From positions 3,275 through 67,274 of the forward strand of contig PXUB01000025.1 in the NCBI GenBank assembly GCA_003009755.1: 64,000 nt of DNA, in the 5' to 3' direction. Below, piece by piece: positions 1-64,000 of this stretch. Source of the DNA: Thermoplasmatales archaeon SW_10_69_26 (lineage in GTDB: Archaea; Thermoplasmatota; SW-10-69-26). The notes below the pieces were generated by a model. That model made no database searches. It saw only the letters and a program-made list of their open reading frames with translations, and had not been told where the DNA came from. The number at the start of each line of letters is the position of its first letter. The stretch's first letter is position 1. The translations under genes and the position numbers were made by a program.

Positions 1-663
1 GCGGCGGGCGACGTCGACGGCGAACTCGCGGCGGGCCTCCTCGCGGGCGGCCTGGCTCTCGGGCGTGCCGGGTTCGATGTCGGCCTCGTGGAGGTGCTGT
101 TGGAGGTAGTGCTCGTCGAAGCTCCAGTCCACGAGCGTGTAGGCGCCAGTGATCGGGACCTTGGCCGGGCGCCGAGCGTGGTCGTCGATCGTGGAGAACT
201 CGTCGGCGTGGAAGGGTTCGTTGATCGAGGGACGGTCGACGACGGCGGCCTTGTTCCAGTACTTGTTGTCGAAGCTGCGGCAGTAGCCGCGGAACTCGAA
301 GCCCTCGCTGTGTGTGACCGGGTATCGGTACATCTCCGAGCGGTGCTGTTCGCCGTCGTAGATCCAGTCGAGGCCGGCGTCCTCTTGCAGGCGGATGGCG
401 AACAGGCTGGCTTGGGAGGTGATGAGCTCGCGCTCCTCGTCGGTGAAGCCCTCGCGCTTGTCGGCGAAGAGGTCGAACAGCGGTTGGGTGTCGTCGCCGA
501 GACCGAGCCGGTCGGCCCACTGGCGGGCCTCGGTGACGTCCTCGTCGGTGACGCGTTCCTCGCGCTTGGGTTTGACACGCCACTCGGGCTTGGCCAGCGA
601 ACCGATCTCGTGGACGACGAGCTCGTCCTTGGCCAGGGGATCGTCGGGGTTGGGGGCACTCAT
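1..663 (-). CDS. metE: Cobalamin-independent methionine synthase, catalytic (MetE C-terminal-like) subunit; runs off window start
   Basis: Manual translation from ATG 663 gives MSAPNPDDPLAKDELVVHEIGSLAKPEWRVKP. It has an ATGA overlap with the upstream gene and lies in an operon with MetE-N-like and MTHFR genes. Confidence 0.8.
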   Translation of the reverse strand, partial: MSAPNPDDPLAKDELVVHEIGSLAKPEWRVKPKREERVTDEDVTEARQWADRLGLGDDTQPLFDLFADKREGFTDEERELITSQASLFAIRLQEDAGLDWIYDGEQHRSEMYRYPVTHSEGFEFRGYCRSFDNKYWNKAAVVDRPSINEPFHADEFSTIDDHARRPAKVPITGAYTLVDWSFDEHYLQQHLHEADIEPGTPESQAAREEARREFAVDVARR

Positions 664-1634
664 CGGGGGTCACCTCCGAGCTTGGCGGTGGCTTGGCGGG
701 CGGCCTCGCCCAGGACCCGGACCTTGCGGCGGGCGATCGTCTCCGGGACGTGCTGCAGGGAGCCGTTGGGGGCCAGGTAGACCTCCTCGGCGTCGCTGCG
801 TCGGGCGGCGTCGTCGATCGTGGAGACGAGCAGGTCCTCGCGTTCGACGAGGCTCGAGCGTGCGTCGACGAGGCCGAGGCCGGGGTCGGTGCCAGCGGGC
901 AGGGCCTCGAGCACGTCGCGATCCGAGCGGTGCAGGTCGACGATGGCGACGTCGACGGGGGCGCTCAGGCCGGCCTCGATGGCGGGAGCGGCGTCCTGGA
1001 AGGCCAGCTGCAGGTGGACGTCGACGTCGGCGGTCTCGGCCACCTCGGCCAGGCTGCCCTGCAGCGCCTGGGGGTTGGGGTGGCGGGCCAGCCAGGGGTC
1101 GGCCAGCGCGATCGCGCCGGCGGGCTCGGCCAGCGTGTCGAGGATGGGCGGGTAGATCTCCTCGGCGAAGGCCTGGGCGAGGTCGGCGTCGGGGTAGTTG
1201 CCGTCCTCGTCGCGGGCGGCGGTGACCCACGCGGTGGGGCTGGGCAGCGTGTACAGGCCCTCGGCGGTGCCCACGTCGGGCAGGGCCTGGTCCTCGAAGG
1301 TGGGCAAGCCCTGGCGGTCGAGAGTCGGCGAGCCGTCGACGTCGGGGCGCCGGTAGAAGGTGTTCGTGTCGATGAAGCGGGTGAGGGTGTCGGTCTCGAG
1401 GTTGTCGACGATGGCCTGGAAGGGGCGGAAGTGGTCCTGCCAGGTGATCTGGCCCGGGCTGGGCAGCCCGAACCCGGCGCGGGTCTGCACGCCGAGCAGG
1501 TTCTCGAGGTCGCGGATCTGGTCTTGGATCAGTTGCTCGTCGTCGACGCGGTCGCGGTCGTGGTCGCGCGTCGTCTGGACGAGGCGTTCGCTTCGCGCAT
1601 AGATGCCGGGGATGATCGGTTCGATGGCGGGCAT
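660..1634 (-). CDS. MetE N-terminal-like subunit (split MetE)
   Basis: C-terminal part of ORF 660..2300 from MPAIEPIIPGIYARSE. Motifs GQITWQDHFRP, TRFIDTNTFYRRP, GLGLVDARSSLVE and LQHVPETIARRKV are typical of the MetE N-terminal barrel. Confidence 0.8.
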   Translation of the reverse strand: MPAIEPIIPGIYARSERLVQTTRDHDRDRVDDEQLIQDQIRDLENLLGVQTRAGFGLPSPGQITWQDHFRPFQAIVDNLETDTLTRFIDTNTFYRRPDVDGSPTLDRQGLPTFEDQALPDVGTAEGLYTLPSPTAWVTAARDEDGNYPDADLAQAFAEEIYPPILDTLAEPAGAIALADPWLARHPNPQALQGSLAEVAETADVDVHLQLAFQDAAPAIEAGLSAPVDVAIVDLHRSDRDVLEALPAGTDPGLGLVDARSSLVEREDLLVSTIDDAARRSDAEEVYLAPNGSLQHVPETIARRKVRVLGEAARQATAKLGGDPR

Positions 1635-1638
1635 GGGG

Positions 1639-2607
1639 TCACGTCCGTTGGTTCTCGAGCTCGTGCCAGTCGAGCAGGCTGTCGAGGCGGTCGAGCAGGA
1701 CCTCGCTGGCGTCGAAGTTGTAGCGCATGATGTGCTCGACGTTGATGCCGATCGGTACGTCGAGATCGCGGCGGTCGGTGAAGGTGAGGATCTCGCGGAG
1801 CAGGTGCTCGGCGACGCGCACGCTGCGGTCCAGGGGGTTGGCGCGGGCTTGGAACACCCAGTTCTTGACCTCGTCGGGGATGCGGACGCCCAGCCACTCG
1901 AGGAAGCGGGCGTCCTTGCGGCCGGTGATCGGGGCGAAGGAGAGGAACACGGGCGCCGGGTCGACGCCGTGTTCGCGGCAGGCTCGGTCGTAGTCGACGA
2001 GCAGCTGGCGGGTGCTGTCGGCTTCGTAGATGACCTGGCTGGTGAAGAACTCGGCGCCGTCGTCGATCTTGGCGAGCATGCGCTCGGGTTCGTCGAGGTC
2101 TTCCCGGCGCCGGGTGGGGATGGTGATCGCGCCCAGGCAGGGGTCGAGGCCGACGTCCTGGCCGACCTCGCGGGCCAGCTGGGCGGCCGCGGGCACGCTG
2201 GGCCCGGGGTAGTCGACGTCGCTGGACTCGCCGCCGACGATGACGACGCTGTCGATGCCGAACTTCTCGTACGTGGCGCGGAACCATTCGCGCTGGGCAT
2301 CCGCTTCGTCGTAGACGACGGCGTGGTTGACGACGAGGTCGATGTCGCCGTCGAAGACGTCCTGGATCGTCATCCCGAAGTTGCGCGGGTCGTACTTCTC
2401 CATGAAGCCGGCCACGCGGTCGCCGTTGCGCTCCTCGTTGCGGATCTCCGGGATGTTGATCGCGTCGATGCCGTGGTCGACGAGGAGGTTGGCGATGTAG
2501 GCAGCCTGGTCGGCGATCGTCTCGCGAGGCGCCGAGCGGTCGGGCGGGATGACCTCGTACAGGGTCCACGGCTGCGAGCCCTCGCGCAGCTCGGTGGCGA
2601 AGCTCAC
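1639..2607 (-). CDS. Methylenetetrahydrofolate reductase-like protein (resembles mycobacterial Mfr type)
   Basis: Motifs YEVIPP, GAITIPTR, ERMLAKIDDGAEFFTSQVIYE, VFLSFAP and FLEWLG; first gene of the met operon. Confidence 0.75.
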   Translation of the reverse strand: MSFATELREGSQPWTLYEVIPPDRSAPRETIADQAAYIANLLVDHGIDAINIPEIRNEERNGDRVAGFMEKYDPRNFGMTIQDVFDGDIDLVVNHAVVYDEADAQREWFRATYEKFGIDSVVIVGGESSDVDYPGPSVPAAAQLAREVGQDVGLDPCLGAITIPTRRREDLDEPERMLAKIDDGAEFFTSQVIYEADSTRQLLVDYDRACREHGVDPAPVFLSFAPITGRKDARFLEWLGVRIPDEVKNWVFQARANPLDRSVRVAEHLLREILTFTDRRDLDVPIGINVEHIMRYNFDASEVLLDRLDSLLDWHELENQRT

Positions 2608-2740
2608 GGGCTCGCCCCCCGGTCGATGCGCCGTGCCGGGACCACCTCATGCTCACCGTTCATATCTGGATTCTGCCGTATGCATCGACAGTCGGAGGGA
2701 CTACAAGAGCGTTGCGGTCGCCCTGCACCGTCAGCCGCCC

Positions 2741-3316
2741 CTACCGGGTATCGTGAACCTCGTCGAGGGTACCCAGCAGGTCGGCCTTCGTGATCACGCC
2801 GACGGCTTGGCCGGCCTCGACGACGAGCACGGCATCGCGGTGCTCGAGCATGCGCACGGCCTCGTCGACAGCCTCGTCGGGATCCAGGGCCGGGAACGGG
2901 GCCCTCATGACCTCGCGGACGGGACGTTGGGCGACCTCGGGGGCCTGGCTGTCAGCCAGCTCCTGCACGACGTCGCGCTCGCTGAGGGATCCCACGGGGA
3001 CGCCCTCGTCGACGACGGGCAGCTGGCTGTAGCCGCGTTCGCGCATCTGGTCGACCGCGTCCCGGATCGCGGCGCCGGGCTCCACGCTCACGACCGGCCG
3101 GCTCATCACGTCCTCGGTCCGGCGCTCGCGTCTCTGGGCCCGGTTCAGCGCGTCCACGATCGCCCGCAGCGACGAGTACCCGGGATCGACCTCGCCGAGC
3201 TCGACGCGAGCCACGAAGGACTGGCTGACGTCGGCGGCCTCGGCCAGCTCCTGCTGGGTCAGGCCCCGACGGACGCGTTCGGCTCGGAGGTCCTCGGGCG
3301 TGGGCAGCTCCAGCAT
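2741..3316 (-). CDS. XRE HTH + tandem CBS domain transcriptional regulator
   Basis: MLELPTPEDLRAERVRRGLTQQELAEAADVSQSFVARVE followed by a CBS pair (GYSQLPVVDEG, GVITKADLL). Confidence 0.9.
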   Translation of the reverse strand: MLELPTPEDLRAERVRRGLTQQELAEAADVSQSFVARVELGEVDPGYSSLRAIVDALNRAQRRERRTEDVMSRPVVSVEPGAAIRDAVDQMRERGYSQLPVVDEGVPVGSLSERDVVQELADSQAPEVAQRPVREVMRAPFPALDPDEAVDEAVRMLEHRDAVLVVEAGQAVGVITKADLLGTLDEVHDTR

Positions 3317-3460
3317 CCCACCGCCTTCACGCGGGGCAGGGGTTATCACCTTCGCGGTCCGCGGCTGGCCTGGCCAGCCTGGCCCACGTTGGTGCGGTCG
3401 TGAACGGGTGCGCGCGACAGCCGGACAACGCCCATGGGGCGGCCCGGGCCCGGGACGACC

Positions 3461-3829
3461 ATGCGCGATGGATGGCCCGCATGGGCGCAGGACGCGTGGC
3501 GGTCGATGAGCCTCGAGGAACGCGAGCGAGCGCGGACGGTGTGGTCGGTGCTGGCCGGCGCCTTCGAGGGCGCCTTGGTCGGACCGGGTCCGCTGGTCCG
3601 CCACCTGGTCGACGAGGGCCGCATGGGCCACCGCTCGACGATGGAGACGTTGGGTCTGCTCGTCGAGCACGGCTTGGTGCACACGCGACCGGCCACCGAG
3701 GGCACGATCGTGTGGATCCCTGAAGCGTTGATGCCGGCCGAGGACCAGGGCCGGGAACGGCCGCGTCCGCGGTTCGCGGCCACGCGGCGATCCAACGGCT
3801 CGGCCAGCCAGGCCAGGGCATCGGCGTGA
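3461..3829 (+). CDS. Hypothetical protein, possible wHTH
   Basis: Fills the gap divergent from HTH-CBS; ETLGLLVEHGLV resembles a wHTH recognition helix and wing. Confidence 0.4.
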   Translation: MRDGWPAWAQDAWRSMSLEERERARTVWSVLAGAFEGALVGPGPLVRHLVDEGRMGHRSTMETLGLLVEHGLVHTRPATEGTIVWIPEALMPAEDQGRERPRPRFAATRRSNGSASQARASA

Positions 3830-3883
3830 GGGCCCTGGCCTGTCGGCCCCAAAGCCCGTGTACCCGTTGCCTGTTCCCCGCCC

Positions 3884-5221
3884 GTGGACGATCGCTTCGA
3901 CGACGTGAGCTTCGGGTCCTCCGGGATCCGTGGCCCCTACGGCGAGCACGTCGATCCGACGTTGGCGCTGGCCCTCGGTCAGGCCACCGCCACCCTGGCC
4001 GACGACGTCATCGTGGGCCGGGACCCCCGGACGACGAGCTCGTCCCTCGAGCAAGCCTTCGTCGCCGGCGCGACGGCCGGCGGCGCCCGCGTGCGGTCCC
4101 TCGGCGTCGCTGCGACCCCGCTGGTCGGGTACGGGGCTCGCGAGGCCGACGTGGGCGTGATCGTGACCGCCAGCCACAACCCGGCGGCCGACAACGGCTT
4201 CAAGTTCTTCTCCGAGGACGGGTCGGCCATCGACGACAGCCGCCGCAAGCGCCTGCTATCGGCGCTGCGGGGGCTGCCCGAGCTCCCCAGCTGGGAGGAG
4301 GCCACCGAGGTCTCGCAGGCGCCCGGCGTGGTCGACGGCTACAAACGGGCGATCATCGACGAGGTCGGACCCCTGTCCGGGGACCCGCGCATCGTGGTCG
4401 ATCCCGGGCACGGCGCGGCCTCGCACCTGTCGCCTCAGCTGTTGCGGGACGCGGGCGCCCGCCCGCTAACCGTGAACGCGACCCCGGACGGGACGTTCCC
4501 GGGTCGGCCCAGCGAGCCGCGGCCCGAGCACCTCGAGCACCTCAGCGCCGTGACCGAGGCCACGGACGCGATCGCCGGCATCGCCCACGACGGCGACGCC
4601 GACCGGCTGGTGGCCGTCGACGAGAACGGCCGCATGCTTCAGGGCGATCACGTGATCGTGCTCCTGGCTCGCTCGCTGCGCGCTGACGCGATCGCGGTCC
4701 CGATCGATACCAGCCGCCTCGTCTGGGAAGCCCTCGAGGACGTGGACATCGAGGTCACGCCCGTCGGGGACACCTACATCAGCGAGCGCGTCGAACGGAC
4801 CCACGGGGACTTCGGCGGCGAGGCCAGCGGCGCCATGATCTTCCCCGGCGTCTCCCTGACGCCGGATGGCCCCCACGCGGCCGTCCGGTTGGCGCAGATC
4901 GCCGACCGCCACGACGGCCTGGCCGACCTCGTGGACGAGATGCCCTCCTATGCCACGGTGCGCGAGAGCCTGGACTGCCCCGAGACGGCCAAGCAGCCGG
5001 CGATGGCGCAGATCCAGGACGAGCTGGAGGCCGTGGGCGACACGACGAGCCTCGACGGCGTGCGCGTGGACACCGACGACGGCTGGGCCCTCGTCCGCCC
5101 CTCGGGCACCGAGCCCAAGCTGCGGATCACCGCCGAGGCCGACACCGACACCGAGGCCCGCGGCGTGTTCAACCTCGTCGAGGGCATCGCCCGCCAATCC
5201 GTGGCGGAGGTCGCTCGATGA
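3884..5221 (+). CDS. glmM: Phosphoglucosamine mutase / phosphohexomutase
   Basis: Motifs FGSSGIRG, VTASHNP, HDGDADR and RPSGTEP; overlaps glmU. Confidence 0.9.
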   Translation: MDDRFDDVSFGSSGIRGPYGEHVDPTLALALGQATATLADDVIVGRDPRTTSSSLEQAFVAGATAGGARVRSLGVAATPLVGYGAREADVGVIVTASHNPAADNGFKFFSEDGSAIDDSRRKRLLSALRGLPELPSWEEATEVSQAPGVVDGYKRAIIDEVGPLSGDPRIVVDPGHGAASHLSPQLLRDAGARPLTVNATPDGTFPGRPSEPRPEHLEHLSAVTEATDAIAGIAHDGDADRLVAVDENGRMLQGDHVIVLLARSLRADAIAVPIDTSRLVWEALEDVDIEVTPVGDTYISERVERTHGDFGGEASGAMIFPGVSLTPDGPHAAVRLAQIADRHDGLADLVDEMPSYATVRESLDCPETAKQPAMAQIQDELEAVGDTTSLDGVRVDTDDGWALVRPSGTEPKLRITAEADTDTEARGVFNLVEGIARQSVAEVAR

Positions 5222-6438
5222 GCACGCCTCGACACGCCGTCGTGCTCGCGGCCGGCGCCGGGACGCGCGCCTGGCCGTTCACGGAGACCCGCGCCAAGCC
5301 GCTGTTGCCGGTCGGGCCCGAGACCCTCGTCTCGCGTCTTCTCCGCCAGCTCGGCGAGGCCGGCATCGAGGAGGCGACCGTCGTGGCGCCCGAGGCCAAG
5401 GGACCGGTGGCCGACCACGCGGCTGACGCCGGAGCCCACCACGGTCTCACGGTCGACGTCGCCGTGCAACAGGAAGCCCGCGGCACCGGGCACGCCCTCC
5501 AGCAGGCCGACCTGCCGGAGGAACCCGTGCTCGTCACCAACGGCGATCTGGTCCTGCCCGAGGGCGGCCTCCAGCGGTTCGTCGAGGCGGGGGAGACCGT
5601 GCTGGGCGCGGCCGAGGTCGACGACGTCTCCGGGTACGGCGCCCTCCAGACGGAGGGGGACCGGGTGGCGGGGATCGCCGAGAAGCCCGATCGGGCCGAG
5701 CCGGGCCTGGTCAACGCCGGCGTGTACCTGCTTCCGCCGCGCGTGCAGGCCTACCTGGGCTCGATCGAGGAGAGCCCACGCGGCGAGGTAGAGCTCACCG
5801 ACGCGCTCGAGGCTGCGATCGGTGCCCACGAGGAGGTGCGCGTGCACGCCTTCGAGGACTGGCTGGACGTCGCCTGGCCGTGGGAGCTGTTGGGCGCCAA
5901 CCGGCGCGCGCTCGACGACCTGACGCCGGGCTTGGCCGGGAAGGTCGAGTCCGGCGCCCGCGTCGACGGGCCGGTGCGCGTCGAGCGGGGGGCCGTCGTG
6001 CGCTCGGGCGCCGTGCTCGAGGGCCCGGTGCTCGTGCGATCGGGCGCCGAGGTCGGACCCAACGCCTACGTGCGCGGCGCGACCACGATCGGACCCGACG
6101 CGAAGGTCGGCCACGCCTGCGAGGTCAAGAACAGCGTCCTCATGGCCGGCGCCAAGGTCCCCCACGTCAGCTACGTCGGGGACAGCGTGCTCGGGGCCGA
6201 CGTCAACCTCGGCGCGGGCACCCAAGTGGCCAACCTCCGCCACGACGAGGCCGACATCCAGGCCCGAACCAAGCGCGGCACGATCGACACCGGGCGGCGC
6301 AAGCTCGGCGTCGTGCTCGGAGACGGAGCCAAGACGGGCATCAACGCGACGCTGAACGTCGGCGTCGTGCTCGGCCCGGGCGAGACGGTGAAGCCCGGCG
6401 AGACGGTGGACGAGAGCCGCGTCGACGGGGAGAGCTGA
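5218..6438 (+). CDS. glmU: Bifunctional sugar-1-phosphate nucleotidylyltransferase/acetyltransferase (archaeal GlmU)
   Basis: LAAGAGTR..P, EKP, hexapeptide repeats, HVSYVGDS and ANLRHD. Confidence 0.9.
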   Translation: MSTPRHAVVLAAGAGTRAWPFTETRAKPLLPVGPETLVSRLLRQLGEAGIEEATVVAPEAKGPVADHAADAGAHHGLTVDVAVQQEARGTGHALQQADLPEEPVLVTNGDLVLPEGGLQRFVEAGETVLGAAEVDDVSGYGALQTEGDRVAGIAEKPDRAEPGLVNAGVYLLPPRVQAYLGSIEESPRGEVELTDALEAAIGAHEEVRVHAFEDWLDVAWPWELLGANRRALDDLTPGLAGKVESGARVDGPVRVERGAVVRSGAVLEGPVLVRSGAEVGPNAYVRGATTIGPDAKVGHACEVKNSVLMAGAKVPHVSYVGDSVLGADVNLGAGTQVANLRHDEADIQARTKRGTIDTGRRKLGVVLGDGAKTGINATLNVGVVLGPGETVKPGETVDESRVDGES

Positions 6439-6599
6439 GGCCGACCTCCACCCGGTGGCCCTCGTCCCCACGGCCCTGGGTCGCGATCGGTCCGCGACCG
6501 GCCGTTCCCTCGAGCGCTCGAGCTTCCCGGCCGTCGGGCGGCCGGTTCAAGGGGGCAGAGGGGAACGTTCAAGTTGTACCGGGCGCAACAATGTATACG

Positions 6600-6887
6600 A
6601 TGTCTACGACGGTGCGGATCCGGGAGGACGACAAGCAGGCCCTCGACCGGCTGCAGGCCAAGATCACCCTCGCGACCGACGAGCGGCCCTCGCTGGCGCA
6701 GGTCCTCCACCGCGTCGTCGCGTTGGCCGAGGCTCGCGAGGACGAGTTGATCGCCGACGACGAGCCGCCGGAGCTCAGCAAGGAGGAGAAGCAGCGGGTC
6801 CTCGAGGCGACGCACGATTTCGGCTTCACCACACGCGAGGAGGACATCGACGAGGTCCTCTACGGAGGAGCGGAGGACCGCGTGTGA
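6600..6887 (+). CDS. VapB-like antitoxin (RHH-type N-terminus)
   Basis: MSTTVRIREDDKQALDRL...DIDEVLYG; GTGA overlap with the PIN gene. Direct repeat TGTATACGA/TGTCTACGA at 6592-6609 is a possible operator. Confidence 0.75.
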   Translation: MSTTVRIREDDKQALDRLQAKITLATDERPSLAQVLHRVVALAEAREDELIADDEPPELSKEEKQRVLEATHDFGFTTREEDIDEVLYGGAEDRV

Positions 6888-7324
6888 GCATCCTCATCGA
6901 CACCGGAGTCTGGTTCGGCAAGCTGCATGAGCGTGACGAGCATCACGAGGACGCCCAGGGCATCGTCGCGGCCTGCCTCGACGGGGAGCACGGCTCGGTC
7001 TTCACCACGACCGACATCGTGGACGAGGCCTTCGCGCTCGTCCTCCATCGCGCTCGCGGCAACGGTCGGGGGATGGTTCGCGATCTCGCAGGGTACACAG
7101 GCTTCACGGAGGATCGACCGACGATCGCGACCGTGGTCGACACCGACCGTCGTCGCCAGCAGGAGGCGTGGCCGGTCTTCGAGCGCCACTACGAGGACAA
7201 GGGCCTCAGCTTCACCGACTGCACGAGCCTCGTCGCGATCCGCCGGCGGGGCATCGACGCCATCGCCAGCTTCGACGACGGCTTCGACGGTCTCGTCGCG
7301 ACGGTGCCGGAGACCGCGCCGTGA
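6884..7324 (+). CDS. vapC: VapC PIN-domain ribonuclease toxin
   Basis: Motifs ILIDTG, DEHH, IVDE, LSFTDCTS and IASFDDGFD. Confidence 0.9.
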   Translation: MSILIDTGVWFGKLHERDEHHEDAQGIVAACLDGEHGSVFTTTDIVDEAFALVLHRARGNGRGMVRDLAGYTGFTEDRPTIATVVDTDRRRQQEAWPVFERHYEDKGLSFTDCTSLVAIRRRGIDAIASFDDGFDGLVATVPETAP

Positions 7325-7386
7325 GGGCCCACCGGCTTCGAGAGCAAGTCGAAGATGCAGTCCGAAAAGACTTAGTGTTACTACAA

Positions 7387-7398
7387 CGAACTTGTTCG
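7387..7398. promoter_or_regulatory. Palindromic candidate operator CGAAC-TT-GTTCG
   Basis: Lies just before ATG 7401 and downstream of AT-rich CGAAAAGACTTAGTGTTA (BRE/TATA-like). Confidence 0.4.
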
Positions 7399-7400
7399 AA

Positions 7401-7736
7401 ATGGGGATCACGACGCGGACGCGAGAGAAGCTCGCCCGAGCGATCCAGCCTCACGCGCTGGGTCGGGGCCTGACCGTCGCCCAGGTGCGCAAGCTCTACC
7501 CGGCCGAGGCCGTGCGGCGCACCAGCGTGATGGAGGCCCTGCGCGACCTGGAGGCGATGGGCCGGATCGAGTGGGTCGGGGAGAGGGTCCGCTGGGTGGG
7601 GCCCCTCGAGGTCGAGCGGGTCTTCGGGGAACAGAGCAAGCGGGTCGAGCGCGACCGCCGCCTCGACCGGGCCCAGCGCCTGGCACGGGCCATCGAGGTC
7701 TCGGAGGAGCTGATCGCGGTCCGCGGGAGCGCATGA
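7401..7736 (+). CDS. wHTH protein, putative antitoxin of the adjacent nucleotidyltransferase
   Basis: GLTVAQVRKLY...SVMEALRDLEAMGRIEW; ATGA overlap with the NTase gene. Confidence 0.65.
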   Translation: MGITTRTREKLARAIQPHALGRGLTVAQVRKLYPAEAVRRTSVMEALRDLEAMGRIEWVGERVRWVGPLEVERVFGEQSKRVERDRRLDRAQRLARAIEVSEELIAVRGSA

Positions 7737-8266
7737 GCCGCCTCCTCGGCGCCCTCCACGGTTCGCTGGAAGCCCTCGAGGCCGAGGGCATCCCGCATGC
7801 GATCTCGGGCAGCCTGGCGGCCGCCCACCACGGCTACGTCCGGGCGACCGAGGACGTGGACATCCAGGTAGCCATCGAGAGCCCGACGGAGTTGCAGGCG
7901 GCAGCGGGGCGCTTGGCCGACGGCGTGCACCGGATCGACGCGAGGACATGGTCCTTCGCCCGAGAGGTGACCGTCGAACTCTACGAGGTCCGCGATCGGC
8001 TCGACGAGGAGGCCATGGCCCACCGGGTCGAGGGCCCCCTCCCCGGAGACGAGGAGACCACCGCCTCCTTCGTCGGCCTGGAGGAGCTGATGGTCCTCAA
8101 GCTCCGAGAGCACGTCCGCCACGGCCACGGCCTCAAGCACGTCGCAGACGTGCAGCAGTTGCTCGCCCGCAACCACGACCGCCTCGACGGCGAGCGGCTC
8201 GACGAGCTGTTGGCCCTCGATCCCGAGTGGCGGGAAACCTGGGACGAGCTCGTCGAGACCTCCTGA
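7733..8266 (+). CDS. Pol-beta-superfamily nucleotidyltransferase (AbiEii/DUF6036-like)
   Basis: ISGSLAAAHHGYVRATEDVDI (GS..DxD), EELMVLKL and KHVADV. Confidence 0.8.
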   Translation: MSRLLGALHGSLEALEAEGIPHAISGSLAAAHHGYVRATEDVDIQVAIESPTELQAAAGRLADGVHRIDARTWSFAREVTVELYEVRDRLDEEAMAHRVEGPLPGDEETTASFVGLEELMVLKLREHVRHGHGLKHVADVQQLLARNHDRLDGERLDELLALDPEWRETWDELVETS

Positions 8267-8612
8267 GCCGATCGCCCCCCAGCCGGCGCTCTCCAGCCTG
8301 GCCGTCGTCGGGTTCCGCGTTCGAGCAGAGGACCGGATCGCTGGAGGGGTAGTCGGTGTCGGCGTCCCCAGCGAGCCCGCCAAGATGGGCCCCAACACCA
8401 CACTGAACGTCGACCTGCTCCTGGGACCCGACCACGAAGCTCGCGAGGGTTCCACAATGGAACGCTACGTCGTCGACGGCCGCGAGGCCGCCAGCGGGAT
8501 GGACGGCACGGTCCGTGGAGGCCGGTCCGAACATCTGTGCCCCCGCGGACTCGACTTGAACCACTAGCCCGGTTTCCTTCCATACTCCGCGGTCTGCGTG
8601 GAGGTGGACGGT

Positions 8613-8676
8613 GGGAGAAGAGGAGGAAGAGAGGGGGGAGAGCCCGGCGCAGGGTCGCGGAGGGCCAGCGCCGGGC
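8613..8676 (-). terminator. Hairpin plus C/T-rich tract downstream of the pilin pair
   Basis: GCCCGGCGC (8642-8650) pairs with GCGCCGGGC (8668-8676), followed on the minus strand by a pure pyrimidine tract. Confidence 0.55.
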
Positions 8677-8693
8677 GAGGGGATGGATCCAGC

Positions 8694-9278
8694 CTACGTC
8701 GTGTCCTTGGGCATCTCCTTGCAGTCGATCGAGACGTCGAGGATCGTGCTGTCGCGCACGGACATGGTGACGATGTGGTTGCCCTCCTTCTGGCAGGGGA
8801 GGTAGAGGTACTCGCCCACGTCCCAGTCGTTGCTGGCTAGGTCGGTGAAGAAGCGCTCCGTCTCGTCGGCAGTGTCCAGCGTTCCGTCACCGCCGTGGTC
8901 TCGCAGGCACTCGCCTTGCGCGGAGTCGGAGGCGCTGGCACCGCCGTTCTGCGCGGCCACGCACAGGTGGGCATCACCGAGGCTGTTCCCATCGGAATCG
9001 GTGGCCGAGTAGGTTACGTCGTCCTCCTTGTAAGCGGCGTTCTCACCTTGGGTCAACGTGACCTGAATCCACTCCTCGTCGCCGTTGTCGTTCAAGTCGA
9101 TGGCTTTGGCCGTGGCGCTGGCCTGCTCGGGTCCGTCCTGTTCGCTGGCGAACCCGCTCACCCACACGTACACCGTCGCCGCCAGGACCACCGTGATCGC
9201 CACCATCAGGATCACGGCGATCACCGGTGAAACGCCCTCGTCGGAACGGAGCTTCTCGATAGCTTTCTCGATGCTCAT
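8694..9278 (-). CDS. Archaeal type IV pilin
   Basis: Class III signal peptide RSDEG|VSPVIAVILMVAITVVLAATVYVWV; four Cys in the head domain. Confidence 0.9.
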   Translation of the reverse strand: MSIEKAIEKLRSDEGVSPVIAVILMVAITVVLAATVYVWVSGFASEQDGPEQASATAKAIDLNDNGDEEWIQVTLTQGENAAYKEDDVTYSATDSDGNSLGDAHLCVAAQNGGASASDSAQGECLRDHGGDGTLDTADETERFFTDLASNDWDVGEYLYLPCQKEGNHIVTMSVRDSTILDVSIDCKEMPKDTT

Positions 9279-9290
9279 CGTGGTCTCCCC

Positions 9291-9806
9291 TTACTGAGGA
9301 GCCGAGGACTTCTCGTCGCAGGTCACGGAGGTGTCCAAGATCGTGCTGTCCCGGACCGAAATCGTGACGAGGTGGGTGCCCTCCTCCTGGCAGGGTACCC
9401 ACAGGTTCTGGCCGACCTTCCAGTCGCTGGACGACGACTTGAAGTCGTTCGTACACTCGTCGCTACCACCCTGCTTGGCGTCGGTACAGAAGTGGGTGTC
9501 GATCGCCAGCGAGTTCCCGGACGGATCCGTGCCCGACGTGGTCACGTCGTCCGACCCGTAGGGTGCGTTCTCGCCGCTCGTCAGCGTCACTTTCACCCAC
9601 TCTACGTCACCGTTGTCGCCGAGGTCGACCCCGCTGGCGGTTGCGCTCGCTTGCTCGGGCCCCTCCTGCTCGCTGGCGAACCCACTCACCCAAACATACA
9701 CTGTCGCTGCGAGCACGACCGTGATCGCCACCATCAGGATCACCGCGATCACGGGGGAGACGCCCTCGTCAGCTTTCAGTGCGTTGATTCGTTCTCTGAG
9801 AGTCAT
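9291..9806 (-). CDS. Archaeal type IV pilin (paralog)
   Basis: KADEG|VSPVIAVILMVAITVVLAATVYVWV; four Cys in the head domain. Confidence 0.9.
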   Translation of the reverse strand: MTLRERINALKADEGVSPVIAVILMVAITVVLAATVYVWVSGFASEQEGPEQASATASGVDLGDNGDVEWVKVTLTSGENAPYGSDDVTTSGTDPSGNSLAIDTHFCTDAKQGGSDECTNDFKSSSSDWKVGQNLWVPCQEEGTHLVTISVRDSTILDTSVTCDEKSSAPQ

Positions 9807-10154
9807 GCTATGTCCTCCGGAACCGACCCGTTACCACACGGCCAAGTTCCACACCGCCATGCTCGTCGGCTACCCCACTTAAATGTTCAATAAAGGGGAG
9901 ACCACCCAGTCGACCATGGAGCAGGGACGGGCACTCGACCTACCCGTAGCGGAAGATCGGGAGAGGGAAGAGGACTGGGAGACCCCGGCCCCTCCACACG
10001 GCTCCAGATGGCGTCGATGCATTCGTCGAGTGTGCATTCGTTGGTCCTCCAGCGTCGACGCCGACGAGGGCGCCAGCGCCGATCGGTCCCCCGTCCGCCT
10101 CGTTCCCCCTCATAAAGGTTCGAGGAGGGGCCCGCCGGGCTGTCTCGTTAAGCA

Positions 10155-10270
10155 GGGGCCGCGAAGGACACGAAGGATCGCCAAGGCCACGAAGGGCCTG
10201 TGACTCGCCGCCGGGCGGCGTTGTCACGGCAGCTGTCGCGTCCTTGGTGGTCCCCCCGTTTCTTATCCTT
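10155..10270 (+). ncRNA. Candidate structured RNA (long stem closing a three-way junction)
   Basis: Nested helices found by eye, ending in T-rich TTTCTTATCCTT; strand uncertain. Confidence 0.35.
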
Positions 10271-10401
10271 ACAGCGCGGGGGCCCGCTGCCGCTTGCCCT
10301 GGGTGACGGGAGGAGGCTCTTCCGCCTGGGAGACCGGCACGTCCTCGGGGGTCACGTTGAAATACGAGGAGGGTTTTCCCCGGCCCCCCCACGGTGGCAG
10401 C

Positions 10402-10839
10402 ATGGCTCCCGACGACGACGCTCGCGCCCGCAAAGCAGCCCACGAGGACCCCGACTGGTCCCGCCTCACCGGTAAGGAGGTCGAGGAGCTCGTGGTCGAC
10501 CTGGCCGACGAAGGCAAGCAGTCCTCCGAGATCGGCACGATCCTCCGCGATCAGTACGCGGTGCCCGACGTGAAGGCCGCCACGGGGAAGAAGATCACCG
10601 CCATCATGGAGGAGAACGACGTCGATCCCCCGGTTCCGGAGGATCTGCGCAACCTCCTCGCTCGCGCGGTGAACCTGCGCGAGCACCTCAAGGAGAACCC
10701 CAACGACCTGCACAACCGACGCGGTCTGCAACAGATCGAGTCCAAGATCCGGAAGCTCGCCAAGTACTACAAGGAAGAGGGCGAGCTCGACCGGGAGTGG
10801 GCCTACAGCGAGCGGACCGCCAAGATGGTCGTCGAGTGA
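10402..10839 (+). CDS. rps15: 30S ribosomal protein uS15 (archaeal type)
   Basis: SEIGTILRDQYAVPDVK, PEDLRNLL, NRRGLQQIESKIRKLAKYYK. Confidence 0.95.
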   Translation: MAPDDDARARKAAHEDPDWSRLTGKEVEELVVDLADEGKQSSEIGTILRDQYAVPDVKAATGKKITAIMEENDVDPPVPEDLRNLLARAVNLREHLKENPNDLHNRRGLQQIESKIRKLAKYYKEEGELDREWAYSERTAKMVVE

Positions 10840-10861
10840 CCCGCGACGCTCGCGGGAGCCC

Positions 10862-12184
10862 ATGAGCCTCGAGGCTCGCTGCCGGGAAGCCGCCAAGCGC
10901 TTCGAGGACACCGATTTCCTTCGCATCGTCTCCGACGACGACGCCGACGGGATCGCAGCCGCCGGCATCCTGACCCGTGCGCTGGACCGGGCCGCGATCC
11001 CGTTCCACCTGACCCTGGACCGGTTGCACGTCGACGAGTACCGCGACCTGCAAAGCCACGACGCGGTGCTCTTGCTCGACCAGGGCTCCGGCGAGCTCGA
11101 CGAGCTGGCCAACCACCCCGGCACCGTGATCGTGCTCGACCACCACCAGATCGAGGGCCGAGCCCCGCACGCTCTCCACGTGAACGCTCACATGGAGGGC
11201 ATCGACGGGACCCACGACGCCTGCACGAGCGCGATCGCGCTCCTGACGGCGCTCGAGCTCTCGCCGGACAACGTCGACCTGGCGCCGATCGCGATGGCCG
11301 GCATCGTCGGCGACCGCCAACACGTCCCCGAGCTCGGCGAGATCAACAGCTCGATCGCGGACCGCGGCACCGACGAGGGTTCCCTGTCCATCGTCGAGGG
11401 CCTGGATCTGCCGCCGCGCGAGCCCTTGGCCGACGCGCTGGCGACGAGCACGGACCCCTACCTGCCGACGATCGGCGGGCGTGCCTCGCGAGCCGCCGGG
11501 TTCCTCGAGGAGCTGGGCTTCGAGGCCGACCACCGGCTGGTCGACCTCGACGAGGACGCTCGCGGACGGCTCACCTCCGCCATCGTGGCTCACCTGGTGA
11601 AGCACGGGGCCGAGCCGGACGCGGTCGAGCAAACCGCCGGCCAGCGCTACGAGGGCCAGGTCTGCGGTCGCCGGATGAGCGCCGGCCGGTTGGCGGCGAT
11701 CTTCAACGCCTGCGAGCGCGAGGACGAACCCTCGCTGGGTGTCGCGATCGCCCACGGCGACCGCGAGGCGCTGCGCGCCGGCGAACGCCACGTCGAACGC
11801 TACCGGGACAGCCTGCTCGAGGGCCTCGTCCAGCTCGAGAACGACCCGCCGGAGGCGCGCGCCGCGATCCAGGCCTTCGACGCGATCGATCCCGAGCTCG
11901 TGGGCGCCCACTGCGGGTTGGGGATGACCTACCTGTTCGACAAGGCCCGCCCGACGTTCGGGCTCAAGTCCAGCAACGGGAACCTGAAGATCAGCGGGCG
12001 CGCCACGCCCCAGCTCGTGGACGCCGGCGTCGATCTGGCCGAGGCGCTGGCCCAGGCCGCCGACGAGCACGACGGCAACGGCGGCGGGCATCCGATCGCG
12101 GCCGGCGCGATGATCCCCGCCGACCAGCGCGAGCCGTTCCTGGCTCGCCTCGACGAGCTCGTGGAGGCCCAGCTGCGTGGCTGA
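10862..12184 (+). CDS. RecJ-like DHH/DHHA1 phosphoesterase
   Basis: Motifs DADG, LDQGSG, LDHH, GIVGD and GGGHPIAAG; conserved position after rps15. Confidence 0.9.
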   Translation: MSLEARCREAAKRFEDTDFLRIVSDDDADGIAAAGILTRALDRAAIPFHLTLDRLHVDEYRDLQSHDAVLLLDQGSGELDELANHPGTVIVLDHHQIEGRAPHALHVNAHMEGIDGTHDACTSAIALLTALELSPDNVDLAPIAMAGIVGDRQHVPELGEINSSIADRGTDEGSLSIVEGLDLPPREPLADALATSTDPYLPTIGGRASRAAGFLEELGFEADHRLVDLDEDARGRLTSAIVAHLVKHGAEPDAVEQTAGQRYEGQVCGRRMSAGRLAAIFNACEREDEPSLGVAIAHGDREALRAGERHVERYRDSLLEGLVQLENDPPEARAAIQAFDAIDPELVGAHCGLGMTYLFDKARPTFGLKSSNGNLKISGRATPQLVDAGVDLAEALAQAADEHDGNGGGHPIAAGAMIPADQREPFLARLDELVEAQLRG

Positions 12185-12407
12185 GCGCCGCTTCGCCCTC
12201 GACTGGTCGCTGGAGATCGAGCACGAGCACGCCGAGCAGCTGGCCGAGGCCCTGGCGCCGGAGACCGACGACCACGCCCGGCTCCGTGCCGAGGGCGATC
12301 GCCTCGTCCTCGAGGGCGAGGGCTCGGCCGGCGAGAGCCTGCACACGCTCGACGACGCGCTCGCCTGCCTGACCGGCGCCGTCGAGGTGCTCGACGAGAC
12401 GGAGTGA
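12177..12407 (+). CDS. pcc1: KEOPS complex subunit Pcc1-like
   Basis: 76 aa, AEALAPE...SLHTLDDALACL; conserved rps15-DHH-pcc1 order. Confidence 0.75.
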   Translation: MAERRFALDWSLEIEHEHAEQLAEALAPETDDHARLRAEGDRLVLEGEGSAGESLHTLDDALACLTGAVEVLDETE

Positions 12408-12549
12408 CCGCCGCTCCCGCAGAGGACGGGCGCTGCTCGTCCCCGCCGGCCTCGTCCAGGTTTCCGCCGGGCAGGGTGGCGGCCAAGCCGGACGCGGTTT
12501 TCTGTCCCCCTCCGCCCACGGCCGCGCTCACGAGTGGGGCAACTCCCAG

Positions 12550-13617
12550 TCAGGCAAAACGTCGACGCAGGAGTGTCGCTAGCGAGGGAGCCGGGACTGA
12601 GATCTCGCTGGTGGCTTCGTCGGGGAGCAGCGCCATCACGATGATGCCGCAGCCCAGGTGCCGAGCCCGATCCGTCCGTAGGCGTCGAAGATCGTGGAGT
12701 CGACCGGCAGGTCTCCGAGCCTGTCGATCTCTCGTTGAACGCCCGACTGGAAGGTTCGCCAAAGCCAGGCGAGTAGGAGCAAAGCCGCGCCGATGAGTTT
12801 CAGCGATCGTTGGCGCTGGGCGGCGGTGTCGAAGATGCCGCCCAAGGGGATCAACCCGACCGCGGCGAACCCGCCGATCAGGTGCACGAAGAATGCCCAC
12901 GTGGCGACGAGCAACATGAGCGCGGCCGACGAGAACCGCTCTCGACCCTCCTCGGCCAAGGTGCTCGTGGCCGGCATCTAGGCCAGCGAGAACCCGATCG
13001 GTACGAAGAACGCCCGGCCCCAGAAACGGGCTGTGCTCGGTATCAGGCCGACGAACGCGGCCGCGGGAATCGCTGCCGGGTCCGGTCTCAACAAGGCGTA
13101 GACGCCGAACGAGATGAACGCCATCCACGCGGCGGGCAGGTACTCGAACATCGGCTGCCAGCCAACCCCCGTGAGCTCTTGTACTTCGGCGAAGAGCAGG
13201 TGGTAGCCGTGTTCGTGCACGGCGCCGCGCAAGGGGAAAGCCCTCCTGGTCCCTCGTGTCTCCCGTCACCCAGTTGACGAACACGGTGTCTGTACGCTGG
13301 ATGCCGGAGATGTATCCTCAGTGTACGTTTGCGTCGACGTGCATCATGTACTCGTCCCCGTCGCGCTCGCCGGTGACGAAGTAGTCGAACATCGCGCGGC
13401 CGAGGGTGACGAGCGCGGGGACCTCCTCGGGGATCCCGTTCTGATCGTTGAAGGTGTCCAGGTGGAGGACGAACCCGCTGGAGAACACGAACAGCAAGGC
13501 CAGGCCGAGGCCGAGCCCGGTGGCCAGTTTCTTGCAGGCGGCGCCGGACAGGCGCGAGGCATCCGGCTCGGGTAGGTTAGCCCTTCGGTTGGCTTCCTCG
13601 TCGCTGGCTTCCCATCA
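12550..13617 (-). pseudogene. Disrupted multi-pass membrane protein (glycosyltransferase-like)
   Basis: Collinear hydrophobic fragments broken by in-frame stops (HVDANVH*GY at 13318-13320, GFSLA*MP at 12978-12980) and frameshifts. Confidence 0.65.
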
Positions 13618-13829
13618 TACGCTTCCCGGTCGACGGAGCGAGCCCCACCATAGAGCGATGCAACGGGGTCGATCGGATTTCGCGAGTCCACCATCAGCGA
13701 GTTTTTCCTTGCTTTCTTTGAGATCCAACGGGCGAACAGAGGGTGTGCGCGGCGCCTTGGCGCTGGCCGTTTGGTTTCAGGGACCTGCTCTCCGGTTTCT
13801 GTATGCTTGGTCGCGTACATCCGGACGGG

Positions 13830-14012
13830 ATGGTTGGCGCCAGAGAGGAATTAGCGGCCATCGTTCAGGATCTCGGCGAAGCCGACGCGGAGTTGGTCCT
13901 GAGCTCCGTTCACCTGCTCCGGACTGAGAACGGAAAAGCGGCTCGAGCTCTCCGTTCAGCACTCCTCGAGAGCCGTCGAGGAGGCCGCGACGGTGAACGC
14001 CCAGCACGTTGA
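13830..14012 (+). CDS. Small hypothetical protein (possible antitoxin remnant)
   Basis: MVGAREELAAIVQDLGEADAELVL..., helical 60 aa. Confidence 0.35.
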   Translation: MVGAREELAAIVQDLGEADAELVLSSVHLLRTENGKAARALRSALLESRRGGRDGERPAR

Positions 14013-14110
14013 CGGTCTCGCGTTCGAGGTGTAGCCCGACCGCGAGGAGGTGCGGGCGCCGGGAGGGGACACGGCCGTCCGGCCGGGCGATTGACCATTG
14101 TCAGACCGCC

Positions 14111-14611
14111 TCAGTCCTCGGCGGCTTCCTTGAGCCTCTCGTAGAGCTTCGGTGACAGGTAATAGCCGAGTTCGAGGAGTCGGTCCAGTCGGCGCTCGAA
14201 GCCCCCGCTCGTGAGATCGCCGCGGCGGGCAGACCTCAGCAACAGGAAGGGCGTGCTGACGGGCGAGAGGTCCAACGTCTTCGCCGCTTGGATGGCGGTC
14301 TTGTCGTCGAGGATCACCTCGTCGATCTCCCGTTCGAGGGCCAAGGCGAGCACGGAGGATTCCCCCTCGTGGATGTTGGCGAGGTTGTGGGGGAGCCGGT
14401 CGGGGTCGGCCTGGATGGGTTGGATCCGGCCTTGGTCGACGACCGTATTGATGAGGTCGATCTCGGCGTGCTGCTCGGGGTTGCGAGCCCGGATCTTGTC
14501 CAGAACGATCAGAGTGGTTGCGACAGGTTCGGGCAACAGATCGAGCTCGCCCAGCTTTCCCAGGAAGATGAGCGGAGAGGCGTTGACGACACTCTCGACG
14601 TCGGATCTCAC
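14111..14611 (-). CDS. DUF3368-family PIN-like protein
   Basis: VVNASPLIFLGKLGEL, IHEGESSVLALA, ILDD and GYYLSPKLY. Confidence 0.85.
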   Translation of the reverse strand: MRSDVESVVNASPLIFLGKLGELDLLPEPVATTLIVLDKIRARNPEQHAEIDLINTVVDQGRIQPIQADPDRLPHNLANIHEGESSVLALALEREIDEVILDDKTAIQAAKTLDLSPVSTPFLLLRSARRGDLTSGGFERRLDRLLELGYYLSPKLYERLKEAAED

Positions 14612-14904
14612 TCGAGTCCCTCGATCTGATCCTCGAGGAGCCCTTCGTCGGTTCGAAGCCCGCGCCCGCGCGCCTGTAACTCCTGGAGGAAGGTGACGAG
14701 GTCGATCCCGGCCGAGGAGGCAGCCTGCCAGGCCGTGGTCCCTCCTCGCTGGTATCGTTCCACGGCCTGGTCGAGCGACAGGTCCTCGATGCCGCGTTCG
14801 AGAGCGCGCCGGATGACGGTGGACCGGTCCACGTGCTCGTCATCGGCCATTTCGTCGAGGGCTTCGAGGAGGCCTTCTGGCAACCGAACGGTGGTCGTCG
14901 GCAT
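14608..14904 (-). CDS. RHH + UPF0175 antitoxin-like protein
   Basis: MPTTTVRLP...DRSTVIRRAL...AVERYQRGGTTAWQAA; overlaps the DUF3368 gene. Confidence 0.85.
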   Translation of the reverse strand: MPTTTVRLPEGLLEALDEMADDEHVDRSTVIRRALERGIEDLSLDQAVERYQRGGTTAWQAASSAGIDLVTFLQELQARGRGLRTDEGLLEDQIEGLE

Positions 14905-15125
14905 CGAATACGATATGTTCTACGTGAATGCATAAGGGTTGTGGCTGGCTCGATGCTTCGCAGTCGGGACCTGTGCTCGTTCTTAACGTCGAGTGGAGCA
15001 ACCGGCCTGTGCCATTCCAGATCGAGGACGACGGCCTGCGGACCTCCCTTGGACCCGGCTAGAGGGCCGCTGACAATGTCTTTCGGGTTTCAACGGTTCT
15101 TAGGCCTCGAGGGGACGACAGCAGG

Positions 15126-15465
15126 TCAGCGGAGCCTCCCGGCGCAACCTCGTGCAACTCCGACCCCGTCCAACTCGTCCTCGGCGGACTCATCCTCTGC
15201 GCCTCCGGCCTCACGTGGACGTGGGCGTTGGTCGAGGCACGGGTTGTACAGGGTCCGACACGGGCACAACGTCCAGCCTAACTCCTCGTGCTGGTCCTGC
15301 GAGAGGTACAGTCGGAGGTCCAGCGTGCGCGTGGGCATCAGGCGCCGAACCAATAGCTTCAACACCCACAAACCGTCGGGATTTTCCTGTCAAAGAGGGC
15401 GTCGAACCCACTCTCTTCCTCCGACCGGGCGGGCATACCCCCGGCCTAGAGGCCAGGGCCCTGCC
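15126..15465 (-). mobile_element. Internally deleted IS200/IS605 (tnpB) remnant
   Basis: MPTRTLDLRLYLSQDQHEELGWTLCPCRTLYN (ATG 15338) resembles the TnpB N-terminal HTH. Subterminal hairpin CCCTGGCCTCTAGGCCGGGG lies at about 15439-15460. Confidence 0.65.
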
Positions 15466-15572
15466 CGCCCACAAAAGGTAGGAAAGATACGAGGAGGAGA
15501 GGGGAGGAGGGGGCAGACTCCTCCCCGCCTCCTTGCGGAGGCCGGCGGTTGGTTTCGCCGGCTTGAGCTCGG

Positions 15573-18500
15573 CTAGTTCTCCTGCTCTTGCATGTAGAAC
15601 CAGCCGGCGGCGCCGATGACGGCGAGCACGATCACGATCCACACCCATCCGGGGATGCCGCCGGGCTCGGTTTCGTCGGGCTCCTGGGCCTGCGAGGTTT
15701 CGTAGGACCAGTCTCGGGGCGCGCTGTTCCCGGCGCTGTCCTCGATCACCAAGCGCACGTCCATCGTCTCCTCGCTCTGCAGGTCCGAGGGGATCGATGC
15801 CGTCACGGTTCCGTCCTCGATCGACGCGGAGACGTCCTGACCGTTGATGGTCAGCGTCGTGTCCGTGATCGGGCAGCTGCCCTCCTCGATCGAGACCTCG
15901 ATCGGCGTCGTCGGGTCGACGCCCGTTGCCCCGTCCAAGGGTTTCACCTGCAAGATCTGGGGTCCGTCGGGACAGGCCTCGGGTGAGACCGTGAACGTCC
16001 AGGTCTCTGTCGTGCTCTGCTTGGCGAAGTCCTGAACCGTGGCCTCGACGGTGTGCTCGCCCTCGGAGAGGTCGGTGGTGTGGATGTACTCGAACCCGTT
16101 CTCGTCGACCTGCAGATCGCCGGTCGTGCTATCGCGCTGCTCTCCGTCGATCGTGAGCTCAAGCGTGTCGGGGTCCACGCCCTGGTTGTCCGACCAGTTG
16201 GCGCTGATCGTCGGCTTGACTTTCTCGATCGTCCCGGTGGGCTCCGTCGAGCTGATCGTCGGAGGCTCCACGTCGAGCGCGACGGCGAACACGGAGAAGC
16301 TTCCCGTCTGTGCGCTACAGCTTCCGCCACTGCACTGCGTGGGCGTGGGTTGCCACTGGCCGGTGTCGTGCAGGAGCATCACCTGATCTTCGTTCGTGTT
16401 GGGCGGCTGATCGAACTCGATCGTCGCGTCGTCGACGTTCCCCTCGACGACGTTGCCGTCCGCGTCGACCATGTCGACCTGCATGTAGGAGAGCACGTCG
16501 GCTCCGCTGGGATCCGGCGGGGTGCCGGGCGGGGGCGACGAACTCGTCGTGATCTGTAGGCTGCAGCCCGTACAGACGTTGGCGAGGTTCACGGACACCG
16601 AGTTCACGCCCGGCGGGAGCCCTTGCGTGACCGTCACCTGGGCGCCCTGCTGCCCGTTGAACGGCTGGTTGTTGCCCACCTGGACCTGTTGACCGGTCGG
16701 CGGCGCTGCACCGCCGCCTCCGCCACCGCCGCCACCTGCTTGGGTGACGGTGAACTGGATCCACGGCGTCGAGAACGCGGCGGATTGCTGTTTGAACGTG
16801 AGGATCGTCTCGAAGACCGAGTCGAATGCAGCTGTTAGGTTGTCCTCCTCGGCGATCAGGAAGTGGTCGTCCTGGATCTTGTCGTTTTGCCAGGCGGCTC
16901 GGACCTCGCTACCGAAGGAGCCGGCCGAAACATCGCCCAGGCGCCGATCGGCCGAGTTCGCGGTGAGGCTCTGGTCGGCGTCGGCGTAAACCGTGTCGCT
17001 CGAGGAGTACGTCGCGTTCCCGTCTTCATCCAAGAAGTCCCATTGGTCGACCGCGAGGCCGGACGGCGGGGACGTGCTGAGCGTGTTGCCGACGGCACTG
17101 TCGCCGGACTGGACCGAGGTGCCCGCGTTCGAGCCGCTCAGATAGATGTCGCCCGCCGCGACGGAACCGGTTCCGCCGATGTCGACGAACACGTTATCGC
17201 CGACCGAGTACCCGTACTCGCTGTCTTCATCGTGGTAGTCGACGAGCGTTCCGCTCGGCATTGCCGTGTACGGGTCGCCGAGGTCGCTGTCGCCTGTTTC
17301 GACTTGCGTGCCGGGATCCTCTCCACCTGCGGCAGTGAGGCGGAGGTCCGCCGTCGTGACGGCGCCGGAGTTGCACCCGCCAGCCGTCGCTGCGTACAAC
17401 GGCTCACCGGAGTCGACTGCGGCGTCGTTATCGTTGTCGACGAAACAGAGTGCGAAGCCGGGCGGGGAGCCGGCGAGCGCGGACCCGCGGTCGGCGTCGT
17501 GGTCGCGCTTGGGCTCGCTGGCCAGGTCCCACATCAGCTCGCTGTCGGCCCCGCTGCTAAACGCGACGGAGAAGACGTCGATGTCGTTGTCCTTGGCGGC
17601 TTGCGCCTCCTTGCGGGGCTCGGATCCCTCGTTCTCTCCGCCGTCGGCCATGACGACCATGAAATCCTTGGCGTCGTCGCGGCCACTGTTGTTGAAGTCC
17701 TCGTGCGAGAGGCTGATCCCGGCACCGATCGCGGTGGAGCCGCCGGCCGAAATGTTGTCGATGGCCGTTTTCGTTTTACTGTGGTCCCCGGTCAGCGACT
17801 GCCGGAGCATCTCGTCACCGTCCGATTCGAAGGAGACGAGGCCCGACTGGTCGGCGGATCCGAGCTTGTCGACGAGGTCCTTGCCGGCCGTCCGGGCCTC
17901 GTCGATCGGGTCGCCGCTCATGCTGCCGGATTCGTCGAGCACCAGCCCGACATCCGTCTCGCCTCCACCGCTGGTTTGAGCTTGACCCACGATCTCTGAG
18001 CTGGTCTCGGCCAACGCGGTCAGGTAGTAATTTTCGCCCACGTCGAGCCGCGAGGCGGCGACATCGATCTCGTAGATCAAGTGGAGTGTGCCGTTCGTGT
18101 ACCCGTAGCCGTAGCCGTAACCGAAATCGACCTGGCTGCGGTCGCCGGTCTCATACCCGTATCCGTAACCGTAACCCTGCTTTTCGGAGACGGGAGAGCT
18201 TGTGTCGTACCCGTACCCGGTCTGGGTAGCCTTGCGCTCACCCTTCGTGAAGTATCCGGAGCTCAGCTCGTACCCGGCGGGCGCCTGATATCCGCTGGAG
18301 GTCTCCTGGAGGCCCTTAGTGAACGCGCCCACGTTTTCGATGCGTGTGATGACGTCGGCTTTGCTCTGGTTATTGACGAGCGACAGCTCGGCACCTGAAC
18401 ACCCGGACTTGACCTCCATCTCGCAACGGACCCCGGACACGAAGTCGGGATTGACCTTGTCCGTTCGGTTCGGATTTTGCTTCTCGAGGACAGCCTCGAT

Positions 18501-18728
18501 CGAGTTGATCGGGATCCGCTCGCCCTCCTCGATCTCGAACTCCACGAAGTAGGTCTCCACCCCTGAAGCCTCGGAGGGTCCGGAAATCTCCCCCTCGATT
18601 CCCTGTGCTCCCTGGAAGAGCCCCACGAGCAGGCTCCCCACGAGAGCGGTAGCGCCGATGAACGTGAGTACTTTGAGCGTCCGTTTGGAGTAAGCCAAGC
18701 TCAATCCCAACTCTGGGAATCGTTGCAC
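15573..18728 (-). CDS. Large surface protein: GYGY region, VWA domain with insertion, Gly linker, PGF-pre-PGF-like domain, Ig-like domains, C-terminal TM
   Basis: Signal peptide; MIDAS motif VLDESGSM...T..ADG; GSFSVFAV; WVWIVIVLAVIGAAGWFY; start uncertain. Confidence 0.85.
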   Translation of the reverse strand: MQRFPELGLSLAYSKRTLKVLTFIGATALVGSLLVGLFQGAQGIEGEISGPSEASGVETYFVEFEIEEGERIPINSIEAVLEKQNPNRTDKVNPDFVSGVRCEMEVKSGCSGAELSLVNNQSKADVITRIENVGAFTKGLQETSSGYQAPAGYELSSGYFTKGERKATQTGYGYDTSSPVSEKQGYGYGYGYETGDRSQVDFGYGYGYGYTNGTLHLIYEIDVAASRLDVGENYYLTALAETSSEIVGQAQTSGGGETDVGLVLDESGSMSGDPIDEARTAGKDLVDKLGSADQSGLVSFESDGDEMLRQSLTGDHSKTKTAIDNISAGGSTAIGAGISLSHEDFNNSGRDDAKDFMVVMADGGENEGSEPRKEAQAAKDNDIDVFSVAFSSGADSELMWDLASEPKRDHDADRGSALAGSPPGFALCFVDNDNDAAVDSGEPLYAATAGGCNSGAVTTADLRLTAAGGEDPGTQVETGDSDLGDPYTAMPSGTLVDYHDEDSEYGYSVGDNVFVDIGGTGSVAAGDIYLSGSNAGTSVQSGDSAVGNTLSTSPPSGLAVDQWDFLDEDGNATYSSSDTVYADADQSLTANSADRRLGDVSAGSFGSEVRAAWQNDKIQDDHFLIAEEDNLTAAFDSVFETILTFKQQSAAFSTPWIQFTVTQAGGGGGGGGGAAPPTGQQVQVGNNQPFNGQQGAQVTVTQGLPPGVNSVSVNLANVCTGCSLQITTSSSPPPGTPPDPSGADVLSYMQVDMVDADGNVVEGNVDDATIEFDQPPNTNEDQVMLLHDTGQWQPTPTQCSGGSCSAQTGSFSVFAVALDVEPPTISSTEPTGTIEKVKPTISANWSDNQGVDPDTLELTIDGEQRDSTTGDLQVDENGFEYIHTTDLSEGEHTVEATVQDFAKQSTTETWTFTVSPEACPDGPQILQVKPLDGATGVDPTTPIEVSIEEGSCPITDTTLTINGQDVSASIEDGTVTASIPSDLQSEETMDVRLVIEDSAGNSAPRDWSYETSQAQEPDETEPGGIPGWVWIVIVLAVIGAAGWFYMQEQEN

Positions 18729-18806
18729 CCTATTTTTACCTTTTCAAGACCCCGCAAACCGGCCTCGGTCCAGATCGGCGTCAGCGAAGGGGGGAGTCAA
18801 CCCTAC

Positions 18807-19842
18807 GGAAGTGCTTCTCAGGGTGTCTCATTAACCCCCTCTACGCCGCTGCCCCCAACTACCCCCGAGCGCTCGAGCTGATCGTTCGGTCCAGGCGGGT
18901 CTCAACGATGCCTCCAAGCGCCTTGTCGAGGACCTTGCCCGAAACGGGCGGTGGTTGAAGCGAAATGTGAATGCGTCCAGATAGGTTGCACGGTCCCGTC
19001 TTCCACGTGGCGTGCACCTCCTACAGCACGCGCTTGAGGCTGCTGAACGCCGTGTGGCTCCACGGCAAAACGTCGTGCATCTCTTCATCGCCGTCGGGCT
19101 GGCGGACCTCGCGATCGCAAGCCGCAAGCCCGTTGTAGCCGTCCCCGTCGTCTGTCTACAGCGTGGAGGACTCGTAGACGCGGGCTCGCACGGTAGGGTC
19201 CAGGTTGTCCCCCGCAGCGCCGGGCGCGCTTGGCAGGTGCAGTTACTGGCCTGATCGTGCTTGTTCTCGACGAGGGCGACCACGCACTGCCTGGTGGTTC
19301 CACGGCCCGAGGGATCGTCGGGGCGCTTGCCGCCCACGTAGGTTTCATCGGCTTCCACCACGCCGTCTAACGACCGCTGCTGGGCGCGTCTCAGGATGCG
19401 GTAGATTTTCTGGCGGACGTTGTGCGCGGTCTCCGCGTGCACGTCGAGCGTGCGGGCCAGCTCGGGCTCCGTGGTGCCCTTTGTCGTCTTGACGATGTGG
19501 TCGATCGCCAAGAACCAGGTCTACAGGTCGAGCTTGGTGTCCTGCCGGATCGTACCGGCGGTGACACTGGTTTGCTTGCGGCATTCGTAGCACTCGGACA
19601 AGTTGCGGGTCTGGGTGAAGCCCCGGTGCTCGTCCTCGCCGCACGCCGGGCACGTGAACCCGTCCTCGCCTCAGCGGTGCTCGCGGAGGAACTGCCAGCA
19701 GTCCTCGTCGCTGGGGTGCTCGTTCACGAGTTCGGTCGGGCTGGGCAACGCATCGGCCATGCTCCCGAAGACGGTCGGTGGAGGGGTGTGGGTTCAGTCC
19801 GGGGTGGCTCGGTACCACTGACACAAGCCGAGAAGCACTTCC
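18807..19842 (-). mobile_element. IS1595-family element with disrupted transposase
   Basis: Terminal inverted repeats GGAAGTGCTTCTCAGGGTGTCTCA (18807-18830) and 19819-19842 match 20/24. Zn ribbon CPAC...CYEC, VEADETYVGG and FTFRFN are present, with in-frame stops and frameshifts. No target duplication seen. Confidence 0.9.
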
Positions 19843-20060
19843 TTACTAAGGGGTCGTCTTAGTGAAGGGTGCTAAACGCAGGCCACCACTGGCCACTTCT
19901 GAGTGAAGGTCCAAGTCGCCTTCTTCACTCAGACGAGCCTTCGTCTCGCTGACTCTAGGACCGTTGTCTCACCTCGTCGGGCGGCGAGCTTGAGGTGGAC
20001 GACCGGGACGGGCTTGCCGCTCCGTGGGGGCTTCTCTGCCTGGGCGATGCCCCCGCCGGA

Positions 20061-21046
20061 TCAAGGGATAAGCTCATCCACCGGCAACGGGAGCGCCCGA
20101 CACACCAGCGTGGGGTCGTGGGAGAGGCGGCCGGCGACGATGCCCGTGAGCCCCACGAGGTACCGGTAGGGGGCCGGGGATCCGCCCCCAGCCAGGTCGA
20201 TGGTGCTCTCGCGGATGGCCACGTCCCCTGGGTCGTCGGGGATCGGTTCGACGTGCTCCAGGTTGTCGATGAACCCTTTCCCGTGGTAGAGGCGGATGAG
20301 AGCCTCTTTTCGCTGCTCGGACGGTCGCTGTTGGCTAAGGAACAGGCCCACCCAGAGATGGTTGGGGCAGTCGTAGAGCTGATCGTCGACCGGCAGGCAG
20401 TCGAGGGAGTGGTTTGCGGATAAGGGGGTCGAGAGAGCTGGCCGCGGGCTTGCATCGATTGGACGCCGTCGTCGCTGCGGCGAGCCATCGCGAGACCGGC
20501 CGGGTCCAGGACCGGGCGGTCGCGGATCCACAGCTGGGCGAGGTGGACCGTCGTCGGGTCCGTTGCGAGGGACGTTCGCTCCTCGTCGCGGACCGGCCCG
20601 GAGCGAGTGTCTTGGCCGACCGGGTTGGCGTGCGTGTAGGCCCGGATGTCGTTGTCGTTGGTTTCGCGGACGGGCAGGTGGTGGACCTCGAGGTGCTCGC
20701 CACGACGGCTGAAGAGGTGATCCGCGTGGATGCCTTGGAAGACGAAGACGTCTCCGGGTCGGTGGGTGGGATCCTGGCTCGTGGTGGGCCGGAGGGCGGT
20801 CCCCAGCAGGACGCGGGGCCAGGAATCGCCGGGCAGGTGGAGGATGTGGTACGGGACAGCCCCGACAACCGGCTTGCCGGTCTGGGTCACGGTTTCGTAG
20901 GGGCGGGGGAGGGCATGGTCAACCCCCTGGCACCCGATCTCCCGCAGGACGTAACTACCGTTCTCATCGTCGCTCGACTGGCGCGGCCCCGTACAGGCAA
21001 CGAGACGGTCCGGACCTGAGCCCCCGCGATTCCCCCTGGTACGCAC
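20061..21046 (-). pseudogene. Probable degraded hypothetical gene (frameshifted)
   Basis: Protein-like frame of ORF 19955..21046 switches to ORF 20061..20531 near 20430; no family recognised. Confidence 0.3.
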
Positions 21047-21164
21047 GCAGCCAAGATTTAGGCAGACATCCTATGACGGGAGCTTGCGGGGCGGAACACG
21101 CGAATTGCATCGCTCGCGGCGAAAATATCCTTTCCGGACGATGTTGGGTCTACTCGTCCGGTGG

Positions 21165-21488
21165 TTAGATCCCGCCCGGCAGCTCCGGCAGCGACTTGCT
21201 CTTCTTGACGTACTCCTTGCACTGGTCGAGGTGCTGGAGGAGCGCTTTGCGCTGGAAGCCCTCCTCGACCTCGTCCTGCAGCACGGCCTCGGCCTCGTTG
21301 GCGGAGGTGATCGCGCCGGCCGTGTTGCCCAGCGCCGCGTCGCGGTGGACCTCGGCGACGAGCAACAGCGAGCGCGCCAGCGCGTCGTTCTCCTCCTCCC
21401 AGGCCTCCCGCAGCTCGTCGTCCTGCGTCGCCCGCTGGTAGTTGCCGGACTCCATGTTCTCCAGGTAGTCGACAGATGGGACGGACAC
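21165..21488 (-). CDS. Small acidic helical hypothetical protein
   Basis: Host-like codon usage; CTTAAG TATA-like element upstream. Confidence 0.6.
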   Translation of the reverse strand: MSVPSVDYLENMESGNYQRATQDDELREAWEEENDALARSLLLVAEVHRDAALGNTAGAITSANEAEAVLQDEVEEGFQRKALLQHLDQCKEYVKKSKSLPELPGGI

Positions 21489-21741
21489 GGCGTCGGCGAA
21501 GGCAACACGAGGGGGATGAGGGTTTCGGGCGCCCCCGCTGGCCGGCGGGTTCGTTCAAGCGCTCGTGGCAAAGCTTAAGACGACTTGCGTGCAAGGATGG
21601 TGTGTCGAGGGAGTCGCCGTCTGTACCTCCCTGCCTCCCAACAGCCTCCCAAGCCTCCCAGCCTGTTGGCGGCTCCCTCACCCTCCTTCCTTCTTCGACG
21701 GCTACCTTCGGTGTAGCACCGATGGCCGAGATCGGTGAGCC

Positions 21742-24700
21742 TCAGCTCGCGCCAGCTTGCTCGTGCGGTTCGGTCGACCAGGGGTCGTAGCGGGCCTCGC
21801 CCTCGATGTCGTCGCAGTCGGCGTGATCGGGGCCCTCCGAGCAGCCCCACCAGTTGTGGCGGGCGTCCGGCGTGGGTCCATCCTGGGTGTCGTCGACGAG
21901 CCCCACGTCGTTGCCGACGATGTCGTTGCGGTGCACCTCCTCGCCGGCGCCGGTCTCGGCGAGCACGATCGCTTCCTCGTTGCCGGTCAGGCGGTTGTGG
22001 ACGAGGCGGTTGGCCTGCTGGTCACCATCCAGCCAGATCCCCTGCTCGGCGCCATCGATCGTGTTGTTGTGGATCCGGCTCGCGGCCGCATCCTCGGCCA
22101 CGAGCGCTCGCTGGCCCTCCTCCAGCCGTGAGCCCTGGATCGTCGAGGCGGTCAGGGCGTCGGCGTGGATCCCGATCGCGTTGCCTTCGGCGTGAAGCCC
22201 GGCGAGGTGGGCGTCGACGGCGTCGGACAGCTCGATCCCGACCGTCGCGTTGCGCACGGTGACGTTCTCGATGCGCAGTCCCTCGCTGGCGAGCACCTGC
22301 ACCGGAGCGGCCACCTCCTCGAAGACCGCGCCGGTCAGCGTGACGTTGGTCGCGTCCGCGAGGAGAAGCTGGCCCACGGGGCCCTCGATCTCGCGGCCCT
22401 CGACCCCGGATCGGAGGATCAGCGGCTCGCCGGCGACCGTGTCGCCGGTGGCCTGATCGGTCCCCCTCAGCGTGGCTTCGTCCAGGTCGACGCCCGTGGA
22501 GAAGGCGTTGCCGCTCAGGGCCAACCCGTCCGTCGAACGTGCCTGGAGCCCCGAGAGCTGGCTGTCCACCTCGTTGTCGATCAACGTCGGTGCAGAGGCA
22601 CCGGCCAGCCGGATGCCGACGTCACCGCCGGTGATCCGGTTGGCTTCGAGGTGGGGCTGCTCGACGCCGCGCAGGCGGGCGCCGGTGGCCGCCTCGAGCT
22701 GGCTGTCCTCGAGGGTCAGACCGCGGCCATCCTCGACGGTCAGGCCGCGGTCCGCCTGCTCGACGGCCACCGCCTGCAGGCGGGCCGCGTCGACGTCGTT
22801 CAGGGCGATCCCGTCGAGGGCACCCTCGACCGTCACGCGCGTCAGCTCGGGGGCTCGGCTCCGCTCGAAGAGGAGGCCGGCCGCGTCGGCGGACAGGTTG
22901 GTGTCGGTGACGGTAGCGGCGTCGGTCGAGCGGGCCAGCACGCCGACCGAGGCGTTCTCCACCTGGAAGCCCTCGACGGTCGTGTTGCCGGTGTCCGCGA
23001 GGACGAGTCCAGCCATCGCCTCGCTCACGCGGCCGTCGTGGATCCGCGTGCGCTGGCTGCCGTCGGCGACCAAGGCCACACCAGTGTCCGTCAGCGTCGG
23101 GGCCTGGACGGTCACGTCCTCGCTGGCGAGAACCTGGATCGGCTCCGTCACGTTCCCGATCGTCGGGCGTTGCACGGTCACGTTGGTCGCGTCGGCAAGG
23201 ATCACCTGGCCGGCCGGCCGCTCGACGGTGGTGTCGGCTACGTCGAGGAGGTAGCGGACCGGTTCGCCGTTCACGGTGTTGTCGGCGATCGCGTGGCGGT
23301 GGTCGTCCTCGTCGTCGACGACGACGCTGAGGCCGGATCGCATCGCGTTGCCCGTGACGGTGGACGCCGTGGAGGTCCCCAGGGTCACGTCGCGGCGGTT
23401 GTCGGTGAGCGCGTTGTCGGTGACGGTCGTGCCGTTCGACCGCAACACGTAGATGCCGACGAAGGCGCTGCCGGACACGTCGTTGGCGTGGATCGTGGTC
23501 GAGGCCTCGGGGCCCTCGTCCCAGACGGTGAGTCCGTGCCAGTAGCTGTCCTCGATCGTGTTGGCCTCGATCGTGACCTCCTGGGCGTTCCCGTTCACGC
23601 CGATCCCGCCCCGGAACACGGATCGGGTGTGAGCGCCCCAGCCGTTGTGGCGGACGAGGTTGTCCTCGACGAGGACCGCCTCGCTGCGAGCGACGATCAC
23701 ACCGCTTCGGTCGTTGTCGAGGATGCGGTTGCTGCGGATCACGACTTCGTCGGCGCCGTTGGCCCAGACGCCGCTTCGCCCGTTGTTCGTCACCGTGTTG
23801 TTGCGGACGAGGATGTCGCGGCCGTGCTCGAGCTCGATGCCGCGGTTGTGGTTGCCGGTGAGCGTGTTGTTCTCGATGCGGACGCCCTCGGTCACGGTCT
23901 CGCCCTCGTAGGCTTCGATCGCGTCGTTGGAGCGGGTTACCACGTTGTCGCGGATCGCGATCGAGGACCCGGCCTCGAAAGAGACGCCGAACAGCGAGTT
24001 CTCGTCGATGTCGTTCCCGGTCACGAGCGTTCCCTGGGTCCCCTCGAGGCGCAGGCCGGACCGGAAGTCGTACAGGACGTTGTCGCGAACCTCGGTGTCC
24101 TCGGTCCCGAGGAGGTGGATGGCTCGCGAGGCGAACGAGGGGCCCTCGAGCAGCTCGTTGCCTTCGACCTCGGCGGCGGCCGTGTCGGCGACCCGGACCG
24201 CTGTGCCGTCGTAGTTGTGGAGGACGTTGGCGACGATCGCGGCCCCGTCGCTGTCGGTCACCTTGATCCCGTCATCCTTGGCCGCGGCGTTGGCCCGATC
24301 GTTCGGGGCTGACAGCTCGTTCCCACGCACGGTCAGCCCGTAGGCCCCGCTGGCTTCGATCCCCTCGTTGGTCCACTTGATCGCGTTCGTCTCGACCGTG
24401 AGGTTGCGCGCCTGGTCGACGTCGACGCCGTGCTGGACGTCGTGGATGTGGTTGGCCCGAACGGTGACGTTGTCGGCGTCCTCGAGGTGGATCCCACGCT
24501 CCAGCTGGGTGAGGTCGTTTCCGCGGATGATGACGTGGGCGCTGGTGTCGGCGAGGTGGATACCGGTGGTCCCCGTCCGGGCGCCGACCCAGAAGAAGGA
24601 GACGCTGGCTCGCCGGCCCTCGATGCACCAACCCTCGATCACGTAGGGATCGTCCTCGGTGCCCTCACCGTCGACGACGCCGCTGCCGGGCCGGGGGACG

Positions 24701-25098
24701 TCGTCGCCCGCCGCGTTCTCGATGGCGAAGCCCGTGGGACCCTGGTCCCCGACGACGACGATCGGCGGATGCGATCGGCAGTCGGTCGCCGCCGATGGCG
24801 CCTGCAGACCCTCCTCATCTCGTTCCCCGATCGGGTCCGCGTGGATCGAGGGAGCTTGCTCCCGAGGGGCCGAGCACGAGGAGGCGCAGCCGGGAGTGGG
24901 CGAGGCCGACGGAGGCTCGCAGGCGAGCGGTGCTCGCAGGCCAAGCACGCTGGGGGCGGGCGTCTGCGGGCAGCGTGAGCTCTCGCCCTCGGTCGGGGCC
25001 AGCCGGTCGGCGGTCCCCGGCGTTTCGCCGGCGGCCGGGGTCGCGGCGAACAGGAGAGCGAGCGCGAGCACGAGAGCGATCAGGAGCTTGCGAGTCAT
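21742..25098 (-). CDS. Secreted right-handed parallel beta-helix (NosD-like) protein
   Basis: Signal peptide MTRKLLIALVLALALLFAATPAAG; GTEDDPYVIEGW; many N/G-rich PbH1 repeats; DARHNWWG...YDPW. Confidence 0.9.
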   Translation of the reverse strand: MTRKLLIALVLALALLFAATPAAGETPGTADRLAPTEGESSRCPQTPAPSVLGLRAPLACEPPSASPTPGCASSCSAPREQAPSIHADPIGERDEEGLQAPSAATDCRSHPPIVVVGDQGPTGFAIENAAGDDVPRPGSGVVDGEGTEDDPYVIEGWCIEGRRASVSFFWVGARTGTTGIHLADTSAHVIIRGNDLTQLERGIHLEDADNVTVRANHIHDVQHGVDVDQARNLTVETNAIKWTNEGIEASGAYGLTVRGNELSAPNDRANAAAKDDGIKVTDSDGAAIVANVLHNYDGTAVRVADTAAAEVEGNELLEGPSFASRAIHLLGTEDTEVRDNVLYDFRSGLRLEGTQGTLVTGNDIDENSLFGVSFEAGSSIAIRDNVVTRSNDAIEAYEGETVTEGVRIENNTLTGNHNRGIELEHGRDILVRNNTVTNNGRSGVWANGADEVVIRSNRILDNDRSGVIVARSEAVLVEDNLVRHNGWGAHTRSVFRGGIGVNGNAQEVTIEANTIEDSYWHGLTVWDEGPEASTTIHANDVSGSAFVGIYVLRSNGTTVTDNALTDNRRDVTLGTSTASTVTGNAMRSGLSVVVDDEDDHRHAIADNTVNGEPVRYLLDVADTTVERPAGQVILADATNVTVQRPTIGNVTEPIQVLASEDVTVQAPTLTDTGVALVADGSQRTRIHDGRVSEAMAGLVLADTGNTTVEGFQVENASVGVLARSTDAATVTDTNLSADAAGLLFERSRAPELTRVTVEGALDGIALNDVDAARLQAVAVEQADRGLTVEDGRGLTLEDSQLEAATGARLRGVEQPHLEANRITGGDVGIRLAGASAPTLIDNEVDSQLSGLQARSTDGLALSGNAFSTGVDLDEATLRGTDQATGDTVAGEPLILRSGVEGREIEGPVGQLLLADATNVTLTGAVFEEVAAPVQVLASEGLRIENVTVRNATVGIELSDAVDAHLAGLHAEGNAIGIHADALTASTIQGSRLEEGQRALVAEDAAASRIHNNTIDGAEQGIWLDGDQQANRLVHNRLTGNEEAIVLAETGAGEEVHRNDIVGNDVGLVDDTQDGPTPDARHNWWGCSEGPDHADCDDIEGEARYDPWSTEPHEQAGAS

Positions 25099-26420
25099 GG
25101 GGAACCACCTCCAAGACCGGCACAAGCGACCGCCTTCGCAGGCGCGAACACGTAGGCGCTGCCGGCCTCGAACCCGTTGGCGTTGTTCTTCCCGGGTTCG
25201 CCGACGAGGACGCGCTCGTCGTCGATCGCGGCCTGCCAGGAGGTCGAGGCCCCGTCGGCGGCGCGCAGCTTGGATCTCTGCTCCCAGCCGTCCTCGCCGT
25301 CGGCGAAGACGTAGCCGGCGCCGGCGCGGGGACCGAGGGCCCGATCCGCGAGGCGCGTGTGGGGGTTACCGGCGCCGACGACGGCGCGATCCCCATCGAG
25401 GGCCACCGAGGTGCCCAGGGCCTCGTCTTCGTTCCCGTCCTCGGCCAGGAGTTTGGCCTGCGCTGCCCACCCAGCGGTCTCCCGGGTGAAGACGTGAGCG
25501 GCGCCGGCTTCCGGGGCCTTCTCGCCGTCTCCGGCTTCGCCGACGAGAGCTGTGTCGCCGTGGAGCGCAACGGCCGATCCGAAGAAGGTGCCTCCGTCCG
25601 TGTCGGGGGAGACCAGCTCGGTCGCACGCTGCCAGCCGTCCGCGGTGCGCTCGTAGACGAAGGCCTTGCCGGCGTACGTTTGACCGTCGACGTCGGCGGA
25701 CGAGTCCCCGACGAGCGCGGTGTCCCCGTCGATGGAGAAGCTGGTTCCGAAGCTATCGGCACCGTTGTCCAGGTGGGCCGCCTCGAGCCAGACGCCGGAG
25801 GCGTGTTGCTCGAGCACGTGAACCGACGAAGACGAGTAGGCATCGCGGGAACCGACCAGGATCGTATCCCCGTCGACGTCGACGTCCTGTCCGATGCGAG
25901 CGGAGCCGTCCGTAGCCACGGACACGCGAGCCTGTTGCGTCCAGTCGCCGGACGCTTGGCGCTCGAACACGAACACGGCCCCTCGACGGTCGTCTCCGAC
26001 ATGGCCGGGCGCTCCGACCACGAGGCGATCGCCGTCGAGGGCGAGGTCCTGGCCGAAATGCGAGCCGCTGTGGCTCCAGGCCGGTTGGATCTTCGCCGCT
26101 TCGACCCAGCCTCTCCTGTCCGTGTGTTCGTACATGTACACGGCCCCGGCGTCCTCACCGTCGGCGTCGTCAGCGTAGGGGGCTCCCACGAGGGCTCGGT
26201 CGTCCTGGATGGCCAGCCCCGTCCCGAAGCGGTCGCCCTCGTCGTGGAAGGCGAGCGGGGACTGGCCCTCGCCGTCGCTGGCCATGAGGGTCCCCTCTTG
26301 GACGTAGTCGTCCTGGACGGAGGCCTGCACGAGGGGGACGGTGGCGACGGTGGCCAGCAGCCCCGCGATCACTGCAGCAAGGAGAGCGTACCTCTGGCTG
26401 GCATCACGGCTTCCCACCAC
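25095..26420 (-). CDS. Secreted FG-GAP repeat beta-propeller protein
   Basis: Repeats FGxxLAxDGDxxxVGAP...GAVY; ATGA overlap with the beta-helix gene. Confidence 0.9.
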   Translation of the reverse strand: MVGSRDASQRYALLAAVIAGLLATVATVPLVQASVQDDYVQEGTLMASDGEGQSPLAFHDEGDRFGTGLAIQDDRALVGAPYADDADGEDAGAVYMYEHTDRRGWVEAAKIQPAWSHSGSHFGQDLALDGDRLVVGAPGHVGDDRRGAVFVFERQASGDWTQQARVSVATDGSARIGQDVDVDGDTILVGSRDAYSSSSVHVLEQHASGVWLEAAHLDNGADSFGTSFSIDGDTALVGDSSADVDGQTYAGKAFVYERTADGWQRATELVSPDTDGGTFFGSAVALHGDTALVGEAGDGEKAPEAGAAHVFTRETAGWAAQAKLLAEDGNEDEALGTSVALDGDRAVVGAGNPHTRLADRALGPRAGAGYVFADGEDGWEQRSKLRAADGASTSWQAAIDDERVLVGEPGKNNANGFEAGSAYVFAPAKAVACAGLGGGSP

Positions 26421-26536
26421 GCGACTGGCTTCTCGCCGATGCAGGCCTCCCGACCTCTCCCCGGAATGGTCTCACCCGATCCTAAACGTTTGGGTCGAGG
26501 TGCCAACGCGGAGGGCGGCGAGACGCCAGGTCAGGC

Positions 26537-27835
26537 TCACTTCGGCTGCTCGGTGCCCCACGTCTCGATGGCCTTGGCCGCCTCCTTGCTGTCCTGCGTG
26601 ATGGCGTCCAGGCTGTCGCCGCGCATCGTTCCGTCGATTACGTCGCGCAGGGCTTTGGCGCCGGCGGTGGAGCCGTCGGGGTGGCCGTGGATGCCGCCGC
26701 CGAGCTGGATGACGACGTCGGGCCCGTAGAGGTCGATCATGTCCGGCACGATTCCGGGGTGCAGGCCGCCGCTGGCGACCGGGAACGCCGGCTTGATCGA
26801 GCCCCAGTCCTGGCCGAGCAGGTTGTCGCGGGGATCGGTGTGGGCCTCGCGGAGCTGGTCCATGTTGGCGACGACCTCGTTCTCGGGGCTGACGAGCTTG
26901 CCGATGACGGTGCCGGTGTGGAGCTGGTCGACGCCGACGAGGCGGAGCAGCTTCGCCAGGCAGTACATCGCCATGCCGTGGTCCTCGATCTTGGTGAACA
27001 TCGCGTGCATGGCGCGGTGGGCGTGGATCGCCAGGTCGAGGTCGCCGGTGGCTTCGCGGATGGTTTGCAGGCCGGCGAACCCGGTCGTGACGACGTCCAC
27101 CATCGCGTACTCGAACCCGTGCTCGGCCACGAGGCGGGCTCGCTCGATCGCCTCGTTCGTCTCGGCGGTCACGTTGATCAACGCGGATTTGGTCTCGCCG
27201 GTCTCGGCCTCGGCGCGTTCGCGTTGGCGAGCCAGGTGCTCGACGCGTTTCGCGAAGTTGTTGAACGACTGGCTGGTGAGGTTCTCGTCGTCCTTGATCA
27301 GATCGACCCCGCCGACCCAGGCCTCGTAGCCGCGCTCGGCGTGCTGTTCGGGGGTCCAGCCGAGCTTGGGTTTGGGGACGGTCGCCGTCGGCGGGCGCTC
27401 GGGGATCCCCAGCTCGTCCCGGATGCCCTCGATGCCGAGGTGGGGGCCGGGGTGAGCCTCGCGGATCTCCTGGGGGATGCGAAGATCCAGCAGGCGCAGG
27501 CGGGCGACGGCCTTCATGCCGAAGATGTTGCCGGCGACGCCGCTGAGGATCTGGGGGACGTTGGCGGCTTCCCACAGCTCGACGGGGTAGCGGACCTTGC
27601 AGGTGCCGGCCTCCTCGTCCCAGTCGTAGCACATCGCCTTCAGGTCGGGCACGCGATCCGGCATCTGGGCCAGCGTCGTCCACGTGCCCACGCTGGATTC
27701 GCTGGCGATGCGGCCGAGCGCCTCGAGCGTGCTGGTGTCCTCGTCCGGTGTGAACGAGAACAGGGCCAACAGGTCCCCATCACGCGGCTCCGCGTCCCGG
27801 TCCACGAACTCGTCGTACCACTCGGTCCCGGCCAT
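26537..27835 (-). CDS. rbcL: Form III ribulose-1,5-bisphosphate carboxylase (RuBisCO)
   Basis: ESSVGTW, KPKLG, GGVDLIKDDENL, HAHRAMH, HTGTVIGKL, SGGLHPG and GGGIHGHP. Confidence 0.95.
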   Translation of the reverse strand: MAGTEWYDEFVDRDAEPRDGDLLALFSFTPDEDTSTLEALGRIASESSVGTWTTLAQMPDRVPDLKAMCYDWDEEAGTCKVRYPVELWEAANVPQILSGVAGNIFGMKAVARLRLLDLRIPQEIREAHPGPHLGIEGIRDELGIPERPPTATVPKPKLGWTPEQHAERGYEAWVGGVDLIKDDENLTSQSFNNFAKRVEHLARQRERAEAETGETKSALINVTAETNEAIERARLVAEHGFEYAMVDVVTTGFAGLQTIREATGDLDLAIHAHRAMHAMFTKIEDHGMAMYCLAKLLRLVGVDQLHTGTVIGKLVSPENEVVANMDQLREAHTDPRDNLLGQDWGSIKPAFPVASGGLHPGIVPDMIDLYGPDVVIQLGGGIHGHPDGSTAGAKALRDVIDGTMRGDSLDAITQDSKEAAKAIETWGTEQPK

Positions 27836-28017
27836 GCGTCCATCTACGGGGTTCGCGCCTTTTGCGAGTGTCGGTGGCGGAACGGGCCCCGACCCGGCCC
27901 GAGCCCTCGAAAGGAGCTCTCCAAGCCATCCCTCGGAGGGACAGAGCCCAGCTGCGCGAGAGCGCCAGGACCCTCGGGGACAGGTTTATCCGCTGGGGTA
28001 TCCCAAAAGGGGAGCGT

Positions 28018-29679
28018 ATGGATTCTGGCGGTCTCACTCTTTCTTGTCAGTTCATCGACCTCGATCTCGGGGGGAACCAGGTCGTCCTCCACGCCGACGA
28101 CGCCGAGGAGATCGGGGTTCACCCTCAGCACCGCGTGCACGTCCGGTTCGGCGACGAGAGCTTGGTCGCCGTCGTCGACACGACCTCCTCGGTCGTGGAG
28201 CCCGGTCGGATCGGGGTCTTCCCCGGCGTGGCCGACGACCTGGGCCTGGAAGCGGATGCCCAGCTCGAGGTGCAGCCGGCCGAGAAGCCCGAAAGCGTCG
28301 AGTTCATCCGGAAGAAGATGAACGGGCGCGAGCTCGACACCGACGAGATCGCGCGCCTCGTCGAGGACATGGTGCAGGGCTCGTTGACCGACATCGAGCT
28401 GTCGGCCTACGTGACCAGCGTCGAGATCCACGACATGAACATCCGGGAGACGACGGACCTGACCCGGTCGATGGTGGAGACCGGCGAGGTCATCGACTTC
28501 CACGACCCGATGATCTTCGACAAGCACAGCATCGGGGGCGTGCCCGGGAACAAGATCACGCTGCTCGTCGTGCCGATCGCCGCCGCGGCCGGTCTGCCGA
28601 TCCCGAAGACCAGCTCGCGCGCGATCACCGGCGCGGCTGGCACCAGCGACGTGATGGAGGTCTTCTGCGACGTCAAGCTCACCGCCGAGCGGATCCGTTC
28701 GATCACGAACGACGTCGGCGGCGTCATGGCCTGGGGCGGCGCGGTCAACCTCGCCCCGGCCGACGACATCATCATCCGCGTCGAGCACCCCCTCTCGCTG
28801 GATCCGCGCTCGCTTCTACTGGCCAGCGTGATGGCGAAGAAGCGGGCGGTCGGCGCCAAGCACGTCGTCATCGACATCCCGATGGGCCCCGGCTCGAAGA
28901 TCGCGACGATGGAGGAGGCCAAGAGCCTGGCGCGGGACTTCATCGCGCTCGGCGACCGGCTCGGCATGCAGGTCGAGTGCGCGATCACCTACGGTGGCCA
29001 GCCCGTCGGCAAAACCGTCGGCCCCGCCCTCGAGGCCAACGAGGCGCTGCGCGCGCTGCGCGGCGACCCCGACGTGCCCGAGAGCTTCACGAAGAAGGCC
29101 ACCGCGATCGCGGGCATCCTGCTCGAGATGGGCGGCCTGGCCCGCCGCGGGCGGGGCCAACAGGAGGCCCAGCGCCTGCTCGAGGACGGCTCGGCGCTCG
29201 AGACGTTCTCCGAGATCGTGCAGGCTCAAGGCGGCCCCGAGCCCGAGCTGCAACCGGTGGGCGACCACACGTGGGAGCTCGTCGCCGACAAGGACGGCTA
29301 CGTCGCCGGCGTCGGGAACCGCGACATCGTGGCGATCACGCGCAGCCTGGGGGCGCCCAAGGTCAAGGGCGCCGGCGTCGAGCTGCCGAAGAAGGAGGGC
29401 GACAGCGTCGAGGAGGGCGAGACGCTGCTCAAGCTGTACGCCGAGTCCGAGTACAAGCTCGAGGCCGCCCGCAAGCTCGCGACGTCGAAGGACCCGGTCA
29501 CCGTCGAGGGTATGCTGTTGGAGCGCGTCCCCGAGTTCCGTGAGATCGGTGACGAGCCCAGCGGACCCGGGCCCGACCCGTCCGCGGACGGCAACGGCGG
29601 GATCCGTCAGGTAGCGCCGGAGGCCGACGACGACAACGAAGCGGACACCGAGGCCGAGACGGCCGCCGACGGCAGCTGA
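28018..29679 (+). CDS. deoA: AMP phosphorylase
   Basis: N-terminal archaeal extension, DKHSIGGVPGNK, KTSSRAIT and NLAPADD; divergent from rbcL. Confidence 0.92.
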   Translation: MDSGGLTLSCQFIDLDLGGNQVVLHADDAEEIGVHPQHRVHVRFGDESLVAVVDTTSSVVEPGRIGVFPGVADDLGLEADAQLEVQPAEKPESVEFIRKKMNGRELDTDEIARLVEDMVQGSLTDIELSAYVTSVEIHDMNIRETTDLTRSMVETGEVIDFHDPMIFDKHSIGGVPGNKITLLVVPIAAAAGLPIPKTSSRAITGAAGTSDVMEVFCDVKLTAERIRSITNDVGGVMAWGGAVNLAPADDIIIRVEHPLSLDPRSLLLASVMAKKRAVGAKHVVIDIPMGPGSKIATMEEAKSLARDFIALGDRLGMQVECAITYGGQPVGKTVGPALEANEALRALRGDPDVPESFTKKATAIAGILLEMGGLARRGRGQQEAQRLLEDGSALETFSEIVQAQGGPEPELQPVGDHTWELVADKDGYVAGVGNRDIVAITRSLGAPKVKGAGVELPKKEGDSVEEGETLLKLYAESEYKLEAARKLATSKDPVTVEGMLLERVPEFREIGDEPSGPGPDPSADGNGGIRQVAPEADDDNEADTEAETAADGS

Positions 29680-29726
29680 CCGCGCCGGACGTTCAGCTTC
29701 ATGTAGGGGACGCTTGCTCGGCCCCC

Positions 29727-30041
29727 GTGGTCCTGTGCTGGGTCCTGTGGGGGTTCATCGCCGCCGCCAACGTCGGCGGCTACGTCGCCACGAGCTACGA
29801 CAAGCGCGCCGCCCGCCTCTCCAGCCGGGCGAACCCGCCCGACCGGATCCCAGAGAAGCTGTTGTGGGCGCTGGCTGCCTTCGGCGGGTTCCCGGCGATG
29901 ATCTACGCCATGCACCGTGTGCGGCACAAGACCCGCAAGAAGCGGTTCCTCCTCGTCTTCTTCACGGCCGCCTTCGTGTCCACGATCGTGTGGGCTGGCT
30001 GGCTGTCGGTCACCGGGTGCCTGCCCTACGAGCTGTTCTAG
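29727..30041 (+). CDS. DUF1294 membrane protein
   Basis: YDKRAA...RIPEKLL...GG...RHKTRK. Confidence 0.85.
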   Translation: MVLCWVLWGFIAAANVGGYVATSYDKRAARLSSRANPPDRIPEKLLWALAAFGGFPAMIYAMHRVRHKTRKKRFLLVFFTAAFVSTIVWAGWLSVTGCLPYELF

Positions 30042-30141
30042 GCTGCCGGTCTTAGTCAGCTTGAGCTCTCGCGCCGGTCTGAGCGTTTCCACCGCCTGAG
30101 GCCGATCGAGAGCTGAACCCAAGCACAGCCGGCAGTCTGGG

Positions 30142-30743
30142 TCAAAGCTGCGGCAGCTGGCCCTCGATCGCCAGCCAGTGCAGACCGGAGAGGACGAGGA
30201 CGCCGATCGCCAGCAGCCAGTGCACGATCCGCCACCGCATGCGACCCCAACGATCCTCGAAGTAGGGCCGCCACCACCCGGTGACGAAGAGCGCGAGCAG
30301 GTAGACGGTGGCAATCGCGCCCGACAACCAGCCCACGAACTCCGCCAACAGCACGAGCTCGACCGTGTGGAGCAAAGCAAGGCCCAGGGCCACCGTCGAC
30401 GTCCAGATGTGGATGTCGATACGCCACCGTCGTAGGAGCCGGATCGGTCGGGTCAAGGCGACCCGGTCCGGGCCCAGCCGAGGAAGAAGGTCCCGGCGAT
30501 CAAGCCCAGCGAGCCCCAGCCGGCCCAGCCCCCGCCGATCTCCTCCAACAGATCCTCCTCTTCGCCGCCAGCGGCCTCCTCCTCGCCGTCTGCGACCATG
30601 CCGAGCCCCGCGCCGATCAGGCTGGCGGCGACGACCACGATCGCCGCGATGGCGAGGGACCGGTCCGTCTGACGGCCAGCGTGGTCACGATCCTCGGAGC
30701 TCGCGGCGGCCATCGGCGGCATCGAGAGGTCACCGACCGGCAA
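30142..30743 (-). pseudogene. Ferric-reductase-like transmembrane protein split by one frameshift
   Basis: ORFs 30453..30743 and 30142..30456 are collinear; His-bearing TM helices IHIW, LLHT, IVHW and LHW. Confidence 0.55.
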
Positions 30744-30831
30744 GAACGTTGCGATGGTGGCGGACGGCGTCGCTGCTGCGAGGGGCGGGGACGATGGACA
30801 GATTCAACTCCGACGCTCGTCTTGGGCCCTC

Positions 30832-32169
30832 GTGGCGTCTCGGCAGATCGGACTGCTCGTCCTCGTCGGCCTCCTGCTCGTTCCCGCCGTCACCGCCCAG
30901 GCCACCGGTTCGCCGGTGTACGTCGCGGACGTCGAGGGGACCGTCACACGGGGGACGGCGCTGCAGATCGAGGACGCGCTCGAGCAGGCCGAGGAAGCCG
31001 ACGCGCCGCTGGTGATCCGGCTGGATACGCCCGGCGGGCTCGTCGAGTCCACGCTGGAGATCGACCGCGCGATCGCCCGCAGCGATGTCCCGGTGCTCAC
31101 CTACGTCCGCGAGGGCGGCTGGGCGCAATCGGCGGGCACGTTCATCTTCCTGATGGGCCACCCCAACGGGATGGGGCAGGGGACCCAGATCGGGAGCGCC
31201 CAACCGATCGTGCAATCGCAAAGCGGCGGCACGCAGAACGCCTCCGAGAAGGTCACCAACGCGCTGGTCGAACGCATTCGCACGATCGCCGACCGCCACG
31301 ATCGCGACCCCGACGTCGCCCAGCAGTTCATCACCCGCAACCTGAACCTCAACGCCAGCGAGGCGCAGCGCCGGGGCATGAGCAACCACACCGTCGGCGA
31401 CCTCCGCGGGTTCCTCGAGGCGGTCGACGGCCGGCAGGCCAACGTCGGCGAGGCCACCGTCGAGCTCGACACGGCCGACGCCGAGATCCGTTACGTCGAG
31501 GAGGGGCTTTTGGTCCAGGTCGTGGAGATCGTCGGCAACCCGCAGGTCGCCTTCGTGTTGTTCCTGATCGGTCTCTACGGCGTCATCTTCGGCTTGGCCG
31601 CCCCCGGAACCCTGGTCCCGGAGACGATCGGGGCCCTGGCCCTGGTGATGGGCCTGATCGGGCTGGGGTTGTTCGACGCCGGCACCAGCGGGTTGCTGTT
31701 GATCCTGCTGGCCTCGGCCTTCTTCGTCGCCGAGGTCCTCACGCCCACGCATGGCGTGTTAGCGACAGCTGGGGCGATCGCGCTCGTGCTGGGAGCGATC
31801 TTCCTGCTGGACGAGCCCCTGCTGTCGCGGGACTACCTGCAACGCTTCCAGATCGTGGCCGTGATCTCGGCGATCGTCTCCGGCGGCGTCGCCTTGGGCG
31901 GTGTGGCCTTGGCGGTGCGGACCCGCGGCCAACCGACGCGCGACGAGGTGGAGGGCCGGGAGGCCGAGACGCTGACCCGGCTGGACCCGGAGGGTCAGGT
32001 TGCCTTCCGCGGCGAACGCTGGGGTGCCGTGACCGAGCACGGGCCGATCCCGCAGGATCGAACGGTCGTCATCGAGGCTCGCGAGGGCCTCACGCTGACA
32101 GTACGGGAACCGGACCCGCCCGCCGAGCAGACCGGGCGCGGCGACGACCTCGCCGCCGAGGACGACTAG
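30832..32169 (+). CDS. nfeD: NfeD membrane-bound ClpP-class serine protease
   Basis: LDTPGG, AQSAG, GSAQP, SEKVTN, TM region and C-terminal OB fold (GERWGA). Confidence 0.92.
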   Translation: MASRQIGLLVLVGLLLVPAVTAQATGSPVYVADVEGTVTRGTALQIEDALEQAEEADAPLVIRLDTPGGLVESTLEIDRAIARSDVPVLTYVREGGWAQSAGTFIFLMGHPNGMGQGTQIGSAQPIVQSQSGGTQNASEKVTNALVERIRTIADRHDRDPDVAQQFITRNLNLNASEAQRRGMSNHTVGDLRGFLEAVDGRQANVGEATVELDTADAEIRYVEEGLLVQVVEIVGNPQVAFVLFLIGLYGVIFGLAAPGTLVPETIGALALVMGLIGLGLFDAGTSGLLLILLASAFFVAEVLTPTHGVLATAGAIALVLGAIFLLDEPLLSRDYLQRFQIVAVISAIVSGGVALGGVALAVRTRGQPTRDEVEGREAETLTRLDPEGQVAFRGERWGAVTEHGPIPQDRTVVIEAREGLTLTVREPDPPAEQTGRGDDLAAEDD

Positions 32170-32171
32170 CC

Positions 32172-32519
32172 TCACTTCACGTACGTGAAGCAGGTCCAGC
32201 CGTCCGAGGACTCGACATCGAGAAGGCGGTTCTCCATCAACACGTCGTCGTTGGCTTGCCGCCAGGCGTCGGCCTCGTCCGAGGGCACGCAGTCTTGCAC
32301 CTCGTCACCCGGGTCCTTGTCGTCGTGGTCGTCCTCCGCGTAGGCGGCTTGGGAACCGGCGTCGGTGCCACCTCCGCCGGCCCACGTCACGGCGCCCGCC
32401 ACCGCCACGGTCAGCACACCCAAGCCCACGAGCGCGATCCCGAACTTCGTCGTGATCTCCTTGACGTTCGGATCGTTCAGGAGGACGTAGCGTTGCATGA
32501 TCTCCTCGATGTCGACCAA
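32172..32519 (-). CDS. Small exported or membrane hypothetical protein
   Basis: One hydrophobic segment then an acidic domain with two Cys; start uncertain. Confidence 0.55.
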   Translation of the reverse strand: MVDIEEIMQRYVLLNDPNVKEITTKFGIALVGLGVLTVAVAGAVTWAGGGGTDAGSQAAYAEDDHDDKDPGDEVQDCVPSDEADAWRQANDDVLMENRLLDVESSDGWTCFTYVK

Positions 32520-32640
32520 ACCGATCCCTCACCCCCGCCTCGCCAGGTCCCGCGGTTAAACGTGGGGGCCAGGACACCCGACCGAGGCCGCGAGACCGCG
32601 GGGCGCCAAGCCTTTTCAGCGGGACCCGTGATAGGGGACC

Positions 32641-33561
32641 ATGGGGTTGAGCGCGCTTCTCATCTCGCAAGGGACGTGGACCTTCGCCGCCATCGTCATC
32701 GGGTTCGTCGCCCTGCTCTTCGTCGCCTCGGCGATCAAGATCGTCAAGGAGTACGAGCGGGGCGTGATCTTCCGGCTGGGTCGGCTGATCGGAGCCAAGG
32801 GTCCCGGCCTGTTCTTCATCATCCCGATCTTGGACAAGATGGTCAAGGTCGACCTCCGCGTGATCACGCACGACGTGCCGATCCAGGAGGTCATGACCGT
32901 CGACAACGTCCCGGTCTCGGTGAACGCGGTCGTCTACTACCGCGTCATGGAGCCCGAGGACGCCACCGTCGAGGTCGAGGACTACCGGATGGCGACGAGC
33001 CAGATCGCGCAGACCACGCTGCGCAGCGTCGTCGGCAAATCCCAGCTCGACGAGTTGCTCGCCGAGCGCGAGAAGATCAACGAGGAGCTGCAGGAGGTCA
33101 TCGACGACGCCACCGACCCGTGGGGCATCAAGGTCTCCGCCGTCGAGATCAAGGACGTCGAGCTCCCGCAGGACATGCGTCGCGCCATGGCCGCCCAAGC
33201 CGAGGCCGAGCGCGAGCGCCGCGCCCGCGTGATCTCCGCCGAGGGCGAACAGCAGGCCGCCGAGCGGCTCAAGGAGGCCTCGCAGACGATGGCCGAGGGC
33301 AAGGGTTCGCTGTACCTGCGCACGCTGCAGACGATCCAGGAGACCGCCAGCGAGCAGGGCACCAACACGGTGATCCCGCTCCCGATCGAGTTCCTGAAGG
33401 CGCTGAACCCCAACGACGGCGGCAGCCTGCCGCTGATGGGGTCCGGTGGGGGCGACGACGACGGGGAAGACGATGACGGGGGAACCGAGCCCCTCGAGGA
33501 CATCGTTGACGACGACACCGGCGCCGAGGAGCTCGTCGAAGAGGAGAACGCGGGGACCTGA
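32641..33561 (+). CDS. Stomatin/SPFH (slipin) family protein
   Basis: EYERGVIFRLGR, QTTLRSV, WGIKV and AEAERERRA. Confidence 0.95.
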   Translation: MGLSALLISQGTWTFAAIVIGFVALLFVASAIKIVKEYERGVIFRLGRLIGAKGPGLFFIIPILDKMVKVDLRVITHDVPIQEVMTVDNVPVSVNAVVYYRVMEPEDATVEVEDYRMATSQIAQTTLRSVVGKSQLDELLAEREKINEELQEVIDDATDPWGIKVSAVEIKDVELPQDMRRAMAAQAEAERERRARVISAEGEQQAAERLKEASQTMAEGKGSLYLRTLQTIQETASEQGTNTVIPLPIEFLKALNPNDGGSLPLMGSGGGDDDGEDDDGGTEPLEDIVDDDTGAEELVEEENAGT

Positions 33562-33635
33562 CCCCGCTCACGATAGCATCGGCCGAGGACGCGTGGGCGC
33601 CCCCGGCCTCGGGCGGCCACCGTCCCGGTCGACGG

Positions 33636-33859
33636 TCAGGGACCGAAGGGTCCGGGGGCATTGGGCCCCTGGTCCTCCGTCGGGGCGATCAGATCCAGCT
33701 GGTCGGGGTTGAAGGCGCGGTCGCCTCCCTCCCCCACAGCTCGACCAGCACGCGGTTGTCCCGGTCGAAGTCGAGCACGAGACCCTGCTCGTCCCACAGG
33801 GTCTCGTCGACCTCCGGGTTCGGGCGCACGCGGACGGCATCTCCGACGCTGAGACGCAC
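33636..33859 (-). CDS. Small SH3/KOW-like protein with apparent 1-nt deletion in a G run
   Basis: VRLSVGDAVRV...GLVLDFD...VLVELWG; adding one G at 33731-33735 continues as EGGDRAFNPDQLDLI. Confidence 0.5.
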
Positions 33860-33961
33860 GTGTATCTCACCCACAGATGTCTTGCATGGCCAACCCTGAT
33901 GAAGGCTCGCTGGCCCGTCACATCGACGACGTTCAGATGCGGGTCCGTTTGTGGGCCGTTC

Positions 33962-35161
33962 TCAGGCGCTTTCGCCGCCCATGCGGGCGTCCGCGTGGGC
34001 GAGCGCGACGTCCGCGGCCTGATACAGCAGGTGCAGATCGGGCTCGGGTCGGGCGCGGGCGTAGTCGGCGAACTCGCCGCGCAGCGCCAACAGGTCCGCG
34101 TGGCCCTCCTCGACCGTGTCGGGATCGGCCCCAGGGCCCAGGTGGCGAGCGATCGTGGCCCGCAGGCGTTCGATCTTGACGGCGGCGAAGCCAGGCGGCA
34201 TCGGGTTGTCGACGAGCGGCACGAGCTCGGGCTCGCCGCCCTCGCCGGGGGGGCCCTGGAAGCCGCCGGCTTCGAGGCCGCGGATCGCGTTCTCGAGGTG
34301 GGCGAGCTCGGGCGCCTCGTGGAGGGGCGTGGCCAGCGGTTCGCCGCAGGCGGCCACACCTTCGACGTCGAAGAGGCCGCGGCCGTCGCCGCGGAGGCCG
34401 TCGAGGAACCGGCGGGGCAGCGCCTCGCCCTCCTCGGTCTCCGCTTCGCGCCAGGCCAGCCGGGAGAGGTCGCCGACGGGCAGCTCGGCACGCAGAGCCA
34501 ACGCCAGACCGGAGGGCGGCGGCGGATCGGGATCGTCGCCGGTGGGCCACAGGTAGCCGGCACCGCCACCGGCGAGCACGGTCGTCTCGGCGCGGTGCGT
34601 GGTGCACTCCTCGCCGTCGACGAGCACGGCCCCGGAGACGCCCTCCTCGGCGTCGCCGATCAAGCGCACGGCGACGGTCGTCTGGTCCACGGCGGCGCCC
34701 TCGCGCTGCAAGCGATCGAGGATCGCCTCGCGCAGGTTGCGGGCCCAGGCTTCGTCGTTGGGGACGTCCAGCTCCTCGAGCCACCGTCGGACGCGACGGG
34801 CGCGGAAGCCGAACACCTGGGCCTCCTCGGGGGCGGGAACCTCGCTGCGCTTGATGAGCTCGCGGGCCTGGGGCACCGGGTCCTCGGGGATCGGCGGGAC
34901 GTCGGGGACGTCCTGGGCGCCCTGGACGAGCAGGCGGGTGCGGGCGCCCGATCGCACGGCGGCGAGGGCGGCGGCTGCGCCGGCCAGGTCGCCACCGACG
35001 ACGAGCACGGACCGGTCGCGGGGACGGTCGGCGTCGGTCTCCTCGTCCGAGCCGAGGGTCATGCCGCCCAGCATGCCGCCGGGGCCTTCGCGGTCGCCGA
35101 CGATGGCGCCGACGGCGTCCCCAGACGAGGACGGCGACGGGTGTTGATCGGGGTCCGCCAT
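33962..35161 (-). CDS. Degenerate L-aspartate oxidase (NadB)-like protein
   Basis: Directly downstream of nadA. VLVVGGDLAG, VLAGGGAGYL, GLALALRA and EGVAACGE echo NadB/SdhA motifs; QFHPT is absent. Confidence 0.65.
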   Translation of the reverse strand: MADPDQHPSPSSSGDAVGAIVGDREGPGGMLGGMTLGSDEETDADRPRDRSVLVVGGDLAGAAAALAAVRSGARTRLLVQGAQDVPDVPPIPEDPVPQARELIKRSEVPAPEEAQVFGFRARRVRRWLEELDVPNDEAWARNLREAILDRLQREGAAVDQTTVAVRLIGDAEEGVSGAVLVDGEECTTHRAETTVLAGGGAGYLWPTGDDPDPPPPSGLALALRAELPVGDLSRLAWREAETEEGEALPRRFLDGLRGDGRGLFDVEGVAACGEPLATPLHEAPELAHLENAIRGLEAGGFQGPPGEGGEPELVPLVDNPMPPGFAAVKIERLRATIARHLGPGADPDTVEEGHADLLALRGEFADYARARPEPDLHLLYQAADVALAHADARMGGESA

Positions 35162-35165
35162 GCGA

Positions 35166-36293
35166 TCACGACCCGATCTCGAGCATGCGGTCCAGCGCGA
35201 CGCGGGACCACTCGCGGTCCTCCTCGTCGACGCGGACGCGGTTGATCACGTTGCCCTTGACCAGCTCCTCGAGCACCCAGGTCACGTAGTTGGGGTCGAT
35301 CTGGCGCATCGCGTTGCAATCCAGGCAGGCGTCGCCGCACAGCTGGATGACCTGCTTGGCCTCGGGCGTGTTGCGCTGCAGGTGCTCGATGAGGTGCTTC
35401 TCGGTGCCGATCGCGATCGTGGTGTCATCCTCGGCCTCGTGCACGAAGTCGATGATCTGGCCCGTCGAACCGGCGAAGTCGGCGGCGTCGACGACCTCGC
35501 GCGGGCACTCGGGGTGGACGATGATCTCGCCGTCCGGGTAGCGCTCGCGCATGCCGGCCACGTGCTCGAGGGAGAACCGGTCGTGGACCTGGCACATGCC
35601 ATCCCACAGGATGAAGCGGGCGTCCTCGACGGCCTCCCGAGAGGTGCCGCCGAACTCGGGGTGCCAGGGGTTCCACTTCACCCAGTCCTCGTCGCGGAAG
35701 CCCAGGTCGTAGGCGGTGTTGTGGCCGAGGTGCTTGTCCGGCATGAACAGGATCTTGCGCCCGGAGTCCAGCGCCCACTCGAAGATCTCGTCGGCGCTCG
35801 AGCTCGTGCAGATCGCCCCGTCCATCCGGCCGGTGAAGGCCTTGAGGTCGGCGTAGCTGTTCATGTAGGTGACGGGCACGATCTCGTCGGGGTCGAGCAC
35901 CTGGGTGAGGTCGTCCCAGGCTTGGCGAACCTGCACCATCTCGGCCATGCCGGCCATCGGGCAGGCGGCCTCGCGGCTCGGGATGATGACGTTGCGTTCG
36001 CCGCCGGTAAGGATGTCGGCCGTCTCGGCCATGAACGTGACGCCGCAGAAGACGATGTTCTCGACCTCGGCGTCACGGGCGCGCTTGGAGAGGGAGAAGG
36101 AATCACCCGTGAAGTCCGCCAGCTCGTAGATCTCCTCGTGCTGGTAGTTGTGCCCCAAGATGAGGGTCGAGTCGCCCAGGCAATCGCGGGCGCGCTCGAT
36201 GCGCTCGGCTCGTTCCCCCGGGCCCAGATCCCGGTAGGGTTCCGGTAGCTGGGCGAAGTGGGCGTACCGGAACAGGTTCAGCGTCTCGGCCAT
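35166..36293 (-). CDS. nadA: Quinolinate synthase
   Basis: ILGHNYQ, GDS, FCGVTFMAE, CPMA, YMNS, CTSS, CQVH, HPEC and CNAM. Confidence 0.95.
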   Translation of the reverse strand: MAETLNLFRYAHFAQLPEPYRDLGPGERAERIERARDCLGDSTLILGHNYQHEEIYELADFTGDSFSLSKRARDAEVENIVFCGVTFMAETADILTGGERNVIIPSREAACPMAGMAEMVQVRQAWDDLTQVLDPDEIVPVTYMNSYADLKAFTGRMDGAICTSSSADEIFEWALDSGRKILFMPDKHLGHNTAYDLGFRDEDWVKWNPWHPEFGGTSREAVEDARFILWDGMCQVHDRFSLEHVAGMRERYPDGEIIVHPECPREVVDAADFAGSTGQIIDFVHEAEDDTTIAIGTEKHLIEHLQRNTPEAKQVIQLCGDACLDCNAMRQIDPNYVTWVLEELVKGNVINRVRVDEEDREWSRVALDRMLEIGS

Positions 36294-36480
36294 CGCATGG
36301 AGCCAGCCGACCGGAGCCTAAAGGCGTTGGGTTGGGGGAAATCCGTTCGCCCTCGGGAGCGCTGGCTCGAAGAATTTTCGCTCGCGCCCGCGACCACGAA
36401 GCTGCCTGCGGTGGCAAGCTTCCCCACCCCGAGCGAACATCTATAACGTCTGTTGCCTTGCCCTATACGAGGCGGTCGAC

Positions 36481-37083
36481 ATGACTGACTACACGCTGGA
36501 CGAGCTTCCCTACGACTACGACGCGCTGGAGCCCCACATCAGCGAGCAGGTGCTCAAGTGGCACCACGACCGACACCACCAGGGCTACGTTGACGGGTGG
36601 AACAGCGCCGAGGAGACGCTCGAGGAGAACCGCGAGTCCGGCGACTTCTCTTCGAGCGGGTCCGCCCTCCGCAACGTGACCCACAACGGGTGCGGTCACA
36701 TCCTGCACGCGCTGTTCTGGCACAACATGAGCCCCACCGGCGGCGACGAGCCCACCGGCGCGATCGCCGACCGCATCGAGGCGGACTTCGGCAGCTACGA
36801 GGCCTGGGAAGGTGAGTTCCGCGCCGCAGCCAGCGAGGCCTCCGGCTGGGCGCTCCTCGTCTACGACAGCTTCTCCAACCAGCTCCGCAACGTGGTCGTC
36901 GACAAGCACGACCAAGGCGCGCTCTGGGGCTCGCACCCGATCCTCGCCTTGGACGTGTGGGAGCACTCCTACTACCACGACTACGGCCCCGACCGCGGCG
37001 ACTTCGTCGACGCGTTCTTCAACGTCGTCGACTGGGAGGAGCCCCGCTCGCGGTACAAGCAGGCCGTCTCCCTGTTCGAGTAA
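36481..37083 (+). CDS. sod: Fe/Mn superoxide dismutase (haloarchaeal-like)
   Basis: LPYDYDALEPHISEQ, WHHDRHHQGYV and DVWEHSYY. Confidence 0.95.
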   Translation: MTDYTLDELPYDYDALEPHISEQVLKWHHDRHHQGYVDGWNSAEETLEENRESGDFSSSGSALRNVTHNGCGHILHALFWHNMSPTGGDEPTGAIADRIEADFGSYEAWEGEFRAAASEASGWALLVYDSFSNQLRNVVVDKHDQGALWGSHPILALDVWEHSYYHDYGPDRGDFVDAFFNVVDWEEPRSRYKQAVSLFE

Positions 37084-37100
37084 GCGCATCCCGCGCTCTT

Positions 37101-37144
37101 GGCCTCCCCGCGAGGAGAGGCCCGCTTTCCTCTTCTTCTCTTCC
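37101..37144 (+). terminator. Hairpin plus C/T tract after sod
   Basis: GGCCTC...GAGGCC followed by CTTTCCTCTTCTTCTCTTCC. Confidence 0.55.
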
Positions 37145-37170
37145 GCCCGCCAGCGACGCCGCCACCCAGC

Positions 37171-38193
37171 TTAGCCGCGCTCGCCGGCGTTGAGCCCGGC
37201 GCGCTCGGCGACGTCGTACACCTCGGTGCGGGCATCGCGCAGCGAGGCGCGCTTGACGACGTAGCCCAGCTCGGTCAGCTTGCCGAGGCTCGATCGCACG
37301 GTGCGGGACGTGAGCCCGGACTGGCGAGCGATCTCGGAGGGCGTCATCGGGCCCTCGTACTCCAACAGCTTGTAGATGAACCGGGCCGAGGGCGGGGCAT
37401 CGGCCAGCTCGCTGCCGATCTCGCGTTTCAGCCGGACGCGGCCGAGCAGGTGGCCGTGCTCGCGCTCGGACAACCGCACCAGCGTCAGCCGGCGGCCGGT
37501 GCCCTTGATCGTGACGTCCTCGTCGATCGAGACCCGGCGGTGACCGTCGACGACGAGCTCGACGCCGGAGCCGCTCTCGGGGTTGGCCAGCGTGATCATG
37601 GAGGCGCTGGGCGACACGATCGGGGGATGGTCCTCCTCGCTGCAGACGGGCACGACGGTCAACACGTCGGCGGCGGACAGGACCGCGGGTCCGCCGGCAG
37701 ACAACGCGTAGGCGGTCGACCCGGTCGGGGTGCACACGATCGTGCCGTCGCCGCGGTCGTGCCACAGCAGCTCGCCGTCGACCTTGACGTCGACGTCGAG
37801 GAACGTGCCGTTCTGCTGGGGCAACACGGCGGCCTCGTTGAGCGCCAGCCAGCGCTCGTCGCCGACCTCGCACTCCATGCGCAGCGTCTGCGTGCGCCCC
37901 GATCGACCCTCGGCCAGGGCTCGGGCGACCTCCTCGGCCTCGCCGGCCTGGGCCTCGGCGAGCACGCCCAGGCCCTCGTTGGACAAGAGCAGGACCGGCG
38001 GCGGGTCGGGCAGCTCGGCCAACCGCGACAGGAAGAATCGGGTCTCGCCGACGAGCGTCAGCACGTCGGTCTCGGCGTCGACGGCATCGGTGACGGTCAG
38101 CTCGTGCTCGGCGAACGCCTCCCGCACCTGGCCGCCGTCCTCGCGGGCTCGCTCGTGGGCCTCGACCGCGACGCGCACGTTCCCCGGGCACAT
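37171..38193 (-). CDS. NAD-kinase-fold protein fused to a C-terminal wHTH
   Basis: LALNE and GDGTIVCTPTGSTAYALSAGGP; C-terminal PPSARFIYKLLEYEGPMTPSEI...RTVRSSL...RDAR. N-terminal GGDG is replaced by VGETR. Confidence 0.85.
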   Translation of the reverse strand: MCPGNVRVAVEAHERAREDGGQVREAFAEHELTVTDAVDAETDVLTLVGETRFFLSRLAELPDPPPVLLLSNEGLGVLAEAQAGEAEEVARALAEGRSGRTQTLRMECEVGDERWLALNEAAVLPQQNGTFLDVDVKVDGELLWHDRGDGTIVCTPTGSTAYALSAGGPAVLSAADVLTVVPVCSEEDHPPIVSPSASMITLANPESGSGVELVVDGHRRVSIDEDVTIKGTGRRLTLVRLSEREHGHLLGRVRLKREIGSELADAPPSARFIYKLLEYEGPMTPSEIARQSGLTSRTVRSSLGKLTELGYVVKRASLRDARTEVYDVAERAGLNAGERG

Positions 38194-38259
38194 CGTCGGC
38201 CCCCTTGAGGCCTGCGCCCGCGGGCGAACGGTCAAGCCGCCGAAGCCGCGTGAGCCCAC

Positions 38260-39114
38260 ATGGTCGGACGTTGGAAGCTGCTCGGCTGGGCCGGAGCCGG
38301 CCTGCTGACGTTGGTCGTGCTAGCGCCCGCCGGGATGCTGTGGATGCTGTTGCATCCGCCCCAGGCCGGCGGCACGACGACGCCGGTCGAGCTGGGGCTG
38401 GCGGCCGAGCATCGGCGGTTGACGACCGAGGACGGTGTCGAGCTGGATGCCTGGGTCGTCGAGGCCGCCAACGAGACCGACTCGGCGATCGTGGTCGCCC
38501 ACGGCTACCCGGCCAGCAAGGCCGACGTGCTGCCGGCGGTGGCCTTCCTTGCAGGAGACCATCACCTCGTGCTGGTCGACCACCGCGGGTTGGGTGACAG
38601 CGAGGGCTCGACGACGCTGGGCATCGAGGAACCGTTGGACGTGCAGGCCGGCATCGAGGCGGCGCGCGCGATCGCGGGCGTCGACCGCGTCGGGTTGCTC
38701 GGGTTCTCGATGGGTGGCGCCGCGGCGATCCAGGCGGCCGACGACGCCGACGTGGACGCGCTCGTGGCGCAAGCCGCCTACGCGGACCTGGGCGATCTTG
38801 CGGCCGGTAGCTTCGAGGGCCTGGGCCCGCTGGCCCACCCGATGGGTGCCCTGATGCTGTTCTACGGCGAGCTGGCCGGCCTCGACCCCGACCGCGCCCG
38901 CCCCGTGGAGGACATCGGGGACGTCGAGGCGCCGATCTTGTTGATCCACGGCAGCGAGGACGAGACGATCGACGCCGACCACGGCCGTCGGCTGGCCGAG
39001 GCCGCCCCCGAGGCCGAGCTGTGGATCGTCGACGGCGGCACGCACGGCGCCGCCGCGTTGAACCCCGGGTGGGGGGACCGCGTGGGCGCGTTCTTCGACG
39101 ACGCGCTCGAGTGA
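38260..39114 (+). CDS. Membrane-anchored alpha/beta hydrolase
   Basis: N-terminal TM, HGY, GFSMG, HGSEDE and catalytic His (GGTHG). Confidence 0.9.
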   Translation: MVGRWKLLGWAGAGLLTLVVLAPAGMLWMLLHPPQAGGTTTPVELGLAAEHRRLTTEDGVELDAWVVEAANETDSAIVVAHGYPASKADVLPAVAFLAGDHHLVLVDHRGLGDSEGSTTLGIEEPLDVQAGIEAARAIAGVDRVGLLGFSMGGAAAIQAADDADVDALVAQAAYADLGDLAAGSFEGLGPLAHPMGALMLFYGELAGLDPDRARPVEDIGDVEAPILLIHGSEDETIDADHGRRLAEAAPEAELWIVDGGTHGAAALNPGWGDRVGAFFDDALE

Positions 39115-39377
39115 GAGGGGCAAGCAGGGGACGGCAGAGGCAGCGGGACACAGCAGAGGCTCTGTCCCCCCGTTCCTCGTCGTTCTCCGCCTCGTGCGTT
39201 TCGGCCTCCGATCCCCTGCATGCTTCCCGCCGTCCAACCTTCCCGCGATGGCGTTGCCTCCCCCTCTCCGTTCCTCGAGCCTCCGTCCCGCTGTGGTCGA
39301 GGTCGCCGCTTGGCTGTCCTCCCCCCCGGCCCTCCCCTCGTCCTCTCCTTCTTGTATGAGGAGCGGATGCCCGGGTG

Positions 39378-41327
39378 ATGCCCGTCAGCTTCGAGGCCCG
39401 CGCACGAGAGGGCCTGTCCCGTCGGGGGACGATGGAGACCCCGCACGGGCCCGTGGACACGCCGGCGATGATGCCGGTGATCAACCCCAACCGCACGCTG
39501 ATCGAGCCCCAGCGGATGGCCGAGGACTTCGGCGCTCAGATCCTCATCACGAACGCCTACATCATCCGCAAGGACGAGGACCTGCGCGAGCAAGCCCGCG
39601 AGGAGGGCGTGCACGCCCTGATCGATTGGGACCGGCCCCTGGTGACGGATTCGGGCACCTTCCAGGACTACGTTTACGGCGAGATCGACCTCGAGCCCGA
39701 CGAGATCCTCGCCTTCCAGCGCGAGATGGGCTCGGACGTCGGCACGATCCTCGACGTCTTCAGCCCGCCGGACCGCACGCACGAGGAGGCCGACCAGGAG
39801 GCCGACGACACGCTGTTGCGCGCCGTGGACGCGGTCGACCACGCCGGCGACATGGCGCTCAACCTGCCCGTGCAGGGCGGCACCTACCCCGACCTGCGCG
39901 AGGCGGCCGCCCGCGACGTCTCCCGCCTCGAACCGCCCGGTGGTGCCCTGCACCCGATCGGTGGCGTCGTCCCCCTCATGGAGGACCAGCGCTACGTCAC
40001 GCTCACGAAGGCGATCTTGGGCGCCCAGCGCGGCCTGCACGCCGGCCGCCCGGTGCACCTGTTCGGCGCCGGCCACCCGCACATGCTGGCCCTGGCGGTC
40101 TACCTCGGGTGCGATCTGTTCGACTCGGCCGCCTACGCCAAGTACGCCGACGACGACCGGCTCGTGTTCCCCTGGGGCACCGTCGGGCTCGACGAGCTCG
40201 ACGAGCTGCCCTGCACGTGCCCCACCTGCCGCGAGCGCACCGCCGGGGACCTCGAGGCCTTGCCCGACGACGAGCGCGTGCAGGCGCTGGGCGAGCACAA
40301 CCTGCACGTCACGATGGCCGAGATGCGCCGCATCCGGCACGCCCAGGACAGCGGCCGCCTGCTCGAGCTGGTGCTCGAGCGCATCAGCGCGCATCCGGCC
40401 TTGGACGCCTGCCGGCACGTGCTGGCCGACCACGTCGACCAGCTGGAGGCTCGCGAGCCGGTCTCCCACCACCGCGCGGTGACCCTCGTCGACCACGGCC
40501 TCGACTGGCATCCCCAGCCCGAGCGGGCGATGGACCGGGTCGACCGCCGGCTGGACCCCCGCGGCCCCCTCACGCTGCTGGATGCGGTCGACCGTCCGTT
40601 CACGGCGAACGCCACCGACGAGGTGCAGGCGATGCGCGCCCGCGGCGTGCACCCGTTCTTCCCGTCCCGGCTGGGCCCGGTGCCCTTCGACCTCGACGAA
40701 GCCTACCCGTTCTCCCAGTGCCGGGAGGGACCGATCACGGAGCCGGTCGTCGAGGCCAGCCGCGAGCAGCTCGACCAACTGGCCGAGGCGTGGGACGTCG
40801 ACGTCCTCGCACCTGAGACGGCCCGCCAGCGGCCGGCGGAGGACGAGGTGGATCTGACGGCCGAGCGCGTGGCCGCGACCGCCAGCTACCAGTTCGGGCC
40901 CCAGGCCGGCCGACGCCTGCTGGCGGGCGAGGTCGCGATCGAGACCTCCCCGCGCACGGGGCGTGTGCGGACCGTGGAGACCGACGGCGAGCACGTGCTC
41001 TCGCGCCGCGCCTACGACGGCCTGTTCACGCTCAAGCTCGCCGGCGCTCGCCGCATCCACGAGTGGTTGCCGCGCCCGTTCATGCGCGTCCGCGTCGACG
41101 AGGAGTCGGCCCCGTTCAACGCGGCCGGCAAATCGGTGTTCGCCAAGTTCGTGCTCGGCGTTCAAAAGGGCCTGCGCCCCGGCGAGGAGTGCCTGGTGGT
41201 GGACCCCGACGACGAGCTCGTGGGCTGCGGGCAGCTGCGGGTCAGCCCGGCCGAGATGAAGGACATGGGCAGCGGGCCGGCCGTCGACGTGCGGGAGGGC
41301 ATCGGCAAGGACACCTACCGGGGCTGA
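39378..41327 (+). CDS. tgtA: Archaeosine tRNA-guanine(15) transglycosylase with PUA domain
   Basis: TPAMMPVINP, ITNAYI, TDSGTFQ, HLFGAGHP, DLFDSA, CxCxxC and a PUA tail. Confidence 0.95.
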   Translation: MPVSFEARAREGLSRRGTMETPHGPVDTPAMMPVINPNRTLIEPQRMAEDFGAQILITNAYIIRKDEDLREQAREEGVHALIDWDRPLVTDSGTFQDYVYGEIDLEPDEILAFQREMGSDVGTILDVFSPPDRTHEEADQEADDTLLRAVDAVDHAGDMALNLPVQGGTYPDLREAAARDVSRLEPPGGALHPIGGVVPLMEDQRYVTLTKAILGAQRGLHAGRPVHLFGAGHPHMLALAVYLGCDLFDSAAYAKYADDDRLVFPWGTVGLDELDELPCTCPTCRERTAGDLEALPDDERVQALGEHNLHVTMAEMRRIRHAQDSGRLLELVLERISAHPALDACRHVLADHVDQLEAREPVSHHRAVTLVDHGLDWHPQPERAMDRVDRRLDPRGPLTLLDAVDRPFTANATDEVQAMRARGVHPFFPSRLGPVPFDLDEAYPFSQCREGPITEPVVEASREQLDQLAEAWDVDVLAPETARQRPAEDEVDLTAERVAATASYQFGPQAGRRLLAGEVAIETSPRTGRVRTVETDGEHVLSRRAYDGLFTLKLAGARRIHEWLPRPFMRVRVDEESAPFNAAGKSVFAKFVLGVQKGLRPGEECLVVDPDDELVGCGQLRVSPAEMKDMGSGPAVDVREGIGKDTYRG

Positions 41328-41408
41328 GGGGCACATCTCAGCCTGGCTCAGGGACGATCGCGTGGGCTGGGCAAGGGTTCACAAGCAGGCGTCCGGCAAG
41401 CGGGAGGC

Positions 41409-41960
41409 ATGCAGCCCGAGGATGAACTGCGAGCCGACCACATGGCGATCCGGCGAGGCGCAAAGGTGCTCGAACACCTGGCCCACCACCTCCGCGAGGG
41501 CCACGGCGTCCGCAACACGGACATGTTCACGCTCGTCGACCTGCTCGACCGCGCCGCCGGCGAGGACCACCACGGCAAGGAGGAGCAGATCCTGTTCGCG
41601 TTCCTGCGCGAGAGGCGCACGCGGTTCGGGTTCGACGGGCTGCGCAGCTTCCACGAGGACCACGACGAGCTGGGGGATCTGCTGGCCGACCTCCGCGAGC
41701 TCGTCGGCCCAGCCTGCGAGGGGGACCAGCGGGCCCGGCAACGGTTGGACAAGATGGCCACCCGCTACCGTGAGGCGACCCGCGATCACTTGCGCCGGGA
41801 GGAGCAGACGTTCCTCGACCGGCTGCACGAGAACCTGAGCACCGACGAGATCCAGGATCTCGCCGACCGGTTGGCCGCCTTCGACGGGGCGCCGAAGGCG
41901 CGGGACCGCCTCGAGGATCGATCGGATCGGCTCGCGAACGGCTACGAGGACGCCTTCTGA
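41409..41960 (+). CDS. Hemerythrin-domain protein
   Basis: ADH, HHGKEEQILF, EDH and HLRREE. Confidence 0.85.
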   Translation: MQPEDELRADHMAIRRGAKVLEHLAHHLREGHGVRNTDMFTLVDLLDRAAGEDHHGKEEQILFAFLRERRTRFGFDGLRSFHEDHDELGDLLADLRELVGPACEGDQRARQRLDKMATRYREATRDHLRREEQTFLDRLHENLSTDEIQDLADRLAAFDGAPKARDRLEDRSDRLANGYEDAF

Positions 41961-41961
41961 G

Positions 41962-42675
41962 TCACTCCCGGAACAGCAGTTGCGTGTGCCCGACGCCGAT
42001 CACGTCCCCGTGCGACAGCCCTCGGCGCTCGCCCAGGCCCAGCCGGTCGCCGTTCAGGGAGACCCGAGCCCGCGCCGAGCGGAGATCCAGCAGCGTGTAG
42101 GTGTCGTCCTGGATCTCGATCTCGGCCGCCTGGTCGTCGACGAACCGGCTCTCGGGGAGGGGGACGTCGGCCTTGGGCTGGCTGCCGAGGATCCAGCCGC
42201 GGCGGCGGTCGGCCTCGAGCGTGCCCAGGCGGAACCGGCGGCCGACCTCGAGGCCGTGGACGACGACGAGGTGGGGTCCGGGCCCGGTCGGTTCCGGCTC
42301 CCACTCGATCGGCGAGGGATCGGGATCCTCGGGGTGGACGGACGGGTTGCCGTGGGCGGACAGCTCGCGCAAGGCCTCGGCCAGCGCCCACAGGGGTGCC
42401 TGGTCGATCCGGTAGGCGTTCTTCACGCGGCCGCCCTCGCGGACGCGCTGGGCGCGCACGATGCCGGCCTCCTGCAGCTGGTTGAGGTGGTAGCGCACCC
42501 CCTGACGGGTGAGACAGCGGGTGCGGTTCCCGTTGCGGCCGTCGTGGTCGACCGGCGTGAGCTCGATCTCGTCCAGCGTGCAGGCGTCCTGGAGCTGGGA
42601 CAGAAGGCTCAGACGGTTCGCGAACGCGAGCGCTTCGAGGCTCTCCAGGATCCAGTCGGTGGCTTCCTCCCCCAT
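41962..42675 (-). CDS. ArsR-like wHTH + FHA-fold protein
   Basis: LEALAFANRLSLL...QGVRYHLNQLQEAGIV; C-terminal LLDLRS...SLNGDRL...LSHGDVIGVG. Confidence 0.85.
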   Translation of the reverse strand: MGEEATDWILESLEALAFANRLSLLSQLQDACTLDEIELTPVDHDGRNGNRTRCLTRQGVRYHLNQLQEAGIVRAQRVREGGRVKNAYRIDQAPLWALAEALRELSAHGNPSVHPEDPDPSPIEWEPEPTGPGPHLVVVHGLEVGRRFRLGTLEADRRRGWILGSQPKADVPLPESRFVDDQAAEIEIQDDTYTLLDLRSARARVSLNGDRLGLGERRGLSHGDVIGVGHTQLLFRE

Positions 42676-43052
42676 GGCGCAGGACGAGGCCCGTGACGAG
42701 GTTTGAACGCTCGCGCGAAGATCTTCGATCACCGATGGATGTCCTACCGCAGGAGGAACCGGGGGCTGCAGCCGGTCCCCAGCTCCGTCGGGATCAGAGG
42801 CCTGGTAGTGCAACGGTTGGCTTGACACGTGGACGTTTGCCGGTGACAAACGAGGGCCAGCGAACCCAACCGCCCCACCGGGCGCGGGCAAGGTCGGCTG
42901 AGTGGTGTCGGCTGGGCGCCGTGCAGGGGAACGAGCACCTGCTCGAAGGAAGCAACGATTTGGACTGAAACGCCCATTCTTGGCCGCTTGCGCGGCTCTT
43001 TCCCCAAATGTTCATCCCTCTCGAAGGCCCTGGTTGCGGTGGTTGCGTTCCG

Positions 43053-43751
43053 ATGGCTCCATTGGCTCCCGATACCGAGGTCGAACAGCAGGTCGAGATG
43101 AGCGTCGAACTGTCGTGCCACCAGATCGGCTTCTCGCCGCCGCCGTACGATTGCCACCTCCGGTTGCTGGATCTGGAGGACAGCTGGGTGGGGTACGCGT
43201 GGAGCCACGGAGCAGCGATCGATGCGTTCCATCGGTGGTTGGCCCGCAACCTCGATCTCGAGCGCACGCGGCTGCAGGAGACCTCGCGCCGCGTGCTGAT
43301 CGCGCACTTCGAGACCCCGCCTCGCTCCTTCCAGCACTTGCTCGACCGGGCCGACATGCGGCTGGCGCTGCTGCGGGCCGACGGCTCGGCGGCGTTGAGC
43401 GTCGCCGGTGCGCGCTCGGACGTCCGCGAGCTGTTGGACGCGCTGGAGAACAGCTCGTCGAACGTCGAGGTGACCGACGTCCGCATGCCCTCCGAGTCCC
43501 GCCCGGACACGTTGCTCACCACCGAGCAGCACCGGGCGATCGGGACCGCCTTCGAGGAGGGCTACTTCGACGTACCTCGCCGCGTGCGGTTGGCCGATCT
43601 GGCCGAGCGGTTGGGCACGAGCACGAGCGCGCTGTCCGAGACGCTTCGCCGGGGATTGTACCGGCTCGTGGAAGCCCACCTGACGGTGCCGGTGGAGGGC
43701 GCCCACGAGAACCTGCAGGCCGCCAAGGCCCAAGCCGACGTCCACGCCTGA
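43053..43751 (+). CDS. Bacterio-opsin activator-type HTH_10 regulator
   Basis: LTTEQHRAIGTAFEEGYFDVPRRVRLADLAERLGTSTSALSETLRR. Confidence 0.9.
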   Translation: MAPLAPDTEVEQQVEMSVELSCHQIGFSPPPYDCHLRLLDLEDSWVGYAWSHGAAIDAFHRWLARNLDLERTRLQETSRRVLIAHFETPPRSFQHLLDRADMRLALLRADGSAALSVAGARSDVRELLDALENSSSNVEVTDVRMPSESRPDTLLTTEQHRAIGTAFEEGYFDVPRRVRLADLAERLGTSTSALSETLRRGLYRLVEAHLTVPVEGAHENLQAAKAQADVHA

Positions 43752-43808
43752 GCGAGGGCCCGCTGAGCCCGAGCCTCGCGCCGTCCTCAGTCGGCTTCCC
43801 CCTCGGCG

Positions 43809-44136
43809 GTGAAGCGGACCGCGCTCGTGCTCGCGCCGATCCTGGCCATCTCGACCGCGTTGGCCGGCTGCATCGGTGACCCCGATGCGCCGGTCGACGC
43901 GGCCGGCGACGAGACCGCCACCGACACCTCCGATCCCCGGACCCCGGAGACGAACGGGAGCGGGTCCCAGGCTCACCTGGCCGGAGTCGCAGGGCAACGC
44001 CTCGCTGCCCACGGACATGACCGACGTCGAGCACTGCGAGGTGTTCGGGCAGGCCCGCGAGCGCGCCCAGCAGACGCTGGCCGAGCACGGAATCCACGAG
44101 CCGGCCGACCTGTCGGCGGTGACGCCGGCTCGCTGA
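43809..44136 (+). pseudogene. Truncated or frameshifted lipoprotein
   Basis: Lipobox LAGC; frame shifts near 43965 into RLTWPESQGNASLP...*. Confidence 0.5.
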
Positions 44137-44206
44137 GCCGGTCGTGTTGGGCCCGGGCCGAACGGTTACCGATGGCATATCCAAGGGGAGAGCTCATCGG
44201 GCCACG

Positions 44207-44674
44207 ATGCGAACGACGCCGATCCTGGCCGCGGCCCTCCTGTTGGCCGCAGCGCTCGTGGGATGCCTGGAGCCGTCCCCATCCTCGCCCCCGACGGGTC
44301 CGATCGCCTTCGAGACGGTCGAGAAGGGGCAAGGCTCCGGCGTCGAGGACCGAAAGGCGCTGGAGATCCGCAACGACACTGCCGTCTTCAACCTCTGGGT
44401 CCGCCACGATCCCGCCACGAACGACCACCCCGACCCCCCGGCGGTCGACTTCTCGCAGAAGACCGTGCTCGCCGTTTTCGAGGGCCTTGACGCCTCCACG
44501 TGCCGATCGGCCGAGGTGACGAACGTCACCGGCCTCGACAACGGCACGATCCAGGCCGAGTGGAACCTCACGCCCGTCGCGGAGGAGGCGTGCGAGGGGG
44601 GCAACGGCTCGGCGTTCCACATGGTCGCGATCGACCGATACGACGCCGAGATCGCCTTCGTGCTCGAGGACTGA
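44207..44674 (+). CDS. Lipoprotein with PrcB C-terminal-like domain
   Basis: Lipobox LVGC; PAVDFSQKTVLAVFEG...FHMVAI. Confidence 0.75.
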   Translation: MRTTPILAAALLLAAALVGCLEPSPSSPPTGPIAFETVEKGQGSGVEDRKALEIRNDTAVFNLWVRHDPATNDHPDPPAVDFSQKTVLAVFEGLDASTCRSAEVTNVTGLDNGTIQAEWNLTPVAEEACEGGNGSAFHMVAIDRYDAEIAFVLED

Positions 44675-44747
44675 GACACCCGGCCGACCCCGGCTCCACC
44701 GGAAACGGCCCCGACCAGCTATACCCGGGCCCTCCCTTGGCGGCCCC

Positions 44748-45317
44748 ATGGCCTCCTACCAGACGAAGCTCAAGATCGGGCGCAAGCTCGAGGGGGTCGA
44801 CACCGACACCGCCTCGGACAACCAGATCTCCCTGCTCCTCCGCTACGACGAGGAGACGGGTGCCGAGGACCACGTCAGCGTGTCGATCGAGTCCGACGCG
44901 ATGACCGTCGACGACGTCTTCGGGCTGCTCGCGTTCCTGGACGAGCGCGGCGTCCTCACCTCCAGCGAGTGCAAGACCTGGCTCCACCAGTCCAAGGCCA
45001 GCCGCGAGGAGCACGGCGGCACGACGGAGTGGGCCGGCGAGGACCTCGAACGCAAGGTCTCGATGGCGAAGAAGGGCCTGCGGACCCGGTCCGGGGGCGA
45101 GGAGGGCAGCGAGCGCGCTCGCAAGCAGGCGCTGGTCAAGGTCAACGAGCTCGAGCGCGAGCTCGGCGAGCTCAAGGCCACGCTGCGCGGCTCCGACGAG
45201 GACGATGACGCCGGCGAGCCCGAGACCGGCGCGACGAGCGTCGGCGAGAGGGACGAGCCCGATGCCGACGGGTCCGAGACCGACGACAGCGGTCCGACCC
45301 CGCCGAACGCGTTGTGA
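44748..45317 (+). CDS. Hypothetical acidic protein with coiled-coil tail
   Basis: Host-like ORF with a TATA-like element (CTATAC) about 25 nt upstream. Confidence 0.7.
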   Translation: MASYQTKLKIGRKLEGVDTDTASDNQISLLLRYDEETGAEDHVSVSIESDAMTVDDVFGLLAFLDERGVLTSSECKTWLHQSKASREEHGGTTEWAGEDLERKVSMAKKGLRTRSGGEEGSERARKQALVKVNELERELGELKATLRGSDEDDDAGEPETGATSVGERDEPDADGSETDDSGPTPPNAL

Positions 45318-45344
45318 GGAGCGGCCGCGGCGACGTCGGCGGGG

Positions 45345-45740
45345 TCACCCGTCGACGTCGAGGTCGGCGTCGACCTCGATGCCTTGCTCTTGGAAGAGCT
45401 GCTCGGCGACCTCCCAGGCGGTCCGCATGTGGGGGATGAAGATCGAGCCGCCGACGACGAGCGCGACGTTGAGCGCGTCCATCACCTCGTCCGGCTGGGC
45501 CTCGTGCTCGGTGATCAACACGTCGAGGTGGTAGGCGATGCAGTCGTTGCATCGCAGCACGCAGCTGGCGACCAGCCCCATCCACTCCTTCGTGGTCGCG
45601 TCCAGCGCGCCGTCCTCGTAGGCGCGCGAGTCGAGGTTGAAGAACCGCTTGACGCCGAGGTGATCTTGGCCGAGGATCTTGTCGTTGGCTCGCTCGCGGG
45701 CCTCGCGGAACTCGTCCACGTCCATGTGCTCGTGGCTCAT
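45345..45740 (-). CDS. AhpD/carboxymuconolactone decarboxylase family protein
   Basis: GALDATTKE...LRCNDCIAYH...VVGGSI. Confidence 0.9.
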   Translation of the reverse strand: MSHEHMDVDEFREARERANDKILGQDHLGVKRFFNLDSRAYEDGALDATTKEWMGLVASCVLRCNDCIAYHLDVLITEHEAQPDEVMDALNVALVVGGSIFIPHMRTAWEVAEQLFQEQGIEVDADLDVDG

Positions 45741-45819
45741 CACCGGGGCAGGCCGGTCGTGGACGAAAGCCTTGGCCTCGACCCGCCCGCTTTTCAACCC
45801 CGGGTCGTCTGTCGCGGCG

Positions 45820-46317
45820 ATGCGCTCGGAAAAGATCGAGGCGAACCTCGACACGATCGAGGAGTGGCTGACCCACGACCGGTTCCAGGTGACGGAGGTC
45901 GAGGACCCGCAAAGCCACGTGACCCTGGAGGCCGAGCGCGCCGAGGACTTCACCTACTCGATCGTGCACCCCGACCCCGACGCCGATCACGTCTTCGTGG
46001 GCCTGGCGCTCCCGGGCGAGGCCATCGACGAGGCTCTGGCGGACGCCACCGAGGAGGAGACCGAGGTCTTCCTGGCCGACCTGCGGTTCGGGCTGCTCGG
46101 CATGGACGTCGAGTTCGAGGGGCTGGAGGTCGGCACCCCGCGCGTCACGCTGTTCATCCCGGCCTACTTCGACGGGCTCTCCAAAGACCGGTTCATGGAG
46201 AAGCTGCGCAAGGTGAAGAACGCCGGCCTGTTCCTCGAGTGGTCGCTGGCCCCCGTCGAGGAGGAGCTCGATCGCTCGCCCGACCCGGCCGCGGGCGGGG
46301 ACCGGTACATCCGGTGA
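45820..46317 (+). CDS. DUF2299-like protein
   Basis: IEEWL...FLADLRFGLL...YFDGLSKDRFM. Confidence 0.7.
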   Translation: MRSEKIEANLDTIEEWLTHDRFQVTEVEDPQSHVTLEAERAEDFTYSIVHPDPDADHVFVGLALPGEAIDEALADATEEETEVFLADLRFGLLGMDVEFEGLEVGTPRVTLFIPAYFDGLSKDRFMEKLRKVKNAGLFLEWSLAPVEEELDRSPDPAAGGDRYIR

Positions 46318-46441
46318 CCCGTCGGACCCGCCCGCGAGGATCGCGTGGGCGGGGCTAGACTGTCGCTGCTCGTCCTGCCCGTGCTCGGCAAGCTGATCGG
46401 GGATCGGGTCCGAGCCGACCTCCGCCTGAGGGATCGATCGA

Positions 46442-47747
46442 TCAGTCCTGCTCGCCCTCGTCCTCGTCGTCGCCAGCGTCGAGCCCTTCGCCGAGGACGT
46501 CGGCGTCCATGTAGGGCGCGAGCGCGTCGGGCACGTCGACGGTGCCGTCGGCGTTCTGGTTGTTCTCGAGGATGGCGACCATCGCGCGACTGGTGGCGAT
46601 CGCGGTCGCGTTGAGGGTGTGGGCGGTCTCCTTGTCGCCACCGTGCTTGCCGGCGCGCCTGGTAGTCGGTGCAGTTGCTGCAGGAGACGACCTCGCGGTA
46701 GGACGCGGTGCGGGGACTGTAAACCTCGATGTCGTACTTCTTGGCGGCGACGGTGCCGATGTCGCCGGTGCAGACGTTCACGACGCGGTAGGGTAGATCC
46801 AGCGCGTCGAAGAGGTGCTCGGCGTTGGCCAAAAGCTCCTCGTGGATCTCCCAGGAGTCCTCGGGTTCGCAGAAGACGAACTGCTCGACCTTCTGGAACT
46901 GGTGCATGCGGAACAGGCCCTTCGTGTCGATGCCGTGGGAGCCGATCTCGCGACGGAAGCAGTTCGAGAGCCCGGCCATGCGGATCGGGAGATCGTCCTC
47001 GTCGACGATCTCGTCCATGTACATCGCGCCCAGCGGGTGCTCGCTGGTGGCGATCAGGTACTCGTCGTGGTCCTCGACCTTGTACATCACGTCCTCGAAG
47101 TCGGCGAGGTCGGTGACGCCCTCGTAGGGCTGGCGTCGCATCATCAACGGCGTGGTGACCTGCTCGTAGCCTTGCTCGACGAGGTGGTCGAGCGCGAACC
47201 GCTGCAGGGCGCGATCGAGCTCGACGAGGTCGCCTTTCAGGTAGGCGAACCCGGCGCCGGAGACCTTGGCGGCGCGCTCGAAGTCGGCCAGGTCCTGGCG
47301 CTCGATCAGCTCGCCGTGGGGCAGCAGGTCGTGGTCGGGGACCGTGGGGTCGCCCACGCGGCGAACCTCCTGGTTGTCGTCCTCGTCCTCGCCCTTGGGG
47401 ACGCTGTCGTGGAGGAGGTTGGGCAACCGGAGGAGGCCTTCGTCGCGGGTGTCCTTGGCCCGCTCGACGTCCTGCTCGACCTCGGTGATCTCCTGGCTGA
47501 GCGCCTCGGCGCGCCGTTGGACCTGTTCGGCTTCCTCGTCCTCGCCCTCGCGCTTGAGCTCGCCGATGCGTTCGCCGAGCTGGTTGCGCTCGTGGCGGAG
47601 CTCGTCCAGCCGGTTGCGGCCCTCGCGCCAGGTGTCGTCGGCCGCGATCACGGAATCCAGGCGCTCGAGGAGCTCGGGGTCCTCGCGGCGGCGGAGGTTC
47701 TCGCGGACGCGGTCGGTCTCCTCCCGGATCACCGAGATGTCGAGCAT
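46442..47747 (-). CDS. serS: Seryl-tRNA synthetase, frameshifted near the C-terminus
   Basis: MLDI, LPN, YLIATSE, FRRE, HQFQKVE and [12 protein letters not shown]; [12 protein letters not shown]...ENNQ lies in another frame after about 46650. Confidence 0.9.
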
Positions 47748-47880
47748 CGTTCCCGCCAGGCCCGCGAGAGCCAAAGGGTTTGCCGTTCCTGTCGCCCGGT
47801 TTGTCGCCCGCGTGCAAACCGAACGATGAAGTGGTTTCCCGCTCACTTTGAAACCTGTCGAGAGGCCTGGAGGGTCCACG

Positions 47881-49140
47881 ATGCGAATCCACACCGTACT
47901 GGTAGCCGCGCTCATGCTCACCGCCGGTTGTGTCGGAACAGCCCAGGACGACACCGAGACCGAACCGGCGTCCACGCCGACCTCGGACGCCAACGAGACG
48001 ACCAGGCGCGAGGAGACGCGCACGTTCACCTACGAGCAGAACGTGGGCCTCACGGTCACCGACGCCGAGGCGCAGGTCGGAACGATGGGGACCCCCAGCC
48101 TGGCTCCCGCGATCGGCGACATGGAGCTGACGCTCTCCTGGAACGAGCCCGCGAACGGGTTCGCGCTCGACGTAGAGCTGGCCGACGGATCCACCACCCG
48201 GGTCGAGGCCCCCGACGATCCCAGCGCCACGAGCACCGGCGCCGAGATCTCGGTCGACGGCCAACCTGCCGGCACGTACCAGTTCGACCTCGTGGCCCCC
48301 GACGGCACCACCGTCTCCGACACGGTCACGCTTGAGGGCACGGTCACGATCGTGCTCGGCGAGACCGCCTCCGACGAGGTGTCCACGAACGACGTCGAGA
48401 CCGAACGCACCGACGACGGGTGGCTCGCGACCCAGACCTTCGAAGACACCGGTCAACCCGGGTCCCAAGCAGACCTCGACGCCGACACCGTGAACGGTGC
48501 GATCGAGCTGGCCGGAAGCGCCGACGAGGCCCGCGCCGTCGTCACCGCGTACGCGGAGGCCGACAGCGAAGACGAGGCGATCGACCGCGTCCAGGACATC
48601 CAGGTCACCGTCCGTGTCCAAGACGGCGAGGTCACCGCCAGGGCGGAGGTGCCCGACGACGACTGGGAGGACCGCGGCGCGAACGTCGACGCCGACGTCA
48701 CCGACGAGACCACGCTGGGCGGCGAAGCGGATACGACGAACGGCGCGATCACGCTCGACGAGAGCCGCGTGACCGGGATCAGGCTCGACACGACGAACGG
48801 ACCGATCCAGGGTTCGGTCAGTCCCAGCGACCGGATCGAGGCCGGCACGACGAACGGCGCGATCGAACTCGACGTCGAGCCCACGGAATCGGCGGAACTC
48901 GAGATGGGGACCACGAACGGCGCGATCGAGCTGGGCCTCACCGAAAACGAGGACATCGCGTACGAGGTCGACGCCAGCACCACGAACGACCGCATCAGCG
49001 AGGCTATGGACGAAGCCGAACTCGAGCGCCAAGGCGAGGGCCAGGCCACGCTCGTCACCGAGAACGGCGAGGCCCGCCCCATCCAGGTCACCGGCGAGAC
49101 CGACACCACGAACGGCGCGATCGCGTTCCAGGGACGCTGA
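47881..49140 (+). CDS. Lipoprotein with DUF4097 adhesin-like beta repeats
   Basis: Lipobox TAGC; repeated TTNGAI motif. Confidence 0.85.
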   Translation: MRIHTVLVAALMLTAGCVGTAQDDTETEPASTPTSDANETTRREETRTFTYEQNVGLTVTDAEAQVGTMGTPSLAPAIGDMELTLSWNEPANGFALDVELADGSTTRVEAPDDPSATSTGAEISVDGQPAGTYQFDLVAPDGTTVSDTVTLEGTVTIVLGETASDEVSTNDVETERTDDGWLATQTFEDTGQPGSQADLDADTVNGAIELAGSADEARAVVTAYAEADSEDEAIDRVQDIQVTVRVQDGEVTARAEVPDDDWEDRGANVDADVTDETTLGGEADTTNGAITLDESRVTGIRLDTTNGPIQGSVSPSDRIEAGTTNGAIELDVEPTESAELEMGTTNGAIELGLTENEDIAYEVDASTTNDRISEAMDEAELERQGEGQATLVTENGEARPIQVTGETDTTNGAIAFQGR

Positions 49141-49158
49141 CGCGACCGGTCCCGCGAG

Positions 49159-49599
49159 TCACGGGCCGTCGATCTCCCGCTCGGTCAGCTCGCGCTCGAG
49201 CACGTCCCCCATCTCGTCGACGTGCACGGGGAACAGGCCGATCACGTCGTAGCCGTGCTCCTCGTAGATCTCCATCTTCTCCGCCATGCGGTCCTCGTAG
49301 CTGGCCTGGCCAGCCATGCCCCAGTACTCGATCAGGACGTCCGTGCCCTCGAGGCGGAAGTCCGGCGTGAGGCCGCCGGCCACGGTCGGCTCGTAGACGT
49401 AGGCGATGCCCTCGCGGGTCAGCCAGTTGGCGATCCGTTGTTCGCCCTTGCTGGCCACCCAGGGACCCTCGCGGGTGGGCAGCGGGCGCCCAGGGGGGTG
49501 GTCCTCGCCGTCGGGCTCCTCGACGTGGGCCAACAGCCAGAGGCCGGCGACGAGCGCGAGCCCGACGCCGATCGCCGCGAGGAGCGCGAGGGCGACCAC
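49159..49599 (-). CDS. Membrane-anchored PD-(D/E)xK-like nuclease-domain protein
   Basis: N-terminal TM; SKGEQRIANWL, YVYEP, PDF, IEYWG and KMEIY. Confidence 0.7.
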   Translation of the reverse strand: MVALALLAAIGVGLALVAGLWLLAHVEEPDGEDHPPGRPLPTREGPWVASKGEQRIANWLTREGIAYVYEPTVAGGLTPDFRLEGTDVLIEYWGMAGQASYEDRMAEKMEIYEEHGYDVIGLFPVHVDEMGDVLERELTEREIDGP

Positions 49600-49924
49600 G
49601 GTCGACCAGGCCCGGGGCCGACGAAACCGTTTGGGCCGGGCAGAGAGTTGGACGCTTGCGCCGAAACGATGCAGACGCGGCCAGCCGGCTGCCTGTCACG
49701 ATGGAGCTGCGGATCGTAGTTCTCGTCGCCGCGTCGCTCGTCGGCCCCGAGCTGGCGCTGGGTTGGGAGGCGTCGGCCAACGGGTTCCCGCGCGCTCACG
49801 GTCCCGAGGGTCCAGCGACGCATCGACGTCTCCAGCGGCGGCCCTGGGGCCGACCGGCGGCGTCGACCTGCTCGCCGCGTCGACGAACGGCGACGGGGCC
49901 GTCCGGGGACGCTGACGCCCAGCC

Positions 49925-51469
49925 TCACTCGGACGCCGTGGGCGGGTGCCCGTCGGGGTCCTCGGCATCGTCGAGCTCCTCGCGGGGGAGATCCTCGGCC
50001 AGCGGGTCCTCGCCTTCGCCCTCCCAGATCGTGCGTTGGGGGAACGGGATCGTGATGTCGCGTTGGCGGAACCCCTCGTCGATGCGGTTGCGGATCTCGC
50101 TGGCGATGCGGAACCGCTCGGGCACCTCATTGATGTAGAAGGCCAGCCGGAAGCGCAGCCCGTTGTCGCCGAACGCCTCGAAGAACAGGCGCGGCTCGGA
50201 GCCCGAGCCGGAGAGGACGTCGGGGTGCTCGTTGACCTCGTCGAGGATGACCTCGCGGACCTCGGCCAGCGGCGAGCCGTAGGCGACGGAGAGGTCGAGG
50301 TGGATCCGGTAGCGGCGGTCGGGGTAGGCCAGGTTCGTGACGCGGGAGTTCTCGAGTTCGTTGTTGGGGGCCACGATCATCTCGTGGTTGCGGTAGTAGT
50401 ACAGGCGGGTGCTGCGCAGCCCGATGCGGTCGACCCGGCAGACCTCGCCCGTGTCGAGCCGGATCTCGTCGCCCTCGCGGAAGGGCTGATCCATCAGGAT
50501 GAACAGGCCGCTGAACAGGTTGGCCAGCGTCGGGCCCAGCGAGTTCGACAACACCAACCCGATCACGACACCGCCGGCCACCAGCCAGCCGAGATCGATG
50601 CCGACGCTTTGCAAGACGTAGAACAGCGCGAAGGCGCCGATCCCGGCGAGCAGCACCTTGCGCAGCACAGGGATGGCGACCTCCTCCCACCTCGTGCCGG
50701 TGCGAGGTTGCCCGCGACTTCCGTAATACAGCAACAAGCTGTCGGCCACGCGGTAGCCGAGGAACGCCAAGGAGACCGCGAAGGCGGCCGTGAGCACGCT
50801 TCCGAACGTGCCCGGGATCCCCTCGGGCGGGGCCAGCCGCCAGGTGTACTTGATGCCGGCGACGACGAGCGTGATGAACAGCGGGCCGTCGATCCGGTCG
50901 AGGACCTTGCTGCGCAGGCCTTTCGGGATGAACGTCATCCCGCGGTCGACCGCGACGTCGTTCATCCGCATCACGGCGAACGCCAGCGTGAGCCAGGTCA
51001 CCATCTCGAGCGCGAACACGCCGGTCGGGCCGTCGACCGGGGACGGCAGCGGGTTCTCCCAGCGGTCGAACACCAGCGCCGGCGCCTCGACGGCCGCGAT
51101 CAGGTTCACGGTATGGCGTTCGGTGGTGGCGTCGGCCTGGTCGACGAGCGTGATCTGGATCTGACCTTCGTGGCGGCCGGCGCCCAGCGCTTGTCCGTCG
51201 GCGAGGACGGTGAGGTTCCTGGTCTCGTTCGCGGCCAACGTGAACTCGGACGGGGCCACCGACAGGCCCTCCTGGACGCCCTCGCCGAGCTGGGCCTGAC
51301 CGAACAGGTCACGGTCGACGGGGTTCCGCAGCTCGATCTCCTGCTCGGCGGCCTCGCCGGTCAACACCTCGAACCGGAGCTCGGTCGGGCTGACGAACGT
51401 CTGACCGAGGGCTGGCGCTGTGACGACGAGGAGGATGCCCAGCGCCAGCAAGCACCGCCTGAGCCGCAC
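49925..51469 (-). CDS. MscS mechanosensitive channel with N-terminal extracellular Ig-like domain
   Basis: LANLFSGLFILMDQPFREGDEI, IGLRST, PNN and IPFPQR; signal peptide and beta-rich N-domain. Confidence 0.9.
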   Translation of the reverse strand: MRLRRCLLALGILLVVTAPALGQTFVSPTELRFEVLTGEAAEQEIELRNPVDRDLFGQAQLGEGVQEGLSVAPSEFTLAANETRNLTVLADGQALGAGRHEGQIQITLVDQADATTERHTVNLIAAVEAPALVFDRWENPLPSPVDGPTGVFALEMVTWLTLAFAVMRMNDVAVDRGMTFIPKGLRSKVLDRIDGPLFITLVVAGIKYTWRLAPPEGIPGTFGSVLTAAFAVSLAFLGYRVADSLLLYYGSRGQPRTGTRWEEVAIPVLRKVLLAGIGAFALFYVLQSVGIDLGWLVAGGVVIGLVLSNSLGPTLANLFSGLFILMDQPFREGDEIRLDTGEVCRVDRIGLRSTRLYYYRNHEMIVAPNNELENSRVTNLAYPDRRYRIHLDLSVAYGSPLAEVREVILDEVNEHPDVLSGSGSEPRLFFEAFGDNGLRFRLAFYINEVPERFRIASEIRNRIDEGFRQRDITIPFPQRTIWEGEGEDPLAEDLPREELDDAEDPDGHPPTASE

Positions 51470-51580
51470 GACCGGTCCCACAGGGTCGGCGCTTATGAAC
51501 ATGCGGGGTCCGGCGAGCGCCGGGCTCGATGGTCCAGCGGGCAGGAACGCTTATGTGCCGCCAGCGGGGCTGGTGACCTC

Positions 51581-52921
51581 ATGCGAGTTGCCGTCGGTCT
51601 CGCTTTGGTCCTGCTCGCGCCCGGGTTCGCCGGTTGCGTCGGGACGACGAGCGAGGAGGGGATCGATGCCGCCAGCCAGGACGCCGTGAACGCCTCCGAC
51701 GAGCTCGAGGACGTCCAGGAGGCGCTGGACGCCGGCGAGCCCTCGGCCAACGTCGACGTGCTCGGCGCGTGGAAGAACGGCGTGAGCGAGGAGGCCGACC
51801 CCCACCAGGACAAGATCTTCGTGGACCGGGGCGACAAGGTCGCGATCCTCGACGTCTCCAAGAAGGACGACCCCGAGAAGGTCGGCGAGATCGCCGACCT
51901 GCCGACGGCGCTCGACGTCAAGGTCAGCGACGACGGCAACTACGCCTTCATCGGAGACGACACGTCCGGCAGCACGGAGGCGACCGGCGGCACCGGGCCC
52001 TTCACCGGTGGCGTCTACGTGTTCGACGTCTCCGATCCGCGCTCGCCCGAACGCGTCGCCTACGCCCCCGTCGGCGCCGACCGCGGCCCCCACATGGTGT
52101 ACTACCAGCAGACCGGGGACGGGCGAGAGCTGGTGTTCTCCGCCAGCGGCAACGACGTGACGATCCACGAGTTCGACCGGGACGCCGACGAGCTCGAGGA
52201 GCTGGCCAGCTACGAGCCCGGTCAGCTCGCCCAGGACCGCGACCCCAACCGCGTGGGGGCGCTGTACAACCCGCAGGCCTGGCTGCACGACATGTTCGTC
52301 ATGGAGGAAGAGGACGGCACGCTCATGATGTACGTGGCCGCCTGGGACGCCGGCTTGCACATCGTCGACGTGACCGACCCCGGCTCGCCCGAGCAGCTGG
52401 GCACCTGGAGCGACTTCGGCGACGACGAGGCCGGCAACCTGCACACAGTCGCCACCGACTGGATCGGCGACCGCCGGATCACCGTCGGATCGGTCGAGGT
52501 CGGCTTCGCCGTCGTGGGCGGCACGCTTTACGCCACCGGCGACGAGAAGTCCGTCACGTACGTCTGGGACACGACCGATCCCGACCAGCCCGAGCTGCTC
52601 GGCACGTGGACCAACCCGGTCGATCCGACGAGCGGGCGCGACTACGCGCCCGACGAGGAGATCTCGAGCACGCACAACCTCCAGCTCGAGAACGGGCGCA
52701 TCTACCAGGCTCACTACGACCTGGGGGTTTGGGTGATCGACGTCTCCACGCCCGCCCACCAGTCCGACCCGGCCACGGTCGGCTACCATTACACGGACGA
52801 GATGGGCACCTGGGACGTCGTGCTCAACGACGGCGTGATGTACACGAGCGGCGACGTGGGCGTGAAGGCGCTGACGTTCGCCCTCGACGAGCCCGGCAAC
52901 GGTCTGTTCAGCCGGGCCTGA
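51581..52921 (+). CDS. LVIVD-repeat lipoprotein
   Basis: Lipobox FAGC; repeats VAILDVS, VYVFDVSDP, LHIVDVTDP and VWVIDVSTP. Confidence 0.9.
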   Translation: MRVAVGLALVLLAPGFAGCVGTTSEEGIDAASQDAVNASDELEDVQEALDAGEPSANVDVLGAWKNGVSEEADPHQDKIFVDRGDKVAILDVSKKDDPEKVGEIADLPTALDVKVSDDGNYAFIGDDTSGSTEATGGTGPFTGGVYVFDVSDPRSPERVAYAPVGADRGPHMVYYQQTGDGRELVFSASGNDVTIHEFDRDADELEELASYEPGQLAQDRDPNRVGALYNPQAWLHDMFVMEEEDGTLMMYVAAWDAGLHIVDVTDPGSPEQLGTWSDFGDDEAGNLHTVATDWIGDRRITVGSVEVGFAVVGGTLYATGDEKSVTYVWDTTDPDQPELLGTWTNPVDPTSGRDYAPDEEISSTHNLQLENGRIYQAHYDLGVWVIDVSTPAHQSDPATVGYHYTDEMGTWDVVLNDGVMYTSGDVGVKALTFALDEPGNGLFSRA

Positions 52922-52924
52922 TGC

Positions 52925-54967
52925 TCACGTGGGCCGGCGGAGGACCGCGGCCCCCGCGAGCGCAGCGGCGAGCACCGCCAGGCCAGCCGCGGGGGTGTCC
53001 TGCGTGTCGTCCCCGTCGGTCGTGTTGGCCGTCGTGTTGTCCGAGGGTTCGGGGTCCCCGTCCGTCTGCGGCGTCGGATCGTCGGCGTCCCGCGGGTCCG
53101 AGCCTTGCTCGCACTCGATCCCGTTCGGGATGCCGTCCCCGTCGTCGTCCGTGGTCGGGGTCGAGCTCGCCTCGTAGGGGTCCGAGCACTGCTCGAGCTC
53201 GACGTCGGTGGCGAGGCCGTCGCCGTCGGGGTCGCCCCACTCGTTGGGCGTGTGGGGTTGGGGATCGCGGGCGTCGGGCACGCCGTCGTCGTCGCTGTCG
53301 AGCACGACCTCGACCGAGACGGGTTCGCTCCAGTTGCCGGTGGCGTGGCTGTTCGAGGCGCGGACACGGAAGAAGTACGTGCCGTCTCCGTCGACGCGCA
53401 CCGTCTCGTTCGCGTCGCTGCCGGCCTCGATGATCTGGGTCGCGTTCGTGGACTCGCCGCGCCGCTGTTGCTCGATCTGGTAGACGATCGGACCCTCGAC
53501 AGGGGCCCAGTTGATCGTGAACAGGCCGTCGCTGTCGCGGTTGGTGCCCTCGAGGCCGGTGGGGGCTTGGATCTCGGGCGTGTCGGGTTGGAAGGCGTCG
53601 GTGTTCACGAGGAACGGGAACCGGGTGCTGGCCTCGCCGGCGGGCCCGGAGGCGTTGACGACGAGGTGGTGGCGGCCGTCCTCGACGTCGCTGGTGTTGA
53701 CGGTGAGCTTCCACCAGGGCCCGCTGGGAGCGGCCTGCTGGACGGAGCCGTTGGCTTCCACGTGGCCGGTGACGTCGCTGGCGGGGTCCGCGCTGCGGTC
53801 GAGCACGCCGACGAGGAACCGTTGGTCGGTGCCCGGCTGAGCCAGCCGTCCCGGCTTGGGATCGAGCACGCGCACCAGCGGACCCTCTCCCGGTGTGACC
53901 TCGACGACCGTGCCGTTGTGGCCGACGGCCAGCGCACGGGAGCCGTCGTGGGCGAACGCGCACCCCAGCAGGTCGGGTCCCTGGTGGACGAGCGGGGCCC
54001 ACATGCGGTCGTCGGCGTACCCGAGCACGTCCTGCTCGAGCCCGGTCACGAGCGCGTACTCGCCCTCGGGGTGCCAGTCGATGCAGGTCGCTGGGCCGGC
54101 GGGTTTGCCCGCGCCCATGTACCGGTAGCTGTGGTCGTGGCACTCCGAGCGGTTCTCGTGGTCGTGGCAGTCCAGCCGGTCGGCCGACCACGTCATGAAG
54201 CTGGCGCCGGGACCGTCGCGGCCGGCGAACGTGGCGAAGGTGCCGTTGGGGGCGAACGAGATCGCGTTGAGGAGGGCGTCGCCGCGCTGGAAGCGCCCGT
54301 AGATGGCGACGTTGTCCTCTCGCGTCATCTCGGCGTAGCCGTTCGTGCGCCAGACGGTGCCCAGCACGGCGTCGTCCTCGCGCTGGACGGCGGCCTCGAC
54401 GAGCGCGTAGTCGGAGGCGGGGTTGAAGTCGATCGAGCGGAAGAAGGCGCCCTCGCCGCTGTGCACGACCTCGAGCGAGCCGTTGGCGTCGACGCGCAGC
54501 AGGCTGGATCCGCTGACGAGCGCGAAGCTGTCGTCGGAGCTGAACGAGGTGCCGAGGCCGTAGAAGGTCAGGTTGCGGTCGTCGTCGGCGAAGCGGCTTT
54601 CCTCCCACACGTCGCGGTAGTCGCCGGGTTGGCCGTACAGGATCGTGTCGCGCAGCCCGACGACGACCTGGGTGCCATCCGAACGGACGTCGACGTCGAC
54701 CAGAGCCGGCCCGGACCGGTTGTAGACCTCCTCGAGACCGGTCCCGGGCGTCCACTCGGCGATCAGGCTGTGCGTGGTGTCACCGTCCTCCCAGGCGCCG
54801 ACGAGCGTGGCCTGCGTCTGGTTGGGATGGAAGGCGACCGATCGCCAGGTGACCGAGTCGCCGGTGTCGCTTCGTTGCACCTCGTCGTCGGGCGAGGGCG
54901 CCTGATGGAAGGCGGCCGCCGTCGGGACGAGCAGGAGGAACAGCACGAACAGCGCGAACGCCCGCAC
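52925..54967 (-). CDS. Surface protein: beta-propeller, FN3-like, acidic Ca-binding repeats, CTERM-like anchor
   Basis: Signal peptide; propeller blades (VAFHP, IDFNP, ISFAP, IDWHP); YFFRVRA; DSDDDGVPD; TPAAGLAVLAAALAGAAVLRR. Confidence 0.85.
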   Translation of the reverse strand: MRAFALFVLFLLLVPTAAAFHQAPSPDDEVQRSDTGDSVTWRSVAFHPNQTQATLVGAWEDGDTTHSLIAEWTPGTGLEEVYNRSGPALVDVDVRSDGTQVVVGLRDTILYGQPGDYRDVWEESRFADDDRNLTFYGLGTSFSSDDSFALVSGSSLLRVDANGSLEVVHSGEGAFFRSIDFNPASDYALVEAAVQREDDAVLGTVWRTNGYAEMTREDNVAIYGRFQRGDALLNAISFAPNGTFATFAGRDGPGASFMTWSADRLDCHDHENRSECHDHSYRYMGAGKPAGPATCIDWHPEGEYALVTGLEQDVLGYADDRMWAPLVHQGPDLLGCAFAHDGSRALAVGHNGTVVEVTPGEGPLVRVLDPKPGRLAQPGTDQRFLVGVLDRSADPASDVTGHVEANGSVQQAAPSGPWWKLTVNTSDVEDGRHHLVVNASGPAGEASTRFPFLVNTDAFQPDTPEIQAPTGLEGTNRDSDGLFTINWAPVEGPIVYQIEQQRRGESTNATQIIEAGSDANETVRVDGDGTYFFRVRASNSHATGNWSEPVSVEVVLDSDDDGVPDARDPQPHTPNEWGDPDGDGLATDVELEQCSDPYEASSTPTTDDDGDGIPNGIECEQGSDPRDADDPTPQTDGDPEPSDNTTANTTDGDDTQDTPAAGLAVLAAALAGAAVLRRPT

Positions 54968-55343
54968 GAGCCCGTCAGGGCGACCGCCGGGAGTTAAGGC
55001 TTGCGGAGAGGGCGCACAGCCGGTCGAGAAGGGAACAGCGGGGAAGAGGGCCAGAGCCCTCACACAGAGACCCAAAGGCACGGAGGAGAGGGAAGGCCAG
55101 GATGGGACGAAGGAGGCGGTCGGCGGTGCGCGTGGGCGGGTCGGCTGGCGAGTTCCTTCGGGAAGGTGTCGAGGGAGGTGGGCAGCGATCGCAGAGGTGG
55201 GCCGCTGGGCCGAGCAACCCCGTGCTTGTTCGTCCGCGACCGACCCGCCTCCGGTGGCCGACCAGATTCGGTCGCTCGGCTTCCTTTGCCCTTCCCTGCC
55301 TTGCGGCGCTCACGCTGACCCCCTGCCGTCTCCTCTGTGAACG

Positions 55344-55351
55344 TTTATGAA
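55344..55351 (+). promoter_or_regulatory. TATA box for a probably leaderless valS transcript
   Basis: TTTATGAA ending 24 nt before the ATG in a GC-rich context. Confidence 0.6.
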
Positions 55352-55374
55352 CGGGAAGGGGGCTCGCCGCGTCG

Positions 55375-57780
55375 ATGCCCCAGCGCTCGCCGCAGATCGA
55401 GGAGAAAGCTTGGGACGTCGACCTGGAGGAGGACGTCCTGGCGGATCTTCGCGACGAGCCCGTCGACCACGTCGACCCCACGCAAGCCCCGGCCGAGTCG
55501 GTGTTCGTCATCGACACGCCCCCGCCGTACCCGAGCGGGACCTGGCACATCGGCGCGGTCGCCCAGTACAGCCTGATCGACGTGATCGCTCGCAGCAAGC
55601 GGATGAGCGGCGAGCGCGTCCTGTTCCCCTGGGGACTGGACCGCAACGGGATCAACATCGAGCAGGTCGTCGAGGAGGAGTCCGGCAAGCCCCTGCAGGA
55701 GTGGGACCGGGCCGAGTTCGTCGACGAGTGCCGCGATGCGATCCAGGAGAACAGCGAGAGCCTCGAGCGGACGGCGAAGCGCATCGCGATGAGCTGCAAC
55801 TTCGAGGACACCTACCGCACCGACGACCCCGAGTACCGCGCCCTGACGCAGAAGGGCTTCATCCAGCTGTGGAAGGACGGCGCGATCACCGAGGACCTGC
55901 GCCCGAACAACTACGATCCCGAGCTGGGGACCACGATCGCCGACGCCGAGGTGTTCTACGAGGAGCGCGAGACCGATCTCGTCCACGTCAAGTGGACCGT
56001 GAAGGAGTCCCAGGAGGAGATCGTGATCGCGACGACGCGGCCCGAGCTCATCTGCGCCTGCCAGGCCGTGATCGTCAACCCCGACGACGAGCGCTACCAG
56101 CACCTCGTCGGCAAGCACGCCGAGCTGCCGCTGTACGACCGCACGGTCGAGATCCGCGAGCACCCCCACGTCGACCCCGAGTTCGGGACCGGCACGATGA
56201 TGGTGTGCTCCTACGGGGACCAGGCCGACGTGCGCCTGTTCCGCGAGCTGGATCTGGATCCGATCAAGGCGATCGACCAGACCGGCGAGATGACGGAGGC
56301 CGCCGGACCCTACGCCGGGCTCGCCGTCGAGGACGCCCGCGAGAAGATCAAGGAGGATCTCACCTCCAAGGACCTCGTCGCGGAGACCGAGCGCGTCGAG
56401 CAGCAGTTCCCGATCAGCGAGCGCTCCGACGCCGCCGTCGAGATCGTGCCGATCGAGGAGTGGTACGTCTCGCAGACCGACGTCAAGGACGAGATGCGGC
56501 GCATCGCCGAGGAGATGGACTTCCATCCCGACAAGCACCGCCAGCTGCTGCTGGACTGGATCGACACCGTGTCCATCGACTGGCCGGTGTCCCGGCGCCG
56601 CTACTACCACACCGAGATCCCGATCTGGTACCTCGAGGACGAGGACGGCGAGGCCGACTACGTCGTCGTCCCGCCCGAGGGCCCCTACTACAAGCCCTGG
56701 CAGGAGGACCCGCCCGAGGACAGCATGGTGTACGACCGGGAGACGCGCGAGAAGCGCGGTCGCCTGGACGCCTTCCTCGAGGAGTACGACGGGTTGACGG
56801 TGCGCGGCGAGGAGAAGGTGTTCGACACCTGGATGGACTCCAGCCAGTCGAACCTCTTCATCACCGGCTGGCACGAGGACGAGGCGGCCGGCTTCTTCAA
56901 GGAGAACTTCCCCGTGGCCCTGCGCCCGCAGGGTCGCGACATCGTCCGCACCTGGCTGTACTACACGGCGCTCAAGTCCCACCTTCTCGAGGACGACCAG
57001 CCGTTCGAGAACGTCTGGATCACCGGCCTCGGCATGGACGAGCACGGGCGCAAGATGAGCAAGTCGCTGGGGAACGTGATCGAGCCCAGCGAGGTGCTCG
57101 ACGAGTACGGCGCCGACGCCTTCCGGTTCTGGATCGCCAGCGAGTGCACGATCGGTGACGACTACCGTGTCCGAGAGGAGAAGATCGAGGGCGCGCGCAA
57201 GTTCATCACCAAGCTGTACAACGTCGCCCGGTTCCTGTCGATGTTCGAGCCGCCCGAGGAGCCGGCCGATCCGGCCACGCACGACGTCAACGCCTGGATC
57301 CGTGCCGAGTTCAACGAGACGCGCGACACTTGCCTGGAGGGCTACGAGGAGTTCGACCCCTTCGAGCCGGCGAACGCGATCCGCGACTTCGTCTGGAACC
57401 TCTTCGCGCCCCACTACATGGAGATGGTCAAGTCCCGCGCCTACGACGACGACTGGGACACGATCCGCACCCTCCAATCCGTCGTCAAGGGTACGATCGA
57501 GCTGCTGGCTCCCATCGCCCCGATCGTCACCTACCAGCTGTACCGCGAGCTCTACGGCGAGAACGTGCACGAGCAGTCCTTCCCCGACCCGCTCGAAACG
57601 GCCGACCCCGGGCTGGCGGATCTGACCGAGACGGTCACCGAGTTCAACAGCGACGTGTGGAGCGAGAAGAAGGAGATGGGCATCTCGCTGGGCTCCTCGA
57701 TCGAGGGCGTGACCGTGCCGGACGAGCTGGCTCCCTTCGAGCCCGATCTCGTCGACATGCACGGCCTCGAGGACGCCTGA
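55375..57780 (+). CDS. valS: Valyl-tRNA synthetase (archaeal type)
   Basis: DTPPPYPSGTWHIG, TTRPE, FGTG, DTWMDSS, RPQGRDIVRTW and KMSKS. Confidence 0.95.
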   Translation: MPQRSPQIEEKAWDVDLEEDVLADLRDEPVDHVDPTQAPAESVFVIDTPPPYPSGTWHIGAVAQYSLIDVIARSKRMSGERVLFPWGLDRNGINIEQVVEEESGKPLQEWDRAEFVDECRDAIQENSESLERTAKRIAMSCNFEDTYRTDDPEYRALTQKGFIQLWKDGAITEDLRPNNYDPELGTTIADAEVFYEERETDLVHVKWTVKESQEEIVIATTRPELICACQAVIVNPDDERYQHLVGKHAELPLYDRTVEIREHPHVDPEFGTGTMMVCSYGDQADVRLFRELDLDPIKAIDQTGEMTEAAGPYAGLAVEDAREKIKEDLTSKDLVAETERVEQQFPISERSDAAVEIVPIEEWYVSQTDVKDEMRRIAEEMDFHPDKHRQLLLDWIDTVSIDWPVSRRRYYHTEIPIWYLEDEDGEADYVVVPPEGPYYKPWQEDPPEDSMVYDRETREKRGRLDAFLEEYDGLTVRGEEKVFDTWMDSSQSNLFITGWHEDEAAGFFKENFPVALRPQGRDIVRTWLYYTALKSHLLEDDQPFENVWITGLGMDEHGRKMSKSLGNVIEPSEVLDEYGADAFRFWIASECTIGDDYRVREEKIEGARKFITKLYNVARFLSMFEPPEEPADPATHDVNAWIRAEFNETRDTCLEGYEEFDPFEPANAIRDFVWNLFAPHYMEMVKSRAYDDDWDTIRTLQSVVKGTIELLAPIAPIVTYQLYRELYGENVHEQSFPDPLETADPGLADLTETVTEFNSDVWSEKKEMGISLGSSIEGVTVPDELAPFEPDLVDMHGLEDA

Positions 57781-57792
57781 GGGGGACCCACG

Positions 57793-58410
57793 ATGACGGA
57801 AGCGCTGCGATCGGCGACACGCTGGATGGCCGCGGCCACCGCCATCGCCGCCGTCGCCTTCGGCTTGCTCACCGCCGGCCAGCTCGACCTCGCGACGTAC
57901 GCGGGCCTGGCGGGCGCCCTCCTGTACGCGCTCGCCGGTCTCCGCATCGATCGCGCACTGGCGGACCGGGACGCCGGGGACCGCATCGACTACCCGTTCC
58001 CCCTCGGCCAGCGCGGCCGTCGGCTCGCTTGGACGGCGCTCGTGGCGGCCATCGGCATCGCCGGCTTCACGTTCGCTGCCCCCGTGTCGGTCGCTCTCCT
58101 CGGGGATCTGGGCCTGATCCTGGCCGGCGCCGGGGCCCTGCTGGCGCCGCCGATGGTGGTCATGGTCGCGATCTGGACCGCCGACGGGCTCTCCCTGCGC
58201 AGCGGTCACGAGGCCCCAGGCGACCCACTGATCGGGGCGGCCGGCGCGCTCGCGCTGGCGCTCGTGTTGGCCGTGGTCACCGCCACCACCCAGTTCCAGG
58301 CCAGCTTCGTGCTGCTGGCGGCTTTCGGCGGTCTCGTGCCGGCCCTGTTCACGCTGTGGAGCCTGATCCGGCTCGACCAGGCGCTGGCCACCCTTGTCCC
58401 CTCAGCTTAA
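57793..58410 (+). CDS. Hypothetical multi-pass membrane protein
   Basis: About six hydrophobic helices. Confidence 0.7.
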   Translation: MTEALRSATRWMAAATAIAAVAFGLLTAGQLDLATYAGLAGALLYALAGLRIDRALADRDAGDRIDYPFPLGQRGRRLAWTALVAAIGIAGFTFAAPVSVALLGDLGLILAGAGALLAPPMVVMVAIWTADGLSLRSGHEAPGDPLIGAAGALALALVLAVVTATTQFQASFVLLAAFGGLVPALFTLWSLIRLDQALATLVPSA

Positions 58411-58438
58411 CCAGGCGCGAGGCGTTGGGCCCGCGACC

Positions 58439-61006
58439 GTGCCCGCCGACCACCGCCTACCCACGACCGTGCGGCCCACCCGCTACGAGCCCCACCTGGA
58501 GGTCGGGCTCGCGGCCGACACCTTCGAGGGCCGCGTCACGATCGACGTGGTGATCGAGGACCGTTGCTCGAGGATCGAGCTGCACGCCGACGGTCTCGAG
58601 GCCCAGGCGATCGAGCTCGCCACCGACGAGGCTACGATCGAGCCCGAGCTGCGCGAGCAGCCCGATGATCGCTGGATCCTCGACCTCCCGCGCACCCTCG
58701 AACCCGGCGAGGCGACGCTGTCGATCACCTACGAGGGCGAGATCGGCGACGACATGACCGGCCTGTACCGGTCGGAGGCCGGCGAGGAACGCTGCCTGGT
58801 CACCCAGTGCGAACCCTCGGACGCGCGCTCGGTGTTCCCCTGCTTCGACGAACCCACGTTCAAGGCCGAGATCGCCTGGCGGATCCGCGCCGACGAGGAT
58901 CAACAGGTGCTGGCCAACGGCTCCCTGGCCGAGACGCGCGAGCACGAGGATGGCACCGCCACGCGCGTGTTCGATGCCACGCCGCCGATCGCCAGCTACC
59001 TGGCGGCGATGGCCGTGGGCGACTTCGAGGCGAGTGACCCCGTCGACCACCACGGCGTCCCGTTCCGCGTGTGGGCGCTGACCGACGCCGAGGAGCTCGG
59101 CCAGCGAGCCCGCGACCAGGCCGCGCGGTTGACGAGCTGGTTCGAGGCGTACTTCGAGCAGCCCTACCCCTACGCGACGTACGACCAGTTGGCCGTGCCG
59201 AGCTTCAGCTTCGGCGCGATGGAGAACGTCGGCCTCGTCGTCTTCCGCAAGCCCCTGCTGTTGCTCGATCGCGAGATGTCGACCTGGGACGAGGAGAAGG
59301 CGCTGGACCGCGTCGTCGCGCACGAGCTGGCGCACATGTGGTTCGGCAACCTCGTCACGATGGCCTGGTGGGACGACTTGTGGCTCAACGAGGCCTTCGC
59401 CGAGTGGATCGCCCACGAGGCCCTCGACCAGCTCGAACCCGGTCACGAGATCTGGCACGCCTTCCGCCAGCGGACCGACCAGGCCCTGGCCACGGACGCG
59501 CTGGACAGCACGCACGCCATCTACCACCCCGTGCAGACGCCGGCCGAGGCCATGGAGATGTTCGACGCCATCACGTACGGCAAGGGATCGGCCGTGATGC
59601 GCATGCTCGAGGCCTACCTCGGGCCCGAGACCTTCCGCCAGGGCCTGGCCAGCTACATCGAGACCTTCGCCGAGGACAACGCCCGCGGCAGCCAGCTGTG
59701 GGACCACCTGGCCCAGGCCAGCGACGAACCCGTCACCGAGATCATGCGGGCCTGGGTCACCCAGCCCGGCCACCCCTGCGTGGCGATGCGGTTGGTGGAC
59801 GAGGGCGTCGTCGAGCTGACCCAACGCCACCACCGGGCGCGGCGGACGACGACGCTGCAGGCGGCCACGTGGCCGGTGCCGGTCGTGCTCCGGTGGGCCG
59901 ACCGGGCCGGCGTCCACGAGACGAGCGTGCTCCTCGAGGGCGAAAGCACCGAGATCGAGCTCGACCCCGCGGGGGAGATCGCCTGGCTGGTGGGCAACGC
60001 CGACCAGGGCGGTTTCTACCGCGTCGACCACGGCCCCGAGCTGGGTCAGCGCCTGCGCGCCAACGTCCGCGAGCTCTCGCCCGCCGAGCGGTGGGGCCTG
60101 ATCCGGGACAGCTTCTCCCTGGTCAAGGCCGGCCGCCGGTCGATGGACGACCACCTGAGGCTCGTCGACGAGACCGCCACGGGCCAGGCGCACTTCGCGT
60201 TCGTGGACGATCTCGTCGGCCACGTCCGCGAGCTCGAGCGCATGCTCGAGACCCACGGCGACGCCGAGGCGCTGGCCGGGTTCCGCTCCTGGGTGATGGC
60301 CGCCTTCGGGTCCGCGCTCGAGGAGCTGGGCACCCACGCCAAGCCCGGCGAGAAGCCGGCCCGCCGCCACCGGCGAGGCACCGTCCTGATGGCCCTCGCC
60401 GGCATCGGGGGCGACGAGGCGACCCTCGACCCCGTGCTCGAGCAAGCCGAGACCGAACGCAGCGACCCCGAGGAGATCGATCCCGAGCAGGCCCAGGTGG
60501 CCGTGCGCGTGGCCGCCCGCCACGGCGACCACGGGACCTTCGAGACGTTCCGCGAGACCTATCTGGCCCGCCGAGATACAGGGGACCCGCCCCAGCAGGT
60601 CGAAGGCTACCTCCACAGCCTTCCGCTGTTCCGCGAGGACGAGAGCCTCGAGGCCCTGCTGGGCATGGTGGCCGACGGCGAGATCCCCCAACAGTCGATC
60701 GGGCCGCTGCTGGAGACGATGCTCACGCAACCCCACGCCCAGGGGGCCGCGCTCGACCACGTCGAGGCCCACGCCCAGGACCTGCTGGAGACGACCGGGC
60801 CGGCCTGGATCGCCCGCATCGTCGAGGCGATCGGCCACGTCGGCGGCGACCGACGTCAGCAGGCCCGCGCGTTCCTCGAGGGCGAGATCGGCGAGATCGC
60901 GCCCGAGAGCACCGAGCGCGCGCTGGAACGCCTCGATCAGAGCGAGGAGCTGGCCGAGGCCGGCGTGGCCGAGGAGCTGGCCGCCTGGGCGCGCGAGCAC
61001 GCGTGA
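58439..61006 (+). CDS. M1 family aminopeptidase
   Basis: FPCFDEP, GAMEN, HELAH...WLNEAFA and YGKG. Confidence 0.95.
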   Translation: MPADHRLPTTVRPTRYEPHLEVGLAADTFEGRVTIDVVIEDRCSRIELHADGLEAQAIELATDEATIEPELREQPDDRWILDLPRTLEPGEATLSITYEGEIGDDMTGLYRSEAGEERCLVTQCEPSDARSVFPCFDEPTFKAEIAWRIRADEDQQVLANGSLAETREHEDGTATRVFDATPPIASYLAAMAVGDFEASDPVDHHGVPFRVWALTDAEELGQRARDQAARLTSWFEAYFEQPYPYATYDQLAVPSFSFGAMENVGLVVFRKPLLLLDREMSTWDEEKALDRVVAHELAHMWFGNLVTMAWWDDLWLNEAFAEWIAHEALDQLEPGHEIWHAFRQRTDQALATDALDSTHAIYHPVQTPAEAMEMFDAITYGKGSAVMRMLEAYLGPETFRQGLASYIETFAEDNARGSQLWDHLAQASDEPVTEIMRAWVTQPGHPCVAMRLVDEGVVELTQRHHRARRTTTLQAATWPVPVVLRWADRAGVHETSVLLEGESTEIELDPAGEIAWLVGNADQGGFYRVDHGPELGQRLRANVRELSPAERWGLIRDSFSLVKAGRRSMDDHLRLVDETATGQAHFAFVDDLVGHVRELERMLETHGDAEALAGFRSWVMAAFGSALEELGTHAKPGEKPARRHRRGTVLMALAGIGGDEATLDPVLEQAETERSDPEEIDPEQAQVAVRVAARHGDHGTFETFRETYLARRDTGDPPQQVEGYLHSLPLFREDESLEALLGMVADGEIPQQSIGPLLETMLTQPHAQGAALDHVEAHAQDLLETTGPAWIARIVEAIGHVGGDRRQQARAFLEGEIGEIAPESTERALERLDQSEELAEAGVAEELAAWAREHA

Positions 61007-61071
61007 GCCGGTAGGATCGCCGGCCCCTCCCGGCGAAGGGCTTTCACGGGGTCGGCCCCTGGTCGCGGCGG

Positions 61072-61893
61072 ATGAGGGAGGCCGCCCAGACCCAGGACGA
61101 GCCCACCCAGCCGACCAGCTGGCAGCGGGTGCCGCCTGCCGACGCCGACGCGCTCGTCGTCGGCGCCCCCTTCGACGGCACCAGCGGCGGCCGCCCCCGC
61201 CAGGCGCGAGCGCCCGACCTGTTGCGCTCGGCGCTGGAGCTCGCCGAGACCGACGACGGAGCGCCGGTGTGGGACGCGGGCGACGTGCTCGTGGACCCCA
61301 TCGAGCCGGAGCCGACCTTGGCCCGGTTGGAGGCCACGATCGAGCGAGCCTGCGCGCAGGCGCCATCGGCGCTGCCGGTCGTGCTCGGTGGCGAGCACAC
61401 GGTCTCGCTGGCAGCGGTCCGGGCCCTGCAGCCGGCCTCGATCGTGTCCCTGGACGCCCACCCCGACCTGTGGGACGACCAGCACGGCCGCTCGATCGCG
61501 CAGGGCACCTGGCTGCGGCGGGCTTGCGAGCGCTCGGACGCCGAGGTCGTGGTGCTTGGCGCGCGAGCCGCCCGCGGCGCCGAGACCGAGGCGATGGAGG
61601 AGCTGGGCGTGCGGACCGAGCTGCCGGCCAAGCTGCCCGAGCCCGTGTACCTGACGGTCGACATCGACGTCCTCGACCCCCAGCAGGCACCCGGCGTGGT
61701 CTGGCCCGAGCCGGACGGGCCGGGCCTGGACGAGGTCGCCGAGCTCGTCGGGGCGGTGGCTGGTGACCACGAGTTGGCCGGCGTCGACCTGGTGGAGGTG
61801 AACGCGGCCGGTCCCGGGCCGACGGTCGACGCGGCGGCCCACCTCCTGCAGCAGGCCTTGGCGGCCGCTGGCGGCGACGCTGGGACGCGGTGA
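61072..61893 (+). CDS. Agmatinase/arginase family ureohydrolase
   Basis: GGEH, DAHPD, DIDVLDP and DLVEV. Confidence 0.88.
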   Translation: MREAAQTQDEPTQPTSWQRVPPADADALVVGAPFDGTSGGRPRQARAPDLLRSALELAETDDGAPVWDAGDVLVDPIEPEPTLARLEATIERACAQAPSALPVVLGGEHTVSLAAVRALQPASIVSLDAHPDLWDDQHGRSIAQGTWLRRACERSDAEVVVLGARAARGAETEAMEELGVRTELPAKLPEPVYLTVDIDVLDPQQAPGVVWPEPDGPGLDEVAELVGAVAGDHELAGVDLVEVNAAGPGPTVDAAAHLLQQALAAAGGDAGTR

Positions 61894-61928
61894 GAGGAAG
61901 AGGAGAGGAAGGCGGGGCCCGGCCCCGC
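61894..61928 (-). terminator. Hairpin plus C/T tract after pdhB
   Basis: GCGGGGC/GCCCCGC stem followed on the minus strand by CTTCCTCTCCTCTTCCTC. Confidence 0.55.
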
Positions 61929-61946
61929 TAGCGAGGGAGGCCCGGG

Positions 61947-62975
61947 TCAGAAGTCCACGGTCTCGACGATGCCTTCCTTGATGCGGGGCACGTCGGGCAT
62001 GTAGGCTTGCTCGCGAGCGAGCAGCGGGGTCTGCACGTCGGGCGCGGTGACGCGCTTGACGGGCGCCTCGAGGTGCAGCACGGCCTCGTCCATGATGCGG
62101 GCGCTGATCTCGGAGGCGATGCCGAGCGTGCGGTGGGCCTCCTGCACGACCACGCAGCGGCCGGTGTCTTCGACGCTGTCGACGATCGTCTCGCTGTCGA
62201 GCGGGGACACGGTCGGCAGGTCGATCACGGTCGCCGAGATGTCGTGCTCCTCCTCGAGTTCGGCGACGGCCTGGCGCGTGCGGTAGAGCATGTGGCCGAA
62301 GGCGACGACGGTGACGTCCTCGCCCTCCTCGAGCACCTGCGCAGGCCCGATGTCGGGCAGCTGGTCGGTGTCGACGTCCTCCTCGGGCACGGGCTCGCGG
62401 AACTTGCGGTACAGGGCCTTCGGCTCGAGGAAGACGACCGGATCCTCCGAGCGGATGCTGGCCTTGAGGTAGGCCCAGGTCTGCTGCGGGCTGCGGGGGA
62501 TGACGACCGTGAGCCCGGGCGTGTGGATCCAGTACGTCTCGCGGGACTCGCTGTGGTGCTCCAGCGCGCGCACGCCGGCGCCGTAGGGCATCCGAATCGT
62601 GACGGGCACGTTCATGCCGCCCTGGGTGCGCTTGCGGAAGCGCGCCAGGTGGGATTCGATCTGGTGGAAGGCCTGGTAGCTGAACCCGCTGAACTGGAGC
62701 TCGGGCACGGGCCGCATGCCGTTGATCGCGAGGCCGACCGCGGTGCCGATGATGCCGGTCTCGGCCAGCGGCGTGTCGACGACGCGGTCCTCGCCGTACG
62801 TCTCGACGAGGCCGTCGGTGGCGCGGAAGATGCCGCCGTCCCAGCCGACGTCCTCGCCCATGATCATGACGCGGTCGTCGCGCGCCAGCTCCTGGTCGTG
62901 GGCCTCACAGATGGCCTCGACCATCGTCATCTCGCTCGTCTCGACGTCCTGGGTCAGCTGGGTGGCCTTAGCCAT
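61947..62975 (-). CDS. pdhB: 2-oxoacid (pyruvate) dehydrogenase E1 beta subunit
   Basis: GEDVG..GGIFRAT, DTPLAE, EHHSES and FLEPK. Confidence 0.93.
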   Translation of the reverse strand: MAKATQLTQDVETSEMTMVEAICEAHDQELARDDRVMIMGEDVGWDGGIFRATDGLVETYGEDRVVDTPLAETGIIGTAVGLAINGMRPVPELQFSGFSYQAFHQIESHLARFRKRTQGGMNVPVTIRMPYGAGVRALEHHSESRETYWIHTPGLTVVIPRSPQQTWAYLKASIRSEDPVVFLEPKALYRKFREPVPEEDVDTDQLPDIGPAQVLEEGEDVTVVAFGHMLYRTRQAVAELEEEHDISATVIDLPTVSPLDSETIVDSVEDTGRCVVVQEAHRTLGIASEISARIMDEAVLHLEAPVKRVTAPDVQTPLLAREQAYMPDVPRIKEGIVETVDF

Positions 62976-64000
62976 GGTGATCACCCCACACATCGTGGCG
63001 GTCCCAGTAGTCGGTGAACTCCTCGCGCTGCTGGGCGAGGTAGGGCGGCTCGTCGGAGTAGGCGAAGTCGAACATGTCCTCGGGGTCGCCCAGCTCCTCG
63101 GCCTTGTCCTCGAAGGTCTCGACGGCTTCGGCGATCTCTTCGGTGACCTCCTCCTCGATCGTGTCGTGGTCGCCCTCGTCGAGGACGTCCTTCTCGAGCA
63201 GGTAGGTGCGGAAGCGGTCGATGGGGTCGCGTTCGCGCCACGGCTCGACGTCCTCCTCGTCACGGTACTTGGTCGGGTCGTCGGCCGTGGTGTGAACGTT
63301 CATGCGGTAGGTGATCGCCTCGATCATCGTCGGGCCGTCGCCGGCGCGGGCGCGATCGACGGCGCGCTTGGTGGCGTGGTAGACGCCGAGGATGTCGTTG
63401 CCGTCGACCTGGATGCCCGGCATACCGTAGGCGTGGGCCTTCTGGGCCAGCGTGTCGGAGGCCGTCTGGCGCTCGCGGGGGACGCTGATCGCCCACTGGT
63501 TGTTCTGGCAGAGGAACACCGTCGGCGTCTCGAAGACGCCGGCGAAGTTCATCGCCTCGTGGAAGTCGCCCTCGCTGGTGGACCCGTCGCCGAAGTACGT
63601 GATCGTGACGCGGTCGTTGCCCTTCAGCTTGGACGCCCAGGCGATCCCGGTGGCGTGGCAGGTCTGGCTGGCGATCGGGATCGCGATCGGGGTCTGGTTC
63701 TCCTCGCCGGTGAGCTCCATGCCGTGCTCGTACCCGGCGGCGTACAGCAGATCGTCTTCGACCTCGAGACCGCGCCAGAGGTTCGCCGTGAGCTCGCGGT
63801 AGCTTTGCACGAACCAGTCGTCGTCCCGCGTGGCGTAGATGCTGCCCAGTTGGGCGGCCTCCTGGCCGTGGGAGGGCGCGAACGTGCCGATGCGCCCCTG
63901 GCGCTGGAGCTTCATCCGACGTTCGTCGAACTTGCGGGACTTGACCATGGTCCGGTAGAGGTCGACGAGATCGCTGCTCGGGATCTGGGGTTCGAGCTCC
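62968..64000 (-). CDS. pdhA: 2-oxoacid (pyruvate) dehydrogenase E1 alpha subunit (5' end beyond window)
   Basis: LQRQGR, GQEA, GDGSTSEGDFHE, NNQWAIS and HTTADDP. Confidence 0.93.
   Translation of the reverse strand, partial: ELEPQIPSSDLVDLYRTMVKSRKFDERRMKLQRQGRIGTFAPSHGQEAAQLGSIYATRDDDWFVQSYRELTANLWRGLEVEDDLLYAAGYEHGMELTGEENQTPIAIPIASQTCHATGIAWASKLKGNDRVTITYFGDGSTSEGDFHEAMNFAGVFETPTVFLCQNNQWAISVPRERQTASDTLAQKAHAYGMPGIQVDGNDILGVYHATKRAVDRARAGDGPTMIEAITYRMNVHTTADDPTKYRDEEDVEPWRERDPIDRFRTYLLEKDVLDEGDHDTIEEEVTEEIAEAVETFEDKAEELGDPEDMFDFAYSDEPPYLAQQREEFTDYWDRHDVWGDHHG

Follow-up and report, generated by a model that had tools for sequence, protein, structure and literature searches.

NrtR is a bacterial transcription factor whose gene is reported to adjoin NAD genes in 42 of 62 cases (PMC2330246). 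The window analyzed here, a stretch of 64,000 nucleotides from a salt-loving archaeon, encodes a fusion protein that resembles NrtR in three ways: an N-terminal NAD-pathway-enzyme domain with a perturbed catalytic signature, which some members keep, is joined to a C-terminal winged helix (wHTH); the gene usually lies by NAD genes; and palindromic operators, or operator-like sites in our case, are found at NAD biosynthesis promoters. The two differ in the effector domain, which has a NAD kinase fold in the fusion and is a Nudix domain in NrtR, in their setting, the fusion being archaeal with a TATA/BRE promoter as its target, and in the ligand, which is ADP-ribose for NrtR and presumably NAD(P) for the fusion. 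The fusion is an NrtR analogue, not a member of that family, and has no sequence relationship to it. With NAD kinase (NadK/PpnK, EC 2.7.1.23), it shares the fold, the NE/D motif, and conserved region II, but it lacks GGDG, N71, H186, and R190, adds approximately 95 aa of linker plus wHTH, and scores far below every NCBIfam NAD kinase cutoff. The fusion of a kinase-type domain from the pathway of the regulated cofactor to a DNA-binding domain controlling that pathway also recalls NadR, a catalytically active enzyme-regulator, and the archaeal RbkR, reportedly a catalytically active bifunctional riboflavin kinase/regulator, whereas the catalytic motif of the fusion subfamily is degenerate.

Another product of the locus, here called mini-NadB, shares with NadB (SdhA/FrdA flavoprotein family) a Rossmann-type FAD-domain core and a C-terminal three-helix domain, and its gene lies right after nadA, like nadB in the relative G012. 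Compared with a full-length NadB and with E. coli NadB, however, it has lost the capping domain and approximately 120 FAD-domain residues. Deletions have also removed H244, R290, and H351, three of the four NadB residues checked; the fourth, R386, is either substituted or missing, and the protein comprises 250 to 350 residues (399 aa for the window ORF) versus approximately 500 for NadB.

The four genes that an earlier note had read from this region are all real, as judged from profile matches and ORFs (Table 1). NadA matched Pfam NadA with 315 bits and TIGR00550 with 304.8 bits (cutoff, 262.9), and its C111, C234, and C319/C323/C326 are invariant among 15 sequences. The mini-NadB ORF starts 4 nt past the nadA stop codon, and sod, which matched the haloarchaeal Mn-SOD model NF041312 with 377.8 bits (cutoff, 300), is divergent from nadA across a shared spacer of 187 bp. 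Immediately 3′ of mini-NadB, tblastn matches to a 61-aa ORF were found in 5/5 family loci (49 to 58% identity over 39 to 43 aa). Its codon-position G+C is coding-like and a Pfam search returned no family above the cutoff; it is probably a third operon gene in the window's family.

Table 1. Features of the nadA locus, in window coordinates
Feature	Position	Strand	Basis or sequence
61-aa ORF 3′ of mini-NadB	33689-33874	-	tblastn matches, codon-position G+C
mini-NadB (NadB-like ORF)	33962-35161	-	weak FAD_binding_2/NadB matches
nadA, quinolinate synthase, long type (375 aa)	35166-36293	-	Pfam NadA, TIGR00550
TATA-like box TTTAGG	36317-36322	-	read from sequence
operator-like O2	36337-36349	-	CGAACGGATTTCC, weaker O1 copy beside BRE/TATA region
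operator-like O1	36368-36380	-	CGAAA-ATT-CTTCG, 5-3-5 palindrome
sod, Mn-type superoxide dismutase, haloarchaeal type	36481-37083	+	NF041312
NadK-fold + C-terminal winged-helix fusion (340 aa)	37171-38193	-	Pfam NAD_kinase_C, HTH_24, MarR_2

The NAD kinase-like fusion protein

Pfam recognizes NAD_kinase_C (78.4 bits) in the fusion, together with HTH_24 and MarR_2, both exceeding their cutoffs. In the AF2 model (pLDDT 90.4), the NadK fold spans residues 1 to 245 and the wHTH residues 266 to 330, and the best Foldseek matches are NAD kinases (TMt 0.75 to 0.82). The start codon is likely the ATG at 38193, since homologues begin there and the 66-nt extension to a GTG at 38259 has a non-coding-like codon-position G+C.

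GGDGT is replaced by GETRF in the window fusion, which retains NE, DG, and TPTGSTAY. Counting sequences that have a residue at that alignment position, GGDGT was present in 41/41 canonical NadKs versus 0/77 fusions. N71, H186, and R190, invariant in canonical NadKs, are also gone from the fusions, among which N119, E120, D149, G150, and T157 to Y162 are invariant. In the NAD kinase of M. tuberculosis, Asp85 of GGDG is reported to be essential, the motifs retained by the fusion and most of their residues are reported to be vital, and NAD kinases are described as building the NAD site at the dimer interface (PMC8553519). By analogy, this site likely lies at the dimer interface in the fusion too.

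The fusion is unlikely to be a bifunctional protein that, like NadR or RbkR, combines NAD kinase activity with DNA binding. Its NadK fold is complete, with the NE motif and region II intact, an acidic residue survives in the degenerate motif, adjacent to what was the first GGDG glycine (G[DE]xxF), and GGDG is retained at the motif position in 6/117 family members, pointing to a probably active ancestor; RbkR, as described, would be an archaeal precedent. However, none of the aligned fusions carries GGDG, the three further NadK residues are lost with it, the top-scoring NCBIfam NAD kinase model reaches 88.6 bits (cutoff, 326), and the genome already holds two GGDG-bearing NadK homologues, on contigs C3 and C30. 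Judging from these motifs, the fusion is likely a sensor rather than a kinase, and it probably senses NAD and switches nadA.

Mini-NadB and its predicted contact with NadA

Family models match mini-NadB only weakly: the best NCBIfam L-aspartate oxidase model gave 36.4 bits against a cutoff of 639, and TIGR00551 gave 27.8 bits against 452.75. Its AF2 model has a pLDDT of 91.1 and a pTM of 0.90, and the best Foldseek matches are SdhA, FrdA, and NadB (TMq of approximately 0.7). More than 100 columns are invariant in an alignment of 19 sequences. Besides the regions named above, the FAD domain of mini-NadB lacks the S-T-x-Y-A-Q-G-G segment. Since the NadB active site is lost, mini-NadB is a pseudoenzyme.

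The genome was also searched for canonical nadB, nadX, and nadK, which the earlier note had listed as worth looking for. Besides the two NadK homologues, this search found nadX and nadC on contig C15 and no canonical nadB in the genome. NadX is present in every genome with mini-NadB; in the sole genome that keeps a full-length NadB (G012, nadB directly after nadA), NadX was not found. This distribution argues against mini-NadB still being a flavoenzyme that forms iminoaspartate or catalyzes another redox reaction from a reduced active site, possibly one that NadA completes at their interface. Although the short forms still carry GxGxxG, an acidic residue where strand 2 ends, and the ATGG and GLYAAG-like FAD motifs, the G010 short form matches Pfam FAD_binding_2 with 40 bits, and mini-NadB is always encoded right behind nadA, all four checked residues, the capping domain, and the S-T-x-Y-A-Q-G-G segment are gone. 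The window family's form, with GG[DTSC]LAG and then Q/S/H, retains neither the middle glycine nor the acidic residue. We consider a surviving flavoenzyme improbable.

Prediction of a NadA-mini-NadB complex gave a median score of 0.83, compared with 0.00 for the best of three controls; this mark was reached by 58/80 solved complexes and 2/110 mismatched pairs, a calibration that holds only roughly for alignments as shallow as those used (15 and 25 rows). The three runs shared at least 78% of contacts, with partner pLDDT of at least 87. In the model, the C-terminal helical domain of mini-NadB sits on the cysteine loops of NadA: the interface includes 9 of the 13 invariant residues of this domain and, on the NadA side, the loops around C111, C234, and C326. 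No PDB entry was common to the NadA matches and the NadB matches, which makes it unlikely that the score reproduces a known complex structure. Going by this model, mini-NadB probably still clamps onto NadA.

Operator-like sites and gene neighborhood

The nadA-sod spacer (36294-36480), singled out by the earlier note as the presumed target of the fusion, holds the conserved operator-like pair O1/O2. The TATA-like box lies approximately 25 nt upstream of the nadA ATG, leaving a short leader or none, and a block, AACCCAACGC, followed by TTTA/ATATA is conserved across the 6 family loci; from its sequence, TTTAGG would act as the promoter. In the window's class, O1 is located 54 bp upstream of this box, where archaeal activators also typically bind, and the sign of regulation is thus uncertain. 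The window's O1 is the sole pattern match in the window and the sole strict match in the 2.8-Mb genome. Palindromes of the O1 type were found in 12/17 nadA upstream regions by strict scan and in 2 more by eye (14/17), against a background of 87 matches in 2.82 Mb, or a chance of 0.008 per 260 bp; the genomes compared are related, and these locus counts are not fully independent. O2 lies 31 bp downstream of O1 with a motif score of 9/10. Over the 14 loci, the mean motif score peaks at 7.29 at offset +31, compared with approximately 4.3 elsewhere, and every locus reaches at least 7 at +30 to +32, these being weak sites (7 to 10 of 10 loosely defined positions) scored with a motif defined from the same loci.

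The fusion is present in 14/21 class genomes (G000 included), and in 10 of these 14 it is found within 1.2 kb upstream of nadA in the same orientation; G010 has the order nadC-fusion-nadA-miniNadB. It is unlinked to nadA in G006, G011, and G019, and in G012 the contig is too short to judge. The NadB-like gene directly follows nadA at 12/12 relatives' loci. Conservation in relatives, which the earlier note had proposed to test, thus holds for fusion-nadA and nadA-NadB-like and fails for sod, to which no match was found at the relatives' loci. We also observed that tgtA, which has no evident NAD link, forms a conserved neighborhood with the fusion and nadA.

The palindromes might belong to another transcription factor, with the fusion sitting beside nadA through inherited gene order and no regulatory link. 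In favor of this reading, tgtA shares the neighborhood despite having no evident NAD link, and G013 (88% complete) has the palindrome with no fusion found. Nevertheless, site and fusion co-occur in two classes: in f24, a family from a different class, 5/5 genomes have a palindrome before one nadA copy, 12 to 15 nt upstream of its TATA box, although the fusion gene is not adjacent to nadA. The other f24 nadA copy has the palindrome in 0/4 loci (200 nt upstream read). Both family genomes without the fusion have a degraded or missing site (a 5-nt instead of a 3-nt spacer in G001, no site in the nadA upstream region of G004), no site with an A/T-rich spacer was found at 3 nadA loci of f4, whose genomes lack the fusion, and in G012 the fusion gene has a perfect palindrome at its own promoter, 4 nt from the TATA box. 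Another factor is quite unlikely in light of these observations. The reading of the fusion as a nucleotide-sensing nadA regulator, already put forward in the earlier note, is upheld by gene order, the operator-like pair, the unlinked f24 sites, and the loss of GGDG with NAD motifs kept. A palindrome scan of the genome found no further regulon members, and a one-operon regulator is plausible.

The same note had made sod part of the module, with the fusion co-regulating nadA and sod and SOD kept beside nadA to protect its cluster. The NadA iron-sulfur cluster is indeed oxygen labile, and O1 lies in the shared spacer about equidistant from the nadA TATA-like box and a TATA-like CTATAA upstream of sod, so incidental co-regulation is possible in this genome. 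As a conserved system, however, this arrangement is contradicted by the relatives: no SOD match was found at their 12 nadA loci or 13 fusion loci, the window sod is a second, haloarchaeal-type copy next to a family-wide one on C15, its sole orthologue (G001, 83%) is on a different contig from the G001 nadA, and other, unrelated genes are inserted in the same slot in G008 and G016. We regard a nadA-sod module as very improbable; the position of sod between the fusion gene and the nadA promoter is a chance, lineage-specific insertion in this genome only. Least credible of all is that the NadB-like ORF, despite its weak family scores and shortened length, is a decaying pseudogene: the "degenerate" gene of the earlier note did lose its active site, but its ORF has no stops or frameshifts in 6/6 family genomes (5/5 others), its dN/dS (0.12 to 0.45, versus 0.16 to 0.34 for NadA) and confidently predicted fold are not those of decay, and two further families carry shorter orthologues, while a library of 1.84 billion proteins yielded approximately 13 short representatives.

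Proposed mechanism

We favor, with moderate confidence, a model in which the fusion is a NAD(P)-sensing regulator of nadA, mini-NadB is a non-catalytic NadA-binding subunit, and sod stands outside the unit. The conserved unit would be the fusion gene, then O1, O2, and the promoter, followed by nadA, mini-NadB, and possibly the 61-aa ORF. The fusion would be a transcription factor reporting the NAD(P) level, given that the phosphoryl-transfer motif is lost and the NAD pocket kept. Because the NAD site of NAD kinases forms at a dimer interface, we propose binding as a dimer of dimers to O1 and O2, which, 31 bp or approximately three helical turns apart, would present the same DNA face. With O2 beside the BRE/TATA region, the most likely action would be repression of nadA-miniNadB when nucleotide is bound, both the sign and the ligand being presumptive.

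Iminoaspartate would come from NadX, encoded elsewhere beside nadC. Mini-NadB may then be a NadB whose capping domain and substrate residues were lost once NadX made the oxidase dispensable. Selection would have preserved its Rossmann core and especially the C-terminal three-helix domain, which the complex model places on the NadA surface formed by the loops with the conserved cysteines. Bound to NadA as a non-catalytic subunit, mini-NadB might protect the oxygen-labile cluster, control access to it, or serve as a docking adaptor through which iminoaspartate is delivered.

Gene order around nadA and the fusion gene

The window corresponds to positions 3275-67274 of contig C25 in an assembly of 2.8 Mb (95% complete); the G+C content is approximately 70%. 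Those homologues that are named belong to Thermoplasmatota MAGs, and the public runs that contain this DNA, among which no RNA dataset is listed, are labelled as halite metagenomes. Profile matches confirmed the positions assigned in the earlier note to nadA, a NadB-like open reading frame (ORF) without the capping domain (mini-NadB), sod, and a gene encoding a 340-residue fusion of a NAD kinase (NadK) fold with a C-terminal winged helix-turn-helix (wHTH) domain. An Rfam search over positions 33500-38400, with E values up to 0.1, gave no match.

Features of the nadA region, in window coordinates
Feature	Position	Strand	Evidence or remark
nadA	35166-36293	-	Pfam, 315 bits; TIGR00550, 304.8 bits (cut-off 262.9)
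mini-NadB gene	33962-35161	-	Weak NadB and FAD_binding_2 matches; TIGR00551, 27.8 bits, below the curated cut-off (452.75); start 4 nt past the nadA stop
sod	36481-37083	+	NF041312, 377.8 bits (cut-off 300); both Pfam domains present
Fusion gene	37171-38193	-	NAD_kinase_C, 78.4 bits; wHTH families
61-aa ORF	33689-33874	-	Directly 3' of the mini-NadB gene in 5/5 family loci; without family match above cut-off
NfeD-Band7 (SPFH) gene pair	30754-33561		Flanks the operon
Alpha/beta hydrolase gene	38260-39114		Between tgtA and the fusion gene
Hemerythrin-domain protein gene	41409-41960	+	Adjoins the next, convergent gene
FHA-domain protein gene	41962-42891	-	FHA domain; weak HTH_20 match
Palindrome O1	36368-36380		CGAAA-ATT-CTTCG
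Palindrome O2	36337-36349		Weaker copy downstream of O1
Inverted repeat	36398-36422		GAAGCTTGCC ... GGCAGCTTC; nadA-sod spacer, between O1 and sod

The rest of the genome was searched for the canonical genes that the earlier note had named. A canonical nadB was not found, and the only TIGR00551 matches other than mini-NadB were two adjacent stretches of a single 629-aa open frame on contig C4, whose length and partial score suggest an SdhA-like protein. The aspartate dehydrogenase gene nadX is present on contig C15, approximately 1 kb from nadC, and NadX therefore supplies iminoaspartate. Two more NadK homologues with a GGDG motif are encoded on contigs C3 (adjoining an inositol-monophosphatase-family ORF) and C30, and NADP synthesis is therefore independent of the fusion. 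A 91-bp unit, repeated four times in tandem, separates nadX from a membrane-protein gene (C15:15824-16199, i.e., positions 4825-5200 of locus L047); each copy combines an AT-rich box, GAGGAAAT, with a G-run/C-run inverted repeat. The copies could represent a repeated promoter/regulatory element or a small mobile repeat.

Among relatives, the NadB-like gene follows nadA in 12 of 12 loci, and in the genomes of the window's own family (n = 5) the order continues with the 61-aa ORF and the Band7 gene, which keeps its position throughout. The fusion is present in 14 of the 21 genomes sampled from the class, and in 10 of these 14 (G000, the window's genome, together with G002, G003, G005, G010, G008, G014, G016, G018, and G020) nadA lies on the same strand, at most approximately 1.2 kb downstream. 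The linkage is absent in G006, G011, and G019, and the contig from G012 is just 2 kb long. In G010, the order is nadC, fusion gene, nadA, and mini-NadB gene, with nadX 5 kb away. The fusion was found in 19 of 301 genomes sampled across the phylum, namely the 14 of the window's class and all five of f24, a family of a second class in which it is not adjacent to nadA.

Two types of nadA were noticed in the phylum when loci L071, L073, L074, and L072-L083 were compared with the window. NadB or mini-NadB follows the long type (375 aa); the short type, which stands beside nadX in family f4, is only about 40% identical over part of its length. The long nadA and the nadB behind it may have arrived together. 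At the other end of the locus, tgtA lies approximately 0.5 to 1 kb from the fusion gene in G002, G016, and G019, where no hydrolase match was seen; the alpha/beta hydrolase gene would then have been inserted locally in the window's genome, as a second case of this kind.

The membership of sod in the module was not sustained. No SOD match was found in the relatives' nadA and fusion loci, and the slot between the fusion gene and nadA, which holds sod in the window, is occupied by a membrane ORF in G008 and by an epimerase-like gene in G016. The genome also encodes two SODs, the haloarchaeal-type window copy and a copy at C15:39070-39657, which are 49% identical; the C15 copy is the one found across the window's family, and the window copy is common to G001 only. 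This sole orthologue (83%) lies on contig C1 of G001, the nadA of which is on C48. This distribution suggests that the window's sod may have been acquired by gene transfer from haloarchaea of the same halite. Among four halite-metagenome runs, nadA, sod, and the fusion gene were bridged only by a contig of the possible source run, the contigs of the others being too short for the sod junction. We conclude that sod is an accidental neighbour.

Palindromic sites upstream of nadA

Comparison of the 260-nt upstream regions printed for 17 nadA genes brought out a 13-bp palindrome with 5-3-5 spacing (O1 in the window), which reads GGCAA-ATC-TTGCC, with variants, in family f2. A defined scan located it in 12 of the 17 regions, and genus g4 contributes two more regions, with TGAAAT(T/C)(T/C)CTTCC in that position. 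The exceptions are G012, in which nadA directly follows nadC with no promoter between them; G001, in which the same arms flank a 5-nt spacer; and G004, where the site is missing. Within the family, G001 and G004 are also the two genomes that yielded no fusion. The relaxed motif has 87 matches in the 2.82-Mb genome, corresponding to 0.008 per 260 bp; the nominal binomial probability of 4e-22 for the palindrome is an overstatement, since the genomes are related, although its flanks are not conserved between families. Within the window alone, the O1 pattern is not significant (1 match vs 0.19 expected; 18 of 100 shuffles gave at least one match).

A weaker second copy, O2 in the window, follows 30 to 32 bp downstream of the first site in 14 of 14 loci, over which the mean motif score is highest at +31 (7.29 out of 10 vs approximately 4.3 at other offsets). 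In the window, O2 adjoins a conserved AACCCAACGC-TTTAGG block, approximately 25 nt upstream of the nadA ATG, which is read from its sequence as a BRE/TATA element. Sites of this kind also occur where the fusion is unlinked: in f24, one of the two nadA copies bears a GGCAG-ATT-CTGCC-type palindrome 12 to 15 nt upstream of the TATA box in all five genomes, and the upstream regions of the second copy, read by eye, have none in four loci. The fusion gene of G012 carries a perfect GGCAAAATTTGCC at a distance of 4 nt from its own TATA box. No such palindrome was found at three f4 nadA loci, which come from genomes without the fusion.

Over the whole window genome, the strict motif of the window's family (f1) matches once, at nadA, and none of the five closest-looking of the 87 relaxed matches that were inspected is at an NAD gene. 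The best of them, a perfect palindrome TGAAGATTCTTCA (C17:9605-9617), precedes a gene for an Lrp/AsnC-like regulator by 36 bp; it is similar to O1 but probably serves that regulator itself. No more sites were found at NAD genes in this genome or in five f2 genomes. AT-rich boxes in the nadC-nadX spacer have other spacing and were rejected as sites. The pattern GGCAANNNTTGCC was likewise rejected in the five f2 genomes, where match counts were near those of the reversed-pattern control; only its copies with A/T-rich spacers stand at nadA, and G008 lacks a strict match. As for the inverted repeat in the nadA-sod spacer, it might be a site for another sod regulator.

The earlier note had the NadK-wHTH protein controlling both nadA and sod. 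Synteny and the conserved sites support the former, and the latter does not hold as a conserved feature. We read the conserved system as a putative wHTH regulator, derived from NadK, that would act through two operators on nadA and mini-NadB, and for which we infer both the ligand and the sign of regulation.

A NadK fold joined to a winged helix

The AF2 model of the fusion (pLDDT, 90.4) comprises a NadK fold (residues 1 to 245), a low-confidence linker, and a winged helix (residues 266 to 330) made of three helices and a two-strand wing. Consistently, the C-terminal part scores above the gathering thresholds of HTH_24 (29.4 bits vs 21.9) and MarR_2 (28.7 vs 27). The two-domain NadK fold is present, the best 50 Foldseek matches being all NAD(H) kinases or structural-genomics homologues (E of approximately 1e-22). 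According to a review, NAD kinases are defined by GGDG, NE/D, and region II; Asp85, Asn159, Glu160, Thr200, and Tyr202 are vital in the Mycobacterium tuberculosis enzyme; and the NAD site forms at the dimer interface (PMC8553519). We aligned 77 fusions with 42 canonical NadKs, 41 of which have residues at the GGDG position. GGDGT is found there in all 41, and GGDG in none of the 77 fusions, which all read G[DE][NTS][AR]F (GETRF in the window protein). Also lost from the fusions are N71, H186, and R190, invariant in the canonical NadKs. NE, DG, and TPTGSTAYxLSAGGP are retained, with N119, E120, D149, G150, P156-T160, and Y162 invariant in all 77. The best NCBIfam NAD kinase equivalog, NF002984, reaches 88.6 bits, below its cut-off of 326.

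A profile search also recovered full-length fusions that are more remote but share the C-terminal signature, among them proteins named Parvarchaeota or Diapherotrites, and the ESM Atlas lists NadK_C + HTH_24 clusters labelled Nitrososphaerota and Thermoproteota. GGDG occupies the motif position in 6 of 117 fusion-type proteins. Taken together, these findings suggest that the ancestor was active and that catalysis was lost repeatedly, as is reported for NrtR (PMC2330246). The family would derive from a bifunctional kinase-regulator through repeated GGDG loss, and the fusion, whose oligomeric state is presumed, would bind as a dimer of dimers to two operators three helical turns apart.

The NadK-wHTH family would be the archaeal counterpart of NrtR, NadR, and NiaR. 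With NrtR, as described in the same paper (PMC2330246), it shares a degenerate enzyme-like domain joined to a wHTH, linkage to NAD genes, and a palindromic operator; the effector domain has a Nudix fold in NrtR and a NadK fold in the fusion, so that the likeness is one of working, not of membership. Neither a dedicated regulator of archaeal NAD synthesis nor a NadK-type regulator is described in the openly accessible literature searched.

mini-NadB and its predicted contact with NadA

A word search returned just 21 mini-NadB clusters (57-99% identity). From a library of 1.84 billion representatives, 15 matches were better than 1e-30, of which 12 were short (180-349 aa) and the others full-length NadBs; a thirteenth short form, the full-length P0155 (282 aa), matched at 2e-30. 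The 13 comprise two of the window family's form (one partial, 280 aa) and 11 short forms of 180 to 325 aa. The ESM Atlas returned generic FAD_binding_2 clusters only. In f2 and f5, nadA is followed by a gene for a 250- to 265-aa form. Truncated NadB is not described in the openly accessible literature searched.

The AF2 model of mini-NadB (pLDDT, 91.1; pTM, 0.90) matches SdhA, FrdA, and NadB. Deletions were mapped by aligning seven mini forms to the full-length NadB of G012, itself aligned to Escherichia coli NadB (1CHU, residues 10 to 516). Relative to G012 NadB, about 120 residues are deleted from the FAD domain, and the whole capping domain, including H244 and R290 (E. coli numbering), is deleted in all seven. 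Of the dicarboxylate site, H351 falls in gap columns, and R386, the residue altered in PDB entry 1KNP according to its title, is lost: its HGANR segment reads HEAPE in the window family's form and is missing from the short ones. The dinucleotide-binding segment is GGDLAG in the window form, with Q at the end of strand 2, and GxGxxG (GASATG in one) in the short forms of other families, with D at that position. The C-terminal three-helix domain (helices at 292-362 in the model) is kept and aligns to the C terminus of G012 NadB. More than 100 columns are invariant among 19 mini-NadB sequences, and dN/dS is 0.12-0.45 over six genomes, like that of NadA (0.16-0.34), both being rough values given the extreme G+C of third codon positions. 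The gene described in the earlier note as degenerate has thus lost four NadB active-site residues but is under purifying selection rather than in decay. NadX is encoded in every genome with a mini form and was not found in G012, the sole genome with full-length NadB (89% complete).

C111, C234, and C326 are invariant in 15 NadA sequences. In alignment, the first two correspond to the CPMA and CxVH cysteines in Thermotoga maritima NadA, which are ligands of the [4Fe-4S] cluster. The complex of NadA with mini-NadB was predicted from custom alignments of 15 and 25 rows, respectively, which makes the calibration rough; its median score was 0.83 (best of three controls, 0.00). Among solved complexes, 58 of 80 attain that mark, as do 2 of 110 mismatched pairs. 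The runs share at least 78% of their contacts, and the partner pLDDT is at least 87. This prediction supports binding of mini-NadB to NadA without demonstrating it. On the mini-NadB side, the predicted interface lies in the C-terminal helical domain (282-299, 321-337, and 351-358 in 366-aa numbering) and takes in 9 of that domain's 13 invariant residues; on the NadA side, it consists of the loops around C111, C234, and C326 (106-112, 231-239, and 322-331). The NadA and NadB match lists had no PDB entry in common, and no NadA-NadB complex is among the PDB entries listed for either protein.

The mini-NadB protein is a putative non-catalytic partner of NadA, for which we infer the physical contact and its purpose. 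The C-terminal helical domain would be a NadA-binding module, placed over the cysteine-loop face of NadA. Once NadX had taken over catalysis, this module would have been retained as a pseudoenzyme subunit stabilising or gating the oxygen-sensitive NadA. Our joint proposal, which is tentative and to which we give somewhat less than even weight, is that the NadK-wHTH proteins form an archaeal family, not described before, of transcription factors responsive to NAD(P), and that mini-NadB shows how NadB docks on NadA. It offers a concrete candidate for an archaeal NAD regulator, with predicted operators. How NadB or NadX hands unstable iminoaspartate over to NadA has long been asked, and a naturally occurring "docking-only" NadB, its interface predicted with confidence, points to specific residues. 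Around one oxygen-sensitive enzyme, genes would have been recycled, with enzymes reused as a non-catalytic sensor (the fusion) and a non-catalytic subunit (mini-NadB).
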